This document shows, one piece after another, positions 1-64,000 of a stretch of DNA of 64,000 nucleotides. Within the stretch, counting starts at the first letter, position 1. Every line of letters starts with the position of its first letter. The notes beneath the pieces are model-generated. The model saw nothing but the letters and a program-made list of their open reading frames with translations. It was not told the DNA's origin and ran no database searches. Both the position numbers and the translations under genes were made by a program. This DNA is from Bacillota bacterium. Its GTDB lineage: Bacteria > Bacillota > Sulfobacillia > JAIMAT01. The stretch spans positions 53,200-117,199 of the forward strand of contig JASBVS010000005.1 of the NCBI GenBank assembly GCA_029960955.1, given 5' to 3'.

Positions 1-1583
1 CGCGCGTCGTCGGCGAGCTGCCCCTCGTGGACGCCCTGGTGGTGACGCTCCCCCGCCGAAGCCTGGGCGCGCTGGCCGCGCATCCCGCGGTCCTCCGCCT
101 CCACCTCGACCGGACGGTCCACGCGCTCCTCGACGTGGCCGTCCCCACCGTCGACGCCCCGGCCGCCTGGTCGTCGGGCTGGACGGGCAAGGGCGTGACC
201 ATCGCCATCCTCGACACCGGCGTCTACCCGCATGCCGACCTGACCCGCCCGGAGAACCGCATCGTCGCCTTCCACGACCTGGTCAACGGGCGAAGCGAAC
301 CCTACGACGACAACGGCCACGGCACCCACGTGGCCGGCTGCGCGCTGGGCAACGGCCACTCCAGCCAGGGCCGCTACAAAGGAAGCGCCCCCGAGGCGCG
401 GCTGGCCGCGGTCAAGGTGCTGGACGCGCAAGGCAGCGGCGCCATCTCCACCATCATCGCGGGCGTCCAGTGGTGCCTCCAGGAGCGGCAAAGCCTCGGC
501 ATCCGCCTCCTCTCCCTCTCGCTCGGCGGTCCCGGCTGGGTCCCCTACCAGATCGACCCGCTCTGCCAGGCGCTGGAGAAGGCCTGGCAGGCCGGGCTGG
601 TCGTCTGCGTGGCGGCGGGCAACGACGGGCCGGCGCCCTTCACCATCAGCTCGCCCGGCATCGACCCGCTCCTCGTCACCGTCGGCGCGACCGACGACAA
701 GCGCACGCCGGCCAAGGGCGACGACAGCGTGGCGCCCTTCTCCAGCCGGGGGCCGACGCTGGAACTGGCGCGAAAGCCCGACTTGGTGGCGCCGGGCGTC
801 GGGATCGTCTCCCTCCGCGCGCCCGGCTCGACGCTGGACCAGGCGCATCCCGACTTCCGGGTGGGCGACGACTATTTCCGGCTCTCCGGCACCTCCATGG
901 CGACGCCGATCTGCGCCGGCGCCGCGGCGCTCCTGCTCCAGAGCCGGCCGGAGGCGACCCCGGACCAGGTGAAGCGGGCGCTCCTGGACGGCGCCGACGA
1001 TCTCTTCCACCAGCCGGAGGCGGCCGGGGCCGGCTACGTCGACGCGGCCAAGGCGCTCGCCTCCCTGGCCCCGTCGCTGGCGGCGCCGCCCGCCCGGACC
1101 GCCGGCCCGGCCGTGGTACCCGGCGAAGCGGCCCGGCGCGAGCTGCTCCGGCTGGTCGAGGAAGCCGAGCACAGCCTCGACCTCCTGCTCCCGGCGATCG
1201 GGGACCTCGATCTCGTGGAGGCGCTGGCCGTCGCTCTCCGCCGCGGGCTCCGCCTCCGCCTGCTCCTGGAGCCGGGCCGGCCGGCCAACGCCGAGAGCGC
1301 CCGTTTCCTCGGCCGGCGGGGCGGCCAGGTGCGGAGCCTGCCGGGGTTGCCGGAAGGGGTGTTGGCGGTGGCCGACGGCCGCCGTCTCCTGCTCTGGAAC
1401 GGGCGACCGTCGGGCGGACCGGTCGCGGGTGAGGGCAGGGCGGAGCTCGCCGGCGTGGCGCTGCGGGTCGACGACCCCGAGGCGGCCGCCCAGGCGAGCC
1501 AGCTGCTGGAGCAGGCCTGGGAGACGGCCGGCGAGGCCGCCTTCGCCGCGCAGGCCGCGCGAGGTCTGCCCGCGGCCGGATGA
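1..1583 (+). CDS. Subtilisin-like (S8) serine peptidase, 5'-truncated by the window edge, with a non-catalytic C-terminal extension
   Basis: The frame is open from nt 3. Catalytic motifs are ILDTGV (Asp), HGTHVAG (His) and GTSMATP (Ser). The first ~40 residues look like the end of an I9-type propeptide, so the true start is upstream of the window. Confidence 0.9.
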   Translation, partial: RVVGELPLVDALVVTLPRRSLGALAAHPAVLRLHLDRTVHALLDVAVPTVDAPAAWSSGWTGKGVTIAILDTGVYPHADLTRPENRIVAFHDLVNGRSEPYDDNGHGTHVAGCALGNGHSSQGRYKGSAPEARLAAVKVLDAQGSGAISTIIAGVQWCLQERQSLGIRLLSLSLGGPGWVPYQIDPLCQALEKAWQAGLVVCVAAGNDGPAPFTISSPGIDPLLVTVGATDDKRTPAKGDDSVAPFSSRGPTLELARKPDLVAPGVGIVSLRAPGSTLDQAHPDFRVGDDYFRLSGTSMATPICAGAAALLLQSRPEATPDQVKRALLDGADDLFHQPEAAGAGYVDAAKALASLAPSLAAPPARTAGPAVVPGEAARRELLRLVEEAEHSLDLLLPAIGDLDLVEALAVALRRGLRLRLLLEPGRPANAESARFLGRRGGQVRSLPGLPEGVLAVADGRRLLLWNGRPSGGPVAGEGRAELAGVALRVDDPEAAAQASQLLEQAWETAGEAAFAAQAARGLPAAG

Positions 1584-1598
1584 GAGCGCCGTGAGAAT

Positions 1599-1632
1599 GG
1601 CCCGGCGGCGGCCGTGAGCCGCCCGCCGGGCC
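1599..1632. terminator. GC-rich hairpin between convergent genes (S8 peptidase / acs)
   Basis: GGCCCGGCGG (1599-1608) pairs perfectly with CCGCCGGGCC (1623-1632). It sits between the two stop codons. There is no U-tract. Confidence 0.45.
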
Positions 1633-1680
1633 GTCCGCCCCGACCACCCCTCCCCCCGGTGAAAGGGCGACGCCGGGGGC

Positions 1681-3684
1681 TCAGGCAGGATTCTCCGTCT
1701 CCTCGTACTGCGCCTTCAACTGCTCGACGACGGACGCGTCGGCCAGCGTGGTGGTGTCGCCCAGCGCCCGCCCCTCGGCGATGTCGCGCAGGAGCCGGCG
1801 CATGATCTTGCCCGAACGCGTCTTGGGCAGCTCGGCCGTGAAGAAGATCTCGGCCGGGCGGGCGAGCGCCCCGATCACCCTGACCACGTGCTGCTTCAGC
1901 TCGTCGACCTTGGCCGGGCTGACCTCCACGCCCTCCTTCAGCGTGACGAAGGCGGAGATCGCCTGCCCCTTGACCGGATCGTTCCGCCCGATGACCGCCG
2001 CCTCGGCCACGTCGGGATGGTCGACCAGCGCGCTCTCCACCTCATAGGTGCCGATGCGGTGGCCGGAGACGTTGACTACGTCGTCGACCCGGCCCAGGAG
2101 CCAGAAGTAGCCGTCCTCGTCGTACTTGGCGCCGTCGCCGGTGAAGTAGAGCCCCGGGAAGCGGCTCCAGTAGACCTGCCTGTACCGCTCCGGATCCCCG
2201 TAGAGGCCCCGCAGCATGCCGGGCCAGGGGTGGGTGAGACAGAGGTAGCCGCCCTGTCCCCGGGCCACCGGCTCGCCGCGGTCGTTGACGATCACCGCCC
2301 GGATGCCCGGGAAGGGGCGGCTGGCGGAGCCGGGCTTCAGCCGGGTGATCCCCGGCAGCGGCGTGATCAGGATGGCGCCGGTCTCCGTCTGCCACCAGGT
2401 GTCCACGACGGGGCAGCGCTCGCCGCCGATGTACTTGTAGTACCAGACCCAGGCCTCGGGGTTGATGGGCTCGCCGACGCTGCCCAGGACCCGGAGGCTG
2501 GAGAGGTCGTGGCGTGCCGGCCACTCCGTCCCCCAGCGCATGAAGGTGCGGATGGAGGTGGGCGCCGTGTACAGGATGTTCACCCCGTACTTCTCCACGA
2601 TCTGCCACCAGCGGTCGCGGGCGGGGAAGTCGGGGGCGCCCTCGTAGATCACCGTGGTGGCGCCGTTGGCCAGCGGCCCGTAGACGATGTAGCTGTGGCC
2701 GGTCACCCAGCCGATGTCCGCCGCGCACCAGTAAACGTCCTCTTCGTGCAGGTCGAAGACGTACTTGTGCGTGGTGGCCACCTGGGTCAGGTAACCGCCG
2801 GTGGTGTGGAGGATCCCCTTGGGCTTCCCGGTGGTGCCGCTGGAGTAGAGGATATAGAGGGGATCCTCCGACTCCATGGGCTCCGGCTCGCAGTGGGGCT
2901 CGGCCTGGGCGAGGAGTTCGTCCCAGCGGATGTCGCGCCCCTCCACCCAGGAAGCCCCGGTGGAGGCCGCCTTCTCCGGGCCGACCCGCTCCACCACCAC
3001 CACGTGCTCGATGGAGGGCGTCTCCCGCACCGCCTCGTCGGCGTTGGCCTTGAGCGGCACCAGGTTGCCGCGTCGCCAGCCGGCGTCCTGGGTGATCAGC
3101 ACCTTCGCCTGGGAGTCCAGGATCCGATCGCGCAGCGCCTGGGCGCTGAACCCGCCGAAGACCACGCTGTGGACGGCGCCGATGCGGGTGCAGGCGAGCA
3201 TGGCCACCGGCAGCTCCGGCACCATGCCCATGTAGATGGCGACGCGGTCGCCCTTGCGCACGCCCAGCGCCTTCAGGCCGCTGGCGGCGCGCTCCACCTG
3301 GCGGAGGAGCTGGTCGTAGGTGATCACCTGGGTGTCGCCCGGCTCGCCCTCCCAGAGGATGGCCGCCTTGTTCCGCCGGCCGCTCCGGACGTGGCGGTCG
3401 AGACAGTTGTAGCTGACGTTCAGCCTGCCGCCGACGAACCAGCGGGCGAAGGGCGGCTCCCACTCCAGCACCTTCTCCCAGGGCCGGAACCAGGTGAGCT
3501 GCTCGCGGGCCATGCGCGCCCAGAAGCCCTCCGGATCCCGCTCCGCTTCCTCGTAGATGGCGGGGTCGCTCCACAGCGCCCGCGCCTTGAACTCGGCCGA
3601 AGGCTCGAAGGTCCGATCCTCCCGCAGGAGGGCGTCCAGACCCTCCGGCAGCTGCGGCCTCTCGGGTACGGCCATCTCGCGCAC
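1681..3684 (-). CDS. acs: Acetyl-CoA synthetase (AMP-forming)
   Basis: 667 aa. N-terminus [11 protein letters not shown]...[13 protein letters not shown]...[18 protein letters not shown] is typical of Acs, and the AMP-binding motif [11 protein letters not shown] is present. Confidence 0.97.
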
Positions 3685-3829
3685 CTCCCTCTGGCTGCGA
3701 CGAAGCGCTGCGCCGGGCTTCCTCCCTCCCCCGGCGCAGGACGCAACCCTGTTTCAGCCCGGTTCGCCGTCCCGCGCGCCTCTCCTGCGGGGCGGGCGCC
3801 GGGCTGTCGTCGCTCGCCCGCCGCGCCTC

Positions 3830-3850
3830 GTCAAAGGTCAAAGGTCGAAA
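3830..3850. repeat. Three tandem heptamers GTCAAAG-GTCAAAG-GTCGAAA in the acs upstream region
   Basis: Read directly: gtcaaag gtcaaag gtcgaaa. Located about 150 nt upstream of the acs start (minus strand reads CTTTGAC CTTTGAC). Confidence 0.6.
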
Positions 3851-4005
3851 TGGCGGCCACCAGCGCCCGACCACACCGAAGGCGGCAGAGGGCAGGAAGA
3901 GAAGAGCCGGGAGGAGGAGCGCGAAGAACATGGCGCTGCCGCGCACCGAGGCCACGGCGTGCATCTCCGCAGGCCGCAACCCACGAGCGAGAACCGGTCC
4001 GCAAT

Positions 4006-4032
4006 TTGACTTAGTCAAGTGACTTAGTCTAC
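4006..4032 (+). promoter_or_regulatory. Putative promoter/operator of the toxin-antitoxin operon (duplicated GACTTAGTC)
   Basis: TTGACTTAGTCAAGTGACTTAGTCTAC. The 9-mer GACTTAGTC occurs at 4008-4016 and 4021-4029, the first inside the near-palindrome TTGACTTAGTCAA. This is a locally AT-rich island 25-50 nt upstream of the antitoxin start, and TTGACT is -35-like. Confidence 0.5.
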
Positions 4033-4057
4033 TCTGGGGGCTACGGAGGTGCAGGCC

Positions 4058-4291
4058 TTGGCGACTACGGTCAACGTACACGAGGCGAAGACGCAACTCT
4101 CCCGCCTGCTGGTCCGGGTCAGCCGGGGAGAGGAGATCATCATCGCCAAGAGCGGCAAGCCGATCGCCAAGCTGATCCCCCTGGACGCGGCGAAGCCCCG
4201 CCTTCCCGGGAGTGCCCGGGGACGGCTGAAGCTGGGCGAGGACTTCGACATGCCGCTGCCGGAAGACCTTCTCGAAACGTTCGAACGTTGA
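4058..4291 (+). CDS. Type II antitoxin, Phd/YefM family
   Basis: ATTVNVHEAKTQLSRLLVRVSRGEEIIIAKSGKPIAKLIPLD is a classic Phd/YefM N-terminus. I chose TTG at 4058 (GGAGG 8 nt upstream); the longest ORF starts at GTG 4049. There is a 3-nt gap to the PIN toxin gene. Confidence 0.85.
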   Translation: MATTVNVHEAKTQLSRLLVRVSRGEEIIIAKSGKPIAKLIPLDAAKPRLPGSARGRLKLGEDFDMPLPEDLLETFER

Positions 4292-4294
4292 ACC

Positions 4295-4690
4295 ATGAGG
4301 GTCCTGCTGGACACGCACGCCTTTCTCTGGTGGATCTTGGACGATCCCAGGCTTCCGGCGAGCGCGCGAGAGATCATCGCCGATCCGTCCAACACGGTGC
4401 TTTTCAGCGCGGCCAGTGCCTGGGAGATCGCGATCAAGGCGCACCTCGGCAGGCTCACGCTCTCGCCGGCTGAAGAAGACCTGGAACGGTTTGTCGCCCA
4501 ACAGGTGGAGGCGAACCGCTTCCAGGTCCTCCCCGTCCAGCTCAACCATGCCCTGCGCGTGCACTCGCTGCCCCTCTACCACCGGGACCCGTTCGACCGC
4601 CTGCTCGTGGCCCAGGCTGAGGTGGAGGCCTTGCCGATCCTGACGCGGGATCCCGAGATCCGCCGGTACGGCGTCGAGGCCCTGTGGTGA
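4295..4690 (+). CDS. vapC: PIN-domain ribonuclease toxin (VapC family)
   Basis: MRVLLDTHAFLWW...SAASAWEIAIK...HRDPFDRLLVAQA carries the conserved acidic residues of PIN domains. It lies immediately downstream of the antitoxin. Confidence 0.88.
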   Translation: MRVLLDTHAFLWWILDDPRLPASAREIIADPSNTVLFSAASAWEIAIKAHLGRLTLSPAEEDLERFVAQQVEANRFQVLPVQLNHALRVHSLPLYHRDPFDRLLVAQAEVEALPILTRDPEIRRYGVEALW

Positions 4691-4798
4691 GCCGGCAGCT
4701 GCGGCCGGGGCGGCGGGACCGGATTGCCGGCACCATCGGGCCCTTCCGCAAGAATGCCGCGAAGCCGCCCAGGACGCCGCTTTCAGCTCCTCGCAGAG

Positions 4799-5593
4799 TC
4801 ATCCAGCCCCCGGAATCCGGAACATCCCCTTCCCCAGCCACTGGCCCCCGTCGACGGTCAGCACCTCGCCCGTGATCCAGCTCGCCTCCTCGGAGAGGAG
4901 GAAGCGCGCCGCGCGGGCGACGTCCTCCGGCGTGCCCAGCCGCCCCAGCGGCACCTGCGCCTCCAGCGCCCGGACGTCCGCCTCCCCGGGGAAGAGGTGC
5001 GAGGCCGCCCCCTCCGTCGGTACCGGCCCGGGCGCGATGGCGTTGACGCGGATGCCGTACCGCGCCCACTCCACGGCCAGCGTCCGCGTCATGGCCACCA
5101 CCCCGGCCTTGGCGGCGGCCGAGTGGACGGTGCCGGGGCCGCCGGTCCAGGCGTAGCTGGCGACGATGTTGAGGATGGCGCCGCTGCTTCCCCGAGCGAT
5201 CGCCTGCCGTCCGAACGCCCGCGAGCAGTAGAAGCTCCCGTCGAGGACGATGCCGACCACCGCGTCCCAGCCGCGGGGCGAGAGCTCCTCCGCGCGGACG
5301 ACGAAGTTGCCGGCGGCGTTGTTGACCAGGAAGTCCAGCCGTCCCAGCCGTTCCACCGCCTCCGCCACCACCCGCTCCACCGCCTCGGCGTCGCGGACGT
5401 CCAGCGCCATGGGCAGCACCCGGCCGCCCGTGGCCCGGGAGAGCTCCTCGGCCGCCCGCTCCAGCCGCTCCCGGTTGCGGCTGGCGATGACGACGCGGGC
5501 GCCTTCCTCCAGCAGCATGCGGCTCATGGCGTAGCCGAGGCCGGTGCCGCCTCCGGTCACCAGCGCCGCCTTGCCTTCGAAACGCCCGGCCAC
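4799..5593 (-). CDS. SDR-family oxidoreductase, 2,4-dienoyl-CoA reductase-like
   Basis: FEGKAALVTGGGTGLGYAM (TGxxxGxG), NNAAGNF, SAAKAG (YxxxK region) and IRVNAIAPGPVPTEGA. The pattern matches the DECR/FadH-like SDR subgroup. Confidence 0.85.
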   Translation of the reverse strand: MAGRFEGKAALVTGGGTGLGYAMSRMLLEEGARVVIASRNRERLERAAEELSRATGGRVLPMALDVRDAEAVERVVAEAVERLGRLDFLVNNAAGNFVVRAEELSPRGWDAVVGIVLDGSFYCSRAFGRQAIARGSSGAILNIVASYAWTGGPGTVHSAAAKAGVVAMTRTLAVEWARYGIRVNAIAPGPVPTEGAASHLFPGEADVRALEAQVPLGRLGTPEDVARAARFLLSEEASWITGEVLTVDGGQWLGKGMFRIPGAG

Positions 5594-5606
5594 GCTTCCG
5601 CCCCCT

Positions 5607-6314
5607 TCACGCCCCGCCCTCTGCGCGAGAGAAGCAGAGGGTGTACCGGAACCAGCCGCCCAGCCGCCCCAGCGCCACCAGCCCGGCCTCCCGCCCCAGA
5701 CGTTCCACGCAGCCAGGGGTCAGAAAGTCCGGATCGGCCGCGTGCTCGGTGACGCAGAGCCGACCGCCCGGCCGGAGGACGCGCCCCGCCTCGGCCAGCG
5801 CGCGCCGCCGGTCGGGCACCTCGCCCAGCACCGTCACCATCACGACCCGGTCGAAGCTCGCGTCCGGGAAGGGGAGGCGCTGCGCGTCGCCCTGCACCAG
5901 CTCCACGTTGCGCAGCCCCGCTTCCTCCAGCCGCCAGCGGATGCGCTCGAAGTGGTCCGGCTGGACGTCGAGGCCGACCAGGTGGCCGCCCGGCTCCACG
6001 GCCCTGGCCAGCGACGGCGTCAGGAAGCCCGTCCCCACCCCCACCTCGAGGACGTCCAGGCCGGGCGCCAGCTCCAGCGCCGGCAGCACGTGCTGCGGCC
6101 CCAGGGTGAGCGCCCGCAGCCGGCTCTCCAGGAAGAAGGGCTGGATGCGCGCCGGCATCGGCCCGGGGCGGAGCCGCGAGCGGACCCGCTGGGCGAGGTC
6201 GACCACCGCCAGGCCGAGCAGTATCCATGCGACCGCCCGCCAGAGCGGGCTCCCCGCCTCGCCCTCCGGCCGGCCCGTCGCGGCCGCGTCCGGCAGGCTC
6301 CCCTTCTCGGCCAT
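5607..6314 (-). CDS. Class I SAM-dependent methyltransferase with an N-terminal TM segment
   Basis: LDVLEVGVGTGFLT (motif I), LVGLDVQ, and FDRVVMVTVLGEVPD...LRPGGRL. I chose ATG at 6314; the longest ORF starts at GTG 6350. Confidence 0.8.
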   Translation of the reverse strand: MAEKGSLPDAAATGRPEGEAGSPLWRAVAWILLGLAVVDLAQRVRSRLRPGPMPARIQPFFLESRLRALTLGPQHVLPALELAPGLDVLEVGVGTGFLTPSLARAVEPGGHLVGLDVQPDHFERIRWRLEEAGLRNVELVQGDAQRLPFPDASFDRVVMVTVLGEVPDRRRALAEAGRVLRPGGRLCVTEHAADPDFLTPGCVERLGREAGLVALGRLGGWFRYTLCFSRAEGGA

Positions 6315-6445
6315 CTCCCACACCCCCCGTGCGGGCGTCGGCGCCCGCACCCCGAAGGACCGTTTCCGCCGTCGCCACGCCCTCTCCTCCCGTGCTCGCC
6401 ACCGCCGGCGAACCGCCGGCGCGGCCGCCGCCCGGCTCTGCTACC

Positions 6446-7651
6446 ATGCCCGCGGAGGTGGAGCGCTCCGTGCGCGTCCTCGTCGCCCCCTGCTCCTTCA
6501 AGGGCAGCCTGAGCGCCGTCCAGGCGGCCGACGCCATGGCCGAAGGCTGGTTGCGCGCCCGCCCCCAGGACGAGGTGCTCCGGCTTCCCGTGGCCGACGG
6601 CGGCGAGGGCACGCTGGAGGTCCTGCTCCGGGGCCGTGGCGGCGAGCTCCGCCGGGCGCGCGTCTCCGGGCCGCTGGGCGAGCCGGTGGAGGCGGAATGG
6701 GGCCTCCTCCCCGACGGCACGGCGGTCGTCGAGCTGGCCCAGGCGGCCGGCCTGGCGCTCCTCCCGCCGGTGCGCCGCGACCCGCGTCGCGCCACGACCC
6801 GCGGCGTGGGCGAGCTGATCCTGGCCGCTCTCGACGCGGGCGCCCGCACGCTCCTCGTCACGCTGGGAGGAAGCGCCACCAACGACGGCGGCGCCGGCCT
6901 GCTCCAGGCGCTGGGCGCGCGCCTCTTCGACGCGGCGGGCAGACCGTTGGATGGCGGCGGGGCCGCCCTCGCCCGGTTGGAGCGGCTCGACCTCTCCGCC
7001 CTCGACCCCCGCCTCGCCCGCGTCGAAGTGGCCGTCGCCTGCGACGTCACCAACCCGCTGCTGGGTCCGAGCGGGGCGAGCGCGGTCTACGGGCCCCAGA
7101 AGGGGGCGGGCCCCCGGGAGGTGGCCGAGCTGGAGCACGCCCTCGCGCGCTGGGCGGAGCGGGTGGAGGCCGCGCTGCCGCCGCCTCCCGCCGGCCGCTG
7201 GCGCGACGTCCCCGGCGCGGGCGCCGCGGGCGGGGCCGGCTTCGCGCTGCTGGCCGTGCTTCGGGCGCGCTTCGAGCAGGGCGCCCGCCTCGTGCTGGAC
7301 CGGCTCGCCTTCGACGAGCACCTGCGCGGCGTCCACCTGGTCCTGACCGGCGAGGGGCGCCTCGACCGGCAGACCGCCTTCGGCAAGGCTCCGGCCGAGG
7401 TGGCGCGGCGCGCCTCGGCCTGCGGGGTGCCGGTGATCGGTCTGGCCGGCGGCCTCGAGCGGGGGGCGGAGCGGCTTCTCGAGCCCGGCGGAGCCGGCTT
7501 CGCGGCCTTCCTGCCCGCCGTCGACGGGCCGCTCTCGCTCGAGCAGGCGATGGCCGAGGCGGACGAGCTCCTGCGCTCGGCCGCCGAGCGTGCGGCGCGG
7601 CTGGTCCGGGTCGGCTTCCTCCTGGCCTCCCGGGGCGGGGAGGCGCAGTAG
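6446..7651 (+). CDS. glxK: Glycerate kinase
   Basis: VLVAPCSFKGSLSA, PVADGGEGT, GGSATNDGGAGLLQALG and the C-terminal GEGRLDRQTAFGKAP are glycerate kinase family signatures. The Pro/Ala-rich N-terminal extension of the longest ORF (from 6227) was rejected. Confidence 0.92.
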   Translation: MPAEVERSVRVLVAPCSFKGSLSAVQAADAMAEGWLRARPQDEVLRLPVADGGEGTLEVLLRGRGGELRRARVSGPLGEPVEAEWGLLPDGTAVVELAQAAGLALLPPVRRDPRRATTRGVGELILAALDAGARTLLVTLGGSATNDGGAGLLQALGARLFDAAGRPLDGGGAALARLERLDLSALDPRLARVEVAVACDVTNPLLGPSGASAVYGPQKGAGPREVAELEHALARWAERVEAALPPPPAGRWRDVPGAGAAGGAGFALLAVLRARFEQGARLVLDRLAFDEHLRGVHLVLTGEGRLDRQTAFGKAPAEVARRASACGVPVIGLAGGLERGAERLLEPGGAGFAAFLPAVDGPLSLEQAMAEADELLRSAAERAARLVRVGFLLASRGGEAQ

Positions 7652-7662
7652 CCCGCAGACGA

Positions 7663-7690
7663 GGGCGGCGCCCCGCCGGGGGCGCCGCCC
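7663..7690. terminator. Perfect 12-bp GC hairpin between convergent glxK and cotF-like genes
   Basis: GGGCGGCGCCCC-gccg-GGGGCGCCGCCC, located 12 nt after the glxK stop. Confidence 0.6.
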
Positions 7691-7711
7691 GGGCGAAGGG
7701 CGGATCCGCGC

Positions 7712-8290
7712 TCAGAAGCCGGGGACGCCGGCCATCGCCGGGTAGGCTTGCGCGGCCGGCCGCATCATCTCGCCCTGGACCGCGGGCACCTGGTACCAGT
7801 TGCGCGCGTGCAGGTACTGGAAGAGCTCGTAGGCCATGTCCGCGTGGTCCTTGCACATCCCCAGGAAGGCCTGGCGGACCTGCGGCGTGGCCGACTCCAA
7901 CCCCGCCTGGAGCGTCTCGGCAGCGTGCCACTTGCAGCGCTCCAAGTGGTCGACGGCGACGGTCCGGTCCGAGGCGCGGTGGTCGCGGAAGTCGCCGGAC
8001 TGGAAGGGCTGGTAGCCGGCCTGCGGATTCCAGCCCTGCTGGCCGAAGCCGCCGCCGTACTGGCCGGTGTAGTTGAAGTCGGGCACCGCGCCCGGAACCT
8101 GGCCGTTCTGGGCGAGGAAGCTGCGCATGGTGTTGTAGTGCTGCTGGTCGGCCCGCAGGTGACGCTCCAGGATGCTGCGCAGCTGCGGATCCTGGACCGC
8201 GTTGGCGTCGACCAGCAGCCTGTCGACGGCGGCGGCGTGACCGTTGAGGAGCTCGTTGAGCCAGAACGCTTCCTTCTGCGTGATGGGCAT
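7712..8290 (-). CDS. Spore coat protein, CotF-like (Coat_F domain)
   Basis: ITQKEAFWLNELLNGH...DPQLRSILERHLRADQQHYNTMRSFL, and a second half ending ...ELFQYLHARNWYQVP. Both resemble the two helical halves of CotF-family coat proteins. Confidence 0.7.
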   Translation of the reverse strand: MPITQKEAFWLNELLNGHAAAVDRLLVDANAVQDPQLRSILERHLRADQQHYNTMRSFLAQNGQVPGAVPDFNYTGQYGGGFGQQGWNPQAGYQPFQSGDFRDHRASDRTVAVDHLERCKWHAAETLQAGLESATPQVRQAFLGMCKDHADMAYELFQYLHARNWYQVPAVQGEMMRPAAQAYPAMAGVPGF

Positions 8291-8389
8291 GCCACAACCC
8301 CTTCCCCAGCAAAGTGCGGATCGGCCCCCGGCGAGCCGTCCGGGAATCCGGTCCTAGGCATGCCCGCCGGGGTCGCCTCCCATTCGCGC

Positions 8390-10234
8390 TCAGGCGATCC
8401 GCACCTTGTAGAGGCGGAGCCAGGCGTCGGCCTGCACCAGGTAGGCGAAGAGCTGGGCGCCGCCCATCAGCTGCGAGAACCAGGCCGGGTCGAAGTCGCG
8501 GGCGTCGCCGGCGATCAGGTCGCGCACGCGGCCGGCGTCCAGCAGCGGCGCCAGCGGCGAGGCCGGATCCTCCAGGATGGCCGCCAGCCGCCGGCGCACC
8601 TGGCGCCGGAAGTCCGGGTGGTGGCTCTTCGGGTAGGGGCTCTTCTTGCGGGCGAGCACTTCCTCGGGCAGGATCCCGCGCATCGCCAGGCGCAGGATCC
8701 CCTTCTCGCGGCCTCCCGCCGTCTTCAACCGCCAGGGGATGTTCCAGACGTACTGGACGAGGCGGTGGTCGCAGAAGGGCACGCGGACCTCGAGCCCCAC
8801 GCGCATGCTCATCCGGTCCATGCGGTCGAGCAGGACGGGCAGGAAGCGGGTGAGGTTGACGTAGGAGAGGGCGCGCATGCGCGCCTCCTCCTCCCCCTCC
8901 CCCGGCAGCGCCGGCACCTCGGCCAGCGCCTCGCGGAAGCGCTCGACCGCGTACTCCAGCGGGCGGATGCGGCGCCGCACGTCGGGCGCCAGGAGCTCCG
9001 CCCGCTCCGCGATCTTCCGCACCCAGGGCAGGCTCGGCCCGTCCAGCGCCTTCGGGTCGCGGAACCAGGGATAGCCGCCGAAGAGTTCGTCGGCCGCCTC
9101 GCCCACCAGGACCACCGTCACCTCCCGCCTCACCTCGCGGCTCAGGAGGTAGAGCGAAGCGTCGATGTCCGCCATGCCCGGCATGTCGCGCCCGAGGAGC
9201 GCCGGGAGCAGCGCCTCCGCCAGCTCGCCGCCGTCGATGAGGACGTCGCGATGGTCGGTGGCGAAGCTCCGGGCCACGCGGTGCGCCCACGGCCCGTCGG
9301 CCTCGGGCTGGAAGGCGTTGGGCCGGAAGTAGCGCTCGTTCCCCGCGTAGTCGACGCTGAAGGTGGCGAGGCGACCGCGCCCCTGGCGGCGGAAGGCCTC
9401 GCTGGCGAAGGCGGTGACGGAGCTCGAGTCCAGCCCGCCCGAGAGCAGGACGCCCAGGGGCACGTCGGCCACGAGCTGGCGCACGACGGCATCCTGCAGG
9501 AGGTCGCGGACGGCGGCGGCGGTGGTCTCCACCGGGTCGGTGTGCGGCCGGCTCTCCAGGCGCCAGTAGCGGCGGAGCTCCGTCCCCTTCCTGGCGAAGC
9601 GGAGCCAGCTGCCCGGCCGCAGCTCCTCCACGCCGCGGAAGACGCCGTGACCCGGCGTCCGGCCGGGACCCATGACGAAGACCTCGGCCAGCCCCTCCTC
9701 GTCGATCTCCGCCTCGACCGCCGGGTGGGCCAGCAGCGCCTTGATCTCCGAGCCGAAGAGGAGACCCCGGCCGCGCCGCGCGTAGAAGAGCGGCTTCACT
9801 CCCAGCGGGTCGCGCGCCAGGAAGAGGAGCTCCTCCCGCTCGTCCCACACCCCGAAGGCGAAGATCCCGTTGAGGCGCTCCACGCAGCGCTCGCCCCACT
9901 CGACGTAGGCGGCCAGGAGCGCCTCGGTGTCCGAGTGGCCGCGGAAACGGTGGCCGCGCGCCTCCAGCTCCGCGCGCAGCTCCGCGGTGTTGTAGAGCTC
10001 GCCGTTGTACGTGAGGACGTAGCGCGCCCCGCCGCGCTCGCGGAGCATGGGCTGGACGCCCGCCTCGGGGTCGACGACGACCAGCCTGCGGTGGGCCAGC
10101 GCCGCGTGGGGCGAGAGCCAGAGCCCGGAGTCGTCCGGTCCCCGGCAGGCCAGCGTCGCGCCCATCGCCTCGAGGACCGCCGCCTGCCGGCGGAGGTCCT
10201 GCTCCCAGTCCACCCAGCCCGCGATGCCGCACAT
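8390..10234 (-). CDS. asnB: Asparagine synthase (glutamine-hydrolysing)
   Basis: MCGIAGW N-terminal nucleophile, YNGELYN, and SGGLDSS PP-loop. 614 aa. Confidence 0.96.
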   Translation of the reverse strand: MCGIAGWVDWEQDLRRQAAVLEAMGATLACRGPDDSGLWLSPHAALAHRRLVVVDPEAGVQPMLRERGGARYVLTYNGELYNTAELRAELEARGHRFRGHSDTEALLAAYVEWGERCVERLNGIFAFGVWDEREELLFLARDPLGVKPLFYARRGRGLLFGSEIKALLAHPAVEAEIDEEGLAEVFVMGPGRTPGHGVFRGVEELRPGSWLRFARKGTELRRYWRLESRPHTDPVETTAAAVRDLLQDAVVRQLVADVPLGVLLSGGLDSSSVTAFASEAFRRQGRGRLATFSVDYAGNERYFRPNAFQPEADGPWAHRVARSFATDHRDVLIDGGELAEALLPALLGRDMPGMADIDASLYLLSREVRREVTVVLVGEAADELFGGYPWFRDPKALDGPSLPWVRKIAERAELLAPDVRRRIRPLEYAVERFREALAEVPALPGEGEEEARMRALSYVNLTRFLPVLLDRMDRMSMRVGLEVRVPFCDHRLVQYVWNIPWRLKTAGGREKGILRLAMRGILPEEVLARKKSPYPKSHHPDFRRQVRRRLAAILEDPASPLAPLLDAGRVRDLIAGDARDFDPAWFSQLMGGAQLFAYLVQADAWLRLYKVRIA

Positions 10235-10409
10235 GCCCGCTCACCCCGCCCCGGCCTATGCGCGGGCGAGGGCGCGCGGTGTCTGTCTCGCCCCCGGCGG
10301 CGACCGCGGTCCGGCCGTCGCAGCCGCAACGGCAACCCGTGCGCCCCGGGGGAGGGGTGCGAGGAAGGCTTATAATGGCGAAGGCTGTCAGCGACCTCCC
10401 GCGGGAGCG

Positions 10410-11258
10410 ATGCCCCTCATGCACCTGCTCGACTTCAGCCTGATCGCCTTCGCGGCGTCGGTCGTCTTCGGCCTGCTGGGGTCGCTCCTGGGGCTCGGCG
10501 GCGGGGTTTTCGTCGTCCCCATGCTCACCCTCGGCCTGGGTCTGGACATCCACGACGCCATCGGGGCCAGCATCGTGACCGTCATCGCCACATCCAGCGG
10601 CGCCGCGGCCACCTACGTGCGCGACCGGCTGACCAACATCCGCATCGGCATGTTCCTGGAGATGGCCACCACCACCGGAGCCATCACCGGCGCCTTCCTG
10701 GGCGGCGTCGTACCCGCCCGCTACCTTTACATCGTCTTCGCCCTGCTGATGGGCTGGTCGGCGCTCAACTCCATGCAGCAGACCCGCGGCGACCTGCCCG
10801 ATCCCGGCCGGGCCGGCCCGCTGGTCCGCCGCCTGAGGCTGGCGGGGAGCTACTACGACGCGGCGCTGGACCGCCAGGTCGAGTACGCGGCCACCGGCGT
10901 GCCGCAGGGCTTCGGCATGATGTACGTGGCCGGGCTGATCTCGGGGCTGCTGGGGATCGGATCCGGCGCCCTGAAGGTGCTGGCGATGGACGGGCTCATG
11001 CGCCTGCCGCTGAAGGTCTCGTCGGCGACCAGCAACTTCATGATCGGCGTCACCGCCGCCGCCAGCGCCGCCATCTACTTCGCCCGCGGCGACATCCGGC
11101 CGGAGACGACGGCGCCGGTGGCGCTGGGCGTCCTCCTGGGAGCCTCGCTGGGCTCGCTGCTCCTGACCCGGATCGGGAACCGGACGCTCCGTCTGGTCGC
11201 GATCCCGGTCCTTCTCTTCATCGGCGTCGAGATGCTGCTGCGCGGACTGGGGGTGTAG
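10410..11258 (+). CDS. TauE/SafE family sulfite-exporter-like membrane protein
   Basis: FGLLGSLLGLGGGVFVVPMLTL and a second LLGIGSGALKV repeat, about 8 TM segments. ATG at 10410; the upstream extension is antisense to asnB. Confidence 0.85.
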   Translation: MPLMHLLDFSLIAFAASVVFGLLGSLLGLGGGVFVVPMLTLGLGLDIHDAIGASIVTVIATSSGAAATYVRDRLTNIRIGMFLEMATTTGAITGAFLGGVVPARYLYIVFALLMGWSALNSMQQTRGDLPDPGRAGPLVRRLRLAGSYYDAALDRQVEYAATGVPQGFGMMYVAGLISGLLGIGSGALKVLAMDGLMRLPLKVSSATSNFMIGVTAAASAAIYFARGDIRPETTAPVALGVLLGASLGSLLLTRIGNRTLRLVAIPVLLFIGVEMLLRGLGV

Positions 11259-11262
11259 AGGG

Positions 11263-11712
11263 GTGCCGCGGAAGGATGGGCCGCACCGGGAGAGACCGCC
11301 CGCCAGGGATCCTCGACCTTCGGCGGCCCCGGACGGCGCGGCGGGCGATGCCACACCGGCCGCCGCGGCGGGCTTCGACCTGGAGCTCCTGATCAGCCGG
11401 GTCCTGCGGGGCGGCGTCCTCCTCAGCGCCGCCATCATGTTCGCCGGCCTCGTCCTGCTCTTCCTGCACCCGGCGGGGAGATCCTATGCGCGCCCGGGCG
11501 GCTTCGAGCAGGTCTTCCTCGAGCTGGGCCGCGGCGACCCGCTGGCGGTCATCGACCTGGGCATCCTGGTCCTGGTCCTGACCCCCATCGCCCGCGTGCT
11601 CCTCTCGGTCTTCGTCTTCCTGCGCGAGCGGGACCTGACGTACACGGCCGTCACGCTCTTCGTCCTGCTGGTCCTGGTGGCCAGCTTCCTCCTGGGGAAG
11701 GCGGGTGGCTGA
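11263..11712 (+). CDS. DUF1634-like small membrane protein (usual partner of TauE genes)
   Basis: LELLISRVLRGGVLLSAAIMFAGLVLL plus two further TM segments. It follows the TauE gene by 4 nt. The start (GTG 11263) is uncertain. Confidence 0.65.
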   Translation: MPRKDGPHRERPPARDPRPSAAPDGAAGDATPAAAAGFDLELLISRVLRGGVLLSAAIMFAGLVLLFLHPAGRSYARPGGFEQVFLELGRGDPLAVIDLGILVLVLTPIARVLLSVFVFLRERDLTYTAVTLFVLLVLVASFLLGKAGG

Positions 11713-11767
11713 CCGGCGCCTGCAGCGCGCGCTCCCCGCGCAGGGGCAGGGGAAGGCGAGCCGCCCC

Positions 11768-12196
11768 TCAGCCCGCTCGCCCCTCCAGTGCGGAGCGGAG
11801 CCGCTCCCCCAGCTCGCGGTCGAGCCGGTGCAGACGCTTCCCCGCCCAGACGTTAAGCCCGTCGCCCGCCGTACGCGGGAGGACGTGGAGGTGGAAGTGG
11901 AAGACGGTCTGCTGGGCGCTCCGCCCGTTGGAGTTGAGGAGGTTGACGCCCCCGGCGCCGAGCACCTGCCGTTGCGCCAGCGCGATGCGGCGCGCGAGAC
12001 GCGCCACCTCGGCGAGCTCTTCCTCCTCCAGCTCGAAGAGGTCGCGGGCGTGGCGGCGGCTGACCACCAGCGCGTGGCCGGGCGCCGCCGGGTAGGCGTC
12101 CAGGAGGGCGATGGCCCGCTCGCTCTCGAGAAGTCGAAAAGCGGGCGCCTGGCCCGCCACGATCCGGCAGAAGATGCAGTCGCCTGCCAGGTCCAT
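11768..12196 (-). CDS. HIT-family (histidine triad) nucleotide hydrolase/transferase
   Basis: DCIFCRIVAG...PGHALVVSRRH...HFHLHVLPR (HxHxHxx triad). ATG at 12196 has GGAG 6 nt upstream. Confidence 0.9.
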   Translation of the reverse strand: MDLAGDCIFCRIVAGQAPAFRLLESERAIALLDAYPAAPGHALVVSRRHARDLFELEEEELAEVARLARRIALAQRQVLGAGGVNLLNSNGRSAQQTVFHFHLHVLPRTAGDGLNVWAGKRLHRLDRELGERLRSALEGRAG

Positions 12197-12261
12197 GCAG
12201 CGCTCCACCTCCGCCGGCCGGGGGCCGGCACCCGCCCCGAGGAAGGCGCCCGGGCCCCCGG

Positions 12262-12537
12262 TCAGGCGTCTTCGACGATGGCCAGGATGTCCGAGCGGCT
12301 CAGGATCAGGTGCGACTCCCCGTCCAGCTTGATCTCGTTCCCGCCATAGCGCGCGTAGAGAACGCGGTCGCCGACCTTGAAGATCTTCTGGAGCTCCTCG
12401 TCGGTCCCCACCGCCAGGATTTCGCCCTCCTGCGGCTTCTCCCTGGCGGTGTCAGGAAGATAGAGGCCCGACGCGGTCTTCTCCTCCTCGTGGATGGGCC
12501 GGACCAGAAGCCGATCGTCGACGGGCTTGATCTTCAT
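12262..12537 (-). CDS. groES: Co-chaperonin GroES (Cpn10), not followed by groEL
   Basis: MKIKPVDDRLLVRPIHEEEKTASGLYLPDTAREKPQEGEILAVG...VGDRVLY...LILSRSDILAIVE. The mobile loop is present. GGAGGAGGAG lies 6 nt upstream. Confidence 0.93.
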   Translation of the reverse strand: MKIKPVDDRLLVRPIHEEEKTASGLYLPDTAREKPQEGEILAVGTDEELQKIFKVGDRVLYARYGGNEIKLDGESHLILSRSDILAIVEDA

Positions 12538-12618
12538 GTTCTGCTCCTCCTCCGGCTGCGTCGCCTGCGCGCGCGGTCGCCGCGGGCCCGCGGGCTCCGG
12601 GGCCCCGAGGGGGCCGGC

Positions 12619-12861
12619 CTACTCGCGGAGTCCCAGGGCGCGGACGAGGCGCGCGCGATCGAAGCCGACGATGATCTGGCCGTTGACGTCGATGACCGGA
12701 ACGCCCATCTGACCCGACTTGCGCACCACCTCGCGCGCGGCGGCGGGGCTCTTCGAGACGTCGATCTCGCGGTAGGGCACCTTTCGCTCCGCCAGGAAGC
12801 GCTTGGTGGCGCGGCAGTACGGGCAGCTGGGGGTGGTGTAGACGAGAACCGCCACCCGCAT
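12619..12861 (-). CDS. Glutaredoxin-like protein (CPYC)
   Basis: MRVAVLVYTTPSCPYCRATKRFLAERKVPYREIDV...GVPVIDVNGQIIVGF. ATG at 12861 with AGGAGGG upstream; the longer ORF to 12984 was rejected. Confidence 0.88.
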   Translation of the reverse strand: MRVAVLVYTTPSCPYCRATKRFLAERKVPYREIDVSKSPAAAREVVRKSGQMGVPVIDVNGQIIVGFDRARLVRALGLRE

Positions 12862-12928
12862 CCCTCCTGCGCGGTGAGTCGCCGCAGCCGAAGCCGGCCG
12901 GCCGTGCGACCTGCGGCATCCGCCCGCC

Positions 12929-12957
12929 AGTATACCCACCCGGGTACCTGCAGCCAA
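12929..12957 (-). promoter_or_regulatory. Sigma-A-type promoter for grx-groES-hit
   Basis: The minus strand reads TTGGCT-17 nt-TATACT, about 70 nt upstream of the grx start. Confidence 0.55.
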
Positions 12958-13000
12958 GAGGGTGCCGCCGCCCCGGCGCCCCACGGCCCCGCCAAGGCGC

Positions 13001-13450
13001 CTACGCGGGGCGGTCGCTCCGCCGTGCCCGGCTGTAATGGATGGCCCAGACCAGAAGCCCGATGAAGAGGATATTGAGGGCGTACTCGGCCATCCCCTGG
13101 CGGAAGGCCAGGTCGCTCACCCGCCCGGGAAGGCTCTCCACCGTCAGCACCAGGATGCGACGCACGCTGGCGATCAGGGCCACCACCAGAAGCGGCTCGA
13201 AGTCGAGCACGTGCGTGCGGATGAAGACCACCACGGTATGGAGGAGCTCCAGGAGCATCATCACCACGAGGAGCGGGTCGAGCACACGCGCGACCGTCTC
13301 CGGGCCCGACTCCTGCAGGAAGAGGCGGATCGCGTCGACCAGCGCGGCGACCGCCAGGGCCACCAGCATGACGGCGACCACCATGTAGAGCACGTCTTCG
13401 ACCCAGTCGAGGATGCGAACCCATCCGCTGCGCCCGCCGGACGCCGGCAT
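13001..13450 (-). CDS. PsiE-family (phosphate-starvation-inducible) membrane protein
   Basis: Four hydrophobic helices. LLELLHTVVVFIRTH...LLVVALIASVRRILVL resembles the PsiE core. GGAGGG lies 6 nt upstream of the ATG. Confidence 0.6.
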   Translation of the reverse strand: MPASGGRSGWVRILDWVEDVLYMVVAVMLVALAVAALVDAIRLFLQESGPETVARVLDPLLVVMMLLELLHTVVVFIRTHVLDFEPLLVVALIASVRRILVLTVESLPGRVSDLAFRQGMAEYALNILFIGLLVWAIHYSRARRSDRPA

Positions 13451-13524
13451 CCCGATCCCTCCGTCCGCTCTCTTGCCAGGCTTCTGCGCGCGCCCGGCCT
13501 TCGCCTCCCCGCCAGGAAGCCCGG

Positions 13525-13935
13525 CTACACCCCGGCCCCGCCCTTCCTCTCCCCGCCCCCCGCGGAACCGGCGGGTTCCGCCCTCTCCGGCGCCTCCGCC
13601 TGCGCCAGCACCCGTTCCAGCAGCGCGGCCAGCTCGTCCTGCTCCCCGGCGTCGAGGGGCTCGAGCAGCAGGGCCAGGGCGTCGAAGAGGCGGTCGCGCC
13701 AGGCTTGCAGCTGGGCCATCCCCCTGGGCGTCAGCTGCACCTTGACCACCCGCTCGTCACTCGCCTGGCGCTCGCGCAGGACGAAGCCCCCGCGCTCGAG
13801 CCGCTTGCAGGCGATGGTGGCCGAGCTCGGGGTGATCCCCAGCTGCGCGGCCAGCTCGCCGATCGAGGTAGGTCCGGCCTCCTCCAGGTGGCGGAGGAGC
13901 CAGTACTGTTCCGGGGTCATCTCGCCCCGCCGCAC
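13525..13935 (-). CDS. MarR-family transcriptional regulator (start uncertain, probably further upstream)
   Basis: MTPEQYWLLRHLEEAGPTSIGELAAQLGITPSSATIACKRLERGGFVLRERQASDERVVKVQLTPRG is a winged-HTH of MarR type. The conservative GTG at 13935 would remove helix alpha-1 (ERLAHALIALWRLLRRR). Confidence 0.8.
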   Translation of the reverse strand: MRRGEMTPEQYWLLRHLEEAGPTSIGELAAQLGITPSSATIACKRLERGGFVLRERQASDERVVKVQLTPRGMAQLQAWRDRLFDALALLLEPLDAGEQDELAALLERVLAQAEAPERAEPAGSAGGGERKGGAGV

Positions 13936-14087
13936 CGGATGAGCGCGTCGGCGGAGCAGCCGCCAGAGGGCGATGAGCGCATGGGCGAGCCGCTCGCTGG
14001 CCGTCGGGTCCTCCTCCCTTCCGCCACCGATTGTAGACGACGCCCCGATCGCCCCGCCCCGTGGCGAACGACGTCGCGCCGGCCGGC

Positions 14088-14115
14088 TTGCTTCCGGGAG
14101 GGCGGGTCGTATATT
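14088..14115 (+). promoter_or_regulatory. Putative promoter for yceI-like gene inside the marR/yceI divergent region
   Basis: TTGCTT-16 nt-TATATT, followed by the AT-rich tract tttgatgtctgtctaaatgtctcc with repeated ATGTCT. This is a plausible MarR operator. Confidence 0.45.
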
Positions 14116-14157
14116 TTGATGTCTGTCTAAATGTCTCCGACTTGGGGAGGTTGCGTC

Positions 14158-14703
14158 ATGTCGGCTACGACCCGCACCGGGGTCTGGAAGGTGGACCCCG
14201 CCCACACCACGGTGGAGTTCTCCGTGCGGCACATGATGATCGCCACGGTCCGCGGCCAGTTCAACCAGGTGGCCGGCGAGCTGCGGGGCGACCCCGAGGA
14301 GCTCGCCTCGTGCGAGATCGAGGCGGTCGTCCAGGCCGCGTCGGTGGATACGCGCGAACCGGACCGGGATAATCACCTGCGCTCCGCCGACTTCTTCGAC
14401 GCCGAGCACCATCCGGAGATCCGCTTCCGCAGCCGGCGCATCACCCCCCGCGACGACGGGAGCTACGAGGTCGAGGGCGAGCTGACCATGCGCGGCGTCA
14501 CCCGCCCGGTCACCCTGGAACTCAGCTTCGAAGGCCGGATCCGCGACCCTTACGGGAACCAGCGGGCCGGCTTCACGCTGGAGGGGAAGATCAACCGCAG
14601 GGAGTGGGGGCTCAACTGGAACTCCCTGCTGGAGGCCGGCGGAGTTCTGGTGGGTGACGAGGTCAGGATCATCGTCCACGTCGAGGCCGTCCGCCAGGAG
14701 TAG
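14158..14703 (+). CDS. YceI-family polyisoprenoid-binding protein
   Basis: WKVDPAHTTVEFSVRHMMIATVRGQF...SVDTREPDRDNHLRSADFFD...LTMRGVTRPV. GGGGAGG lies 8 nt upstream of ATG 14158. Confidence 0.9.
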   Translation: MSATTRTGVWKVDPAHTTVEFSVRHMMIATVRGQFNQVAGELRGDPEELASCEIEAVVQAASVDTREPDRDNHLRSADFFDAEHHPEIRFRSRRITPRDDGSYEVEGELTMRGVTRPVTLELSFEGRIRDPYGNQRAGFTLEGKINRREWGLNWNSLLEAGGVLVGDEVRIIVHVEAVRQE

Positions 14704-14867
14704 CCGGTCCGGCAGCGCCGGCCGCCCTTCGCCCGGCCTTCCGGCCGGCGGGCGGCCGGCCCCCTTTTCGCCTCTCGCCTTCCGCCCTCCACGCCTCGCC
14801 GCCGCTATTCCCTTTCGCGCGAGCGGCGCCTATCATCATGACGAGAACATCCGAAGGGGGGCTGTCC

Positions 14868-15242
14868 GTGAAACGGATCCGGGTGGAGATTGTCGGCCTC
14901 CTGCCGGAATTCTTCAACATGTGCGCCGCCTGCCAGGGCATGGACTTCCTCCGCATCGCCAGCCTGGACTACCCGCGCGACCAGTTGCGGGAGTATCCGC
15001 CCGAAGTGGTGGAGGAGCAGCAGCGTGCGGTCGACGTGGTCAACGCCCTGGTCGGCGAGTTCGGTCCGGCCGTGGAGCCGGTCAGCGTCGACGTCTATTC
15101 GCCGCAGGGTCTCTGGCTCTCGCTACGCCACCGGCTCGGCCGGGGACCCGCGCTCGTCGTCGCAGGCCGTCGCGTCGTCCGGGAGTTGACGCCGGAGGCC
15201 GCATGCGCGGCGGTGCGCCAGGAGATGGTGGCTTCGGTCTGA
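14868..15242 (+). CDS. Hypothetical protein (CxxC-containing; possibly a thioredoxin-like fold)
   Basis: VKRIRVEIVGLLPEFFNMCAACQGMDF... GAAGGGGGG lies 7 nt upstream of GTG 14868 (longest ORF from 14838). I could not assign a family. Confidence 0.5.
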   Translation: MKRIRVEIVGLLPEFFNMCAACQGMDFLRIASLDYPRDQLREYPPEVVEEQQRAVDVVNALVGEFGPAVEPVSVDVYSPQGLWLSLRHRLGRGPALVVAGRRVVRELTPEAACAAVRQEMVASV

Positions 15243-15402
15243 CCCCCGGGGAATTCTTTCCGCTTTTCGCTGCGCCCGTCTCGCCTCTTCAAGTCAGCGC
15301 ATGGTTCGCCTCGGAAGGATTTCGCTCTTCGCCAGTCGAAGCCTCCTCTCACCGCGCCGCCGGGTGCGCGGCGGCGACGCTGCCACAAAAGGAGGGAGAA
15401 GC

Positions 15403-17127
15403 GTGACGACGCCGTTCTGGTTCGTCGTGGCGGCCCTGGTCTTTTATGGGATCGCCTTCCTGGGCTACGGCCGCTGGTACGACCGCAACGTCTGGAAACC
15501 CGACGCGAAGCGGACCACCCCGGCCCACATGTACATGGACGGCGTGGAGTTCTTCCCTGCGAGCCGGTACGTGCTCTGGGGCTACCAGTTCAAGAGCGTG
15601 GCCGCGCTGGGTCCGATCCTCGGTCCGTTCATCGCGCTCCAGTACGGCTGGTTGCCCGCCCTGATCTGGATCATCCTCGGCAACTTCTTCATCGGCTGGC
15701 TCCAGGACTACGGCGCCATCATGGTGTCGGTCCGGAACAACGGCCGCTCCTTCGGTCCCATCTCCTACGAATTCACCGGTGCCAGCGGTCGCAGCACCCT
15801 GCTGGGATTCATCCTGTTTTATCTGCAGATGATCTCGGCGACCTTCGTCTTCTTTATCGCGCAATTCTGGAACACCCTTCCCGGCACCTTCGCAGCCACG
15901 GTGGGTATCATCATCACCGCGGTGATCGTGGGCCAGCTGATGTACAAGGTCCGCCTCAACGTCGGGCTCACCACGCTGATCGGTCTTCTCCTCGTGGTCC
16001 TCTCCATCGTGGCCGGCGTCTACCTGCGGACACCGACCGATCCTTTCGGCGCCTGGTCGGCCCCCTTCTGGGCCGCGCTGGTGGGGGTCTTCCTCTTCGT
16101 CGCCTCCGTGCTGCCGCTGCCCTCGCTCATCCAGCCCATGAACTTCATCAGCTTCTTCCCCACCTTCATCGCGGTCATCCTGATCATCATCGGCGGTCTG
16201 CTTTCGCCGGTCTTCGGCGTCTCGCTGCAGCAGCCGGCCTGGAAGGGCTTCTGGTCACCGGCCACCGGGCCGCTCTGGCCGATGATGTTCCTGGCCATCG
16301 CCTGCGGCGCCATCTCCGGCTGGCATAGCCTGGTCGGCAGCTCCACCACCTCCAAGCAGCTGGACCTGGAGACCGACGCGCACCCCGTCGGCGCGGGTGC
16401 CATGCTCTCGGAGGGCCTGGTGGCGCTGGCCTCCCTGGCCGCCTACATGGTCCTGGCGCCCGGCGAGATCACCAAGAACACGACCGCCTGGGTGGCGGGC
16501 GCCATCCGCCTCACCGAGGGCTTCCTCGGCGGCAAGGGCGCCGAGGCCTTCCTGGCCACCTTCTTCGGCGTCTCGCTGGTGCTCTACGCCATCACGGTCC
16601 AGTCGCTGGTCACCCGCTTCTGGCGCCTGATCTCGGCGGAGGTGGCCGGCCAGGGGCGCTTCGCCATCCTCGGCCAGAAGCACGTGGCCACGTTCCTCGG
16701 CATCCTGATCGCCTGGCTCTTCGCCGTCTCCGGCTCGTGGAACAACCTCTGGCTCTACTTCGGCGGCTCCAACCAGCTGCTGGCGGGCCTGGCGCTGATG
16801 CTGATCTCCATCCACCTCGCCCGGGCCCAGAGCCAGAGCGGCTGGACCTTCTGGCCGGCGATGTTCATGATCGTCACCACCATCCTCGGGCTGGCCTTCC
16901 AGACCTACGTTTTCTTCAACGCCGTCTACACGGGGAAGACGCTGGTCCAGCCGCCCCTGGGCACCATCCCCTGGGCCGCCCACACGCTGGACGCCATCTT
17001 CACCCTCGTCGGCGTGATGCTGATCGTCCTCGGCCTCCGGATGGCGGTGATGACGATCCGCTCCTACCTCGCCTCCCGGGCCCAGCCCATGGCGGTGGCG
17101 GGACAGACGGCGACACCGGCGCGTTGA
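15403..17127 (+). CDS. cstA: Carbon starvation protein A (CstA family transporter)
   Basis: FLGYGRWYDRNVW...GYQFKSVAALGPILGPFIALQYGWLPALIWIILGNFFIGWLQDY..., more than 14 TM segments. AAGGAGGGAG lies upstream of GTG 15403. Confidence 0.93.
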   Translation: MTTPFWFVVAALVFYGIAFLGYGRWYDRNVWKPDAKRTTPAHMYMDGVEFFPASRYVLWGYQFKSVAALGPILGPFIALQYGWLPALIWIILGNFFIGWLQDYGAIMVSVRNNGRSFGPISYEFTGASGRSTLLGFILFYLQMISATFVFFIAQFWNTLPGTFAATVGIIITAVIVGQLMYKVRLNVGLTTLIGLLLVVLSIVAGVYLRTPTDPFGAWSAPFWAALVGVFLFVASVLPLPSLIQPMNFISFFPTFIAVILIIIGGLLSPVFGVSLQQPAWKGFWSPATGPLWPMMFLAIACGAISGWHSLVGSSTTSKQLDLETDAHPVGAGAMLSEGLVALASLAAYMVLAPGEITKNTTAWVAGAIRLTEGFLGGKGAEAFLATFFGVSLVLYAITVQSLVTRFWRLISAEVAGQGRFAILGQKHVATFLGILIAWLFAVSGSWNNLWLYFGGSNQLLAGLALMLISIHLARAQSQSGWTFWPAMFMIVTTILGLAFQTYVFFNAVYTGKTLVQPPLGTIPWAAHTLDAIFTLVGVMLIVLGLRMAVMTIRSYLASRAQPMAVAGQTATPAR

Positions 17128-17233
17128 GGCTGCACGGCTTCGGCGAGGCCGTGCGAGGGCAGGGACCGGCCCAGGCGACGCAGACCGGCGGCCGGCCGGC
17201 GGGCGGCCGCGAGAACGAAGAAGGGCATCGGAG

Positions 17234-17263
17234 CCCGGGCAGGGCCGGCGGGTCCTGCCCGGG
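17234..17263 (+). terminator. 10-bp GC hairpin between cstA and the first gene of the ArsA-like cluster
   Basis: CCCGGGCAGG-10 nt-CCTGCCCGGG, ending 30 nt before ATG 17293. There is no U-tract, so function as terminator or attenuator is unproven. Confidence 0.4.
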
Positions 17264-17292
17264 CGCAACCTATCTCGGCGAGGTGAGAAGAG

Positions 17293-17610
17293 ATGTTCTG
17301 GCGCCGCAACAAGAAGACGGAGCAGGAGGCTCCCGCCGAAGGCGGGGAGACCGGCGAGAAGCAGGGCCTCGGCAACGTGATGAAGGACGTCCTCTACGGC
17401 ATGGCCTCGCACGGCAACGTGACCGCGGCGCTGCGCACGCGCATGTACATGGAGCACCTCTTCATGTTCATCACCCTGGGCGACATGCTCGGCATCCCCG
17501 TCCTGCCGCCCTACTACTCGCTGCGGATTCTTCCGTACGCGGTTCCCAACATCGAGTCGTGGAAGCAGCGCGTCTTCCGCGAGCGCGACTTCACGGACGC
17601 GCTCTACTAG
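17293..17610 (+). CDS. Conserved ~100-aa hypothetical protein, copy 1 (paralog of 20901..21203)
   Basis: GAGGTGAGAAGAG lies upstream of the ATG. The core HLFMFITLGDMLGIPVLPPYYSLRILPYAVPNIESWKQR aligns with the copy on the other arm. Confidence 0.75.
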   Translation: MFWRRNKKTEQEAPAEGGETGEKQGLGNVMKDVLYGMASHGNVTAALRTRMYMEHLFMFITLGDMLGIPVLPPYYSLRILPYAVPNIESWKQRVFRERDFTDALY

Positions 17611-17652
17611 CGCGGCTTGCCGGTTCGCGAGCTCATCGGAGGTGAAGACGAC

Positions 17653-18651
17653 TTGAAGCCGGCCGGGCTCAAAGCCTACTTCGACGCACACCCCGAGATC
17701 CGCGTGGCCATCTTCGCGGGCAAGGGCGGGCTGGGCAAGACCACGTCCAGCTCGTCGCTCGCCTATTACATGGCTACGGAGAAGAAGTGCAAGACGCTCC
17801 TCTTCAGCACCGACCCCCAGGCCTCGCTCTCCGACATCTTCGAGCGGAACTTCTTCGGCAGAGGCGTCATCGAGGTGATCCCGAACCTCTTCGTGGTCGA
17901 GATCGACGCCGACCGGCGGGTGGCGGAGTACCAGGCGAGCGTCAAGCAGAAGATCCGCGACATGTACGGGCTGGACGAGCTGCCGCGCGAGATCGAGGAG
18001 TACGTCGACTCCTCCTCCGCGGAGCCGTCCATGTACGAGTCGGCCACCTACGACGCCATGGCCGAACTTGTGGCCGCCAACGAGTACGACATGTACATCT
18101 TCGACATGCCCCCCTTCGGGCACGGCGTGCGCATGGTCGCCATGGCGGAGATCCTCTCCAAGTGGGTGGAGAAGATCACCGAGGCGCGCAGCCAGGTGGC
18201 CGAATACGAGCAGGTGGCCGCCTCCCTGAAGGGCGAGCGCGCGCAGGAAGACGCCATGATGGCCGAGCTGCTCGACATCCGCCAGCGGATCACCACCTTC
18301 ACCGACCTGATCACCAACCAGAAGAGCACCGGCTTCTTCATGGTGCTGATCCCGGAACAGATGGCCATCCTCGACACCGATCGCGCCCTCTCCATGTTCT
18401 CCGAGCTGGGCATCCAGCTCTCCGGGCTGATCGTCAACCAGGTCTACCCGCCCGAGCTGATCGAACAGCCCAACCTGAGCGAGTTCCTCCGCAACCGGCT
18501 CGAGGGACAGCGTCCCTACCTGGAGGAGATCGCGCGCAAGTTCGGCGAGCGCGTCCTCTCCGTGGTGCCCATGTACACCCGCGAGCCGAAGGGGCTGGAG
18601 ATGATCGCGCGGGCCAGCGCCGACCTGATGGATTGCAAGGTGGCCATCTAG
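17653..18651 (+). CDS. ArsA/Get3 (TRC40)-family ATPase, copy 1 (motifs intact)
   Basis: Deviant Walker A AGKGGLGKTT, STDPQASLSD (ArsA A-loop/switch I type) and DMPPFGHGVRM (DTAPTGH-type switch II). TTG at 17653 has GGAGG 10 nt upstream; the longest ORF starts at TTG 17617. Confidence 0.88.
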   Translation: MKPAGLKAYFDAHPEIRVAIFAGKGGLGKTTSSSSLAYYMATEKKCKTLLFSTDPQASLSDIFERNFFGRGVIEVIPNLFVVEIDADRRVAEYQASVKQKIRDMYGLDELPREIEEYVDSSSAEPSMYESATYDAMAELVAANEYDMYIFDMPPFGHGVRMVAMAEILSKWVEKITEARSQVAEYEQVAASLKGERAQEDAMMAELLDIRQRITTFTDLITNQKSTGFFMVLIPEQMAILDTDRALSMFSELGIQLSGLIVNQVYPPELIEQPNLSEFLRNRLEGQRPYLEEIARKFGERVLSVVPMYTREPKGLEMIARASADLMDCKVAI

Positions 18652-18712
18652 ACGAGCCGGGCGAGCGTGCTCCGGCGCGCTTCCACCCAGGAAGGGAGGA
18701 CGGTTCCCGACC

Positions 18713-19738
18713 ATGCAGAGCCTGAGCGAGTTCCTCGAGGAACACCCCGACCTGCGCTTCGTCTTCACGGGCGGGAAGGGCGGGGTCGGCAAGACGGTCA
18801 GCGCGGCGGTGCTGGCCTACCACTTCGCGCGCCAGGGGAAGCGGACGCTCCTGGCCTCGCTCAACCCCGTCCACTCGCTTTCCAGCCTCTTCGGCCAGGA
18901 CCTCTCCGGCGGCCAGGTGCGGCCGGTGCGGGGAGTCGACGGCCTCTTCGCCATCGAGGTGAACACCGAGGACGCGGTCCAGCGCTACCGGGAGAGCGTC
19001 AGCGCGCGCATCCGCGAGTTCCTCCGCTACGCCGACATCCCGGTGGACGCCCGCCCCTTCATCGACATCGCCATGACCAACCCGGCCTTCGAAGAGTCGG
19101 CCATGTTCGACAAGATGACCGACATGATGCTGATGCAGTCCGGCGAATACGACCGCATCGTCTTCGACACGGCGGCCGTCGCCAACGCCGTCCGCCTGAT
19201 CGGCCTCTCCAAGATCTACGGCCTCTGGCTGGGTCGGCTCATCGAGAGCCGCAAGGAGGCGCTCTCCCTCCGCGTCCAGCTCTCCTTCCGCAAGGATAAG
19301 GTGCTGGAGGAGGTGCAGCGCGACCCGATGATGGCGGACCTGATCGCCATGAGCCAGCGCTTCGACAGGGTGAAGGGGCTGCTGGTCGATCCGGCGATCA
19401 CCGCCTTCTTCTTCGTCACCCTGCCGCTCTCCCTGCCCATCTCGGTCGTCAAGCGCTTCATCGAGATGGTCCGCGCCTACGACATCCCGGTCGGCGGCGT
19501 CCTCGTCAACGAGGTGATCACCCACGAGTCGCTGGGCGAGACGCCGGACGAGTACCTGCGGAACAAGTTCGCGGAGCAGGGCGCCTACCTCCAGACCATC
19601 CAGAACGACCTGGGTCCGCTGGTGCGGGCCTACCTGCCGCTCTACCCCCGCGAGGTGGTCGGCCTGGAGGCGGTGGAGCGGGTGGCCGAGGACATGTTCC
19701 GGCCGAGCCAGGACCTGGCCGCCGAGCTGCCCGCCTGA
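18713..19738 (+). CDS. ArsA/Get3-family ATPase, copy 2 (divergent signature motifs)
   Basis: GGKGGVGKTV P-loop. The N-terminus LSEFLEEHPDLRFVFTGGKGG parallels copy 1. The STDP motif is replaced by SLNPVHSL and switch II by DTAAVANAVRL. Confidence 0.85.
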   Translation: MQSLSEFLEEHPDLRFVFTGGKGGVGKTVSAAVLAYHFARQGKRTLLASLNPVHSLSSLFGQDLSGGQVRPVRGVDGLFAIEVNTEDAVQRYRESVSARIREFLRYADIPVDARPFIDIAMTNPAFEESAMFDKMTDMMLMQSGEYDRIVFDTAAVANAVRLIGLSKIYGLWLGRLIESRKEALSLRVQLSFRKDKVLEEVQRDPMMADLIAMSQRFDRVKGLLVDPAITAFFFVTLPLSLPISVVKRFIEMVRAYDIPVGGVLVNEVITHESLGETPDEYLRNKFAEQGAYLQTIQNDLGPLVRAYLPLYPREVVGLEAVERVAEDMFRPSQDLAAELPA

Positions 19739-19762
19739 GCGACTGCACGGAGGCGCCGTAGG

Positions 19763-20260
19763 GTGGAGGGCGCACGGGTGAGCGAGCATCTGATCGCGGC
19801 CAACAACCTGATCCTGGGAACGGTCAACTTCCTCGTGCTGACGCTCCCCGAGGGGTGGGGCCTGATGGATCCGGGCAGCCCGCCGGAGGTGGAGGCCCGG
19901 GTCCTGCTCGACGGCGTCTCCTGGACGCGCGACGGCCGGGCCGCCTACCTGCTCCGGCTGGACGACGGCCGCGTGGCCCACCTGGACCTGCGCGTCGCCT
20001 CCGCGCTGCCTCCGCCCCCGCCCGGCCTCCAGCCCGAGCGGCCGGCGGTCGAACTGGCCGTCAACGGCCATCCCGCCCGGCTGGAGTCGGGCCGGGCGCG
20101 GCCGGTCCTGGGGCGGTTCGGCCGCGCCCGGCCGGTGCTGACCCTCGGCTTCGCCTGCCCGGTCACCGGCCGCGGGCTGCGCCTCACGCTCTGGGGCGAG
20201 CTGCGGGCGGAGGAGCGGAGCCAGCTGGTCGCCAGCCTCGCCGCGCTGGGCTGCCATTGA
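19763..20260 (+). CDS. Hypothetical protein (last gene of the plus-strand arm)
   Basis: It follows arsA-like 2 by 24 nt. GGAGG lies upstream of both GTG 19763 and GTG 19778. No recognisable motif. Composition is typical of this genome. Confidence 0.5.
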   Translation: MEGARVSEHLIAANNLILGTVNFLVLTLPEGWGLMDPGSPPEVEARVLLDGVSWTRDGRAAYLLRLDDGRVAHLDLRVASALPPPPPGLQPERPAVELAVNGHPARLESGRARPVLGRFGRARPVLTLGFACPVTGRGLRLTLWGELRAEERSQLVASLAALGCH

Positions 20261-20274
20261 AGCGGGGGCCCCGG

Positions 20275-20293
20275 CGCAGGAAGGCTTCCTGCG
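20275..20293. terminator. Short hairpin between the two convergent arms
   Basis: CGCAGGAAG-g-CTTCCTGCG, between stop codons at 20260 and 20331. Confidence 0.35.
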
Positions 20294-20330
20294 GCGCGAC
20301 CCGCCGGCGGAGGGTGCAGCGGGCGTGCCG

Positions 20331-20837
20331 CTAGGCGAGGTCGGCCACGCGCCCGCGCAGCGTGCGGAAGGCGGCCTCCACCACGGGTTCGGGCACGCCG
20401 CGCAGCGGGACGGCCAGGTGCAGGTGCGGGTGCTCCCTCCGGAGCGCCAGCACCGATCCGGCCGGAAGGCCGGGAAGCCGGTCGGGGCTCTCCAGGATCT
20501 CCTCCCGCCCGGGACGGCGCAGGAGATCGGCCTCGATCACCAGGGTGTCGCCGCGCCCGCGCCAGAGCGCCCAGAGGACGGCCAGCGGCGCCTCGCGCCC
20601 GGCCAGGAGGGCCAGGACGGAGACGGCCCGGTAGGGGGCCGAGGCGTCCCGGATGTCGATGCGGAAGGCCGAGCTGCCGTGCCAGCGGATGGTGGCCGAA
20701 CCGGCCAGCTCCCGCAGGTGCGGGCGGAGGGCGGCCAGAAGGCGTCCGGCGCGGCGGCGGTTGACGAGCCCGCCGGCCACCCACCAGACGGCGAGCAGGC
20801 CGGCCAGCCCGAAGACGAGCCAGTTGAGCGGCGACAC
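20331..20837 (-). CDS. Hypothetical N-terminally membrane-anchored protein
   Basis: MSPLNWLVFGLAGLLAVWWVAGGLV is a single TM followed by RRR. GGGAGGGAG lies 4-5 nt upstream of GTG 20837. No family recognised. Confidence 0.6.
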   Translation of the reverse strand: MSPLNWLVFGLAGLLAVWWVAGGLVNRRRAGRLLAALRPHLRELAGSATIRWHGSSAFRIDIRDASAPYRAVSVLALLAGREAPLAVLWALWRGRGDTLVIEADLLRRPGREEILESPDRLPGLPAGSVLALRREHPHLHLAVPLRGVPEPVVEAAFRTLRGRVADLA

Positions 20838-20900
20838 GTTCTCCCTCCCGGCGCGGGCGGCCCGGCCGCCCGCCTTGGACGAGAGGCGGCGCAGGCCGCC

Positions 20901-21203
20901 TCAGTCGAAGTGCGGCAGCTCTTCGACGATGTCGACCTCCTGTGCCAGCCGCTCCCGCCAGCCCGGCAGGCCTTCCAGGGCGTAGGGCAGGAGGCGGAGG
21001 CTGATGGAGGCGTTCATCAGCGGCAGCCCCAGGAACTCGCCGAAGATCATCAGGCGGACGAGGTCGTCCAGCTTCCTGGCCTGTTCCGCGGTCTCGCGGT
21101 AGCTGTCGTAGTAGAAGAGGCCCCAGAGGAACTGGCGGACCTTCTCCCGCCAGCCCGGCAGCCCGCGCCGCCCGCCCGCGCCCGTCCCCGCCGTCGCCCG
21201 CAT
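20901..21203 (-). CDS. Conserved ~100-aa hypothetical protein, copy 2 (paralog of 17293..17610)
   Basis: DLVRLMIFGEFLGLPLMNASISLRLLPYALEGLPGWRER aligns with copy 1. A strong GGAGGGGAGGGGGAG RBS is present, and it starts 25 nt after the upstream gene. Confidence 0.75.
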   Translation of the reverse strand: MRATAGTGAGGRRGLPGWREKVRQFLWGLFYYDSYRETAEQARKLDDLVRLMIFGEFLGLPLMNASISLRLLPYALEGLPGWRERLAQEVDIVEELPHFD

Positions 21204-21228
21204 CGCTCCCCCTCCCCTCCCGCCCGGG

Positions 21229-22011
21229 CTAGACCGGCGTGCCGAAGAGCCGCTCCTGCCAGCCCCGGAAGTACCGCCAGCTGGCGAAGTTGAGGACGCG
21301 GCGGGCGCGGCGGAAATCGGAGGCGAGACTCTCCAGCACCTGTCGCCAGCCGGAGAGGTTGGCGCCCTCCTGGTCGGCCGCCAGCTCGTAGTAGCGGCGG
21401 CCTTCCTCCTCCAGCCAGTCCAGCGGCGTCGCCGAGAGCCTCGCCACGTGCTCGGCGAAGACCCCGCTCAGGAAGAGCGCCAGGTCGCCGATCCGCCGGT
21501 AGACCAGGAAGCGGTCGCGGGCGTCGACCACCCGGGCCAGCTCCTTCATCCGCCTCAGGTCGAGCTCGCTGACGCGCATCCTCCGCGGTCCGCGCGGCGT
21601 CCGCACCCAGATGCGGCCGCTGCTCGCCCGGGTGAAGGAGGCCAGCAGCAGCGCCAGGTAGTCCCGCCGCTGCCGGTCGGCCAGGAAGCGGACCAGCTCC
21701 GGCGTGTCGAAGACCGGCACCCGCATCCGTGGCCCCGCCAGCTCGCTGGCATAGCTGGTGCTCGCCAGGTCGCGCAACGCCTGGCGCAGGAAGACCTGGA
21801 AGAGGAGGAAGGGCGTCACCCTGGCCAGCCACTCCTCGACGCGCGAGAGCTCCGCGAAGAGCCGCGGGTCGTCCAGGAGGACCTCCACCTGCTCCGGAGC
21901 CCGCCGCAGCCTCTCCACCGCCTGCGCGCCCTCCCCCTGCCCCGTCGCCTCGGCCAGGAAGCGCAGGTCCTGTTCGCTCAGGTGCTCGAGTAGGAGCGGC
22001 GACGCGGCCAC
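21229..22011 (-). CDS. Hypothetical 260-aa protein
   Basis: GTG at 22011 has GGAGGG 9 nt upstream. Mostly helical-looking sequence (..FLLFQVFLRQALRDL.., ..YRRIGDLALFLSGVFAEH..). No recognisable family. Confidence 0.6.
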   Translation of the reverse strand: MAASPLLLEHLSEQDLRFLAEATGQGEGAQAVERLRRAPEQVEVLLDDPRLFAELSRVEEWLARVTPFLLFQVFLRQALRDLASTSYASELAGPRMRVPVFDTPELVRFLADRQRRDYLALLLASFTRASSGRIWVRTPRGPRRMRVSELDLRRMKELARVVDARDRFLVYRRIGDLALFLSGVFAEHVARLSATPLDWLEEEGRRYYELAADQEGANLSGWRQVLESLASDFRRARRVLNFASWRYFRGWQERLFGTPV

Positions 22012-22053
22012 GCTTGCATCCCTCCGGCTCCACGTTAGCGGGTCAGGAGCAGT

Positions 22054-22980
22054 TTAGCGCGCTCTTTCCCCGCCGTCGAAGCGCCAGAAACCGCCACTCC
22101 AAATCATGTGCGCGATGTAGACGACGTTTTCCGTCGTCCCCTCCAGCCGGGCCGCCCCGCTCAGCCGGACGTCGACCCGCCGGCCCTCGCCCGTCCCGGC
22201 GTCGCCGCCCTGCACTTCCCCCGCCTCGAGCGTGTAGTTCCGGTAGCTCCCCATCCCCTCCGCCCAGGCGGCGGTGTCCACGGCCTCCGGCCTGCCGTAC
22301 CGCGCCCGCAGGTCGGCTCCCATCAGCCGCCACATGGCGTCGCGGTCGGGGATGGCCGCGATCCAGAGATCCAGGGCGTCCTCCGGCGCCAGGCCCTTCA
22401 CCAGCTGCGAGTCGACCGGCGGCAGCAGCCGCTGGAAGAGGAAGCCCTCCCCGGTGAAGGGCCGCTCCTCGCTCCCCACGCGGACGCCCTCCACCCGCAG
22501 CTCCACGCCCTTGACGCCCGGCACGGAGGCGACCGTCAGGGCGATCTGGTCGAGAAGCGTCGCCACCGCCGTCGTCCCGCCCGTCTGCTCGAGCTCGCGC
22601 GAGAAGTCCAGCGTCGCCACGGGGCGGGCCAGCTCCACCGAGAGCAGACGGACGCCGCGGGGCAGTGCGCTCGCCAGCCCCGCCGACCGCTCCTCCGCCG
22701 TCGGGCCTGCCAGCAGCGCCTCGATGGCCGCCCGCAGGCGGCCGCGGCTGTCGTCCGCCCGCACCCCCTCAGGAAGCGGGCGCCGGACCGGAACCAGCTG
22801 CGGCCCGCCCGCCCCCGCGCTCCGCGCGAAGTAGACCGCCAGCGCCGGCTCCCCCGTCCGCCCCGGCTGCACCGCAGCCGGGGGCCTCCGGGCGGCGGGT
22901 CCGGTCGCCGTCGCGCCGCCCGACCCCGCGCCGCAGGCGGCGACCAGCAGCAGGAGGAGGGCGAGCGCGCTTCCCGCCAT
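22054..22980 (-). CDS. GerM-like lipoprotein (one GerMN domain plus an unknown C-terminal domain)
   Basis: Signal/lipobox MAGSALALLLLLVAACG. The GerMN-like block is LAVYFAR...LVPVRRPLP...RLRAAIEALLAGPTAEERSAGLASALP...LLSVELARPVATLDFSREL...LLDQIALTVASVPGVKGVELRVEG. ATG at 22980. Confidence 0.7.
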   Translation of the reverse strand: MAGSALALLLLLVAACGAGSGGATATGPAARRPPAAVQPGRTGEPALAVYFARSAGAGGPQLVPVRRPLPEGVRADDSRGRLRAAIEALLAGPTAEERSAGLASALPRGVRLLSVELARPVATLDFSRELEQTGGTTAVATLLDQIALTVASVPGVKGVELRVEGVRVGSEERPFTGEGFLFQRLLPPVDSQLVKGLAPEDALDLWIAAIPDRDAMWRLMGADLRARYGRPEAVDTAAWAEGMGSYRNYTLEAGEVQGGDAGTGEGRRVDVRLSGAARLEGTTENVVYIAHMIWSGGFWRFDGGERAR

Positions 22981-23294
22981 CGCTCCCGCCGCCCTCCGTC
23001 CCGCCTCCTTCTCGTTCACCCGATCCCCTCCTGACCGCTTGGACGAGCGAGCGCCAGGCGGAGTTGCGGCAACCGGCAGGCCGCCGGTGGCAGGCCGCAG
23101 CTCCCGCGCCGTCGGCCGCGGGCGACGTATGGTACGATACGAACCGGTCGTCCGCTGTCGAAACCGGTCCTTTCCGCCTCCCCGGAGGTGTCCGCCCCAC
23201 GGAAGGTCGCCAGCCCTCACGCCTACAAGGCGCCTTTTCCGCCCTGCGTCACCGCAACTTCCGGCTCTTCTTCGCCGGCCAGGCGGTCTCGCTG

Positions 23295-24479
23295 GTGGGC
23301 ACGTGGATGCAGAACGTGGGGCAGGGCTGGCTCGTCCTGCAGCTGAGCAACTCGCCCTGGGTGGTGGGCACGGTCACCGCGCTCCAGTTCCTTCCCTTCC
23401 TCATCTTTTCGCTAGTGGCCGGGGCGCTGGTCGACCGGCTCTCCAAGCGCGGGCTCCTGGTGGCCACGCAGAGCCTGCTCGGCCTCCTCGCCCTGGCGCT
23501 CGGGCTCCTGACGCTCTCCGGCCGGGTGCGCGTCTGGCACGTGGCGCTCCTCGCCTTCCTGACCGGGACGGTGCAGAGCTTCGACAACCCGGGGCGGCAG
23601 GCGTTCATCGTCGAGATGGTGGGGCGCGAGGACCTGATGAACGCCATCTCGCTCAACTCCTCCGTCTTCAACGGAGCCCGCCTGATCGGGCCGGCGGTGG
23701 CCGGGCTGGTCATCGGCCGGGCCGGCGTCGGCTGGGCCTTCGTGATCAACGCCGCCAGCTTCCTCGCCGTCATCGCCGGGCTCCTCCTGATGCGGCTGGA
23801 GCGGCCGGCGCAGGTGCCCGTCCACGCCTCGCTCGTCAAAGAGGTGGTGGGCGGCTTGGAGTACGTCCGCAAGACGCCGCTCGTCCTGGTGACCACCCTG
23901 CTGATCGGCGTGATCAGCACCTTCGCCCTCAACTTCAACGTCCTGATGCCGGTCTTCGTCCGCTTCACCCTGGGCTCGGGCCCGGAGACGCTCGGCTACC
24001 TGATGTCGGCCCTGGGGACGGGCGCCCTGAGCGGCGCGCTGGTGCTGGCCTACCTGTCGCGCCGGGGCCCGAGGCGGGAGTTGCTCCTGGGTGGGGGGCT
24101 CGTCTTCAGCCTGGGCGTCACCCTGCTGGGCACCCTCCACCGCTTCGCGACCGCCTTCGCCCTCCTGCTCGTGACCGGCTTCGCCATGATCATCTACACC
24201 GCCACCTCCAACAGCACCATCCAGGTGACGGTGCCCAACCAGCTGCGCGGCCGCGTGATGAGCCTCTACGTGATGGTGCTCAACGGCGTCGCTCCGCTGG
24301 GATCGCTCTTCGTGGGCTGGCTGGCGCAGCGCTGGAACGCGGGCGCCGGCTTCCTGGTGGGGGGCGCGGTCAGCCTGGCGGCCGTCCTGGCCGCCGTCGC
24401 CCTGCGGCGGCGCTGGGATCCGGATCTGAGGCCCGTGCCGGCCGTGGGCGGCAGCAGGGCCCGGGGCGGGGTGGCGTGA
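23295..24479 (+). CDS. MFS transporter (EntS/MFS_3-like); true start probably upstream of the first canonical start codon
   Basis: (FSALRHRNFRLFFAGQAVSLV)GTWMQNVGQGWLVLQLSNS... with 12 TM segments. The conserved N-terminal FR.L...Q motif precedes the first in-frame GTG/ATG. Confidence 0.85.
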   Translation: MGTWMQNVGQGWLVLQLSNSPWVVGTVTALQFLPFLIFSLVAGALVDRLSKRGLLVATQSLLGLLALALGLLTLSGRVRVWHVALLAFLTGTVQSFDNPGRQAFIVEMVGREDLMNAISLNSSVFNGARLIGPAVAGLVIGRAGVGWAFVINAASFLAVIAGLLLMRLERPAQVPVHASLVKEVVGGLEYVRKTPLVLVTTLLIGVISTFALNFNVLMPVFVRFTLGSGPETLGYLMSALGTGALSGALVLAYLSRRGPRRELLLGGGLVFSLGVTLLGTLHRFATAFALLLVTGFAMIIYTATSNSTIQVTVPNQLRGRVMSLYVMVLNGVAPLGSLFVGWLAQRWNAGAGFLVGGAVSLAAVLAAVALRRRWDPDLRPVPAVGGSRARGGVA

Positions 24480-24480
24480 G

Positions 24481-25902
24481 GTGCGGCGGGCGGCGGGCGA
24501 GGCGATCGGGCGGCTGCCGGCGCTCTTCACCGGCTTCGCCCTGGCCCACTTCGGCCTGGGGGCGCTGCTGGGCGCCTGGATGGCGCTCCGCCCGGCCCTG
24601 ATCCCGCTGCTGCGGCCGCTGCACGAGGTGATCAACCCGTGGGGCTGGCTCACCTTCCTGATCTACGGGATCACCTACGCCATGCTCGCCCTGCTCCTCG
24701 GCCGGCAGCCGCCCTGGCCGTGGCTGGGGCGACTCCACCTGGCCGTGGCCGAGGCGGGCCTCTGGGCGCTGGTGGCGGCCGACGTGGGCTCCTCCCCCGT
24801 CCTGGTGGCGGCGGGGCTTGCGCTCCAGGCGGCGGGCCCGCTCCTCTTCCTCCTCAACCTGCTGGGCACGCTCCTCTTCGGCCCCCGGCTCGACCGGGAG
24901 GGGCTGGCCATGGCCGCCAGCCGGGAGCTGGAGCGGGAGGCGGAGCGCGAGGCGCAGGCGGCCGCGCGCGGCCGGCGGCGGCCGGCGCTGCGGCCCGCCC
25001 CCTGGATCCACCTCCTGGCCCGCTCGGAGGTGGCGCGGAGCACCGATCCGGTGGGGCGCCGCGGGACGGAGCTGGCCGTCCTGGCGCTCCTGGCGGCGGC
25101 TGCGCTGGAGGCCGGGCCGCTCCGCGGGACCACCGCGCTTCCGCTGCCCTACGTGGCCTCGCCGGCCGGCGCCCTTCTCCTCCGCTACGGCTGGATCGCC
25201 GGCACGCTCCTGGCCGTCCCGCTCCATCTCCTGCCGCGTTGGCTCGCCTACGGCGCCGTGCGACGGCGCGGCGGCGAGCTGGCGCAGCTTCTCTGGCTGC
25301 TCGGCCTGGCGGGCGCCGCGGCGGGCTTCGCCCGGGGCGCCTGGACGCTGGCGTCGGCGGCGAGCCGCCTGCTCGGCCTGGCCTTCCTCTACGCGGCCGC
25401 GCTCTACCTGGCGCCCGGCCGCCGCCTGCGGCGCCTCGGCCCGCCCCTGGCCTTCGCCTGGCGGGCGGGATGGTCCTTCGCGGCCCTCCTCGGCCTCGGC
25501 CTCCTCCTGGGGCTCGACCCGCTCTCGCCGCTGGCCACGCACCTGGCGCTCCTCGGCTGGGCGACGACCGTCGCCTACGGGGTCGGCTACGCCCTCTTCC
25601 CGCTCTTCCTCGACCGCCGGCCGCGAGCGGTGGGAATCTCGCTCCTGCAGCTGGGACTGGCGGTGGCGGGGGCGGCCTCCATGGCGGCCGGCTTCCTCGC
25701 GCTGGGGAGCGGGGGCGGACTGGGGCGGTTCCTGCCCGGCGAGGGGCTTCTGGGCGCGGGCGGGGCGATGGCGGCGACGGCCGCGCTGCTCTATGGCTTC
25801 CTCTGGCTCTTCGGCCGGGTGCGGGAGCGGGAGCCGTCCTTCCCCCCGGAGCCGGAGGAGCCGGGCGGCGCGGGCGCCTTCCCGGACGGGGCGGAGGAGT
25901 AG
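24481..25902 (+). CDS. Hypothetical polytopic membrane protein with two homologous halves
   Basis: At least 10 hydrophobic segments split by the charged linker RELEREAEREAQAAARGRRR. Repeated motif GW-x-T-x3-YG-[IV]-x-YA-[ML], preceded in each half by an upstream His at slightly different spacing. Confidence 0.6.
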   Translation: MRRAAGEAIGRLPALFTGFALAHFGLGALLGAWMALRPALIPLLRPLHEVINPWGWLTFLIYGITYAMLALLLGRQPPWPWLGRLHLAVAEAGLWALVAADVGSSPVLVAAGLALQAAGPLLFLLNLLGTLLFGPRLDREGLAMAASRELEREAEREAQAAARGRRRPALRPAPWIHLLARSEVARSTDPVGRRGTELAVLALLAAAALEAGPLRGTTALPLPYVASPAGALLLRYGWIAGTLLAVPLHLLPRWLAYGAVRRRGGELAQLLWLLGLAGAAAGFARGAWTLASAASRLLGLAFLYAAALYLAPGRRLRRLGPPLAFAWRAGWSFAALLGLGLLLGLDPLSPLATHLALLGWATTVAYGVGYALFPLFLDRRPRAVGISLLQLGLAVAGAASMAAGFLALGSGGGLGRFLPGEGLLGAGGAMAATAALLYGFLWLFGRVREREPSFPPEPEEPGGAGAFPDGAEE

Positions 25903-26044
25903 CCGGGCCGCCGCCCCGGGCGCTCGCGGCGGGGGAAAGCCGGGTCGTAGGATGGAAGTCGGCCCCACGGCGACGGGGGGAGGGCGTGCCCGCCTCGCCC
26001 CCGCCGGGTCATGGGCCGTGGCCACTTCGAGACGTGTCCCGGGG

Positions 26045-27880
26045 GTGAAAGGGTTGAGCGAGACGGCGACAGGAGCGGGCGACGCACAGGCGACGGTGCC
26101 CGAGCGGAGCGAGGTCGACCCGCGCTACCGCTGGCGTGTGGAGGATCTCTTCCCCGACGAGGAGGCCTGGGAGGAAGCCTTCCGCCGGGCGGAAGCGAGG
26201 CTTCCCGAGCTGGCGGGCCTGCGCGGGCGGGCGGGGCGGAGCGCGGCCGACCTGGCCGAGGTGCTTCGCCTGGCGGACGAGCTCTCGCTTGCGCTGGAGC
26301 GGCTGGTCACCTACGCCAACCTGCGGCTGGACGAGGACCAGCGCGACGCCCGCCACCAGGAGATGTTCGACCGCGCGCTGGCGCTGGCCCACCGCGCAGC
26401 GGAGGCGGGCGCCTTCGTCGATCCGGAGATCCTGGCCGTCGAGCCGGAGCGGCTGGAGAGCTGGCAGCGGGAGGAGCCTCGCCTGGAGCCCTACCGCCAG
26501 CGCCTGAGCGTGCTGGCGCGCCTGCGGCCCCACGTCCGCTCCGAGGAGACGGAGCAGCTCCTGGCGGCGGCGGGCGAGCTGGGCCAGGCGCCGGAGCGCA
26601 TCTTCCACGCCGTCCAGCACGCGGACATGCGCTTTCCCGTCATCCGCGACGAGCAGGGCCGGGAGGTCGAGCTGAGCCACGGGCGCTACGCCCGCTTCCT
26701 GGAGAGCCCCGACCGCGAGGTGCGGCGGCGCGCCTTCGCCGCCATGGGCGAGACGCTGGCCCGCCACCGCCACACGCTGGCCGCCTCGCTCCACGCCGAG
26801 GTGCGGAAGAACGTCTTCTTCGCCCGCGCCCGGCGCTACGGCTCGGCGCGCGAGGCGGCGCTGGCCCCGCACCAGATCCCGGTCGAGGTCTACGACAACC
26901 TGGTGCGGACGGTCCGGCGCCACCTCGACCTCCTCCACCGCTGGGTGGCGCTGCGCAAGCGCGCGCTGGGCCTGGACGAGATGCACCTCTACGACGCCTA
27001 CGTGCCCGTCGCCGCCCCGCCGTCGCCCATCCCCTACGAGGAAGCGATCCGTCTGGTCGAGGAGGGCCTCCGGCCGCTGGGCGAGCGCTACCTGCGCGAC
27101 CTCGACGCCGCCCTGCGCTCCGGCTGGGTGGACGTCTACGAGAACCGCGGCAAGTCGTCGGGCGCTTACACGGCGGCGGCCTACGGCACGCACCCGTACG
27201 TCCTGCTCAACTACCAGGCGGACCTGAACAGCGTCTTCACGCTGGCACACGAGATGGGCCACGCCATGCACAGCTTCTACTCCCACGCCCGCCAGCCGTA
27301 CCCCACGGCGCACTACGCCATCTTCGTCGCCGAGGTGGCCTCGACGCTGAACGAGTCGCTCCTCATCCAGGAGATGCTGGCGCGGACCGAGGACCGGCTC
27401 GAGCAGCGCCGCCTCCTCGACCACTACCTGCAGACCTTCCGCGGCACGCTCTTCCGCCAGACGCTCTTCGCCGAGTTCGAGCAGAGGATCCACGAGCTGG
27501 TCGAGGCCGGCGGCGCGCTCCAGGCCGACAACCTCTCGCAGCTCTACCGCGGGCTCAACCTCGAGTACTTCGGGCCGGAGATGGTCGTCGACCCCGAGAT
27601 CGACCTGGAGTGGGCGCGGATCCCGCACTTCTACATGAACTTCTACGTCTACCAGTACGCCACCGCCGTCTCGGCGGCGACGGCGCTGGCGCAGCGGATC
27701 CGCCAGGAAGGGGAGGCGGCGCGCGACCGCTACCTCGACTTCCTGGCCTCCGGCAGCTCGCGCGATCCGCTCGACCTCCTCGCGGCGGCGGGCGTCGACA
27801 TGCGCAGCCCCGGGCCGATCGAGGAGGCGCTCGCCTTCTTCGCCCGGCTGCTCGACCGCTTCGAGGCCACGGGGCTATGA
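26045..27880 (+). CDS. pepF: Oligoendopeptidase F (M3B)
   Basis: DPRYRWRVEDLFPDEEAWE..., HEMGHAMHS zinc motif, and FVAEVASTLNE. GTG at 26045; the start is moderately uncertain. Confidence 0.93.
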   Translation: MKGLSETATGAGDAQATVPERSEVDPRYRWRVEDLFPDEEAWEEAFRRAEARLPELAGLRGRAGRSAADLAEVLRLADELSLALERLVTYANLRLDEDQRDARHQEMFDRALALAHRAAEAGAFVDPEILAVEPERLESWQREEPRLEPYRQRLSVLARLRPHVRSEETEQLLAAAGELGQAPERIFHAVQHADMRFPVIRDEQGREVELSHGRYARFLESPDREVRRRAFAAMGETLARHRHTLAASLHAEVRKNVFFARARRYGSAREAALAPHQIPVEVYDNLVRTVRRHLDLLHRWVALRKRALGLDEMHLYDAYVPVAAPPSPIPYEEAIRLVEEGLRPLGERYLRDLDAALRSGWVDVYENRGKSSGAYTAAAYGTHPYVLLNYQADLNSVFTLAHEMGHAMHSFYSHARQPYPTAHYAIFVAEVASTLNESLLIQEMLARTEDRLEQRRLLDHYLQTFRGTLFRQTLFAEFEQRIHELVEAGGALQADNLSQLYRGLNLEYFGPEMVVDPEIDLEWARIPHFYMNFYVYQYATAVSAATALAQRIRQEGEAARDRYLDFLASGSSRDPLDLLAAAGVDMRSPGPIEEALAFFARLLDRFEATGL

Positions 27881-27923
27881 TGGCGAGGGACCGTCCCACG
27901 TACGGTAAGGGGGTAGGGTAGCT

Positions 27924-28262
27924 GTGCGGGTCGCGCTTCCTGTCGATGCCGATGGGCAGATCTTCCCCCACTTCGGGCGGGCGCCGCGCCTGGCGGTGGC
28001 CACGCTGGAGGAGGGGAAGGTCCGCGACTGGCAGGTCCTGGACGTGGACTGGGGGAGCTCCCACGACCTCGTACCCCGCGGCGAGCATCATCGCCGCGTC
28101 TTCCAGACGCTGCGGGAGCAGGGGGTGGATCTGGTCCTGGCCGGCGAGATGGGCGAGGGGATGGTCCGCTCGCTGAGCGGGGTGGGCGTGGAGGTGGTGC
28201 TCGGGGTCGCCGGCGACGCGCGCAGCGCGGCCGAGTCCTACGCGGCCGGCGCCGCCCGCTGA
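27924..28262 (+). CDS. NifB/NifX-family (dinitrogenase FeMo-cofactor-binding domain) small protein
   Basis: MRVALPVDADGQIFPHFGRAPRLAV...VFQTLREQGVDLVLAGEMGEGMV matches the Nitro_FeMo-Co domain pattern. Confidence 0.7.
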   Translation: MRVALPVDADGQIFPHFGRAPRLAVATLEEGKVRDWQVLDVDWGSSHDLVPRGEHHRRVFQTLREQGVDLVLAGEMGEGMVRSLSGVGVEVVLGVAGDARSAAESYAAGAAR

Positions 28263-28386
28263 GCGGCGGCGCGGGCGCGGAACGGAAGCGGGAGGCAGGC
28301 GGCGCCCCGCGCGGGGGCGCCTTCCTTGCCCCCGAAGGTGCCGGCGGCCGCCTCGTCTATACTCGGATCGGAAACGGGGTGGAGCC

Positions 28387-29373
28387 ATGGAGGTCGTCAA
28401 GATCGCGCCGCGCGGCTACTGTTACGGCGTGGCCGACGCGTTGACGCTGGCGCAGCGGGTGGCCGCCGACCCGAACGTCCCGCGCCCGATCCACATCCTC
28501 GGCATGATCGTGCACAACCGGCACGTGGTCGACTGGCTGCGCACCCTGGGCGTCGTCACGCTGGAAGGAAGCGACCGGCTCGAGCTCCTCGAGGGCATCG
28601 ACCGCGGCACCGTCATCTTCACCGCGCACGGCGTCTCCCCCGAGGTGAAGCGGCGCGCCCGCGAGAAGGGGCTGCACGTGGTCGACGCCACCTGCCCCGA
28701 CGTCACCCGGACGCACGAGGTGATCCGGCAGAAGGTGGCCGAGGGCTACGAGATCGTCTACATCGGCAAGAAGGGCCACCCGGAACCGGAGGGTGCCATG
28801 GGCGAGGGCCGGGGGCACGTCCACCTGGTCGAGGAGGCGGGGGACCTCGACCGGCTGGAGATCCCGCCCGGAACCGCCAAGGTGGCCGTCGTCACCCAGA
28901 CCACCCTGAGCCAGTGGGACACCGCCGACCTGATCGCGCTCGTCCTGCAGCGCTTCCCGCAGGCCGAGGTCTTCAACGAGATCTGCCTGGCCACCCAGCT
29001 CCGCCAGAGGGCGGCGGTGGAACAGGGGCGCCAGTGCGACCTGGTCATCGTGGTGGGCGACGAGCAGTCCAACAACTCCAACCGGCTGGTCGACGTCGTC
29101 CGGCGCATCGCGGGGCGGCCGGCCTACCGGATCGGCTACGTGGGCGAGATCGATCCCGCCTGGTTGCGCGGCGCCCGCCGCGTCGGCGTGACCGCCGGCT
29201 CCTCCACCCCGAGCCAGATCGTCAACGAGGTGATCGCCTTCCTGGAGCGCTTCGACCCCGACGATCCGGCCACCTGGGCGCGCCACAGCCGGCTGGAGGA
29301 AGGGCCGCTGGCCATCCTCCCCCCGGCGCGAAGGGGGGTCGCAGGCCTTCCGGGCGAGTCCGAGCCGGCATAG
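28387..29373 (+). CDS. ispH: 4-hydroxy-3-methylbut-2-enyl diphosphate reductase
   Basis: PRGYCYGV, HNRHVV, TAHGVSPEV, ATCPDVTRTH, and NEICLATQ..SNNSNRL. The three cluster cysteines are in context. Confidence 0.96.
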   Translation: MEVVKIAPRGYCYGVADALTLAQRVAADPNVPRPIHILGMIVHNRHVVDWLRTLGVVTLEGSDRLELLEGIDRGTVIFTAHGVSPEVKRRAREKGLHVVDATCPDVTRTHEVIRQKVAEGYEIVYIGKKGHPEPEGAMGEGRGHVHLVEEAGDLDRLEIPPGTAKVAVVTQTTLSQWDTADLIALVLQRFPQAEVFNEICLATQLRQRAAVEQGRQCDLVIVVGDEQSNNSNRLVDVVRRIAGRPAYRIGYVGEIDPAWLRGARRVGVTAGSSTPSQIVNEVIAFLERFDPDDPATWARHSRLEEGPLAILPPARRGVAGLPGESEPA

Positions 29374-29411
29374 GAGAGCGGGGCCGGACGGAGAATGAAG
29401 GCCGCTGAGGA

Positions 29412-30074
29412 GTGATGCCCTTGTTCGTCCGCAACTTCTGGCGGACGGACATCCTTTCCGTCCGGCCCGAGACGACGGCGGACGAGGCGCTGGTCGTCTT
29501 GCAGGACACGGGCGTGACGTCGCTGCCGGTGACGCGCCGCAAGGAGCTGGTGGGCGTGATCACCGCCCGCGCCGTCTACGACTGGGCGCTGGCGGGCCGC
29601 TTCCCGCCCGCCACGGTGGCCGACCTGATGGACGCGCCCCCCGAGCCGGTCCGGCCCGACGACGTCATCGAGGAGGTGGCGGTCCGCATGCTGGGCGAGC
29701 CGCTCAACTTCCTGCCGGTGGTCGACGAGGCCGGCGAGCTGATCGCCATCGTCACCCGGGACGCCCTGATCGCCGAATTCGCCCGGCTCTTCGGCGCCGG
29801 CGAGGAGAACGCCCGCTTCACCCTGGCGGCGGTGGAGCGGCCGGGCCAGCTGGAGCGGATCGCCCGCATCGTGGGCGAGCACGGCGGCAACATCACCCAT
29901 GTCGTCACCCACCGCGCGGAGAGCGCCGGCGCCTACCTGATCATGCTCCGGATCGACGTCGAGAGCCCCGGCTCGCTGGCCAAGGCCTTCGCCGAGGCCG
30001 GCTTCGGCGTCGTCGACGTCTTCAACTTCCGCAACGGCCGCCGCATCGGCCTCACCCAGTCACCCCAGGAGTGA
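29412..30074 (+). CDS. CBS-pair plus ACT domain protein (AcuB-like)
   Basis: Two CBS repeats (..LSVRPETTADEALVVLQDTGVTSLPV.., ..VRPDDVIEEVAVRMLGEPLNFLPVVDE..), then the ACT-like FTLAAVERPGQLERIARIVGEHGGNITHV. Confidence 0.8.
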   Translation: MMPLFVRNFWRTDILSVRPETTADEALVVLQDTGVTSLPVTRRKELVGVITARAVYDWALAGRFPPATVADLMDAPPEPVRPDDVIEEVAVRMLGEPLNFLPVVDEAGELIAIVTRDALIAEFARLFGAGEENARFTLAAVERPGQLERIARIVGEHGGNITHVVTHRAESAGAYLIMLRIDVESPGSLAKAFAEAGFGVVDVFNFRNGRRIGLTQSPQE

Positions 30075-30139
30075 AGGGATCGCCCGGAGACGGGGCTCCG
30101 GGCGATCCGGCGGGCAGCCTCCGCGAGCCGGGCGGAAGC

Positions 30140-32212
30140 TCAGGCGCCTGCGGGGCGGAGGTACTGCTCGAACCAGCCGACGATCCGCTCCAGGCGGTCG
30201 AGCCGGTGCCAGGGCTGCCCGGAGCGCGAGAGCTCGTGGCTCTCCTCCGGATAGCGGACGAAGAGGACGGTCCGTCCCAGCTTCTTCAGCGCCGCGTAGA
30301 GCTGCTCGGCCTGCTCGACGGGGCAGCGCCAGTCGTTCTCCGAGTGGAGGATGAGGAGCGGCGTGCGGATCCGCTCCACGTAGGTGAGCGGCGACATGCG
30401 CCGGTACGGCTCCGGGTCCCGCCAGGGGAGCGCCCCTCCGAACATCTCGTCGTCCAGGAAGCCGTAGTCGCCCGTGCCGAAGTCGCTCTCCCAGTTGACG
30501 ACGCTGCGCATGGTGACGGCGGCGCGGAAGCGGTCGGTGTGGCCCACCGCCCAGTTGGTCATGAAGCCGCCGTAGCTTCCTCCGGCGATCCCCACACGCG
30601 CCGGGTCGAGGCCGCCGCGGGCGAGGCCCGCGTCGAGGAGCGCCATCACGTCCTCGAAGTCGTCCGTCCCCCAGCGGCCGTGGATCGCGTTGCGGAAGGC
30701 CTCGCCGTAGCCCTCGGAGCCGCGCGGGTTGGACCAGAGGACGGCGAAGCCGTGCGCCCGCAGGAGCTGGAACTCGAAGAAGAAGGCGCCCGTGTACATC
30801 ATGGCCGGCCCGCCGTGCACCTCCAGCACCGCCGGCGCCGGCGCCTCCGCCTGCGGGCCGTTGCCGGCCGGCCGGAGGAGCCAGCCGTCGATCTCGGGAC
30901 TCCCGGGCCGCGCGCGGAAGGTGAAGCGCTCGGGAACCCCCAGGTCGATCCCGTCCAGGAGCTCCCCGTTGATCCGCGTCAGCCGCTCCAGCCCGGGCTC
31001 GCCCGGCCGGCCGCGCCAGAGGTCGCAGGGTGCCAGCGCCTCCGTCCCCAGCGCCACGAAGAAGGAGCGGTCGCGCGGCCAGGCGACGGCCAAGAGGCTT
31101 GGCTCCTCCTCCGAGAGGACCTCGACGCCCCCGCTCGTCACGTCGACGGCCACGAGCCGGGTCGCCCCCCGGTCGGAGGCGAGCGCGTAGAGGCGGCTGC
31201 CGTCGGCCGACCAGGCCGGCCGCCCGCCGCCGTCGTGGCCGCGCGTGTCGCCCAGCGAGGCGTCGACCAGCGAGCGGTCGTAGCCGCCGCTCAGCACCCG
31301 CGCGGGAGCGGCGCCGGCGACCTCCGCCAGCCAGGCTTCCTCGTTGCCCCAGGAGCCGTCGGGATGCTTGCGCGCGAAGAGGTATGCGATCCGGTCGCCG
31401 TCCGGCGACCAGGCCGGCGCCCGCGCGGCGCCCACGCCCGCGGTCAGGCGGCGCGGCTCGCCGCCCTCCGACGGCACCACGTAGAGGTCGCTCAGGTCGG
31501 GGTGGGCCTCGTCGCGCCGGGAGACGTAGGCTACCAGGCGGCCGTCCGGCGAGGGTTCCGCCTCCTCGTCGTCGTACTCGCCCGGACCGGTCAGCCGCCG
31601 GAGCCGCCCGGGGCCGGCCGGCTCGCCGTCCGCGGGCAGCCGCGCCAGGTCGAGCAGGAAGAGGTGCGAGCGCTCCTTGTAGACGTAGCCCACCGTGTCG
31701 ACGCGGTAGAAGATCCGGTCGATGACGCGGACGTCGCGGGTGTAGCGCCTCCTCTGGGCGGCGGGGTCGTCCGGGGCCGGCCCCTCTTCCTTCGGCTCGG
31801 GCGGCTCGGGACCGTCGCGCCCCTCGCGGACGGTGAGGAGCAGCCGCCCTTCGTCCAGCCAGGCGAAGGCGGCGATCCCCTTCACCTGCGTCAGCTGCCG
31901 CGCCTCCCCCCCGTCGGCCGGCATCACCCAGACCTGGTCCGAACCGGAGCGGTCGGAGAGGAAGGCCACCTGCCGTCCCCCGGGCGAGAAGCGCGGATGG
32001 CGGTCCGAGTGCCCCTCGGGCGGGTTGCTCCAGGGAAGCGGGGCGCCGCCCCGCCGGGGATCGAGGGCGACCAGGCGGGAGCGGTACCCGTTCGCCTTGG
32101 GATCGACGGTCGTCTCGACGCAGAGGAGCCGCGAGCCGTCCGGCGACAGCTCCGGCTCCCCCAGGAAGCGGAGCCGGAAGAGGTCCTCCGCCTCCAGAGC
32201 ACGCGGAGTCAT
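30140..32212 (-). CDS. S9-family serine peptidase (prolyl oligopeptidase/acylaminoacyl-peptidase type)
   Basis: N-terminal beta-propeller repeats (SPDG..) and a C-terminal hydrolase domain with GGSYGGFM nucleophile elbow and ...HSENDWRCP...ESHEL. Confidence 0.92.
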   Translation of the reverse strand: MTPRALEAEDLFRLRFLGEPELSPDGSRLLCVETTVDPKANGYRSRLVALDPRRGGAPLPWSNPPEGHSDRHPRFSPGGRQVAFLSDRSGSDQVWVMPADGGEARQLTQVKGIAAFAWLDEGRLLLTVREGRDGPEPPEPKEEGPAPDDPAAQRRRYTRDVRVIDRIFYRVDTVGYVYKERSHLFLLDLARLPADGEPAGPGRLRRLTGPGEYDDEEAEPSPDGRLVAYVSRRDEAHPDLSDLYVVPSEGGEPRRLTAGVGAARAPAWSPDGDRIAYLFARKHPDGSWGNEEAWLAEVAGAAPARVLSGGYDRSLVDASLGDTRGHDGGGRPAWSADGSRLYALASDRGATRLVAVDVTSGGVEVLSEEEPSLLAVAWPRDRSFFVALGTEALAPCDLWRGRPGEPGLERLTRINGELLDGIDLGVPERFTFRARPGSPEIDGWLLRPAGNGPQAEAPAPAVLEVHGGPAMMYTGAFFFEFQLLRAHGFAVLWSNPRGSEGYGEAFRNAIHGRWGTDDFEDVMALLDAGLARGGLDPARVGIAGGSYGGFMTNWAVGHTDRFRAAVTMRSVVNWESDFGTGDYGFLDDEMFGGALPWRDPEPYRRMSPLTYVERIRTPLLILHSENDWRCPVEQAEQLYAALKKLGRTVLFVRYPEESHELSRSGQPWHRLDRLERIVGWFEQYLRPAGA

Positions 32213-32216
32213 CGCT

Positions 32217-33170
32217 TCACCCCTTTCCCCCGGAGCCTACCATGCCGTCGCCGGCTGCGCCCCCGCCGCGCGCCGCCTCCATCTGCAGGAGACCCAGCAG
32301 GGCGGCCAGCACCGCCGGGGGCCGGATCACCTCCATGCAGACCTTCCACGGGCACTCCCAGTCGAAGGGCTGCTGCATGCAGTTGAGCCCGCAGGCGCCC
32401 TGGACGGGTACGGCGTTCGGGTAGGGGGGCGCCCAGAGCCAGGCCTGGGCGGGGCCGAAGAGGACGACCGTCGGTCGCCCCTGCAGCGCGGCCAGGTGGG
32501 CGAGGCCGTTGTCGACGGCGACCACCGCCCGGGCGGCGGCGAGGAGGTCGAGGGTGGCCAGGATGCCGGCCTTCCCGAGGTGCGGCAGGCCCTCCCGCGC
32601 CAGCTCCGCCACCTGGTGGGAGTAGGCCTCCTCGGCGCGGCCGACCACGGCGACGCGCCAGCCGCGACGCTGCAGCCCCGCCGCCAGCTGGCGCCAGCGC
32701 TCGGTCGGCCAGAGCTTGTTCAGCCGCCGCCCGCCGGGGGCGAGGAGGACGAGGCGCTCCAGGTCGTCCGGCGCGAGGCCGGCCGTCTCGAGCTCGGCCG
32801 CATCGGGCGGGCGGACGGCCAGCTGCGGCCGCTCCGCCGCCGGCGGGAAGCCGAAGATCCGCTCCAGGACGTCGGTCATGTGGACGGGGCCGAAGGCGCG
32901 GGTGAACGCCTCCGAGCCCCACCACCAGTCGCGCTGCAAGGGGTGCTCCACCAGGTCGTAGAAGCGGGTGGCGGGCGATCCTTCCTCCCGCCGCCGCGCC
33001 TCGAGGAAGCTCTCCACGCCGGCCGTGCGCGCCACCCAGGGCGCCCGGCCGAGGAGCTCGGCCTGGCCGGGCGAGGGGCAGGCGACCACCAGCTCCCCCT
33101 CCTCGCCCAGCCTCTTCAGGAAGGGCAGGGTGAGCGCCAGGTCCCCGATCCCGGGACCGTAGAGCCGCAC
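32217..33170 (-). CDS. Glycosyltransferase family 9 (heptosyltransferase-like)
   Basis: GIGDLALTLPFLKRL..., APGGRRLNKLWPTERWRQLAAGLQRRGWRVAVVG, and VVAVDNGLAHLAAL. It ends 4 nt before the S9 peptidase start. Confidence 0.8.
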   Translation of the reverse strand: MRLYGPGIGDLALTLPFLKRLGEEGELVVACPSPGQAELLGRAPWVARTAGVESFLEARRREEGSPATRFYDLVEHPLQRDWWWGSEAFTRAFGPVHMTDVLERIFGFPPAAERPQLAVRPPDAAELETAGLAPDDLERLVLLAPGGRRLNKLWPTERWRQLAAGLQRRGWRVAVVGRAEEAYSHQVAELAREGLPHLGKAGILATLDLLAAARAVVAVDNGLAHLAALQGRPTVVLFGPAQAWLWAPPYPNAVPVQGACGLNCMQQPFDWECPWKVCMEVIRPPAVLAALLGLLQMEAARGGGAAGDGMVGSGGKG

Positions 33171-33240
33171 CCAGCTCCTTCCTGCACCGCCTGGACCCGT
33201 ATCTCTCCCCTCCCGCTGCCGCCGCCCTGCGCGGGCCCCG

Positions 33241-33813
33241 TCAGCCGCGCGAGGCGGGCGCGCTCTGGGCGCCGGCCAGGCGGCGCGCCGCGCGCGCGAC
33301 CGCGTAGAGGAAGGCCACCACCACCGTGTTGGCCAGCGCGGTCGGCAGGACGACCGTCAGCATCAGGGTGCGGAAGGTCGCCGCCGGCAGCGCCCCCATG
33401 AGGATGGCCATCCTCAGGAAGACCGTCCCGCTGACCAGCGTACCGACGATCGCCACCAGGATCGAGAGCAGGTTGGGCTGGAGCCGCGCCAGAAGCCGGA
33501 TGAGGCCGATCATGAGGAGCGTGGTGACGGTCTTGTCCACCAGGTTGGGGATCTGCCCGCCGGGCAGGCTGGTGGTCAGCGCCGTGATCACGCCCGCCGC
33601 CAGCCCCGCCGCCACGTCCAGGGTCACGTTCCGGAAGAGGAGGAGGACGACGAAGAGCATGGCCAGCACCAGGTCCGGCTTGACGCCGGCGTAGACGGGC
33701 GGCATCACCGCGTTCAGCACGTAGCCGATGGCGAGGAGCAGGCCGGCGGCCGCCAGGTCGGCGACGCGCAGCGGCTCTCCGCGCCCTCTCTCGGTCGCCA
33801 TCGCGTTCTGCAT
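33241..33813 (-). CDS. trpP: Tryptophan transporter TrpP (YhaG) family
   Basis: GVKPDLVLAMLF..., ITALTTSLPGGQIPNLVDK, and LVSGTVFL match the TrpP family core as I recall it from Bacillus YhaG. ATG at 33813 with GGGAGG upstream. Preceded by a Trp T-box. Confidence 0.85.
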   Translation of the reverse strand: MQNAMATERGRGEPLRVADLAAAGLLLAIGYVLNAVMPPVYAGVKPDLVLAMLFVVLLLFRNVTLDVAAGLAAGVITALTTSLPGGQIPNLVDKTVTTLLMIGLIRLLARLQPNLLSILVAIVGTLVSGTVFLRMAILMGALPAATFRTLMLTVVLPTALANTVVVAFLYAVARAARRLAGAQSAPASRG

Positions 33814-33916
33814 CTGCCTGACCTCCCTCGGGGCCGGACCCCGCCGGCGCCCCTTTCGACCGCCACGCCGCCGCGGAGCGAGGCCGGACGCGCAAGACGT
33901 CTCCGGTGGCCCGGGT

Positions 33917-34242
33917 ATAAAAAAAGCCCGTCCCGTGCGGGACGGAGCTCTCCGTGGTGCCACCCTGCTTCGCCGCCGGAGGCGGCGCGCTCGGCGGCGA
34001 TCCTCCTGCCGCGCGGCCCGGACGGGTCCGGGCGTCGCGGTGGTCGGGACCGCCTGCCCCCTTATCGGCGGGGTCCCCGCCCGGCCTCGACGCCCGCTTC
34101 GCGCGGTCGGCTCGGCCGGGAGGCTCGCGGGTCCATTCGCCGGTTCCTCCGCGCCGGTTTCCAGCCAGCCCGGCTCTCTGGGGCGGAGGGCGTTCCGGGT
34201 ACTCTTCCCGTTCATCGCCCGCTCTGCGACGGTGCGGTTGTT
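33917..34242 (-). promoter_or_regulatory. T-box riboswitch leader, tryptophan-specific (UGG specifier), with intrinsic terminator
   Basis: The minus strand reads: GA/K-turn GCGAUGA, AGUA, AGAGAG, distal GCUGGAAACCGG, specifier loop GAA-UGG-A (UGG = 34133-34135), T-box AGCAGGGUGGCACCACGG (33952-33969), then hairpin CCGUCCCG..CGGGACGG plus U7 (33919-33949). Confidence 0.85.
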
Positions 34243-34248
34243 GTCCCC

Positions 34249-34277
34249 ACTATCTCCCCTCCGCCCGGCTCTGTCAA
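34249..34277 (-). promoter_or_regulatory. Sigma-A-type promoter driving the T-box/trpP transcript
   Basis: The minus strand reads TTGACA (34277-34272)-17 nt-GATAGT (34254-34249). Confidence 0.6.
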
Positions 34278-34402
34278 GGAAGGTTCGCCCGCATCGCCCG
34301 CGCGGGCCGGCAGGCGCCCTCCCGGGCGTTGCCCACGCTCCCGGCGGCCTCCGCGGACCGGCCGCGCCCCCGTGGTAAGCTCTCCCTCAGGAGGGGTGCG
34401 TC

Positions 34403-34705
34403 GTGTTGGGTACAGGTCGTCGATGGATCCGCCGGGCCGTCGGACTGGGCCTGGCCGCGGGCCTGGTGACCACCACGGCCCTCGGGGCGGCGGCCGGGGC
34501 GGCGCTGGGCGCCGGCCTGAGGGAGATGCGCCGCTCGCCGCGCCGGAGCGGCGGGGCGGACGGGGCCGAGTTCCGCCGCCGCTTCCGGGAGTTCCGGCGG
34601 CGCATGGATCACGCCTTCGACGTCTGGCGCGAGCCGTGGCCCGAGGATCGCGGCGCCGGCCCGGAAGGGTACCGCCCTTCCATCGAGCCCGAGGAAGACG
34701 TCTGA
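34403..34705 (+). CDS. Small hypothetical protein with an N-terminal Gly/Ala-rich TM segment
   Basis: AGGAGGGG lies 6 nt upstream of GTG 34403, with a 12-nt gap to the ubiB-like gene. AVGLGLAAGLVTTTALGAAAGAALGAGL is followed by an Arg-rich tail. Confidence 0.5.
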   Translation: MLGTGRRWIRRAVGLGLAAGLVTTTALGAAAGAALGAGLREMRRSPRRSGGADGAEFRRRFREFRRRMDHAFDVWREPWPEDRGAGPEGYRPSIEPEEDV

Positions 34706-34717
34706 GACGACGCTCCG

Positions 34718-36466
34718 GTGAACCCGCTCCGCCGTGGCTGGACGGTCCTGGCGCTCGTCGCCGGCGTCGCTCTGGAGTGGCTCGCGGTCGCGATCCTGGA
34801 GCGCCTGGGGCGGGAGGAGAGGGCCCGCCGGCTGGCCGCCCGGCTCCTGCCCGCCCAGGCGCGTCGCCTGCGCCGCACCGCCATCCGGCTGCAGGGGCTC
34901 CTGATCAAGGTCGGCCAGTTCCTGAGCACGCGCGTCGACGTGCTCCCCGAGTCGTTCACCTCCGAACTGGCGGATCTGCAGGACGTGGTGCCGCCGGCCC
35001 CCTGGCCGGCCGTCCGCGCCCGCCTCGAGCAGGCCTACGGCCGGCCCGAGGCCTGGCCCTTCGCGCGCGTGGAGCAGGAGCCCGTCGCCGCCGCCTCCCT
35101 GGCGCAGGTGCACCGCGCCTGGCTCGACGACGGCAGGCTCCTGGCGCTCAAGATCCTGCGGCCGGGCATCGAGCGGCTGGTGCGGACCGACCTCTGGTCG
35201 CTGGGCGTGGCGGCCCGCTGGGCCGCGCGCTGGACCTCCTGGGGACGGCGCTACGATCTCCTCAAGATCTACGGGGAGTTCCGCGAGACGACGCTGGCCG
35301 AGCTCGACCTCCTGGGCGAGGCGGAGCGGGCGCGCCGCTTCGCCGCCAACTTCGCCGGGCGGCGGGGCGTCCGCGTCCCCCGCGTCTACCGCGAGCTCTC
35401 GAGCCGGGTCACGCTGGCGATGAGCTACGAGGAAGGGATCCCCTCCGACGACGCGGAAGCCATGCGCGCGGCGGGGATCGAGCCGCGCCGCGTCGCCCTC
35501 CGCCTGGTCCGGGCCACCATGCGCCAGATCCTCGACCACGGCTTCTTCCATGCGGATCCGCATCCGGGGAACCTCTTCGTCACCCCCGAGGGCGCCCTCC
35601 TCTACCTCGACTTCGGCATGATGGGCGAGGTTCGCCCGCAGGACCGCGAGGCGGTGGCGCGCCTGCTCCTGGCCCTCCTGACGCGCGACGCCGAGGGCGT
35701 GGCCGAGGCGGTGGTAGCGCTGGAGTTCGTCCGCCCGGGGACCGACGCCGGGGCGCTCCGCAAGACCATGGCCTTCGCCATGGAGCGGCTTCTGGCCACC
35801 GACACCGCCCGCGACCCGGAGGCCTTCGTCCGCTTCACCCGCGAGATGGGCGACTTCCTCTACTCGCACCCCTTCCAGCTGCCCGCCCGCTTCCTCTTCC
35901 TGGGCCGGGCCCTGGGCATGGTGGCCGGCACCTTCACGCGGCTGGCGCCGGGGGAGGACTTCATGGCCGCCGTCCTCGAGGCGGGCCGCGACCTTCTCCT
36001 GGGCGGCGGCTCGGTCGCCCGCGCGCTCGGCGGCGCCCTCGTCCCCCTGCGGGCCGCCGCCCTGGCGGCGCCGGGCGGGGAGCGCCGCGATCCCGCCGGG
36101 GCGGAGGGCCGGAACAGCCCCTCGCGCGAACTCCTTCTCGCCTTCCTCCAGCCCTGGCTGCGGCTCCCGCGGACGCTGGAGGCGATCCTTCAGGCGCTCC
36201 AGTCGCAGGAAGCCGGGCCTGGCCCCGCCTCCCGCTCCGGCTCCCCCCTCCCCGCCCGCGCGGAGGCCGCCCGCGCCCGGCCCGACCCGGCTCTGGCGCG
36301 GCTGGTCGACCGCCTGCTCTGGGGGTGGTGGGCCGGGCTCCTCGCCCTCGTCCTCCTCCTCGGCCCCGCCGCGGGCGGTCTCGCCGCGCAGCCCGTCTTC
36401 CGCCTGGCCGCGGGGGTGGCGGAGGCGGCGGTCCTCTTCCTCTGGCTGCGCACCTACCGGCGCTAG
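34718..36466 (+). CDS. ABC1/UbiB/AarF-family atypical kinase
   Basis: LIKVGQFLSTRVDVLPESFTSELADLQD, AAASLAQVHRA, HADPHPGNLFV and YLDFGMMG. C-terminal TM segments are present. Confidence 0.92.
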   Translation: MNPLRRGWTVLALVAGVALEWLAVAILERLGREERARRLAARLLPAQARRLRRTAIRLQGLLIKVGQFLSTRVDVLPESFTSELADLQDVVPPAPWPAVRARLEQAYGRPEAWPFARVEQEPVAAASLAQVHRAWLDDGRLLALKILRPGIERLVRTDLWSLGVAARWAARWTSWGRRYDLLKIYGEFRETTLAELDLLGEAERARRFAANFAGRRGVRVPRVYRELSSRVTLAMSYEEGIPSDDAEAMRAAGIEPRRVALRLVRATMRQILDHGFFHADPHPGNLFVTPEGALLYLDFGMMGEVRPQDREAVARLLLALLTRDAEGVAEAVVALEFVRPGTDAGALRKTMAFAMERLLATDTARDPEAFVRFTREMGDFLYSHPFQLPARFLFLGRALGMVAGTFTRLAPGEDFMAAVLEAGRDLLLGGGSVARALGGALVPLRAAALAAPGGERRDPAGAEGRNSPSRELLLAFLQPWLRLPRTLEAILQALQSQEAGPGPASRSGSPLPARAEAARARPDPALARLVDRLLWGWWAGLLALVLLLGPAAGGLAAQPVFRLAAGVAEAAVLFLWLRTYRR

Positions 36467-36599
36467 GGCGGGCGCCCCCGCCCCGGCCGGCGGGGGACGG
36501 GCCGTCGCCCGCGCCGCCTGCCTTCTACCGCCTGGTATAGAGGGGCCGGCCCCTCTCCCCCGAATCCCGCCCGAGACGGCGCTGGAAGGAGGTCGCTCG

Positions 36600-37634
36600 A
36601 TGGAGGAGCCGGGACGGCGGGTGCGGGTGGCGCTGGACGCCCTGTCGGGCGACCACGCGCCGCAGGCGATGGTGGAGGGAGCACTGGCCGCCCTGGCGGA
36701 GGAGCCCGCGCTCGACGTGCTCCTGGTCGGGCCTGCCGCCCGGCTGGATGCCGAGCTCGCCTCCCGGGGCGGGCTGGGATGGCTCCGCGCCGGCCGCCTG
36801 CGGCTGGTCGAGGCACCGCGCCGCGTCGAGGAAGGCGAGGCGCCCGTCCGCCTCATCCAGCGCGACCCGGAGCTCTCCGTGGCGGTGACCGCCCGGCTCG
36901 TCCGCGACGGCGAGGCCGACGCGGGCGTCTCCGTCGGCCACACGGGCGCGACGCTGGCGGCCGCCACCCTGATCCTCGGGCTCCTGCCGGGGATCGAGCG
37001 GCCGGTGGCGGGACTCGCCTTCCCCTTCGCCCCGCACACCTTCGTGGTCGACCTGGGGCCCAACGTGGACGTCACCGCCAAGCACCTGCTCGACTTCGCG
37101 CGCATGGGCGTCGTCTACGCGCAGGCCTTCCTCGGTGTCGCCGAACCGGAGGTGGCGCTCCTGTCCAACGGGCAGGAGCGCGGCAAGGGGAACCGCCAGA
37201 CCCGGGCCGCCTACGAGCTCCTCGAGCGGAGCGGACTGCGCTTCCGGGGCTACGTGGAAGGGCAGGACGTGGTCCGCGGTGCCGCCGACGTCATCGTGGT
37301 CGACGGCTTCACGGGCAACATCCTGATCAAGTTCCTGGAGGGCTTGGCCGGCTACCTGGGCAGCCGGCTGCGCGAGGGCCTGGCCGAGGCGGGAGTGTCG
37401 GCCACCGGCGAGCTGGGGCGCCTCCTCGACCTGCTGGAGGAGCTGAGCGACGTCACGCGCGTCGAGGCGGTACCCATGATCCTCGGCGTGGACGGGGTCT
37501 TCCTGCCCGGCCACGGCCGCTCGCGAGCGGAGGATGTCCGGCGCCTGATCGCGGCGGCGGCGCAGGCGGTCCGAAGCGACTTCCTGCCGCGGCTGCGCGA
37601 GGCGCTGGCGAGCGGGGAGGCGACGCGAAGGTGA
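36600..37634 (+). CDS. plsX: Phosphate acyltransferase PlsX
   Basis: VALDALSGDHAP, SVGHTGA, VALLSNGQERGKG, and VVDGFTGNILIK. Confidence 0.94.
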   Translation: MEEPGRRVRVALDALSGDHAPQAMVEGALAALAEEPALDVLLVGPAARLDAELASRGGLGWLRAGRLRLVEAPRRVEEGEAPVRLIQRDPELSVAVTARLVRDGEADAGVSVGHTGATLAAATLILGLLPGIERPVAGLAFPFAPHTFVVDLGPNVDVTAKHLLDFARMGVVYAQAFLGVAEPEVALLSNGQERGKGNRQTRAAYELLERSGLRFRGYVEGQDVVRGAADVIVVDGFTGNILIKFLEGLAGYLGSRLREGLAEAGVSATGELGRLLDLLEELSDVTRVEAVPMILGVDGVFLPGHGRSRAEDVRRLIAAAAQAVRSDFLPRLREALASGEATRR

Positions 37635-38695
37635 GCACGGTTTCCGTGGCCGGTCGCCTGCAACCCGGCGCGCCCTGGGACGGCCGCGTCCTCGGCGAGG
37701 TCCTGGAGCAGGCGGCGGCGGAGTTCGCCCGCCACGTGGAGGAGATCAACCGGATCAACGTCTTCCCGGTTCCCGACGGCGACTCGGGCACCAACATGGA
37801 GCGGACGCTGGCAGCCGTGGCGCACGCCGCCCGGCAGGCGGCGGCCGCCGGGGCGAACGCGGGAGAGCTGATGCGGCAGGCGGCGCGGGCGGCGCTCCTG
37901 GGCGCCCGCGGCAACTCGGGCGTCATCCTGGCCGAGATCTTCCGCGGCATGGCGCGGCAGGTGGGGCAGCTGGCGGCGCTTCAGCCGGGCGACATGGCGG
38001 AGGCGCTGGCGGCCGGCGCCGAGGCGGCTTACAGGGCGATGAGCGATCCGGTGGAGGGGACGATCCTGACCGCCATCCGCGCCGCCGCCGAGGCGACGGC
38101 ACGCTTCCGGCGGGAGCCGGCGCGGGGGATGGCCGAGCTCCTGCGCACCGCCGCCGAGGCCGCCCAGGAGGCGACCCGGCGGACTCCCGAGCTCCTTCCG
38201 ATCCTGCGCGAGCGGGGCGTGGTCGACGCTGCGGCCAAGGGGCTGGCCACCTTCCTCGAGGCGGCGGCGCGCCAGGCTGCGCGGATCGAGGCCGGCGGCG
38301 GGAGGGCCGGTTCCGGGCGAGGCGCCAGGGCCGCGCAGGGCGAGCGGGCCGGGGCGGCGCCCGGCCGGGCGGAGGCTCAAGAGCGCCCTGCGGAGAGCGC
38401 CGGGGCGCCGCTCTACGGGCAGGAGGTCCAGCTGCTGCTCGAGTCCGAGCTCGAGCGCGAGGAGGTGCGCAGGCGACTGGAACCGCTGGGCGAGTCGCTC
38501 CTGGTCATCGGCGAGCCCGGTCTCTACCGCGTCCACATCCACACGCGCCGGACCGCCGAGGTGCTGGAGGCCTGCAGGGCCATGGGGCGGACCGATCAGG
38601 AGAGCGTCGAGGACCTGGACGAGGAAGCCGCCCGCGCCGAGGCCGAGCTCCACGTGAGGGAGAGGCGCCTGGCGGAGGGCCAGGGCGCCTCCTGA
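37631..38695 (+). CDS. DAK2 domain-containing protein (YloV-like, short form)
   Basis: INRINVFPVPDGDSGTNMERT and ARGNSGVILAEIFRG. GTG at 37631 overlaps the plsX stop (GTGA). Confidence 0.85.
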   Translation: MSTVSVAGRLQPGAPWDGRVLGEVLEQAAAEFARHVEEINRINVFPVPDGDSGTNMERTLAAVAHAARQAAAAGANAGELMRQAARAALLGARGNSGVILAEIFRGMARQVGQLAALQPGDMAEALAAGAEAAYRAMSDPVEGTILTAIRAAAEATARFRREPARGMAELLRTAAEAAQEATRRTPELLPILRERGVVDAAAKGLATFLEAAARQAARIEAGGGRAGSGRGARAAQGERAGAAPGRAEAQERPAESAGAPLYGQEVQLLLESELEREEVRRRLEPLGESLLVIGEPGLYRVHIHTRRTAEVLEACRAMGRTDQESVEDLDEEAARAEAELHVRERRLAEGQGAS

Positions 38696-39180
38696 CCGAG
38701 GGCGCGCCAGTCGATGGCCGTCGCGCTCATGTAGAGCTTGGCCAGGTGCCCGGCGGCGTCCCAGCCGAAGTAGAGGTAACCGCCCCGGAGGGGCAGCTCG
38801 ACGATACCGAGGCTGCCGGGCGTCTCCGGGTCGAAGGGGACCACCACGCGCGCGCCGCCCGAGCGGGGATGCCGCCGCAGCCAGAGGCGGGTCGCCTCCA
38901 GCGCCTGCCGCGACGGGCGGTCGCCCAGGCTGAGCAGCTCCGTTCCCTCGACCAGCTCCGTGTCCGGGCGGAGGAGGCCCTCGAACGGGTCTCCGGGGCT
39001 CTGCAGGATCTGGTCGTAGAGCTGCAGGCTGCGACCGACCAGGAGCGACTCCTCGCCGCCGCCCGGCTGCGCGGGACTCCCCGCCGGCTCGAGGCGGCAG
39101 CCGCCGGCGACCACCAGCAGAGCCGCGAGCAGGCCGAGGAGCAGGAACCGCCCGGAGGACCGCCCCCGCCGCTCAGCCAC
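38596..39180 (-). CDS. Hypothetical lipoprotein (3' end overlaps the DAK2 gene convergently)
   Basis: The signal-like RFLLLGLLAALLVVAGGC follows a GTG that overlaps the moaA stop. The last ~33 codons are antisense to the DAK2 gene, so the C-terminus is uncertain. Confidence 0.45.
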   Translation of the reverse strand: MAERRGRSSGRFLLLGLLAALLVVAGGCRLEPAGSPAQPGGGEESLLVGRSLQLYDQILQSPGDPFEGLLRPDTELVEGTELLSLGDRPSRQALEATRLWLRRHPRSGGARVVVPFDPETPGSLGIVELPLRGGYLYFGWDAAGHLAKLYMSATAIDWRALGQEAPWPSARRLSLTWSSASARAASSSRSSTLS

Positions 39181-40162
39181 CGATGGCGTACATCGCCCGC
39201 TCGGGCTGGCGGAAGTCCTGGCGGTTGATGAGATGGCCTTCCCACTTGCTCCAGACCGCACCACGCATCACCGCGGCCAACGCCTCGTCGTCCGCCCCCG
39301 AGCGCAGCGGCCCGCGCAGGTCGGTCTCCTCGAGGGCGAAGAGGCAATTCCGGATCTTACCGTCCGCAGTGAGGCGGATCCGGTCGCACTGGTGACAGAA
39401 GGGGCGCGAGACGCTGGCGATGATGCCGAATTCCACCCCTGCCACGCGATAGGCGCGTGCCGGCTGGTGGGGATCGGCCTCGACGCTCTCCACAGGCCCC
39501 AGCTTGGCAGCCTCCGCGAGGATCTCGTCCGCCGTCACCACGCGCTCCCGGCTCCAGCGCCGGTCGCCGTCCAGCGGCATGAACTCGATGAAGCGGACGC
39601 GGACCCCCATCTGCCGGCCCCACTCGATGAAGTCGGTCACTTCGTCCTCGTTGATCCCGCGCATCAGGACGGTGTTGATCTTGACGGGGAAGCCGGCCGC
39701 GAGGGCGGCGCGGATGCCCTCCAGCACGCGTTCGAAGGTGTCCCGCCGGGTCAGCTCGGCGAACCGGTCCCGGCGCAGGCTGTCCAGGCTGATGTTGAGG
39801 CTTCCCAGGCCGGCCCTGCGCAGCGCCTCCGCCTTCTCCGGGAGGAAGTACCCGTTGGTGGTCATGGAGAGGTCGCGCAGCCCCTCGATGGCCGCCAGCT
39901 GCTCGACCAGCACCTCCATCTCCGGTCGCGCCAGCGGTTCGCCGCCCGTCAACCGGACCCGCTGCACGCCCAGCCCGACGGCCACGCGCGCCAGGCGGGC
40001 GATCTCTTCGAAGGTGAGGATCTCGCTGCGGGGCAGCCAGCGCACGTTCTCGCTGGGCATGCAGTACTGGCAGCGGAAGTTGCAGCGGTCGGTGACGGAG
40101 ATCCGCAGCTTCCGGACGACTCGCCCGAACCGGTCAACAAGCTCCGGCCCCAAACCGATCAC
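39173..40162 (-). CDS. moaA: GTP 3',8-cyclase MoaA (radical SAM)
   Basis: LRISVTDRCNFRCQYCMP (CxxxCxxC), LTGGEPL, SMTTNG, and C-terminal CHQCDRIRLTADGKIRNCLF. GTG at 40162 gives 329 aa. Confidence 0.94.
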   Translation of the reverse strand: MIGLGPELVDRFGRVVRKLRISVTDRCNFRCQYCMPSENVRWLPRSEILTFEEIARLARVAVGLGVQRVRLTGGEPLARPEMEVLVEQLAAIEGLRDLSMTTNGYFLPEKAEALRRAGLGSLNISLDSLRRDRFAELTRRDTFERVLEGIRAALAAGFPVKINTVLMRGINEDEVTDFIEWGRQMGVRVRFIEFMPLDGDRRWSRERVVTADEILAEAAKLGPVESVEADPHQPARAYRVAGVEFGIIASVSRPFCHQCDRIRLTADGKIRNCLFALEETDLRGPLRSGADDEALAAVMRGAVWSKWEGHLINRQDFRQPERAMYAIGG

Positions 40163-40339
40163 TTCCCCCGGAGTGCACCCTGCGGCCCGGCTGGCCGCTA
40201 CCAAGACTCTATCACCGCGCCCGGCGCCTTGACGAGTCGCGCGCGGAGGCGGACGACCCCCGCGCCAGCGCGCCCCCGGTTCGCCGCGTTGTATCGGAGG
40301 GCGGATCGGAGATACCCTCTGGGGGGAAGGGGATGCCGA

Positions 40340-40966
40340 ATGCGTGACGGACCCATCGATCGCAGGGCCAAGTGGATCGCCATCCGGAACTACGCCGCAT
40401 CGGCGCCCATGGACGTCGGGCGCGTCGCCGTCCTCTCCTTCCTGGCCGGTCGCCTGGACCACGTTCATTTCGTCCGCGACCTCGCGGGGGCGCGCGTCGC
40501 TCTGCGCCTGACGCAGCCGCGCCGCCTGGTCGTCCCCGGGCCGCCCTTCCAGGCGCTGGTCGACGGCGTGCCCGTGCCCAACCCGATGCTCTTCATCGCC
40601 GCCATGGCCGAGCGGGACGACGCCATCTACGTACAGCTGGACTTCGACGGGGCGGAGGAAGCCGACTGGTACCAGGCGGTGCTGGAGGAGAGCGCCGACG
40701 AGGCCCGGCGCGCCGCCGCGGAGGACCCGCGCTGGCGGATCGAGCTCCTGCGCGAGCGCGTCAACCACGCGCTCGACGTCTACCGCGAGTGCCGGCGGCT
40801 CCTCGACGAGGGTCATCCCGAGCGCGAGGCCGAGCTGAAGTTCTTCCTGAACATGGCGCGCACCGAGATGGCCGACCTGAGCCGCGAGATCCGCGAGCTG
40901 GGAGCCCAGCTGCCCCGTGCGGAGGGGGAGGAGAGCTTCCGGCCCGACCGCCAGCCGCAGGGCTGA
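40340..40966 (+). CDS. Hypothetical protein
   Basis: ATG at 40340 follows GGGGAAGGGG, divergent from moaA. The C-terminal part looks like a coiled coil (RELLRERVNHALDVYRECRRLLDE...). No family recognised. Confidence 0.5.
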   Translation: MRDGPIDRRAKWIAIRNYAASAPMDVGRVAVLSFLAGRLDHVHFVRDLAGARVALRLTQPRRLVVPGPPFQALVDGVPVPNPMLFIAAMAERDDAIYVQLDFDGAEEADWYQAVLEESADEARRAAAEDPRWRIELLRERVNHALDVYRECRRLLDEGHPEREAELKFFLNMARTEMADLSREIRELGAQLPRAEGEESFRPDRQPQG

Positions 40967-41169
40967 GCCGCCGTCCCATCCCCGCCCGCAGGTCCGCCTC
41001 CGCCCGGAGGAGCCCGGCTCTCGCCGCCGCGGAGCAGGGGGAGGAGAGGAGCGGCGCCTTCGAAAAAGTACCCCTTCGTGATCTCCCCTCTCGTGCCGCT
41101 CCGCCGGCGGCGCCGGTACCGCCGCGCGCCGCCGGCGGCCGCGCGCGGGCGGGGCGAAGGGGGTTGACC

Positions 41170-42357
41170 ATGGCAGACGACGTGCTTGCGATCACAGGCG
41201 GGCGGGTGGTGACGGTGACCGGGCCCACCTACGAGCGGGGAACCGTCCTGGTCCGGGAGGGGCGGATCGTGGCGGTGGGCCCCGCCGACGACCCGGCGCT
41301 GGCCGTCCCCGAGGGGGCGCAGCGGATCGACGCCAGCGGCCGCTGGGTGACGCCCGGCTTCGTCGACGCCCACAACCACTCCGGCGTCCACGAGGAAGCC
41401 AGCGGCCCCGCCGGCTCCGACGCCAACGAGCTGACCGATCCGGTCACGCCCCAGCTCCGCGCCATCGACGCCGTCAACCCGGAGGACGAGGGGATCCGTG
41501 ACGCCCTGCGCGGCGGCGTCACCACCCTCTGGGTCACGCCGGGGAGCGGCAACGCCATCGGCGGCCAGGGGTCGACGCTCCACGCCTTCGGCCGGACCGT
41601 GGAGGAGATGCTCCTGGAGGAGTTCTCCGGCCTGAAGATGGCGCTGGGCGAGAATCCCAAGCGGGTCTACGGCGAGCAGAAGCGGACGCCCTCGACGCGC
41701 ATGGGCACGGCCTACGTGATCCGCGAGGCCTTCGTGCGCGCCCAGGAGTACATGGAGAAGCTGGAGCGCGCGCAGGGCGATCCCGAGAAGCGACCGCCGC
41801 GCGACCTGAAGCTGGAGGCGCTCGCCCGCGTCCTGCGCGGGGAGGTGCCGGTCCGCAACCACTGCCACCGCGCCGACGACATCCGCACCGCCCTCCGCCT
41901 GGCCGACGAGTTCGGCTACCGCCTGGTGATCGACCACGGCACCGAGTCGCACAAGCTGGCGGACGAGCTGGCCCGTCGCGACGTGCCGGTCGCCTGGGGC
42001 CCGGCCACCACCTCGCGCAGCAAGGTGGAGCTCCGCGACCGCTCGCTTCGCACGCCCAGGGTCCTGGCCGAGGCGGGCGTCCGCTTCGCCATCATGACCG
42101 ACCATCCGGTCATCCCGGTCTGGCTCCTGCGCATCACCGCCGGCCTGGCGGTGGGCGAGGGGCTGGACGAGGAAGTGGCCCTCCGGGCGCTCACCGTCGT
42201 GCCGGCCGAGATCACCGGCGTGGCGGACCGCGTCGGCTCGCTGGAGGCCGGCAAGCTGGCCGACATCGTGATCTGGGACGGCCACCCCTTCGAGGTGCGG
42301 AGCCATCCCGAGCGCGTCCTCATCGAGGGGCGGACCGTCTGGAGCACGGAGGCGTGA
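41170..42357 (+). CDS. Amidohydrolase-family metal-dependent hydrolase
   Basis: ITGGRVVT...VLVREGRIVAVG...GRWVTPGFVDAHNHSG (HxH metal site), NHCHRADD, and DHPV. Confidence 0.88.
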   Translation: MADDVLAITGGRVVTVTGPTYERGTVLVREGRIVAVGPADDPALAVPEGAQRIDASGRWVTPGFVDAHNHSGVHEEASGPAGSDANELTDPVTPQLRAIDAVNPEDEGIRDALRGGVTTLWVTPGSGNAIGGQGSTLHAFGRTVEEMLLEEFSGLKMALGENPKRVYGEQKRTPSTRMGTAYVIREAFVRAQEYMEKLERAQGDPEKRPPRDLKLEALARVLRGEVPVRNHCHRADDIRTALRLADEFGYRLVIDHGTESHKLADELARRDVPVAWGPATTSRSKVELRDRSLRTPRVLAEAGVRFAIMTDHPVIPVWLLRITAGLAVGEGLDEEVALRALTVVPAEITGVADRVGSLEAGKLADIVIWDGHPFEVRSHPERVLIEGRTVWSTEA

Positions 42358-43307
42358 GCCCCCTGCCCGCCCGGCCCGAGCCCCGGCCCGGGCGAGACCC
42401 CGGTGGCCGGCCGGCCCCCCGGGCCGGTCGCGACCGGGGTCCGGGCGACCTCCAGCTCGCGCTCCTGCCCCCCGACGAGTCTCTCGTCCTGAGTGCCACG
42501 CGGCTCGACGTCTGGCGCAGCTGCCGGCGGCGCTACCTCTTCCAGTACGTCCAGCGACTGCCCGCCCGGACGACAGAGCCGCTCTGGATCGGCCGCCTCG
42601 TCCACCGGGTGCTGGAACGGCTGGTCGCCCTCCCCCCCGCCGAGCGGCGCGAGGAGGCCGCCCTCGCCCTCCTCGACCGGCTCTGGCCCGAGGAAGCGGA
42701 CCGGCGGAGCGCCTTCCCCTCCCCGGAGCGCGAGCAGGCGGCGCGCCAGCGCGCCCGCGCCATGCTGGCCGCCTGGGTGCGCCGCGAGCGGGCGAGGCTG
42801 GGTCCCGACAGCCGCCTGGTGGGGCTCGAGCTGCCCCTCAGCCTGCGCCTGGGCGACGGCCTGGCCTTCACCGGCCGGATCGACCGGCTGGAATGGCGAG
42901 AAGGCGGGCTCGAGCTGGTGGACTACAAGACCGGTCGCCCGCGGAGCGCGCCGGCGCTCCGCCGCGACCTGCAGGCCGTCGCCTACGCCTGGCTCGTGGA
43001 GAGCGTCTGGGGTCGCCCGGTCGAGCGCGTGACCTTCTGGTTCCTCGCGGTCGACCGCCTCGTCACCTTTCCGGTCGACCGCGAGGCCGCCTCGGCCCTG
43101 CCCGATCGGCTGCGCGCCGAGGGCCGGGCGATCCGGGAGGAGAGGCTCTACCCCGCCCGTCCCGGTCCGGCCTGCCGCTGGTGCGACTACCTCGCGCTCT
43201 GCCCGGAGGGGCAGCAGGCGGCCCGGCGCCTCGCGTCGCGTCAGGCGGGCGGATCGGCCGGGGCGGCCCCCTCCCAGGCTGCGCGGAGCAGCGACTCGGG
43301 CAGGTAG
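42354..43307 (+). CDS. PD-(D/E)XK nuclease, Cas4/AddB-like with a 4-Cys cluster
   Basis: N-terminal Cys in LDVWRSCRRRYLF, GRIDRLE...LELVDYKTG (D..E.K core), and C-terminal CRWCDYLALC (CxxCx5C). GTG overlaps the amidohydrolase stop. Confidence 0.8.
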   Translation: MSPLPARPEPRPGRDPGGRPAPRAGRDRGPGDLQLALLPPDESLVLSATRLDVWRSCRRRYLFQYVQRLPARTTEPLWIGRLVHRVLERLVALPPAERREEAALALLDRLWPEEADRRSAFPSPEREQAARQRARAMLAAWVRRERARLGPDSRLVGLELPLSLRLGDGLAFTGRIDRLEWREGGLELVDYKTGRPRSAPALRRDLQAVAYAWLVESVWGRPVERVTFWFLAVDRLVTFPVDREAASALPDRLRAEGRAIREERLYPARPGPACRWCDYLALCPEGQQAARRLASRQAGGSAGAAPSQAARSSDSGR

Positions 43308-43666
43308 GCGCGGATCATGTAGTAGAGGTCGTCGGGCGTGCGGGCGCCGAACCAGGTATGGACCGGTTCGCCCCGGATCAGGAGCTTCAGCGTGGGCGCC
43401 GACGAGACGGCGAAGCGCTCCACCAGCCGCCTCGACTCCTCCACCCAGAGCCGGTACACCGGAAAGGGCGGCAGCGCCGGCAGGACCGCCTCCAGCGCCC
43501 GCTCCAGGAGGCCGCACTGACCGCAGGTGGGCGTGACGAAGAGCAGCGCCATCACCTCCGGCGGCCGCCGGAGGAGCGCCTCCACCTCTTCCTGGGGAAC
43601 CTCCAGAATGCCGGTCGCCTTCTCGGCCTCCCTTCCGGCCGTCTTCGACAAGGAAGCCATCTCCAT
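43241..43666 (-). CDS. Thioredoxin-family protein
   Basis: LLFVTPTCGQCGLL (CxxC) and SAPTLKLLIRGEPV (cis-Pro region). ATG at 43666. Confidence 0.75.
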   Translation of the reverse strand: MEMASLSKTAGREAEKATGILEVPQEEVEALLRRPPEVMALLFVTPTCGQCGLLERALEAVLPALPPFPVYRLWVEESRRLVERFAVSSAPTLKLLIRGEPVHTWFGARTPDDLYYMIRAYLPESLLRAAWEGAAPADPPA

Positions 43667-43831
43667 CACCCCGTGGCGGCGTCTTCCCCCCGGTGAGCGA
43701 CGCCGCCTTCTCCCTCCCCGCGTCGAAGCAGGGTTGCGAAACCCCACCGGGTATCTCTAGCATAACGCCCCAGGCAAGGGGCCTGGAGGACCCGCTTCCT
43801 GCCGGGGAGAACGCGTCGAGGAGGCAGAGGC

Positions 43832-45205
43832 ATGACCCGCTACATCGTCGCAGGCGGAGTCGCCGCGGGCATGAGCGCGGCTTCACGCATCCGGCGGCTC
43901 GACCCGGAGGCCGAGATCCTCGCCTTCGAGCGGAGCGGCTACGTCTCCTACGGGGCCTGCGGCCTCCCCTACTTCGTCGGGGGCCTGGTCGAGAGGCCCG
44001 AGCAGCTGGTCCATTACACGCCCGACTACTTCCGCAGCGAGCGCCGCATCGAGGTGGCCGTCCGGACCGAGGTGGAGCGCATCGACCGCGAGCGTCACGA
44101 AGTGACCGTCCGGGAGCTGGCGAGCGGCGAGCGCCGGACGCTCCGCTACGACCGGCTGATCCTCGCCACCGGGGCGCGCCCCTCCGCCCCGCCCGTCGAT
44201 GGGCTGGAGCTGGAAGGGATATACGTCCTCCGCCTGGTGGAGGACGGGATCCGGCTCCGCCAGGCGCTGGAGGAGCGGAAGGGCCGCGCGGTCGTCCTGG
44301 GCGGCGGCTACGTCGGCCTCGAGGCGGCCGAGGCGATGCGCCGGCGGGGCTGGGAGGTGACGCTGGTGGAGGCGCTGCCCCAGCCCATGGCCTCGCTCGA
44401 CCCGGAGCTGGCCGAGGCGATCGTCCGCGAGCTGGAGCGGAACGGCGTGGAGGTGCGCCTGGGCGAGCCGGTCCAGGGGCTGGAGGGCGACCGGAGCGCG
44501 GGCGGCGGCAGGGGCCGCGTCCGCCGCGTCGTCACCCGCGCGGGCCGGATCGAGGCCGACCTGGTCCTGGTGGCCACAGGCATCCGGCCCAACAGCGAGC
44601 TGGCCGTCGCGGCCGGCATCGAGACCGGCGTGCGCGGTGCCATCCGCGTCGACGCGGAGATGCGCACCTCCGACCCCGACGTCTGGGCGGCGGGCGACTG
44701 CGCCGAGACGTACCACGTCGTCACCGGGCGGCCCGACTGGATCCCGCTGGGGACGACCGCCAACAAGCAGGGACGGATCGCCGGCGAGAACGCGGCCGGC
44801 GGCCACGCCCGCTTCCCCGGCGTGGCCGGCACGGCCGTCGTCAAGGTCTTCGACCTGGGCGTGGCGCGCACCGGCCTCTCGCTGGCCGAGGCGCGGGCGG
44901 CCGGCTTCGACGCGGAGGCGGTCGAGGTGCACCAGCGCTCCCGGGCCGGCTACTACCCGGGAGGCGGACGGATGATCGTCCGCCTGGTCGTGGAGCGCTC
45001 CAGCTGCCGCCTCCTGGGCGGGCAGCTGGCGGGACCGCCGGACGCGGTCAAGCGCATCGACACGCTGGCGGCGGCGCTCTACGCCCGCTTCACGGCCGAG
45101 GACCTCTACAGTCTCGACCTGGCCTACGCGCCGCCCTTCGCGCCGGTCTGGGATCCGCTGCTGATGGCGGCTCGCCAGGCGCTCCGCGGCCCCCGGGGCG
45201 ACTGA
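43832..45205 (+). CDS. FAD-dependent pyridine nucleotide-disulfide oxidoreductase (CoA-disulfide reductase/NADH oxidase type)
   Basis: IVAGGVAAGMSAA, single redox Cys in SYGACGLPYFVGG, and a second Rossmann fold VVLGGGYVGLEAAE. Confidence 0.9.
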   Translation: MTRYIVAGGVAAGMSAASRIRRLDPEAEILAFERSGYVSYGACGLPYFVGGLVERPEQLVHYTPDYFRSERRIEVAVRTEVERIDRERHEVTVRELASGERRTLRYDRLILATGARPSAPPVDGLELEGIYVLRLVEDGIRLRQALEERKGRAVVLGGGYVGLEAAEAMRRRGWEVTLVEALPQPMASLDPELAEAIVRELERNGVEVRLGEPVQGLEGDRSAGGGRGRVRRVVTRAGRIEADLVLVATGIRPNSELAVAAGIETGVRGAIRVDAEMRTSDPDVWAAGDCAETYHVVTGRPDWIPLGTTANKQGRIAGENAAGGHARFPGVAGTAVVKVFDLGVARTGLSLAEARAAGFDAEAVEVHQRSRAGYYPGGGRMIVRLVVERSSCRLLGGQLAGPPDAVKRIDTLAAALYARFTAEDLYSLDLAYAPPFAPVWDPLLMAARQALRGPRGD

Positions 45206-45228
45206 CGCCGCCTCGCGCCTCCCGTCCC

Positions 45229-45269
45229 GGGCCCCGGCCCCTCTCGCCCCGGGCGTGGGGCCGGGGCCC
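45229..45269 (+). terminator. Perfect 13-bp GC hairpin after the oxidoreductase gene
   Basis: GGGCCCCGGCCCC-15 nt-GGGGCCGGGGCCC, starting 24 nt after the stop. Confidence 0.55.
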
Positions 45270-45283
45270 GCCCTTCCTCCGCC

Positions 45284-45311
45284 CGCTCCTCGGGCGATCG
45301 CCCGAGGAGCG
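45284..45311. repeat. Perfect 28-nt palindrome
   Basis: CGCTCCTCGGGCGA|TCGCCCGAGGAGCG. The halves are exact reverse complements, centred on GATC. Confidence 0.8.
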
Positions 45312-45346
45312 GCAGGGATTGCACCCGATCCGGCGTATTCGAACCA

Positions 45347-45366
45347 CTGAATGAACGTTCATTCAG
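45347..45366. promoter_or_regulatory. Putative FadR (TetR-type) operator
   Basis: A perfect 20-bp palindrome CTGAATGAAC|GTTCATTCAG in an AT-rich patch ~90 nt upstream of the acyl-CoA ligase gene. The TGAATGA...TCATTCA half-sites resemble Bacillus FadR/YsiA boxes (recalled, not checked). Confidence 0.65.
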
Positions 45367-45456
45367 CGAAATCGAGGCCTGTGGCCAGCCGTGCGGACGG
45401 CACGGGAGGAGGCGAGCTCCCGGCCGCGACCGCCGTGCAGGGGAGGGATGGCTGCC

Positions 45457-47175
45457 ATGGACGAGCCTGCGCGCTCGGTCGAGGAGGCGGCCGCGGTCTA
45501 CGCTTCGGCCCCCTGGCTGGGTGCCTACCCGCCGGACGTGCCGCCGCATCTGGAGTACCCCGAGGGGAGCCTGGCCGACCTGCTGGAGCAGGCGGTCCAC
45601 CGGGCGCCCGAGCGCGAGGCGATCCGCTTCTTCGGCCGCGCCATCCGCTACCGCGAGCTGGGCGAGCGGGTCCGTCGCCTCTCGGCCGCGCTCTACGCGC
45701 GCGGTGTGCGGCGCGGCGAGCGGGTGGCGGTGATGCTGCCCAACGCGCCGCAGCTGGTCGTCGCCTACTTCGCCGTCCTCCGCCTGGGCGCGGTGGTGAC
45801 GCTGGTCAACCCGCTCTACACGGCCCGGGAGATCCGCCACCAGCTGGTCGACGCCGGCGCCCGCTGGCTGATCGCCCTCGACCTCGCCTGGCCCCGGCTG
45901 GAGGCGGCGCTGGAGGGGTCGCCGGTGGAGCGGGTGGTCCTCGCCGCGGTGGAGGACGAGCTCCGTTTCCCGCTCGGCTTCCTCGCGCGGTTGCGCAAGC
46001 CGAGGCTGGAGATCCGGCCGAGCGTGGCCGGCGTGCCGGTGGAACGCTTCCCCGGCCTGGAGCGCGAGAGGGCGCCCGAGCCGCCCGCGGCGGAGGTGGC
46101 GCCCGGCGACCTGGCGCTCCTCCAGTACACCGGCGGCACCACCGGCGAGCCCAAGGGCGCCATGCTCACCCACCGGAACCTGGTCGCCAACGCCCTCCAG
46201 TGCATCGCCTGGGTGGGCGGCCAGGGGCCGCAGCGCATCCTCGGGGTGCTGCCGCTCTTCCACGTCTACGGTCTCACCACCGTTCTCAACTACGGCGTCG
46301 CCAGCGCCTCGACGCTCATCCTCCTTCCCCGCTTCCGGGTGAAGGAGGTCCTGGACACCATCCAGAAGGAACGGCCCACACTCTTCCCGGGCGCGCCGAC
46401 CATGTACGTGGCCGTCAACACCTTCCCCGAGGTGGACCGCTACGACCTCTCCTCCATCCAGGCCTGCATCTCGGGATCGGCGCCGCTGCCGGTGGAGGTG
46501 CAGAAGGAGTTCGAGCACCGCACGGGCGCCACGGTGGTGGAGGGGTACGGGCTGACCGAGGCGTCGCCGGTCACCCACGCCAACCCCTTCCGCGGCGGGC
46601 CGGTCCGCGTCGGCACCATCGGCGTCCCCTGGCCGGACACGGAGGCGCGCGTGGTCGACGACGCGCGCCGGCCGGTGCCGCCGGGCGAGGTGGGCGAGCT
46701 GGCGGTGCGCGGGCCGCAGGTGATGAAGGGATACTGGAACCGGCCCGAGGCGACGGCGCAGGTGCTGGACGAGGAAGGCTGGCTCTACACCGGCGACCTG
46801 GCGGTGATGGAGGAGGACGGCTACTTCCGCATCGTCGACCGGAAGAAGGACGTGATCATCGCCTCCGGCTTCAACGTCTACCCGCGCGAGGTGGAGGACG
46901 TGCTGCACGAGCATCCCGCCGTCCAGGAGGCGGTGGTGGTGGGCGTGCCCGACCCGTACCGCGGCGAGACGGTCAAGGCCTTCGTCAAGCTCCGGCCGGG
47001 CGCCCGCGCCACGGAGGAGGAGATCGTCGCCTTCTGCCGGGAGCGGCTGACGCCCTACAAGGTGCCCAGGCACGTGGAGTTCCGCGACGAGCTGCCCAAG
47101 AGCACCGTGGGCAAGCTCCTGCGCCGCGTGCTGGCCGAGGAGGAGCGCCGGCGGAGCCGGGGGAACGGAGGGTGA
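45457..47175 (+). CDS. fadD: Long-chain-fatty-acid--CoA ligase
   Basis: YPPDVPPHLEYPEGSLADLLE, the AMP-binding motif YTGGTTGEPKG, GYGLTE, and YTGDL...GYFRIVDRKKD. The start is ATG 45457 or 45448. Confidence 0.94.
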   Translation: MDEPARSVEEAAAVYASAPWLGAYPPDVPPHLEYPEGSLADLLEQAVHRAPEREAIRFFGRAIRYRELGERVRRLSAALYARGVRRGERVAVMLPNAPQLVVAYFAVLRLGAVVTLVNPLYTAREIRHQLVDAGARWLIALDLAWPRLEAALEGSPVERVVLAAVEDELRFPLGFLARLRKPRLEIRPSVAGVPVERFPGLERERAPEPPAAEVAPGDLALLQYTGGTTGEPKGAMLTHRNLVANALQCIAWVGGQGPQRILGVLPLFHVYGLTTVLNYGVASASTLILLPRFRVKEVLDTIQKERPTLFPGAPTMYVAVNTFPEVDRYDLSSIQACISGSAPLPVEVQKEFEHRTGATVVEGYGLTEASPVTHANPFRGGPVRVGTIGVPWPDTEARVVDDARRPVPPGEVGELAVRGPQVMKGYWNRPEATAQVLDEEGWLYTGDLAVMEEDGYFRIVDRKKDVIIASGFNVYPREVEDVLHEHPAVQEAVVVGVPDPYRGETVKAFVKLRPGARATEEEIVAFCRERLTPYKVPRHVEFRDELPKSTVGKLLRRVLAEEERRRSRGNGG

Positions 47176-47773
47176 GCCGCCTGCAGCAGGCCGAGCGCTA
47201 CCGCGAGATCCTGCGCGCGGCGGCCCACGTCATCGCCGCCCGGGGCTACCACGGTGCGCGCGTCAGCGACATCGCGCGCGAGGCGGGCGTCGCCGACGGC
47301 ACCGTCTACCTCTACTTCCGCAACAAGCAGGAGATGCTCGTCACCGTCTTCCGCGAGGGGATCGGCGAGTACCTCCGCCACCTGGAGGAGCGGCTGGCAG
47401 GGGCGGCCGACGCCCGCGAGGAGCTCCGCCTCCTGGTGGAGACCCACCTGGGCTACCTCGGCGGCCACCGCGAGTTCGCCCAGGTGACCCAGATCGAGCT
47501 GCGCCAGTCCGACGGGGAGATCCGCCGCGCCATCGACGCCATCATGGACCCGTACTTCCGCCGCATCGACCGGATCGTCGAGCGCGGGCGGGAGGAAGGA
47601 CTCTTCCTGCCCGACGTCGACCGTCGCGTCGCCCGCCGCATGATCTTCGGCACGCTCGACCAGTGCGTCACCTCCTGGGTGATGTCGCGCCACCCCTACG
47701 CCCTGGCCGCCATCGCGCCCGAGGTGACGCGGCTCCTGCTGGGCGGGCTGGAACGGCGGTGGGCACCAGCGCC

Positions 47774-47777
<4 letters not shown>
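47172..47777 (+). CDS. fadR: TetR-family fatty-acid degradation regulator (FadR/YsiA-like)
   Basis: HTH is YHGARVSDIAREAGVADGTVYLYFRNKQEML. GTG overlaps the fadD stop (GTGA). Its position after the ligase gene is as in Bacillus lcfA-fadR. Confidence 0.88.
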
Positions 47778-50212
<2,435 letters not shown>

Positions 50213-50261
50213 GCGCCCGCCCGGTTCCGCGCCGGGCGGCGCGAGGAAGGAGGCACGAGCG

Positions 50262-51443
50262 ATGCGCGACGCGGTGATCGTGACCGCCGTCCGCACCCCG
50301 GTGGGCAAGGCGCCCAGGGGCAGCCTGCGCACCGTCCGCCCCGACGAGCTGGCGGCGCTGGTGGTGCGGGCGGCGCTGGAGAGGACGCCGGGCCTCGAGC
50401 CCGGCCAGGTGGACGACGTGATCATGGGCTGCGCCTTCCCCGAGGCGGACCAGGGCTTCAACATCGGCCGCATGGCCGCCCTGGCCGCCGGGCTGCCCAC
50501 GTCGGTCCCCGGCATGACCGTCAACCGCTACTGCTCCTCGGGGCTCCAGGCCATCGCCCTGGCGGCCAGCCAGGTGATGACCGGCATGGCCGAGGCGATC
50601 GTCGCCGGCGGCGTCGAGTCGATGAGCCGGGTGCCGATGATGGGCTACCGCGCCAGCCCCCACCCCGACTGGGCGGTCCGCCACCCCGAGTGGTACATGG
50701 CCATGGGTCACACCGCCGAGGAAGTGGCGCGGCGCTACGGCATCTCGCGCGAGGAGCAGGACGCCTTCGCGCTGCGGAGCCACCGGCGGGCGGCCGCCGC
50801 CATCGACCAGGGCCTCTTCCGCGAGGAGATCGTCCCCGTGGAGGTGACCGAGCGGGCGCTCGGCCCGGACGGGCGCGAGGTGACGACGACGCGCCTCTTC
50901 GAGGTGGACGAGGGCGTCCGGCGCGACACCTCGCCGGAGGCGCTGGCCCGGCTGAAGCCGGCCTTCCAGGTGGACGGCACCGTCACCGCCGGCAACTCCT
51001 CGCAGACCTCCGACGGGGCGGCGGCGGCGGTGGTCCTGTCCGACGCGCTGGCCGCCCGGCTCGGGCTGAAGCCGCTGGCCGTCTTCCGCGGCTACGCCGT
51101 GGCCGGCGTCGACCCCGAGGTGATGGGCGTCGGGCCGGTGGAGGCCGTCCCCAAGGCGCTGAAGGCGGCCGGCCTCGGCCTGGACCGGATCGACCTCGTC
51201 GAGCTGAACGAGGCCTTCGCCGCCCAGTCGCTGGCGGTCATCCGCCGGCTCGGCCTCGACCCCGAGCGGGTCAACGTGCAGGGCGGCGCCATCGCGCTCG
51301 GCCATCCGCTGGGCTGCACGGGCGCCAAGTTGACGGCCACCCTGCTGCACGCGATGCCGCGGCGCGGCGCGCGCTACGGCCTGGTCACCATGTGCATCGG
51401 CGGCGGCATGGGCGCCGCGGGCGTCTTCGAGCGGGTGGCCTGA
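50262..51443 (+). CDS. fadA: Acetyl-CoA C-acyltransferase (thiolase)
   Basis: [11 protein letters not shown] (active-site Cys), [33 protein letters not shown], and CIGGGMG. Confidence 0.96.
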
Positions 51444-51465
51444 ACAACCGGGGAGGGAAGCCGAC

Positions 51466-53241
51466 TTGTCAGCGGAGACGGAGCAGGCAGGAAGCCGGGC
51501 GGCGCGGAGCGGGGGCGGCTGGCTGCTCGGGCCGGTGGAGCCGGCCGAGACGCTGGCGCCGGAGGAGCTGCGCCCGGAGCAGCGGGCGCTGGCCGAGGCC
51601 GCGGCCGAGTTCGTGGAGCGCGAGGTGCTCCCGCGCATGGAGGCGCTGGAGGCGCACGACCGGGCGCTGCTGGTCGAGCTGATGCGCCGGGCGGGCGAGC
51701 AGGGCCTCCTGGGGCTGGAGATCCCCGAGGCGTACGGCGGTCTCGGCCTCGACCGGACGAGCGCGACGCTGGTGGGCGAGGCGCTGGCGCCCAGCGGGGG
51801 CTTCGCCGTGACGCACGGGGCGCACGTGGGGATCGGGTCGCTTCCTCTCGTCTTCTTCGGGAACGAGGAGCAGAAGCGGCGCTATCTGCCCAGGCTGGCG
51901 ACGGGCGAGTGGATCGCCGCCTACGCGCTGACCGAGCCGGGCCACGGCTCCGACGCGCTCCACGCGCGGACGACGGCGCGGCTCTCCGGGGACGGGAGGA
52001 GCTACGTGCTCGACGGCGAGAAGCAGTGGATCACCAACGCCGGCATCGCCGACCTCTTCACGGTCTTCGCCCAGCTGGAGGGGGCGGGCTTCACCGCCTT
52101 CCTGGTGGAGAGGGGCTTCCCGGGCGTCTCCACGGGGCCGGAGTACGAGAAGATGGGCCTGCGCGGCTCCTCCACCCGCCCGCTCATCCTCCAGGGGGCG
52201 CGGGTTCCGGCGGAGAACCTCCTGGGCGAGCCGGGCAAGGGGCACCGGGTGGCGTTGGGCGTCCTGGACATCGGCCGGCTCAACCTGGGCGCCGGGGCGC
52301 TGGGCTCCTCGAAGCGGCTGGTGCAGATCGCCGCCCGCTACGCGCTGGAGCGCGAGCAGTTCGGCCGTCCCATCGCCCGCTTCGGCCTCGTCCGCGAGAA
52401 GCTGGCCGAGATGGAGGCGCGCACCTGGGCGCTGGAGGCGATGGTCTACCGGACCTCCGGGCTGATCGACGCCCAGCTCCGCCGCGACGAGGCGACGGAT
52501 CCCGCCCGCGCCACCGCCGAGTACGCGCTGGAGTGCGCCGCCGTCAAGGTCTACGGCTCCGAGGTGCTCGACTACGTCGTCGACGAGGCGGTGCAGATCC
52601 ACGGCGGCTACGGCTACATGCGCGAGTACGAGGTGGAGCGGGCCTACCGCGACGCGCGCATCAACCGGATCTTCGAGGGGACCAACGAGATCAACCGGCT
52701 GACCATCCCCGACACGCTCCTGCGCCGGGCGCTCCAGGGGCGGCTGCCGCTGCTCCAGGTGCTCCAGGGGCTCCAGAAGGAGCTCGCGAGCCTCCGCCGG
52801 CCGGCCTTCTTCGACCGGCCGCTGGAGGAGGAAGCCTGGCGCGTGGAGGCGCTGAAGAAGGTGGCGCTGATGGTGGCCGGCCTCGGGGTGGAGCGCTTCG
52901 GCCAGGCGCTGGAGGAGGAGCAGGAGCTCCTGGGCGCCTTCGCCGACATGGTGATCGAGACCTACGCCGCCGAGTCGGCGCTGCTGCGCGCCAGGAAGCG
53001 GCTCGCCGCCGCCGGTTCCGACCCGCTGGCGGAGGCGGTGGCCCGCCTGACCGTCGACCGCGCCGTCCGCCGCGTCCGCGAGCTGGCCGGCCGCTCGCTG
53101 GCCGCCCTCTACCGGGGTGACGAGCTGCGCCTCCGGCTGGCCGTGGTCGACCGCCTGACCGGCCGCGAGCCCGTCGACGAGATCGGGCTCCGCCGCCGGA
53201 TCGCCGAGCGCGTGCTGGAAGCGCGCGGGTACGTGGCCTAG
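51466..53241 (+). CDS. fadE: Acyl-CoA dehydrogenase, long form (FadE/YusJ-like)
   Basis: AYALTEPGHGSDA, KQWITNAG, QIHGGYGYMREYEVERAYRDARINRIFEGTNEI, and a ~200-aa C-terminal extension. TTG at 51466 follows GGGGAGGGAAG. Confidence 0.93.
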   Translation: MSAETEQAGSRAARSGGGWLLGPVEPAETLAPEELRPEQRALAEAAAEFVEREVLPRMEALEAHDRALLVELMRRAGEQGLLGLEIPEAYGGLGLDRTSATLVGEALAPSGGFAVTHGAHVGIGSLPLVFFGNEEQKRRYLPRLATGEWIAAYALTEPGHGSDALHARTTARLSGDGRSYVLDGEKQWITNAGIADLFTVFAQLEGAGFTAFLVERGFPGVSTGPEYEKMGLRGSSTRPLILQGARVPAENLLGEPGKGHRVALGVLDIGRLNLGAGALGSSKRLVQIAARYALEREQFGRPIARFGLVREKLAEMEARTWALEAMVYRTSGLIDAQLRRDEATDPARATAEYALECAAVKVYGSEVLDYVVDEAVQIHGGYGYMREYEVERAYRDARINRIFEGTNEINRLTIPDTLLRRALQGRLPLLQVLQGLQKELASLRRPAFFDRPLEEEAWRVEALKKVALMVAGLGVERFGQALEEEQELLGAFADMVIETYAAESALLRARKRLAAAGSDPLAEAVARLTVDRAVRRVRELAGRSLAALYRGDELRLRLAVVDRLTGREPVDEIGLRRRIAERVLEARGYVA

Positions 53242-53264
53242 GGCGCCGGCCGTCGCCGCGAGGG

Positions 53265-53302
53265 GGCGGGAGCCGCACCGGGCACCGGGTCCCGCTCCCG
53301 CC
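53265..53302. terminator. Hairpin between convergent fadE and the YHS-domain gene
   Basis: GGCGGGAGC (53265-53273) pairs with GCTCCCGCC (53294-53302). Confidence 0.4.
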
Positions 53303-53307
53303 TCGCC

Positions 53308-53508
53308 TCAGGCGCCGTGACCCTGGTGCGGGTCGGGCCGCGGCTCGCCGCCCGTATAGGCCGCGGGCTCGGTCTCGAAGGCCCGCCGGCAGGCGGGCGA
53401 GCAGAAATAGAACCGGCGCCCCTGGTGCTCGATCACCTCCGCCCCCATCTCCAGCGCCGTCTCTTCCTCGAACTCCATGCCGCAGACCGGATCGCGGACC
53501 GCCGCCAT
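53308..53508 (-). CDS. YHS/TRASH-domain metal-binding small protein
   Basis: DPVCGMEF...RFYFCSPACRRAFE. Confidence 0.8.
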   Translation of the reverse strand: MAAVRDPVCGMEFEEETALEMGAEVIEHQGRRFYFCSPACRRAFETEPAAYTGGEPRPDPHQGHGA

Positions 53509-53535
53509 CGCTCCGTCCCTCCCCCGCCGGCCGCC

Positions 53536-53976
53536 TCACTGGACGATGAGGACGGCCCGCTTCGCCCGGTGGACCACCTTGGAGGAGACGCTGCCGGCCA
53601 GCATCTCCTGGATCGGTCCGAGGCCGCGGCGCCCCATCACGATCAGGTCGTAGTCGCCTTCCTGCGCCGCCCGGCAGATCTCGTCGGCGGGATCGCCCAC
53701 CGCCGTCAGCGGCAGGTAGTCGATCCCCCGCTCCCTGAGCGGTCCCGCGCTGGCCTCGAGCAGCTCCTCGGCGTGCCGCTCCTGGAGCATGGCCGGGTCG
53801 AGGCCGTTGGCGCGCAGCTCGTCGACGACGAAGAGCGGCACCGGCTCGCTGACCGTGATCAGTGCCACCTCCACCCCGGGAAGCGCCGCCGCCAGCTCGG
53901 CCGCCGCCGCCACCGCCCGCTGGGCGCCCTCCGAGCCGTCCACCGCCACCAGGATCCTTCGGAACACGCTCGCCAC
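53536..53976 (-). CDS. Universal stress protein (UspA family)
   Basis: RILVAVDGSEGAQRA..., DLIVMGRRGLG, and GSVSSKVVHRAKRAVLIV. Confidence 0.9.
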   Translation of the reverse strand: MASVFRRILVAVDGSEGAQRAVAAAAELAAALPGVEVALITVSEPVPLFVVDELRANGLDPAMLQERHAEELLEASAGPLRERGIDYLPLTAVGDPADEICRAAQEGDYDLIVMGRRGLGPIQEMLAGSVSSKVVHRAKRAVLIVQ

Positions 53977-54141
53977 CTCCGCAACCGGCGCCTGCGCCGG
54001 CTCGCTTCCTGCCGGAAAAATTCGTCACGGGGCGGGAAAGCCCTGGAGGAGCCTCCGGAGGGGGCAGGCCCGGCTCCGGCCCGCCGCCCGCGCCGCCGCC
54101 CGTCCCGTCCCCTATACTCCAGAACAGGGGGGCGGACGGGC

Positions 54142-54690
54142 ATGAGGGAACGGACGGAACGCGCCGGCGCGGCGGCAGGGCGGCTGCGGCTGCGCGGGCT
54201 GGCGACGGCGTGGGGAGGCTTCCGGCTGGGCTGGACCGCCCGGGGGATCGCCTGGCTCGGGTTGCCCGACGGCGCGGGGGGCGCGCTGCCGTCGCCCGCC
54301 TGGCTCGCCCGCTACTTCGAGCCCGGCGAGGGCGAGGCGGCCGACCCCGCCCTGGGCGAGCGGGCCGCCGACCAGCTCCAGGCCTATCTGGCGGGCCGGC
54401 TCCGGCGCTTCGACCTGCCGCTCGACCTTCGCGGCACGCCCTTCCAGCTGGCGGTCTGGCGCGAGCTCCTCCGCCTGCCCTACGGGCGGACGGTGGCCTA
54501 CGGCGAGCTGGCCTCCCGCCTGGGGCGGCCGCGGGCGGCGCGGGCGGTGGGCGGCGCCATGGCGGCCAACCCGGTGCCGCTGATCGTCCCCTGCCACCGG
54601 GTGGTGGCGGGGAAGGGGCTGGGCGGATACGGGGGCGGCCTCGAGATGAAGCGGCGGCTCCTCCGGCTCGAGCGCGGCGAGGCCGCGTGA
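54142..54690 (+). CDS. ogt: Methylated-DNA--protein-cysteine methyltransferase
   Basis: TPFQLAVWRELLRLPYGRTVAYGELA..., NPVPLIVPCHRVV (PCHR active site), and GGLEMKRRLL. Confidence 0.93.
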   Translation: MRERTERAGAAAGRLRLRGLATAWGGFRLGWTARGIAWLGLPDGAGGALPSPAWLARYFEPGEGEAADPALGERAADQLQAYLAGRLRRFDLPLDLRGTPFQLAVWRELLRLPYGRTVAYGELASRLGRPRAARAVGGAMAANPVPLIVPCHRVVAGKGLGGYGGGLEMKRRLLRLERGEAA

Positions 54691-54698
54691 GCCGCGCG

Positions 54699-55994
54699 AT
54701 GGAGCTCGCGCCCCTGCGCTGCGAGCGCTGCGGCGAGCGGCCGGGAGGCCCGGCCTGGCGCTGCCCGCGCTGCGGCGGCCCGCTGGAGTTCGACGAGCCC
54801 GGGTCGCCCGCCGGCCCGGCGGCTCCCCGCCTGGCGCCGCCGCCCCCGGGGCGGTTCCGCTGGCCCTGGGAGGCCAGCATCTGGCGCTGGGAGCCGCTCC
54901 TGCCGGAGGTGCCGGCGGAGGCGCGGGTGACGCTGGGCGAGGGCGCCACGCCCCTGGTGCCGCTGGCCGGCGAGGCGGAGGGGGGCGAGGCGCCGGAGGC
55001 GGAGGGCGGGGGGATCTGGCTGAAGCTCGACTTCCTCCAGCCCAGCGGCTCCTTCAAGGACCGGGGCGCCGCCTTCCTGGTCAGCTACCTGAAGGCGCAG
55101 GGCGTCCGCGAGGTGCGCGACGACTCGTCGGGTAACGCGGGCGTGGCGCTGGCGGCCTACGCCGCGCGGGCGGGCATGCGCTGCCACGTCTTCGTACCCT
55201 CGGCGAGCTCGGAGGGGAAGCTGGCGCAGCTCCGCCTGCTCGGCGCCACGGTCCACCGGCTGGACGGCGGGCGCGACGCGGCCCGGGCGGCAGCCCAGGC
55301 GGAGGAGGCTGCGGGCTTCTACGCCAGCCACAACTGGCACCCCGCCTTCCTGGCCGGCCTGACGACGCTCGGCTACGAGCTGGCGGAGGAAGTGGCCTCG
55401 CTGCTGGCGCCTGGGCAGCGCTGGCACGCGGTGCTGCCCGCGGGCCACGGGAGCCTGGTGCTGGCGCTGGGGCGCGCCTGGCGGAGGCTGGGCCGGGGGC
55501 GGGCGGCGGCAGCCCCGGCGGCCGCGCCGGCTCCCGCGCCGGTGCTCTGGGCCGTGCAGGCCGAGGGCGACGCCCCGCTCGCCCGGGCGCTGGAGGAGGG
55601 GCTTCCCGAACCGACGGAGGAGATCCTCGCTGCCCCGCGCCGGCCGACGGCGGCCGAGGGGATCGCCGGCGCGCGCCCCGTCCGGGGTCGCGAGGTGCTG
55701 GAGCACCTGCGCCGGAGCGGGGGCGGGGTGGTGACCGTGACCGAGGAGGAGCTGGCCGCGGCGCTCCTGCGACTCCTCGGCCAGGGCCTGCTGGTGGAGC
55801 CGACGGCGGCGGCCGCGCTGGCGGGGGCGCTGCGCCTCCGGCGCGAGGGGCGGGTGGCGGCGGGCGAGCCGGTGGTGGCGGTGCTCACGGGCAGCGGGCT
55901 GAAGGCTCCGGCGGCGCTGGAGCGCCTGCTCGCCGGCGACCGGCCCGGGGAGGGCCGGCCGGGCGGTGCCGGGCCGGGCGGGGAGCGGACGTGA
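54699..55994 (+). CDS. PLP-dependent threonine synthase-like enzyme with an N-terminal zinc ribbon
   Basis: CERCG...CPRCGG, LGEGATPLVPL, and QPSGSFKDRGA (PLP-Lys motif), DSSGNAG. The start is ATG 54699 or GTG 54687 overlapping the ogt stop. Confidence 0.8.
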   Translation: MELAPLRCERCGERPGGPAWRCPRCGGPLEFDEPGSPAGPAAPRLAPPPPGRFRWPWEASIWRWEPLLPEVPAEARVTLGEGATPLVPLAGEAEGGEAPEAEGGGIWLKLDFLQPSGSFKDRGAAFLVSYLKAQGVREVRDDSSGNAGVALAAYAARAGMRCHVFVPSASSEGKLAQLRLLGATVHRLDGGRDAARAAAQAEEAAGFYASHNWHPAFLAGLTTLGYELAEEVASLLAPGQRWHAVLPAGHGSLVLALGRAWRRLGRGRAAAAPAAAPAPAPVLWAVQAEGDAPLARALEEGLPEPTEEILAAPRRPTAAEGIAGARPVRGREVLEHLRRSGGGVVTVTEEELAAALLRLLGQGLLVEPTAAAALAGALRLRREGRVAAGEPVVAVLTGSGLKAPAALERLLAGDRPGEGRPGGAGPGGERT

Positions 55995-56395
55995 TCGCCC
56001 GCCTCGTGCTGCTCTACTTCCTCTTCATCAACCTCTGGGCCTACGGCCGCATGGCCCTGGAGGAGCGGCGCGCCGCGGGCGCCTGGGGCGTGGCCGTCCG
56101 CCTCCTCCTCGGCGGCCGCCGCCTGCCGGAGGCCGAGCTCTACCGCCTGGCCTGGCTGGGAGGGGCGCCGGGCATCCTCCTGGCCGTGCGCCGCTTCCGC
56201 CCCGGGGAAGCGGGCACGCGCCTCGTCCGCATCGTCCTGAGCGCGCTGACTGTGGAGGGCGCCGTCCTCCTTCTCCTCCTCCGGCCCGGGCTGGGCGCGA
56301 AGCTCGTCGAGGCGCTGGGCCTCGTGGCCACCGCCCTGGGAAGCGACCTCCAGCTGGCGCTCGCCTACCTCCGCCTGCACGCGGGGCTGCCCTGA
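55991..56395 (+). CDS. DUF1294-like small membrane protein
   Basis: LLYFLFINLWAYGRMALEERRAA...RLPEAELYRLAWLGGAPG resembles DUF1294. GTG overlaps the upstream stop. Confidence 0.55.
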   Translation: MIARLVLLYFLFINLWAYGRMALEERRAAGAWGVAVRLLLGGRRLPEAELYRLAWLGGAPGILLAVRRFRPGEAGTRLVRIVLSALTVEGAVLLLLLRPGLGAKLVEALGLVATALGSDLQLALAYLRLHAGLP

Positions 56396-56436
56396 GCCGG
56401 CGCCGCGCGAGCCCGGCCGGGCCGGGGCGCCGGCGC

Positions 56437-58182
56437 CTAGCGCCCCTCCAGGAGCGGGACGACGCGCTCCGACTCGGCCGCCGCCACGGCGGTGGCACGG
56501 TCGGCCGCCCAGACCCAGGCGACGCGGCCCGGGCCGCCCCAGCGCAGGACGACGCCCGCGCCCGACGGCGCCAGCTCGGCCACGGTGCCGCCGGCCAGCC
56601 GGACCGGCTCGGGCCGGGCCCCCGGCGCCGGCTGCGGCGCCAGGGCCACGGGCTGGCTGGCGGCGCCGACCACCAGGAGAAGCCTCCCCTGGGTGATGCG
56701 GGGATCGTTGGTGGGCAGCGGCCGGGTGGTCGCCCAGAGCTCCGCCGAGTACCCGCCCGCGGTGGCGCTGAGGCGGACGGAGGTGGCCATCCCCCGGGGC
56801 GCCGCGGGCACCGCCGCCGGCAGGGCGACCGGGATGCGCGTCGCCAGGAGGCCGTAGAGGGCGGGAAGCCAGACCGGCGAGGGCGGCTTGATCGGCGTCC
56901 GGTCGATGACCGAGAAGTCGACGCCCGGGGTGTAGAGGCTGGCCGCGTTCCAGAGGAGGAAGGAGCGGATCCCGGCGGCCGCCAGCGCCTCCAGCTCCGC
57001 CTCCACTTCCTTCGGTCCGTACGCGGGCGTGCCCAGGTCGAAGTCCTGGATCCACGGGCGCTGGAGGGCGAGCGGCAGGTCGGCGGTCCGCGCCTCCGCG
57101 GCGGCCACCGTCTGCCAGACCACGTCGTAGGGCCGCGCGGCGGGGTTGGCGATGCCCAGCGCGCCCCTCCCGTAGAGCGAGGGGTAGTCCATGGGCGAGG
57201 CGAAGTCGACCGCGTGGGCCACCTCCGGGTAGCTCTGGCCGATGGCGCTGTCGCCCGGCGCGACGGAGCTGATGGCGATGACGTCGGCCGAGACCGGCAC
57301 GCCCGCTGCCCGGTGGATCGCCTCCCGCGCCGCCTCGAGGAAGCCCGTCACCGCGCGGACGCGCTCCGCGGCGGTGGCGGCGGCGGCGTAGCCGGGCGGC
57401 ATCTTCTGCGGGAAGCGGACCTCGTCGAACTGGATCTCGTCGAAGCCCAGCCTGGCGGCGGCCACGCCGATCTCGATGTTGTACGTCCAGGCGTGCGGGT
57501 CGGACGGATCGAGCCAGGCGACGTGGTTCTCGTCCGTCCACGGGCGGCCGTCCTGGCGGATGGCCCACTCCGGCCGCTTGCCGGCGGCGAAGGGGTCCGC
57601 GAAGGTGACGATGCGGCCGATCACGTAGATCCCGTTCTGATGGAGGAGGCGGAGAAGCGCCCCGAGGTCGGCGATCTTGTGGCGGTCGGCACCCAGCGCC
57701 TCGGCGGTCGTCCCCGGCAGGGGGAAGCTGAGCGCGCCCGTCTCGTCCTTGACGTCGATCACCGCGGCGTTGAGACCGTTCTGCCGCATGTAGTCGAGGA
57801 GCCGCGCCACCCGGGCGGGGTTGCCCGCGGTGTAGCCGCTCATGTAGATGCCCCGGACCACCTCGGGGCCCCGGACGAGGCGGGAGGAGCCGGCCGCCTC
57901 GCCCGCGTCGCCGTGCGCCGCTCCACCCGGGCCGCCCGGCTCACCCGGGGATCCGGCGCCGCCCGGCGCGCCCGGCAAGGCGGAATCGCCGGAAGGCGCG
58001 GCGCCGCCCTTCGACCCGCCCGCGAGCGCGGCCCTCGCCGGCTCCCCGCGCCCATGGGGGACCGGGATGCAGGCGGCGAGAAGCGGCGGGCCGGCCAGGA
58101 GGGCGAGAAGCAGGGCGAAGAGCGCCGTGCGGACCGGCAGGGCCCGGAGCGGGCGAGCACGGAAGGGCGGGACGAAGCGCAT
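56437..58182 (-). CDS. Secreted putative glycoside hydrolase (DUF4015 / YngK-like)
   Basis: Signal peptide ..ALLLALLAGPPLLAAC. VRGIYMSGYTAG...LNAAVIDVKDETG...IYVIGRIVTFAD...WLDP...GFDEIQFDEVRFP matches the TIM-barrel-like DUF4015 core. Confidence 0.8.
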   Translation of the reverse strand: MRFVPPFRARPLRALPVRTALFALLLALLAGPPLLAACIPVPHGRGEPARAALAGGSKGGAAPSGDSALPGAPGGAGSPGEPGGPGGAAHGDAGEAAGSSRLVRGPEVVRGIYMSGYTAGNPARVARLLDYMRQNGLNAAVIDVKDETGALSFPLPGTTAEALGADRHKIADLGALLRLLHQNGIYVIGRIVTFADPFAAGKRPEWAIRQDGRPWTDENHVAWLDPSDPHAWTYNIEIGVAAARLGFDEIQFDEVRFPQKMPPGYAAAATAAERVRAVTGFLEAAREAIHRAAGVPVSADVIAISSVAPGDSAIGQSYPEVAHAVDFASPMDYPSLYGRGALGIANPAARPYDVVWQTVAAAEARTADLPLALQRPWIQDFDLGTPAYGPKEVEAELEALAAAGIRSFLLWNAASLYTPGVDFSVIDRTPIKPPSPVWLPALYGLLATRIPVALPAAVPAAPRGMATSVRLSATAGGYSAELWATTRPLPTNDPRITQGRLLLVVGAASQPVALAPQPAPGARPEPVRLAGGTVAELAPSGAGVVLRWGGPGRVAWVWAADRATAVAAAESERVVPLLEGR

Positions 58183-58359
58183 ATACCGGCCTCCTGCGTC
58201 AGCTTCGGCGGAGAGCGGCCGAGAACCTGGGACGGCTGGCGGCCCGGCTCCACTCTATACGGTCAAGACGCCGGGGCGGACCGGAAGTTGCGTCGACGAT
58301 CCCATGGAGGCTTCTTCCTGGCGGGAGAGGCCCGGGGCGGCGAAGAGACGGGGGCAGGG

Positions 58360-59187
58360 ATGGAAGCGGCCAAGCGGGACGAACGAGCGGGTTTCGGTCC
58401 GCTCCTGGAACGGGCGTTCTACGACCGGCCGGCCGTGGAGCTGGCGCAGGCGCTGCTGGGTGCGGAGCTGGTCCACGAGAGCCCGGAGGGCGTCGCCTCC
58501 GGCCTGATCGTCGAGGTGGAAGCCTACGCGGGACCCGAGGATCGCGCCGCCCACTCCCGGGGCGGCCGCCGCACCGGGCGGACCGAGGTGATGTTCGGGC
58601 CGCCCGGTCACGCCTACGTCTTCGCGGTCTACGGCATGCACTGGTGCTTCAACGTCGTGGCCGGGCCGGGCGGGAAGCCCGAGGCGGTCCTGGTGCGCGC
58701 GCTCGAGCCGCTCCGCGGGATCGAGCTGATGCGGCGGCGGCGGAGCCGGCCCTCCCGCCTTCACGGTGGAGGAGACGGCTCGGCGTCGAATGTAGTTAAA
58801 ACAACGTTAACCTTCCAGGATTCCCCGGCCGACGCGCCCCTGGTAGAGTCGAAGCGTGGCGGGAAGGGCGGAGACGCCGGGGGCGGCCCGGCCGGCCGCC
58901 GGGAGCGCTTCCTGACGGCGGGTCCGGCCCGGCTCTGCCAGGCGCTCGCCATCACCGGCGCCGAGTACGGCCTCCCCCTGTGGGAACCGGCCTCGCCGCT
59001 CCGCATCCACCGCGGTCGGGCGCCCGTCCCCGCCGCGCAGATCGCCTCCGGTCCGCGCGTCGGCGTCGACTACGCGGGCGAGTGGCGGGACCGGCCGTGG
59101 CGATTCTGGATCCGCGACAACCCTTACGTCAGCCTCCCCGGACGCTTCCCGGGCGACCGGCCCGGCAGGCGGAGCGGGGAGCGCTGA
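58360..59187 (+). CDS. mpg: DNA-3-methyladenine glycosylase (Mpg/AAG family) carrying an internal insertion
   Basis: FYDRPAVELAQALLG, IVEVEAYAGPEDRAAHS, YVFAVYGMHWCFNVV, GPARLCQALAI, SGPRVGVDYAGE and PWRFW. It is ~275 aa, versus ~200 aa for family members I recall. Confidence 0.88.
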   Translation: MEAAKRDERAGFGPLLERAFYDRPAVELAQALLGAELVHESPEGVASGLIVEVEAYAGPEDRAAHSRGGRRTGRTEVMFGPPGHAYVFAVYGMHWCFNVVAGPGGKPEAVLVRALEPLRGIELMRRRRSRPSRLHGGGDGSASNVVKTTLTFQDSPADAPLVESKRGGKGGDAGGGPAGRRERFLTAGPARLCQALAITGAEYGLPLWEPASPLRIHRGRAPVPAAQIASGPRVGVDYAGEWRDRPWRFWIRDNPYVSLPGRFPGDRPGRRSGER

Positions 59188-59210
59188 GCCGGAGGAAGGA
59201 GGATCCGCCG

Positions 59211-60260
59211 GTGGCAGGGATGGCCGCACCACCCACGCTGGAGGTCGAAGGGCTGCGGAAGTCGTTCGGCCCCGTCCAGGCCGTCCGCGAGGTCGGCTTC
59301 CGGGTCGACGCCGGCACCGCCTTCGGCGTCATCGGTCCCAACGGCGCGGGGAAGACCACCACGCTGCGCATGATCCTGAACATCCTCACGCCCGACGCCG
59401 GCCGGGCGCTCTTCCGGGGGCGCCCGACCAGCGAGCTGCCGCCCCGCCTCTTCGGCTACCTGCCCGAGGAGCACGGGCTCTACCCGCGCATGCGCGTCCG
59501 TGAGCAGCTGGTCTTCTTCGGCCAGCTGGCGGGCCTGGGCGGCGGCGAGGCGCGCCGGCGCGCCGACGCCTGGATCGAACGCCTGGCGCTCGGGCCGTGG
59601 GCCGACAAACCGGCGCAGGCGCTCTCCAAGGGCAACGCGCAGAAGGCCCAGCTGGCCACCGCCCTCCTCCACGAGCCGGAGCTGATCGTCCTGGACGAGC
59701 CCTTCGCCGGCCTGGACCCGGTCAACGTCGACCTGCTCAAGTCGGTCATCCGCGAGCAGGTGGAGGCCGGCCGCACCCTGCTCTTCTCCAGCCACCGCAT
59801 GGAGCACGTGGAAGAGCTCTGCGAGGGCGTCTGCCTGATCGCCGGCGGCCGCGCGCTCCTGGCGGGGCCCATCGGCGAGGTGAAGCGGGCCGACGGGCGC
59901 CGCACGCTGCGGCTGGCCTTTGCCCGGGCCGGCGACGAACCGGCCGGCGGGGAGCCGGCCGCCGACGGCCGGGCGAACGAGCTCTACGAGGCCGTGGCGC
60001 GGGAGCTGCAGCTGACGGTCGCCCGCAGGGGCGTCGACTTCTGGGAGTACCTGATCGAACCGGGGCGCCGGGTGGAGCCCGGCCCCCTCCTGGAGCGCAT
60101 CCGCTCCTTCGGCACGCCGCTCCGCTTCGAGATCGGCCTGCCCAGCCTGGAGCGCATCTACATCGACCGCGTGGAAGGGCTGCGGGAGCAGCCGGACGAG
60201 GCGGCGGCCGCCCGGAACCGGACGACGGCGCCGCGGGAGCGCGAGGAGGTGCGGCCGTGA
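59211..60260 (+). CDS. ABC transporter ATP-binding protein (ABC-2/NatA-like)
   Basis: GPNGAGKTT, LSKGNAQKAQL and LDEPFAGLD, plus a C-terminal accessory domain. GTG at 59211 lies 7 nt after AGGAGGA (ATG 59220 is the alternative). Confidence 0.92.
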   Translation: MAGMAAPPTLEVEGLRKSFGPVQAVREVGFRVDAGTAFGVIGPNGAGKTTTLRMILNILTPDAGRALFRGRPTSELPPRLFGYLPEEHGLYPRMRVREQLVFFGQLAGLGGGEARRRADAWIERLALGPWADKPAQALSKGNAQKAQLATALLHEPELIVLDEPFAGLDPVNVDLLKSVIREQVEAGRTLLFSSHRMEHVEELCEGVCLIAGGRALLAGPIGEVKRADGRRTLRLAFARAGDEPAGGEPAADGRANELYEAVARELQLTVARRGVDFWEYLIEPGRRVEPGPLLERIRSFGTPLRFEIGLPSLERIYIDRVEGLREQPDEAAAARNRTTAPREREEVRP

Positions 60261-61510
60261 ACCAGTTCCGCGTCCTGGCGCGGCGCGAGTTCCTGGAGAT
60301 GCTCCGCTCGACCAGCTACAAGGTGACGACCGTGATCGCCGTGCTGATGGTGGTGGGGCTGGCCTTCCTGCCGGCGCTGCTCGACTGGCTGGGCAGTCTG
60401 GACCAGCGGCGCGTGGCCGTCCTCGACCAGGGAACGGGCCTGGCCGCCGCGGTGGAGAAGGCGGCCGCCGCCCAGCCGTCGTCCGCGCGGCCGGTCTTCG
60501 AGGCGTGGTCGGGGCCGGCCGACGAGGCCGCCGTCGAGAAGGCGGTGCGCGACGGGAAAGTCTCGGGCGTCCTCTGGCTGCGGCCGGCTCCGGGGCCGGA
60601 GGCCCTCTCCGCCCGGTACATCTCCAAGGACCGCCAGCCCGACACCGTCGCCGCCCTCTCCCTCGCCCTCGGCCAGGCGGCGCTGCCGCTGCGCCTGGAG
60701 CGGGCGGGCATCGCTCCCGCCGCCTTCCAGGCGGCCACGGCGCCGGTGGCGGTCGAGCAGGTGGCGCTGGCGCCGAAGGAGCGGCCGGCCAACTTCATGG
60801 TCACGCAGGGTCTGGGGTACTTCCTGATGCTCTTCCTGTACATCGCCCTGGCCATGTACGGGGCGATGGTGCTCTACGGCGTCACCACGGAGAAGACCTC
60901 GCGCATCGCCGAGGTGCTGCTGGTGGCGACGCGGCCCGCCACCCTCCTCCTCGCCAAGCTGGTGGGCCTGGGAGCGGCCGGCCTGGTCCAGTTCCTGCTG
61001 ATGGCGGTCGTGGGCGTCGGCGTCACCCTGGCGAGGGGATTGCAGGACGGCCTCTCTCCTCTGCGGCAGCTGCAGCTCTCCACGCTGCCGGTGGCCGACT
61101 GGATCTGGCTGGTGCTCTTCTTCCTGGTCGGCTTCCTGATGTATTCGGCGCTCTACGCCGCCATGGGCGCCATGGTCAGCCGGCCCGAGGAGGCGCAGAG
61201 CGCCTCGGGGCTGCCGACGCTGGTGCTGGTGGCCGCCTACATGGTGGCCATCGCCGCGATCATCACGCCGGACGGGCGGGTGGCCACGATCGGCTCCTTC
61301 GTGCCCTTCCTGACGCCGATGATCATGTTCGTGCGCGTCCTGACGCTGCCGCTGCCCATCTGGCAGCCGCTCCTCGCCCTCGCCGTCAACCTGGCCGTCC
61401 TCTGGCTCCTCGTCCGCTGGGCGGCCCGGGTCTACCGCGACAACCTGCTGGTCCAGGAGCCCTTCTCGCTCAGGCGGGCCTTCCGCCTGCGGCCGGGCGC
61501 CGCGGGCTGA
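60257..61510 (+). CDS. ABC-2-type transporter permease
   Basis: GTG overlaps the ATPase stop (GTGA). One N-terminal TM, a large extracytoplasmic loop, then 5 C-terminal TM segments, which is typical ABC-2 membrane topology. Confidence 0.85.
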   Translation: MNQFRVLARREFLEMLRSTSYKVTTVIAVLMVVGLAFLPALLDWLGSLDQRRVAVLDQGTGLAAAVEKAAAAQPSSARPVFEAWSGPADEAAVEKAVRDGKVSGVLWLRPAPGPEALSARYISKDRQPDTVAALSLALGQAALPLRLERAGIAPAAFQAATAPVAVEQVALAPKERPANFMVTQGLGYFLMLFLYIALAMYGAMVLYGVTTEKTSRIAEVLLVATRPATLLLAKLVGLGAAGLVQFLLMAVVGVGVTLARGLQDGLSPLRQLQLSTLPVADWIWLVLFFLVGFLMYSALYAAMGAMVSRPEEAQSASGLPTLVLVAAYMVAIAAIITPDGRVATIGSFVPFLTPMIMFVRVLTLPLPIWQPLLALAVNLAVLWLLVRWAARVYRDNLLVQEPFSLRRAFRLRPGAAG

Positions 61511-62492
61511 GCGCGGCGGCGTTGACGCAGTGGAGCGGCATCTCGCCCCGCTCCACGCGGCGGAGGTTCTCGGCCACGGCGGCGCCGATGCCCGCCTGCG
61601 ACTCCTCGGTCACCCCGGCGACGTGCGGCGTCAGGAAGAGGTTGGGCGCGTCGCGCAGGGGGTCGTCCGGCGGAAGCGGCTCGCGCTCGAAGACGTCCAG
61701 CGCGGCCCCGCCCAGCCTCCCCTCGCGGAGCGCCTCGGCCAGCGCGTGGCCGTCGACCAGCCCGCCGCGCCCGGCGTTGATCAGGAAGGAGCCCGGCTTC
61801 ATGCGCGCGATCATCTCGCGCCCGAAGAGGTGACGCGTCTCCGGCGCGAGGGGAAGGCAGAGGAAGACGAAGTCCATGGCCGGAAGGAGGCCCGGCAGCT
61901 CCCCGGGCCCGCCCAGCGCCTCCAGCCCCAGCTGCTCGACCAGCGCCGGGCCGTCCTCGCCCGCGCCGCGCCGCCGCACGGCCCAGACGCGCAGGCCCAG
62001 CGCCCGCAGGCGGGGCGCCAGGAGCCGTCCGATGCCGCCCAGGCCGGCCACCAGGGCGCTCTTGCCGAGCAGCAGGCGGCCCACCGGCCCTCCCCAGGCG
62101 GCCGAACCGCCGTCGAGGTTGCGGCGCGCCTCTTCCAGGCGGCGCGCCACCGCCAGTGCGCCGAGAAGCATCCACTCGGCCACCGACTCGGCGTTGCCCG
62201 TGCCCGCCGAGGGGACGTTGGCCACGGGGACTCCGCGCCGGCTGCAGGCCTCCACGTCGACGGTCTCCAGTCCCGCGCCCCACTGCTGGACGAGGCGGAG
62301 GCCCGGCGCCGCCGCCAGCACCGCCTCGTCCACCGGCGACATGCCGGGGACCACCACGTCCGCACCGCCCACGCGGCCCAGCGTCTCGGCCAGGCGGCCG
62401 GGCTCGCTGGCCACCACCTCCGTCCCCGGCAGAAGCCGGGGCAGCCGCTCGAAGAGATCGCCGAACCTGCGCTGGCCGACCACCACGCGCAT
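61470..62492 (-). CDS. D-isomer-specific 2-hydroxyacid dehydrogenase family protein
   Basis: NAD site VAGLGGIGRLLA. INAGRGGLVD, ALDVFEREP, and LTPHVAGVT (catalytic His). Confidence 0.9.
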   Translation of the reverse strand: MRVVVGQRRFGDLFERLPRLLPGTEVVASEPGRLAETLGRVGGADVVVPGMSPVDEAVLAAAPGLRLVQQWGAGLETVDVEACSRRGVPVANVPSAGTGNAESVAEWMLLGALAVARRLEEARRNLDGGSAAWGGPVGRLLLGKSALVAGLGGIGRLLAPRLRALGLRVWAVRRRGAGEDGPALVEQLGLEALGGPGELPGLLPAMDFVFLCLPLAPETRHLFGREMIARMKPGSFLINAGRGGLVDGHALAEALREGRLGGAALDVFEREPLPPDDPLRDAPNLFLTPHVAGVTEESQAGIGAAVAENLRRVERGEMPLHCVNAAALSPRRPAAGGRPA

Positions 62493-62559
62493 CGCCGTCG
62501 CCTCCTCCCGCCGAAGACGAAGCGGCGGCCCCGCCTACCCGGCCGGGCCGCCGGCGCGC

Positions 62560-64000
62560 TCAGCGCGCTCCGCCCAGATGGCGCTCGAACCACTCCCGGA
62601 TGGCGCGCAACCGGTGCACCCGGTGCCAGGGGCGGCCCTGCCGGCTGAGCCCGTGGCTTTCGCCCGGGTACTGGAACATCTCGCTCTCCACGCCCTGCAC
62701 CTGCAGCGAGGCGTACAGCTGCTGTCCCTGCTCCAGCGGGCAGCGGTAGTCCTCCTCGCTGTGGAGGACCAGCGTGGGCGTCCGCATGCGCCCGGCGTAG
62801 GTGATGGGCGACTGCGCCTCGTACCGCTCCGGCGCCTCCCAGGGCTTCCCGCCGAAGACCTCGTCCCAGAGAAAGCCCGCGTCGGAGGTGCCGAAGAAGC
62901 TTTGCATGTTGTTCAGCGCCCGCATCGAGACCGCCGCGCGGAAGCGGTCGCTGTGCCCGATCACCCAGCTGGTCATGAAGCCGCCGTAGCTGCCGCCGGC
63001 GATGCCGAGCCGCTCCGGGTCGATCCAGGGATAGCGCTCCAGCGCCGCGTCGACCAGGGCCGTCACGTCGGCGAAGTCGTGCTCGCCCCAGCGGCCGCGG
63101 ATGTCGGCGGTGAAGCTCTCGCCGTAGCCCTGGCTGCCGCGCGGGTTGGTGTAGAGGACGGCGAAACCGGCGGCCGCCAGCACCTGGAACTCGAAGAAGA
63201 AGGCGCCGGTGTACATCATCTGCGGGCCGCCGTGCACCTCGACCACGGCCGGGTAGCGTTCGCCCTCCCGCCAGCCCAGCGGGCGGATCAGCCAGCCGTC
63301 CAGCTCCGGCCCCTCCGGCGAGCGGAAGGTGAAGCGCTCCGGCAGCACGGTCGCCCGCCGCTCGAAGAGCCGGCTCGAGCTGTGCGTCCGCCGCCGCAGC
63401 GGCAGGCCGCCCCCCGCCCGCCCGGGCGGCTCCAGCAGCCCCGCCAGCGCCTCCGCCGCCCGCCCCGCCGCCAGGGGCCGGAGCTCGCGCAGGTCGGCGA
63501 CGTAGATGTCGCCGGGGTTCTCCGCCGTCGCCACCGAGAGCGCCAGGCGCCCGCTGGCCGGGTCGAAGCTCCCGTCGAAGGCGACCAGGTCGCCCGTGGT
63601 CAGCCGCTCCACCGTCGCCCCCGCTCCCCTCTCCAGCGCGCCGGCCACGTCGACGCGGAAGAGGTGGGTCGTGCCGTTGGCGGAGGCGAGGAGGAGCACC
63701 TGCCGCCCGTCCGCCGTCCAGCTCGGCAGGAAGCCCTCGCCGCCGAAGCGCATGTCGGCCAGCGAGGCGTCCTCCAGCGAGCGCGCGAACTCGCGCGTCA
63801 GCGAGCGGCGCGCCGCCTCGTCCGGCGCGCCGCGGCGGAGCGCCTCCAGGTCGACCAGGCAGAGCTGGATGTCCGTGTACCAGCCCCGCTCCCGCTCGTG
63901 GCCCAGGTAGGCGAGGTAGCGCCCGTCCGGCGAGAAGGCCGGGCGGGCGCAGACGCCGCGGGAGGGGGTCAGCTTCCTCGGCTCGCCCCGCCCGTCCGCG
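62560..64000 (-). CDS. S9-family serine peptidase, paralog of 30140..32212; N-terminus beyond the window end
   Basis: GGSYGGFMT nucleophile elbow, HSEEDYRCP and ESHGL. The frame stays open from 63753 to nt 64000 with propeller-like sequence (FSPDGRYLAYLG), so the gene continues past the window. Confidence 0.9.
   Translation of the reverse strand, partial: ADGRGEPRKLTPSRGVCARPAFSPDGRYLAYLGHERERGWYTDIQLCLVDLEALRRGAPDEAARRSLTREFARSLEDASLADMRFGGEGFLPSWTADGRQVLLLASANGTTHLFRVDVAGALERGAGATVERLTTGDLVAFDGSFDPASGRLALSVATAENPGDIYVADLRELRPLAAGRAAEALAGLLEPPGRAGGGLPLRRRTHSSSRLFERRATVLPERFTFRSPEGPELDGWLIRPLGWREGERYPAVVEVHGGPQMMYTGAFFFEFQVLAAAGFAVLYTNPRGSQGYGESFTADIRGRWGEHDFADVTALVDAALERYPWIDPERLGIAGGSYGGFMTSWVIGHSDRFRAAVSMRALNNMQSFFGTSDAGFLWDEVFGGKPWEAPERYEAQSPITYAGRMRTPTLVLHSEEDYRCPLEQGQQLYASLQVQGVESEMFQYPGESHGLSRQGRPWHRVHRLRAIREWFERHLGGAR

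Follow-up and report, generated by a model that had tools for sequence, protein, structure and literature searches.

A CstA-centred gene module with paired, asymmetric ArsA/Get3-class ATPases in a Bacillota genome

Gene content of the locus

Positions 17293-22980 of the window (the whole 64,000-nucleotide stretch analysed here) encode two ArsA/Get3-class ATPases side by side. A sequence-only reading had described eight genes in two arms and proposed a Get3-like membrane-protein targeting or assembly module with a possible link to sporulation. All eight ORFs are present at these coordinates and are real genes rather than shadow frames, each with a GC3 of 0.93-0.97. The bounds are too short at the 5' end, where a CstA-family permease gene and a thioredoxin-like gene also belong to the cluster. 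The features are as follows.

14838-15242, plus strand: thioredoxin-fold CxxC small protein, upstream of the original bounds
15403-17127, plus strand: CstA-family permease (Pfam CstA), upstream of the original bounds
17293-17610, plus strand: small protein 1, CstX-type DUF7990, 105 aa
17617-18651, plus strand: ArsA1-type ATPase (Pfam ArsA_ATPase, TIGR00345), presumed catalytically competent subunit
18713-19738, plus strand: ArsA2-type ATPase (Pfam ArsA_ATPase), presumed degenerate subunit
19763-20260, plus strand: 165-aa accessory protein (family c20), putatively metal-binding
20331-20837, minus strand: CstY-type protein (c7 family HMM), N-terminal TM segment and cytosolic alpha/beta domain
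20901-21203, minus strand: small protein 2, CstX-type DUF7990 (PF25952), 100 aa
21229-22011, minus strand: 260-aa protein of a widespread unnamed family, lineage-specific neighbour
22054-23019, minus strand: GerM-like lipoprotein (Pfam Germane), lineage-specific neighbour

Intergenic gaps among the original eight genes are 6, 61 and 24 nt in the plus-strand arm and 42, 25 and 63 nt in the minus-strand arm, and the arms converge with 70 nt between them. A GGAGG-type RBS precedes most of the eight ORFs. The description of tightly packed arms with strong RBSs holds for the gaps (6-63 nt) but not for ArsA1, which starts at TTG 17617, 6 nt past the stop of small protein 1, without an RBS. Three genes, rather than the five proposed, lack any curated family, because both small proteins belong to Pfam PF25952 (DUF7990).

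Conservation of the module

Almost all of 80 related bacterial and archaeal loci keep the order small protein(s), ArsA1-type, ArsA2-type; the 80 loci come from Chloroflexota, Acidobacteriota, Bacillota, Proteobacteria, Bathyarchaeia, Caldarchaeales and Nitrososphaerota. At 77 of them the gene of the small protein 1 type has an ArsA1-type gene directly 3' of it on the same strand, and at 73 an ArsA2-type gene follows in the same order and strand. A CstA homologue is found within 1.9 kb of this core at 71/80 loci; the permease directly upstream is the organising gene that the sequence-only reading overlooked. Of the nine loci without CstA, six lie on contigs that break off within less than 1 kb of the core, and at the other three (L004, L045 and L078) CstA was not found despite reasonable flanks. 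CstY-type homologues are present at 55 of 81 loci, the thioredoxin-like protein (ORF cluster c8) adjoins the module at 45 of 81, and the 165-aa family occurs at 17 of 81, bacterial and archaeal, mostly right after ArsA2. An Anaerolineales locus (L005) has all eight module components. The linkage of the small protein and the single-TM protein to paired ArsA-like genes, which the sequence-only reading had set as a test, is tight and widespread. The locus very probably represents a conserved membrane module of eight components with a CstA-family permease at its centre.

The module corresponds to the cstA-cstX-cstY-arsA-homologue cluster known from gene context in 26 SEED instances (Castillo & Saier 2010, Int J Microbiol 2010:187373, PMC2963123), and the association of CstA, small proteins and ArsA homologues is already published. 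Those clusters share with the present module a CstA permease, one to three paralogous small proteins of ~90-100 aa, each with one hydrophobic segment, a larger protein with a single TMS, and single-domain ArsA homologues of ~330-345 aa, often in adjacent pairs ~25-31% identical (in Symbiobacterium thermophilum, Sth1 and Sth2 of 345 and 339 aa; in the window, 344 and 341 aa). They likewise lack ars genes, and an identical coupling role was proposed for them. Here CstX is taken to be DUF7990, and CstY to be the c7 family, on the basis of protein size, number of TMSs and context. CstY was reported only in five archaea, whereas the 55 loci found here include bacteria, and the earlier study described neither the thioredoxin-like and His/Cys partners nor the two features that are new here, a strict Asp/Asn division between the ATPase paralogues and a predicted CCDC47-like fold of the CstY-like protein.

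Permease and accessory proteins

The permease has the conserved domain Pfam CstA (E-value: 1.9e-106). Its longest ORF begins at 15301, and its likely start is GTG 15403, preceded by the RBS AAGGAGGGAG; the orthologue in the syntenic contig L082 has 574 aa. It scores 169 bits against the NCBIfam model of the E. coli CstA pyruvate/proton symporter (cut-off 1188) and so is a distant family member rather than an orthologue.

The thioredoxin-like protein has a CxxC motif (C-A-A-C in the window, HCxHC in the family consensus). Its family profile matches the archaeal thioredoxins 1nho (E-value: 2e-4) and 1fo5 (E-value: 1e-3), and family members carry Pfam Thioredoxin_3 (5/15) or DUF1525 (6/15); the copy in the window matches neither Pfam nor NCBIfam. 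The 165-aa protein likewise matches no Pfam or NCBIfam family. In its family alignment His103, Cys132 and the C-terminal Cys164-His165 are invariant, which suggests a putative metal-binding protein.

The two small proteins, CstX1 and CstX2, are paralogues (25% identity, E-value: 1e-11), as the sequence-only reading held in assigning one copy of the same protein to each arm. Small protein 2 is PF25952 by precomputed annotation, as is the L082 orthologue of small protein 1. Relatives of small protein 1 occur in at least 593 species-representative genomes, and in a set of 1.8 billion representative proteins, 131 clusters match small protein 2 at E<=1e-3. The conserved core is GDxLGxPxxPPYYxLRLLPY...WKRR.LRERD. 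The AF2 model of small protein 2 (pLDDT 77) has a long helix (19-57), a conserved G-x-P loop and a second helix (65-76). The moderately hydrophobic segment of CstX ends ~20 residues short of the C-terminus, so CstX could be a tail-anchored-like client. The stretch is only weakly hydrophobic, with a median 19-residue Kyte-Doolittle maximum of 1.53, and the invariant G-x-P interrupts it. The sole NCBIfam match of the small proteins is cory-CC-star (E-values: 4e-9 and 9e-8), whose genes may adjoin CstA or BagAB. At 32-36 bits (32 for small protein 1) against a cut-off of 80, and ending in ...DALY and ...PHFD rather than Cys-Cys, the window proteins differ from that family.

The paired ATPases

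Both ATPases have the conserved domain Pfam ArsA_ATPase (ArsA1 E-value: 3e-66; ArsA2 E-value: 7e-54) and score above the cut-off of the umbrella model TIGR00345 (214 bits for ArsA1). They are 32% identical to each other. P-loops are intact in both types, and no conserved Cys is found in either (73 ArsA1-type and 68 ArsA2-type orthologues). In ArsA1-type proteins S-[VT]-D-P-Q-A-S and D..P.GH are invariant and the catalytic Asp is kept in 73/73 orthologues. ArsA2-type proteins have Asn in place of this Asp in all 68 orthologues (switch I S-[TL]-N-P-V-H-S), together with a switch II of FDTA..A[N/H], with N in 61 of the 68. The equivalent residue of yeast Get3, D57, is needed for hydrolysis, and a D57N protein binds ATP without hydrolysing it. 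From these motifs, ArsA1 is presumed to be the catalytically competent subunit and ArsA2 a degenerate subunit that binds ATP and hydrolyses it poorly.

The nearest solved relatives are archaeal Get3 proteins (3ug6, E-value: 5e-52; 3zq6, E-value: 7e-50), which have the same length and domain layout; the match to E. coli ArsA is much weaker (E-value: 1e-23). The Get3-type helical insert is mostly retained. Its groove helices are lower in Met (4-5% versus 9-12% in archaeal Get3), with similar overall hydrophobicity, and the CxxC zinc motif of Get3 is absent (CDFC aligned to SEFLRN). Get3 is a homodimer, whereas the module encodes an obligate-looking heteropair with one degenerate site alongside a specific permease, and no Get1/Get2-type partner was recognised. 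The mycobacterial BagA/BagB proteins (Rv3679/Rv3680) are also an adjacent pair of ArsA/Get3-class ATPases, but the BagA/BagB models give only 30-46 bits here, below their cut-offs of 400-521.

The CstY-type protein

This protein matches the c7 family HMM (E-value: 4.6e-38) and lacks a middle insert of ~55 aa found in typical members of ~212-216 aa. It is clearly anchored by an N-terminal TM segment whose positive-inside NRRR motif places the folded domain in the cytoplasm, on the side of the ATPases; with an N-terminal anchor, it is not a tail-anchored client. The AF2 model (pLDDT 91.9, pTM 0.83) matches CCDC47 in three translocon structures (TMq 0.71, 0.70 and 0.53), the top Foldseek matches being 7tm3_4 (E-value: 7.5e-6, TMq 0.71) and 9i78_4 (TMq 0.70), while the best non-translocon match reaches TMq 0.28. 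The only PDB sequence match of the CstY profile is also CCDC47 (E-value: 0.17), at the TM/juxtamembrane motif G..LNRRKA, and Pfam CCDC47 is the only family matched by more than one bacterial-type CstY (2/21, best E-value: 0.022). A CCDC47-like fold is thus confidently predicted.

CCDC47 belongs, with Asterix, to a membrane-protein chaperone complex, the eukaryotic PAT complex of the multipass translocon. CstY is predicted to have the same layout and orientation in the membrane, a single TM helix leading into an alpha/beta domain in the cytosol and then a C-terminal helix, and it shows a weak sequence echo of CCDC47 at the TM/juxtamembrane motif. It differs in its 10% identity, which is under every sequence threshold, in lacking the luminal acidic domain and in its context of permease and ATPases rather than SecY or ribosome. 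An Asterix-like partner was not detected, and CstX has no similarity to Asterix. Prokaryotes have been stated to lack PAT components (Sundaram et al. 2022, PMC9630114).

Arsenic and sporulation

The Pfam match to ArsA_ATPase would fit an arsenite/antimonite resistance ATPase of the classical type, a role that the sequence-only reading judged unlikely and that now appears scarcely credible. Both window ATPases are single-domain, TIGR04291 scores 91 bits (cut-off 650), and neither ATPase type has a conserved Cys. No ars family (ArsB, Acr3, ArsR, ArsC or ArsD) was found within ~10 kb on either side in the Pfam annotation of L082, and no ars-like partner recurs in the 80 related loci. In the earlier survey, ars and cst genes never occurred in one operon (Castillo & Saier 2010, PMC2963123).

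The GerM-like lipoprotein (Pfam Germane, E-value: 1e-19) has a lipobox-like ...LLLLVAAC by direct reading of the sequence, and probably starts at GTG 23019 (RBS AGGAGGGG) rather than at 22980. A role of a GerM-headed module in spore or forespore membrane assembly would fit the position of this gene and that of the 260-aa protein, which lie ahead of cstX2-cstY on one strand with 25-63 nt between genes, an arrangement kept in L082. Both adjoin the module only in the close relatives L001 and L082, however, and neither was found at the other 80 loci (tblastn for the 260-aa protein). Homologues of the 260-aa protein form 245 clusters, and no cluster carries a Pfam domain. Three more distant homologues, in other Bacillota and in Actinomycetota, lie in unrelated contexts, unlinked to CstA/ArsA (L084, L086 and L088); the protein is probably outside the conserved module. 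GerM is a lineage-specific neighbour, also outside it. The module itself is common in Chloroflexota, Acidobacteriota and archaea, which form no endospores. The sporulation idea, unsupported because its two genes are lineage-specific neighbours, is largely refuted by this distribution and is very improbable.

Proposed role of the module

A Get3-like biogenesis role is a live rival reading, in which ArsA1/ArsA2 would act as an ATP-dependent chaperone or targeting factor and pass hydrophobic segments (such as CstX or nascent CstA) to a membrane receptor or chaperone made up of CstY, possibly together with CstX. The module would then assemble a membrane complex and not energise transport. The targeting or assembly idea gains some unexpected support from the predicted CCDC47-like fold of CstY (all other matches at TMq 0.28 or below) and its faint sequence counterpart, and it is consistent with the kinship of the ATPases to archaeal Get3, their mostly kept helical insert and the hydrophobic segment near the C-terminus of CstX. 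Several observations speak against transport coupling: the ATPases are much nearer to Get3 chaperones than to E. coli ArsA, CCDC47 serves a membrane-protein chaperone complex and not a transporter, CstX could be a tail-anchored-like client, and three loci show no CstA. A strict tie to one permease (71/80 loci) would be unexpected of a general targeting machine, though, and CstA homologues elsewhere do without such a factor. The N-terminal anchor of CstY, the weak and interrupted CstX stretch, the missing zinc motif and the dissimilarity of CstX to Asterix also argue against this role, which we consider less likely than transport coupling.

Alternatively, the heterodimer might sense ATP/ADP, or a redox or metal signal through the CxxC and His/Cys proteins, and gate CstA without work on the substrate. 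This would fit the degenerate site in every pair, as in many regulatory P-loop dimers, the conserved thioredoxin-like and His/Cys proteins, and the family name of CstA carriers in NCBIfam as proton symporters, which need no ATP. Sequence does not separate gating from energy coupling, and ArsA, whose sites are also non-equivalent, is a true pump subunit; a purely regulatory ATPase seems rather unlikely.

The best reading is that the module forms a CstA transporter complex that is coupled to, or gated by, the ATPases. CstA, CstX and the ArsA homologues have been found to co-evolve, and the same coupling was proposed (Castillo & Saier 2010, PMC2963123). The ArsA-ArsB(-ArsD) system resembles the module in its deviant-Walker-A ATPase of the ArsA class with two non-equivalent nucleotide sites, its secondary-carrier-type permease and a small thioredoxin-fold Cys protein encoded alongside. 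ArsD has a thioredoxin fold, but the thioredoxin-like protein of the module has no Pfam ArsD match. The module further differs in having two ATPase polypeptides rather than one fused protein, no metalloid-binding cysteines in them, a permease unrelated to ArsB or Acr3, and the additional subunits CstX and CstY.

The model that we tentatively favour is as follows. ArsA1 and ArsA2 would pair as an asymmetric heterodimer mimicking the fused A1 and A2 halves of ArsA. For docking onto CstA, this dimer would rely on CstX and on the CstY domain that lies in the cytosol. ATP binding and hydrolysis at the single competent site would then drive or gate CstA transport, much as ArsA makes ArsB a pump; since proteins of the CstA family do without such ATPases in E. 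coli, the ATPase appears to be an accessory to the carrier, as for ArsB. By family analogy the substrate could be pyruvate or peptides, and the conserved accessory proteins with CxxC or His/Cys residues may point to a cargo, or a form of regulation, that involves thiols or metals.

Organization of the locus

The tandem ATPase genes belong to a gene cluster already published as cstA-cstX-cstY-arsA homologue (Castillo & Saier 2010, PMC2963123). The cluster type is thus not an undescribed one, as had been supposed; the locus is a further instance of a published but experimentally untouched cluster. The points to pursue are the asymmetric ATPase pair and a CstY-type subunit predicted to resemble CCDC47, a subunit of the eukaryotic PAT complex. 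The genes of the locus are as follows (window positions).

14838-15242, plus strand: thioredoxin-like CxxC protein
15403-17127, plus strand: CstA permease; GTG at 15403 is the likeliest start (strong ribosome-binding site; orthologue of 574 aa), with a longer ORF from 15301
17293-17610, plus strand: small protein 1 (CstX-type)
17617-18651, plus strand: ArsA1-type ATPase; TTG start at 17617 without a ribosome-binding site, the stop of small protein 1 lying 6 nt upstream
18713-19738, plus strand: ArsA2-type ATPase
19763-20260, plus strand: 165-aa protein
20331-20837, minus strand: CstY-type single-TM protein
20901-21203, minus strand: small protein 2 (CstX-type)
21229-22011, minus strand: 260-aa protein
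22054-23019, minus strand: GerM-like lipoprotein; GTG at 23019 is the most likely start, with alternatives at 22980 and 23220

The eight ORFs that the sequence-only reading listed within 17293-22980 are all present in the window sequence. Because each has a third-position GC of 0.93-0.97 (the genome is ~73% GC) and GGAGG-type ribosome-binding sites lie ahead of most, these ORFs are real genes; the possibility of shadow frames was tested and ruled out. The 5' boundary of the cluster had been drawn too far downstream, leaving out CstA and the thioredoxin-like gene. Translation of ArsA1 from its TTG start may be coupled to the stop of the small protein. An Rfam riboswitch and leader search of 12500-24000 gave two chance-level matches and nothing else, and a promoter and terminator scan was uninformative in the 73% GC DNA found here. 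Directly upstream of the module, at 13525-14703, are genes for a MarR-family regulator (minus strand) and a YceI-like protein (14131-14703, plus strand), in a position kept in L082, the syntenic contig of a close relative.

The plus-strand arm (15300-19740) has a GC content of 64-68%, against 73-77% in its flanks. Its proteins are closest to those of Chloroflexota and Terriglobia MAGs (L002, L005 and L006; up to 85% identity for small protein 1, 67% for ArsA1 and 62-66% for ArsA2), those of the Bacillota loci L011 and L013 being merely ~45-47% identical. The low GC content together with these relationships suggests lateral acquisition of this arm.

Comparison with the published cluster

From SEED gene context, Castillo & Saier (2010, PMC2963123) described 26 instances of single-domain ArsA homologues (~330 aa) encoded with cstA, a ~90-aa single-TMS protein, CstX, always found with CstA, and an optional ~210-aa single-TMS component, CstY, in five archaea. 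Adjacent ATPase pairs were noted in Symbiobacterium thermophilum (345 and 339 aa) and Pyrobaculum arsenaticum, and the authors suggested that CstA draws energy from the ATPase, CstX being the coupler. Thermococcus kodakarensis and Bacillus halodurans are among the organisms in which they list such clusters. The window fits this cluster in protein size, number of hydrophobic segments and gene context, the match being one of description rather than sequence. It likewise has CstA and single-domain ATPases with a GKGG(V/T)GK(T/S)-type P-loop, the SxD/N motif and none of the ArsA cysteines. No experimental follow-up of the cluster was found in the literature, nor was relevant literature on cory-CC-star, DUF7990, CstA with Get3, or BagA/BagB.

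A conserved module in bacteria and archaea

Small protein 2 was compared with 1.8 billion representative proteins using phmmer, which gave 131 clusters at E ≤ 1e-3. The family has the core GDxLGxP....YYxLRLLPY...WKRR.LRERD. A scan for YY[SA]LRLLPY, with each GTDB species represented by a single genome, gave at least 593 confirmed loci, the best 80 of which were analysed by tblastn with the window's eight proteins and by all-against-all clustering of all ORFs. Unless 81 is given as the denominator, counts in this section refer to these best 80 of at least 593 loci, which come from Chloroflexota, Acidobacteriota, Bacillota, Proteobacteria, Rokubacteria, Bathyarchaeia, Caldarchaeales and Nitrososphaerota.

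By tblastn, the small protein gene(s) are followed on a single strand by the ArsA1 orthologue and then the ArsA2 orthologue. ArsA1-type proteins are encoded in 77 of the 80 loci and ArsA2-type proteins in 73. Orthology is clear: the window ATPases share 42-67% identity with their own counterparts and ~30% with the other type. The CstX family adjoins the ATPases and CstA in 79 loci. Clustering recovered a ~600-aa protein in 68 loci that corresponds to the window's CstA gene, directly upstream of 17293; by tblastn, CstA lies within 1.9 kb of the ATPase core in 71/80, and contig ends less than 1 kb from the core account for six of the nine loci lacking a match. Homologues of the single-TM protein are present in 55 of 81 loci (best of at least 593; window protein against the family HMM, E-value: 4.6e-38), of the thioredoxin-like protein in 45/81 and of the 165-aa protein in 17/81. 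The complete set of eight components occurs in an Anaerolineales locus (L005). Linkage to paired ArsA genes, which the sequence-only reading had set as its own test, therefore holds for the small protein and the single-TM protein. Alcohol dehydrogenase (ADH), SDR, ApbA and ABC ATPase genes were rejected as core partners, as they recur in just 7-11 loci each.

The 260-aa protein and the GerM-like lipoprotein do not share this linkage: tblastn found neither in the best 80 of the at least 593 loci, and the window arrangement is common only to L082 (83% identity) and a short contig, L001. The 260-aa protein has no Pfam or NCBIfam match, and its profile gives a best E-value of 0.14 against PDB sequences. 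None of the 245 clusters in its family has a Pfam domain. Despite these 245 homologous clusters, it was rejected as a module component, on the grounds that three distant contexts of its homologues, two of them in Actinomycetota and one in a further Bacillota MAG, are unrelated. Members of this family (proteins P0135-P0254) are ~280-290 aa with 18 invariant residues and are usually encoded by stand-alone genes in Chloroflexota, Actinomycetota, Dormibacterota and Bacillota. The GerM neighbour has the Pfam domain Germane (E-value: 1e-19) and, as read from the sequence, a hydrophobic leader ending in LVAAC. This gene, together with sporulation genes elsewhere in the window, had prompted the idea of a link to sporulation; the distribution speaks against such a link, and a sporulation role is so improbable as to be effectively excluded.

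The ATPase pair

The two ATPases (344 and 341 aa, 32% identity) both have the Pfam domain ArsA_ATPase (E-values: 3e-66 and 7e-54) and exceed the cut-off of TIGR00345 (GET3_arsA_TRC40; 214 and 191 bits, cut-off 135), an umbrella family that includes ArsA. Their assignment as tandem ArsA/Get3-type ATPases is thereby upheld. The P-loop is intact in both (GKGGLGKT and GKGGVGKT), and the SxD/N motif reads STD in ArsA1 (Asp66) and SLN in ArsA2 (Asn51). Among related loci, all 73 ArsA1-type proteins have the motifs S-[VT]-D-P-Q-A-S and D..P.GH, whereas all 68 ArsA2-type proteins have S-[TL]-N-P-V-H-S, together with FDTA..A[N/H]. This Asp/Asn division of the paralogues is newly seen here. Get3 (D57N) and ArsA can bind ATP without this Asp but need it to hydrolyse the nucleotide. 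On this basis, the pair resembles an obligate asymmetric dimer in which a single site works, which would make it an unfused analogue of the A1 and A2 halves of ArsA.

ArsA itself is a fused two-domain protein of ~580 aa with metalloid-binding cysteines and an ArsB or Acr3 partner. The window ATPases are single-domain, and both score 91 bits against the ArsA equivalog TIGR04291 (cut-off 650). Neither paralogue has a conserved Cys (the most frequent Cys column is occupied in 29% of ArsA1-type and 6% of ArsA2-type proteins), which excludes metalloid activation, and the annotated syntenic 20 kb of L082 contains no ars family. The motifs, model scores and context led to the rejection of arsenic resistance; a role in it, already judged unlikely from the sequence, is effectively excluded. 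The mycobacterial BagA and BagB are also distant, their equivalog models giving 30-46 bits (cut-offs 400 and 521). Archaeal Get3 is a nearer relative of the ATPases (E-value: 5e-52) than ArsA is (E-value: 1e-23). However, the CxxC zinc motif of the Get3 dimer interface is absent, LSEFLRN aligning to QCDFCRA (3ug6) and DCEFCNA (3zq6). Get3 has a hydrophobic, Met-rich groove that binds its clients. Compared by composition alone, to tell a chaperone from a pump, the groove helices of the window ATPases have a hydrophobic fraction of 0.35-0.38, compared to 0.39-0.41 in archaeal Get3, and 4-5% Met, compared to 9-12%.

CstA, CstX and accessory proteins

The CstA gene precedes that of small protein 1 by 165 nt, and its product has the Pfam domain CstA (E-value: 1.9e-106). 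With 169 bits against the NCBIfam equivalog for E. coli CstA (cut-off 1188), it is only a distant relative of that protein.

The two small proteins (105 and 100 aa; family median ~97 aa) are paralogues (25% identity, E-value: 1e-11). They had been taken to lack a known family; precomputed Pfam annotation assigns small protein 2 and its relatives, and both small proteins of L082, to PF25952 (DUF7990). Both window proteins match NF041419 (cory-CC-star) below its cut-off (32.1 and 36.4 bits against 80), and they end in DALY and PHFD rather than the Cys-Cys of cory-CC-star. They are related to cory-CC-star without being members. The AF2 model of CstX, of moderate confidence (pLDDT 77), is helical: the conserved G-x-P loop joins a helix of 39 residues to a short one. 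With a median 19-residue hydropathy maximum of 1.53, the hydrophobic stretch is at the margin of what a TM helix requires. Foldseek found no structural neighbours of the model, and hmmscan against a Pfam set that does not include PF25952 found no family for the small proteins, even at E ≤ 10. CstX was rejected as an analogue of Asterix, for which neither Pfam (62 small-protein members) nor Foldseek gave a match.

The thioredoxin-like protein (134 aa), encoded just upstream of CstA, has a thioredoxin fold and a CxxC motif. Its family profile matches the archaeal thioredoxins 1nho (E-value: 2e-4) and 1fo5 (E-value: 1e-3), and Pfam Thioredoxin_3 matches 5 of 15 family members; no ArsD match was found. 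Because ArsD of the ArsDAB system is likewise a small thioredoxin-fold Cys protein, a chaperone-like role is conceivable by analogy. The 165-aa protein matches no curated family or structure. In its family alignment (A6), Trp32, Pro29 and Pro40 are invariant, as are His103, Cys132 and a C-terminal Cys-His; the latter residues suggest a putative four-ligand metal site.

CstY and CCDC47

The window CstY is 168 aa, compared to 212-216 aa for archaeal members, which have an N-terminal TMS. It and its L082 orthologue are missing a ~55-residue middle segment that nearly all other members have, and its AF2 model, built with database homologues, is therefore one of a trimmed family fold. The high-confidence model (pLDDT 91.9, pTM 0.83) has an N-terminal TM helix that continues as a long helix, followed by an eight-stranded sheet and, at the C-terminus, a further helix. 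In a Foldseek search of the PDB, it is most similar to chain 4 of 7tm3, a multipass translocon structure (E-value: 7.5e-6, TMq 0.71), and to the chain of 9i78 that the PDB sequence file lists as CCDC47 (chain 4; TMq 0.70). A chain of 6w6l follows (TMq 0.53), and all others are at 0.28 or below.

The CstY-type protein is thus predicted to fold like CCDC47, with which its model shares a TM helix and a cytosolic alpha/beta domain; no Asterix-like partner was found among the small proteins. Against PDB sequences, the sole match of the CstY profile is CCDC47 (9i78; E-value: 0.17), at a TM/juxtamembrane motif (AGGLVNRRRAG in the window, IGASLNRRKAK in CCDC47). Pfam CCDC47 (PF07946) matches 1 of 46 members at an E-value of 0.17 and 2 of 21 at 0.022, and it is the sole family matched by more than one bacterial-type member (best E-value: 0.022). 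PF07946 does not match the window CstY, which by sequence does not belong to the family.

Proposed model and alternatives

The proposed model, held tentatively and at somewhat short of even chances, is an ATPase-coupled or ATPase-gated CstA transporter. The ATPase pair would be an add-on to CstA, as with ArsB, since CstA-family carriers work alone elsewhere, and the CstY cytosolic domain and CstX proteins would be plausible tethers. The composition of the module, its linkage and the asymmetry of the ATPases are shown by the data, and the way in which these parts work jointly is inferred from them; the near-universal linkage to one permease, the ability of CstA to work alone and the candidate tethers favour this model over the others. 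A purely regulatory ATPase acting on CstA would be inseparable from coupling by sequence and is considered rather improbable.

A Get3-like biogenesis module, in which the pair would serve membrane-protein assembly, is unlikely, if less so than pure regulation. The closer similarity of the ATPases to archaeal Get3 and the predicted CCDC47-like fold of CstY point towards it, but it is weakened by the tie to one particular permease, by the lack of the Get3 CxxC motif and by a CstX segment of low hydrophobicity that a proline interrupts. In the boldest reading, CstY would be a true prokaryotic relative of CCDC47 and, with the DUF7990 proteins and the asymmetric Get3-like pair, part of an ancient machine, driven by ATP and found in bacteria and TACK archaea, that would assemble membrane proteins or control their quality, with CstA or a wider range of proteins as clients. 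This reading is improbable. Prokaryotes lack PAT components according to Sundaram et al. (2022, PMC9630114), a statement that a true CCDC47 relative would overturn, and prokaryotic Get3 homologues would gain their first membrane partner if such a machine exists.

At least 593 (about 600) species-level genomes, from many bacterial and archaeal phyla, encode the module. If the ATPase pair and a CCDC47-like CstY assemble membrane proteins, this would bear on the function of prokaryotic Get3 homologues and the origin of the PAT complex. If instead CstA is energised by the pair, this would be a second, independent example of a secondary carrier being made into a primary pump by an ArsA-class ATPase, and the view of the CstA-family "carbon starvation" transporters would change.

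Follow-up and report, generated by a model that had tools for sequence, protein, structure and literature searches.

The closest described system was reported by Castillo and Saier (Int J Microbiol 2010:187373, PMC2963123), who found CstX, a protein of ~90 aa, whose gene shares operons with cstA and a pair of arsA homologues. The arsA homologues were single-domain proteins of ~330 aa, including Sth1 (345 aa) and Sth2 (339 aa) of Symbiobacterium thermophilum. Two CstX paralogues were reported in two archaea, and from co-phylogeny CstX was proposed to act as a CstA-ArsA linker. The family discussed here is not new, since both CstX and the linker idea date from that study.

The ArsA-ArsB system is similar in joining a peripheral ArsA-fold ATPase of two non-identical halves to a polytopic permease of the secondary-carrier type encoded in the same operon. 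As in ArsA, the ATPase halves are fused in one genome carrying the cassette described below. The small Cys-containing accessory protein of the arsenical system, ArsD, has a thioredoxin fold and would find its counterpart in the cassette CxxC protein p134, whose sequence pattern suggests a thioredoxin-like fold. However, the cassette permease is CstA and not ArsB or Acr3, and the cassette ATPases ArsA1 and ArsA2 lack the metalloid-binding Cys (the two Cys of ArsA1 are placed elsewhere, and ArsA2 has none). Their identification as arsenical-pump ArsA (equivalog TIGR04291) was rejected, as each scores 91 bits against a cutoff of 650. To our knowledge, ArsAB contains no CstX-like subunit and ArsA-ArsB needs no adaptor. 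As the pair works without one, the ArsAB analogy itself predicts no adaptor of this kind.

The Get3/TRC40 proteins offer another comparison. ArsA1 and ArsA2 fall within TIGR00345 (TRC40/GET3/ArsA transport-energizing ATPases; cutoff 135 bits, deviant Walker A GKGGxGKT) by both score and Walker A motif, and the solved structures nearest to them are those of archaeal Get3 homologues (3ug6, 3zq6) and an algal ArsA1 protein (5zme), which are tail-anchor targeting factors. In the Get pathway, short cytosolic helices of Get1/Get2 (WRB/CAML) dock the Get3 dimer at the membrane, and an invariant basic helix of CstX-A, R-x-x-R-E-R-D, recalls the RERR motif of Get2. In contrast to Get3, the cassette ATPases have no CxxC zinc motif, and ArsA2, being without the catalytic Asp, contributes a naturally dead site; a eukaryote-type Get3 identity was rejected on these grounds. 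An Oxa1-type insertase is absent from the cassette. Get1/Get2 are integral membrane proteins, whereas CstX has no TM helices, and no sequence or fold similarity between CstX and these receptors was detected.

An adjacent pair of Get3-like ATPases also occurs in Mycobacterium tuberculosis as BagA/BagB (Rv3679/Rv3680), but ArsA1 and ArsA2 score only 30-46 bits against cutoffs of 400 and 521, and we know of no CstA linkage of BagAB. The homology to cory-CC-star proteins provides a lead that, in Corynebacteriales, a small protein related to DUF7990 may possibly go with BagA/BagB. The cory-CC-star family (NCBIfam NF041419) takes its name, we assume, from a Cys-Cys pair at the very C-terminus. It was matched separately by CstX-A (32.1 bits, E=8.5e-8) and CstX-B (36.4 bits, E=3.9e-9) over 51-61 of 80 model positions, and by 148/148 family sequences (A, B and 146 representatives; best E=2.5e-16). 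All these scores remain far under the 80-bit equivalog cutoff, however, and CstX-A and CstX-B, which contain no Cys at all, end in -TDALY and -LPHFD without the Cys-Cys pair.

The window, that is, the whole stretch of 64,000 nucleotides analysed from a Bacillota bacterium (GCA_029960955.1, contig JASBVS010000005.1), contains CstA (ending at 17127), CstX-A, ArsA1 and ArsA2 in this order, which fits the published description of a CstX cluster, and the S. thermophilum locus (L012) holds the same cassette. The features are collected in Table 1.

Table 1. Genes of the cassette and its surroundings: feature, position in the window, strand, and evidence.
p134, small CxxC (CAAC) protein, thioredoxin-like sequence pattern	14838..15242	+	homology to CstX-fused N-terminal domains
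CstA-family permease, 608 aa, at least 12 hydrophobic segments	15301..17127	+	Pfam PF02554 CstA, E=1.9e-106
CstX-A (DUF7990, A-type; 105 aa)	17293..17610	+	BLASTP, NCBIfam match, tagged homologues, AF2
ArsA1, Get3/ArsA-fold ATPase, motifs intact	17617..18651	+	TIGR00345, 213.6 bits
ArsA2, Get3/ArsA-fold ATPase, switch-I Asn	18713..19738	+	TIGR00345, 191.2 bits
p165, accessory protein, one N-terminal hydrophobic segment	19763..20260	+	jackhmmer, 32/79 loci
CstY-like single-pass protein, N-terminal TM residues 4-22, then RRR	20331..20837	-	54/79 loci
CstX-B (DUF7990, B-type; 100 aa)	20901..21203	-	identical to P0121, PF25952 tag; NCBIfam match
p260, co-oriented ORF upstream of CstX-B	21229..22011	-	zero homologues in 79 loci

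Both CstX reading frames noticed in an earlier sequence-only reading of this DNA are present, with the translations quoted there. The paralogy it proposed is significant in BLASTP with composition adjustment (43 bits, E=1e-11, 25% identity over 80 gap-free columns). The shared core, G-x-x-L-G-[IL]-P ... L-R-[IL]-L-P-Y ... W-[KR]-x-R, was recognized, but its extent was underestimated: the similarity covers not 39 but ~80 residues, beginning at ~residue 25 of CstX-A and ~residue 17 of CstX-B (YGMA / LWGLF, with an invariant Gly), and the unrelated N-terminal part comprises only ~17-25 residues instead of ~40. The written pattern fits both proteins with five residues between A-[VL] and W, whereas with the four originally written it fits neither. 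Ahead of the starts, strong Shine-Dalgarno sites are found, GAGGTGA 6 nt 5' of the start for CstX-A and a GGAGG-rich run for CstX-B. The dN/dS of the CstX-A core is 0.006-0.15 against 14 orthologues, which points to intense purifying selection, in agreement with the selection supposed earlier; this core is 83-84% identical to that of Thermoplasmata archaea. The Shine-Dalgarno sites and the low dN/dS are indirect signs in favour of translation.

A very different nucleotide composition of the two genes had been taken as a clue to their origin. This clue is lost, as GC3 is practically the same (0.953 in CstX-A, 0.950 in CstX-B) and the differences are confined to GC1 and GC2; the contrast is purely an amino-acid effect, and composition thus gives no evidence for separate acquisition. 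Of the two origins considered at the time, independent acquisition is left without support and old duplication is retained. The A-type and B-type proteins form separate orthologous groups, both common to Bacteria and Archaea, and CstX-A and CstX-B are true paralogues that arose by an old duplication.

The sequence-only reading could not assign the proteins to any family, but they correspond to Pfam DUF7990 (PF25952). CstX-B is 100% identical to P0121, which carries the precomputed tag PF25952.1, and the same tag is found on every CstX-A homologue among the matches listed (51-92% identity). A Pfam search with both proteins at E<=0.1 returned no family, the local copy presumably being without the PF25952 model. 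The assignment of CstX-A is based on the tagged close homologues and on a family profile built here, which in the whole window matches CstX-A (126.8 bits) and CstX-B (116.0 bits) and no other ORF; on this evidence both proteins are classed as PF25952 members. By the same Pfam search, an identity with YbdD/YjiX (DUF466), small proteins whose genes follow cstA in E. coli, was rejected. That DUF7990 corresponds to the published CstX is suggested by size, position and species rather than by accession numbers given in PMC2963123. Homologues are widespread, with 818 clusters for CstX-A (65-92% identity, across phyla) and 326 clusters in a B-type profile search.

The genomic context was compared in 79 species genomes, chosen as the best matches to A-type patterns; more distant family members, the Corynebacterium cory-CC-star branch among them, lie outside this sample. 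The most frequent number of DUF7990 copies is two per locus (53/79), whereas two paralogues were the exception in PMC2963123. Loci with a single copy and full flanks exist (L036, L038, L062, L069, L077), so that a CstX A/B heterodimer is not obligatory everywhere. A-type CstX is immediately followed by an ArsA pair in 70/73 loci, with a median gap of 30 nt; in 37/38 evaluable loci a CstA gene is no more than 6.5 kb away. The cassette is present in Bacillota, Chloroflexota, Acidobacteriota, Thermoplasmata, Bathyarchaeia, Thermoproteota, and Asgard archaea. In the window, the CstX-A stop codon is 6 nt upstream of the ArsA1 start, and 63 nt separate CstX-B from CstY, which follows it on the same strand. 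B-type CstX adjoins CstY in 26/48 loci, and in L088 the two are still adjacent with no ATPase nearby. The linkage to ArsA genes proposed earlier was therefore borne out for the A-type, but a further obligatory partner, the CstA gene immediately upstream, had been missed, and the B-type follows CstY and not an ATPase. Identity to Thermoplasmata is 69% for CstX-A and 64, 64 and 54% for ArsA1, ArsA2 and CstA; CstX-A is thus the most conserved cassette protein, as would be expected of a hub with several partners.

Natural fusions provide further hints. P0001 is a CstX-CstX fusion whose locus also holds an adjacent fused ArsA-ArsA protein of 690 aa, and P0241 is a second double-CstX protein. In P0345 and P0287, CstX is fused to a p134-like (Trx-like) N-terminal domain of ~130 aa, to which p134 is homologous (E=4e-13 and E=1e-10, respectively). 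An in-frame fusion of the CstA C-terminus with CstX (P0242) is known from just one metagenomic fragment and might have arisen through misassembly or a frameshift error.

The remaining members are less uniform. No match to p134 was found in Pfam or NCBIfam, but it shares 49% identity (E=5e-34) with a cassette ORF of Ktedonobacteraceae, and p134-like ORFs occur within the cassette in 36/79 loci; p134 is an accessory cassette member. The CstA permease has 12 Kyte-Doolittle segments and scores only 170 bits against the equivalog of the E. coli-type pyruvate/H+ symporter (cutoff 1188). p165, with one such segment at residues 10-28, had no match in family searches. The CstY-like protein fits the description of CstY in PMC2963123 (~210 aa, single TMS). 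Family searches with p260 were also without result, and this lineage-specific ORF is probably outside the conserved cassette.

ArsA1 retains its motifs (GKGGLGKT, STDPQ, DMPPFGH). ArsA2 has an intact P-loop (GKGGVGKT), but its switch II is degenerate (DTAAVAN) and the catalytic Asp of switch I is replaced by Asn (SLNP); in the alignment to 5zme, SLNPVHS stands opposite STDPAHS. This position is Asn in 68/68 cassette pairs, which implies an obligate asymmetric ATPase heterodimer and matches the presence of two non-equivalent CstX proteins.

CstX-A and CstX-B have no canonical TM segment, as noted before. The maximal 19-residue Kyte-Doolittle means are 1.41 and 1.48, below the threshold of 1.6; the apparent insertion free energies add up to +7.8 and +5.4 kcal/mol. 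In the identical hydropathy scan CstA gave 12 segments, and CstY and p165 gave one apiece. CstX helices show a mean Eisenberg hydrophobicity of at most 0.30 and modest amphipathicity. The single TMS ascribed to CstX in PMC2963123 is absent here by the Kyte-Doolittle threshold and insertion energy, although the predictor differs and the feature is no criterion of homology. In the AF2 model, CstX-A comprises a disordered K/E-rich N-tail, a long helix at ~26-65, a conserved G-I-P-V-L-P-P loop, and helices at 73-83 and 88-104. Both this model and that of a natural two-domain fusion are helical with low confidence (pTM 0.28-0.30) and no confident tertiary fold, which is consistent with CstX folding upon binding.

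We give an even chance to the explanation that CstX-A and CstX-B are small, all-helical cytoplasmic docking subunits, without a stable fold of their own, in a multi-protein membrane machine. The machine would comprise the CstA permease, the ArsA1/ArsA2 heterodimer, the single-pass proteins CstY and p165, and often p134; the contacts between these parts, their stoichiometry, the substrate, and the direction in which coupling runs are presumed. ArsA1 would be the catalytic half and ArsA2 the half with the naturally dead catalytic Asp. CstX-A, whose gene would be translationally coupled to ArsA1, might bind the ATPase dimer, CstX-B the CstY anchor, and the two might pair through their shared core motif. 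In this way, the opening and closing of the ATPase dimer, driven by ATP, would be tied to the permease, as ArsA is to ArsB. Against this explanation stand the single-copy loci with full flanks, the incomplete adjacency of B-type CstX and CstY (26/48), the low confidence of the AF2 models, and the doubtful origin of the CstA-CstX fragment. A literature search turned up neither experimental follow-up nor direct data on interaction, localisation or expression of any member.

Docking element, client, and adaptor had all been considered in the sequence-only reading; docking or adaptor function is kept as the best fit, while the client role suffers from the hydropathy data. As clients, CstX-A and CstX-B would be tail-anchor-like or hairpin membrane proteins, captured by their hydrophobic core and delivered to the membrane by a Get3-like ArsA1/ArsA2 chaperone to become small CstA subunits. 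Such a role would suit the targeting factors nearest to these ATPases in structure, the location of the most hydrophobic CstX stretch in the C-terminal half, and the single TMS scored by Castillo and Saier. Nevertheless, it appears quite unlikely. Both CstX proteins stay under the threshold in a scan that has no difficulty with the TM segments of CstA, CstY and p165, their insertion energies are +5 to +8 kcal/mol, and the helices are of low hydrophobicity. Moreover, the hydrophobic segment contains a conserved acidic residue (Asp/Glu) and is interrupted by a Pro-rich stretch (GD.LG.P.lPP), and it is followed by more than 30 hydrophilic, highly conserved residues, whereas tail anchors occupy the extreme C-terminus. 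A dedicated two-ATPase machine with one permanently dead site would also be unparsimonious for two clients of 100 aa.

A regulatory role, in which CstX proteins act as nucleotide-state-specific activators or inhibitors of the ATPase cycle and CstA linkage reflects shared physiology, e.g., carbon starvation, instead of a complex, is possible but doubtful. ArsD for ArsA and Get4/5 for Get3 are parallels. The cstX-A gene is tightly coupled to ArsA1 and not to CstA, all family members match the Corynebacterium cory-CC-star proteins, and the p134-CstX fusions could mean that a ligand bound at CxxC is passed to the ATPase; however, ArsA1 and ArsA2 are without the Cys ligands known from ArsA, which leaves no evident ligand for such a transfer. 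The persistence of CstA near CstX in very distant phyla, the co-evolution of CstA with ArsA and CstX described in PMC2963123, the one in-frame CstA-CstX fusion, and the association of CstX-B with a membrane anchor instead of the ATPase also speak against it. As to a chance similarity or untranslated ORFs, high-GC DNA gives many spurious long ORFs, and 78 ORFs of at least 60 aa are listed in 15 kb. The probability of this is nevertheless negligible, and it is refuted by the E-value of the paralogues, the numbers of homologue clusters, the dN/dS values, GC3 of 0.95 in the called frame, the Shine-Dalgarno sites, and synteny kept in Bacteria and Archaea.

Beyond PMC2963123, which does not contain the association of the B-type with CstY, the fusions, p134 and p165 as members, or the Asp-to-Asn degeneracy of ArsA2, several features are new. 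Two ancient CstX subfamilies occur in the cassette, A highly conserved and B evolving faster. A stands beside ArsA1 and B beside CstY, CstX takes part in natural fusions, Asn replaces the catalytic Asp of ArsA2, and neither a canonical TM segment nor a confident tertiary fold is seen in CstX. The most likely role of the CstX pair would be docking of the ATPases to the membrane components of the system.

The two small proteins quoted by the sequence-only reading, CstX-A and CstX-B, are encoded in the window as described, and their mutual similarity is significant (composition-adjusted BLASTP E=1e-11, 25% identity over 80 ungapped residues). Within the whole 64-kb window, only these two proteins match the DUF7990 family profile. 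Their homology begins at about residue 25 in CstX-A and residue 17 in CstX-B, so that the N-terminal ~40 residues are not unrelated as had been thought, and the spacing before the conserved Trp of the motif has to be corrected from x4 to x5. Shine-Dalgarno sequences precede both genes, and the 76-residue core of CstX-A shows dN/dS values of 0.006-0.15 against 14 orthologues. On these grounds both are genuine protein-coding genes with predicted translation, and a chance similarity, or a pair of non-coding ORFs, is excluded.

Features of the cassette and its surroundings in the window
Feature	Coordinates	Strand	Description
p134	14838..15242	+	134-aa CxxC protein
CstA	15301..17127	+	permease
Inverted repeat	17240..17263	+	GGGCAGG...CCTGCCC
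CstX-A	17293..17610	+	105 aa, DUF7990
ArsA1	17617..18651	+	Get3/ArsA-fold ATPase
ArsA2	18713..19738	+	Get3/ArsA-fold ATPase
cstA-cstX-arsA1-arsA2 arm	15301..19738	+	GC 0.64-0.68
p165	19763..20260	+
CstY-like	20331..20837	-	single-pass membrane protein
CstX-B	20901..21203	-	100 aa, DUF7990
p260	21229..22011	-	ORF upstream of CstX-B

The two proteins, previously left without a family, can be placed in Pfam DUF7990 (PF25952), and thus belong to a known yet uncharacterised kind. This tag came from precomputed annotations only, a local Pfam model scan of both proteins giving no match; it is carried by all matches listed, and all those with a source name are called "hypothetical". When 1.84 billion representatives were searched exhaustively with a profile, 430 clusters reached E<=0.001, almost all of them between 80 and 125 aa long. 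For CstX-A, 818 homologue clusters were found, and the 120 matches listed, with sources including Bacillota, Armatimonadota, Chloroflexota, and archaea, are 51-92% identical to it. In a single-sequence word search CstX-B is rarer, with 3 matches, but a B-type profile recovers 326 clusters. The NF041419 model (cory-CC-star protein) was matched by all 148 sequences tested, CstX-A and CstX-B among them, in each case far under its cutoff; these proteins therefore do not belong to the Corynebacterium family itself, which is a sister branch.

Two subfamilies can be recognized, an A-type with the signature YGMAxHGxVTAALRTR...GIPVLPPYY...RVFRERDFTD and a B-type with LWGLFxFDxY...GIPLMNS...APxxH. Each forms an orthologous group common to Bacteria and Archaea, which bears out the proposed paralogy and makes the duplication ancient. 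The composition argument put forward alongside it did not survive: the GC gap is confined to codon positions 1 and 2, and GC3 is the same (0.953 in CstX-A vs 0.950 in CstX-B), so that base composition is uninformative on separate origins and a recent duplication or separate acquisition deduced from GC was dismissed. The two subfamilies have evolved at strongly different rates, full-length identity to Thermoplasmata being 69% for CstX-A vs 41% for CstX-B; the CstX-A core is ~83-84% identical between the Bacillota bacterium and Thermoplasmata archaea. The corresponding values are 64% for ArsA1, 64% for ArsA2, 54% for CstA, and 33-34% for p165 and CstY. His-rich N-terminal tracts such as HHHGHRHE, GHSHEGHGQAHGDEP, and HEHAHGHAHDD occur in B-types of Symbiobacteriaceae, Thermaerobacter, and related Bacillota (loci L010-L018; also proteins P0124, P0127, and P0131), and in most B-types the motif at the C-terminal end contains His (APHIH, APDVH, or HLHGV). 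CstX-B of the window has no N-terminal His tract. These tracts and ends may bind metal.

The family and its core gene association were described in 2010, and the system is not a new kind of element. Using SEED comparisons, Castillo & Saier 2010 (PMC2963123) found cstA with ~330-aa single-domain arsA homologues in 26 genomes, together with a ~90-aa protein named CstX, present as two paralogues in two archaea, and a ~210-aa CstY in five archaea. The authors proposed that CstX couples CstA transport with ATP hydrolysis by ArsA. The ArsA pair of S. thermophilum in PMC2963123 (345 and 339 aa) corresponds to the cassette at locus L012; CstX is therefore almost certainly DUF7990, a match made from size, position, and species. 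A literature search for PF25952, DUF7990, cory-CC-star, and CstX returned nothing beyond the 2010 paper.

The linkage of these genes was followed with the A-type alignment in one genome per species. At least 595 species genomes proved to have an A-type gene, and 79 loci were taken for analysis. The link with ArsA on which the sequence-only reading had staked its case is upheld: in 70 of 73 loci the A-type gene is followed within 1.2 kb by the start of an ArsA-like gene on the same strand (median gap 30 nt), and the three loci that lack such a gene are all Asgard contigs. CstA is encoded within 6.5 kb of the A-type gene in 37 of 38 loci, and in 28 of these it lies upstream in the same orientation. 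ArsA1 always has the A-type copy as its neighbour; in the window the ArsA1 start follows 6 nt after the stop codon of CstX-A. In 26/48 loci the other DUF7990 copy is within 300 nt of a CstY-like gene (median distance 71 nt), and at L088:8001-8991 such a pair, a B-type CstX with its CstY-like neighbour, stands alone, with neither an ArsA-type ATPase gene nor CstA within 8 kb. One, two, three, or four DUF7990 domains are present at 21, 53, 3, and 2 loci, respectively; at five of the single-copy loci the flanks are complete. Independent look-ups found the same gene order repeated in Thermaerobacter, Thermoplasmata, Anaerolineae, and Ktedonobacteraceae. The CstX system is widespread and unusually conserved.

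The two loci with four domains, L048 and L050, belong to Thorarchaeota / Promethearchaeota and are among the three Asgard contigs without a downstream ArsA gene. The query match there is an extra A-type copy standing alone ~5 kb from a cassette that holds the other A-type copy, adjoining the ArsA pair, and two divergent copies. An A-type protein (P0038) and a B-type protein (P0232) are assigned by name to the same Armatimonadota MAG; the wide separation of their locus tags suggests a split cassette in that lineage. The p260 ORF was ruled out as a cassette member, as a homologue occurs in 0/79 loci. The cstA-cstX-arsA1-arsA2 arm is lower in GC than the window average of 0.738. GC3 is 0.93-0.97 throughout the arm, so the dip comes from constrained amino-acid composition and not from foreign origin. 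At 54-69% protein identity to Thermoplasmata archaea, the whole cassette suggests a past inter-domain transfer of the unit. A promoter and terminator scan around the cassette gave nothing informative. Within the 165 nt that separate the cstA stop from the start of CstX-A is a GC-rich inverted repeat with no T-run after it; it may act in mRNA processing or in attenuation.

Both ATPases score above the cutoff of the TRC40/GET3/ArsA model but below those of the ArsA, BagA, and BagB equivalogs. Among solved structures, archaeal Get3 homologues and algal ArsA1 are closest to them. The CxxC motif and the metalloid cysteines of ArsA type are absent from the two proteins, so that the system is not an arsenic pump. 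ArsA1 has the motifs GKGGLGKT, STDPQ, and DMPPFGH. In ArsA2 the P-loop is intact, SLNP replaces STDP, and switch II is degenerate, with the variants DTAAVAN, DTAPTAN, DCAAVAN, and DTAPVAH among orthologues (L009-L087). The switch-I catalytic Asp is replaced by Asn in ArsA2 of 68/68 cassette pairs and retained by ArsA1 in 67/67. The equivalent change in Get3, D57N, abolishes hydrolysis but not ATP binding. By this analogy, we infer that ArsA1 and ArsA2 form an obligate heterodimer whose asymmetry is conserved and which has a single catalytic site. The cassette CstA is also divergent, scoring 170 bits vs the 1188 cutoff of the E. coli pyruvate symporter model, and a PDB sequence search with it found nothing at E<=0.01.

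Natural fusions join several of these components. P0001 and P0241 carry two DUF7990 domains per chain, and P0001 adjoins a fused ArsA-ArsA of 690 aa. In P0287 and P0345, CstX is fused to a ~130-aa domain homologous to p134 (E=4e-13 for P0345 and 1e-10 for P0287), the ORF directly upstream of cstA. The CxxC of p134 reads CAAC, and its pattern is thioredoxin-like by sequence only (...SPQGLWLSLRHRLGRGPALVVAG...), with no Pfam or NCBIfam match. ORFs of this kind are present in 36/79 cassettes, and no mention of such a member was found in the accessible text of Castillo & Saier 2010 (PMC2963123). The 213-aa metagenomic fragment P0242 has a CstA C-terminus (PF02554 positions 477-560) in frame with an A-type CstX; as a single fragment it calls for caution, being a Rosetta-stone fusion or else the product of a frameshift or of faulty assembly.

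A rival reading makes CstX a tail-anchor-like client of a Get3-type chaperone. Its hydropathy speaks against this: the maximum 19-residue Kyte-Doolittle windows are 1.41 in CstX-A and 1.48 in CstX-B, under the 1.6 threshold, and the apparent insertion energies sum to +5 to +8 kcal/mol. With the identical Kyte-Doolittle scan, CstA shows 12 segments, and CstY and p165 have one apiece at the N-terminus. A client is also disfavoured by the C-terminus of CstX, which is long, conserved, and hydrophilic. Helix hydrophobic moments, calculated for amphipathic membrane-surface helices, are modest (0.11-0.38). AF2, with a 124-sequence alignment, modelled CstX-A as a disordered N-tail, a helix at 26-65, a conserved Pro-rich loop, and helices at 73-83 and 88-104 (pLDDT 62, pTM 0.28). 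The P0001 fusion likewise gave helices only (pLDDT 73, pTM 0.30); MAFFT had placed all homologues on its C-terminal half, leaving the N-terminal half without alignment depth. Foldseek of the fusion model against PDB gave no meaningful match (best E=9.5), and a PDB sequence search with CstX-A gave nothing even at E<=10. The modelled profile fits a structure gained on partners. CstX might instead regulate the ATPase cycle with no physical bridge to CstA, which is less likely given the near-universal CstA linkage and the association of the B-type with CstY.

The evidence best supports a role of CstX-A and CstX-B as adaptor subunits, although we infer every mechanistic step. CstX-A would face the ATPases and CstX-B the CstY protein, with the common core pairing them, and the ATPase cycle would thereby be tied to the CstA permease, as that of ArsA is to ArsB. 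The adaptor idea of the sequence-only reading holds to this extent; it is not new, having been published in 2010 in PMC2963123. More tentatively, and with the balance of probability against it, the cassette may represent an uncharacterised class of primary-active transporter, in which a Get3/ArsA-fold heterodimer with one live and one dead site would drive a CstA-family permease through a dedicated heterodimeric module, CstX-A facing the ATPases and CstX-B the CstY anchor. This module would have passed as a whole between Bacteria and Archaea, Asgard lineages included.

Get3/ArsA homologues other than arsenic pumps are widespread in prokaryotes, and the cassette joins them to the CstA family via a remarkably conserved small protein. 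Two non-equivalent CstX proteins for two non-equivalent ATPases, the B-type with CstY, the fusions, and the dead ArsA2 site provide a testable anatomy. If the proposal is true, CstX would dock a Get3-fold ATPase to a solute carrier, which no adaptor known so far does, and might shed light on the roles of Get3 homologues before tail-anchor targeting evolved.
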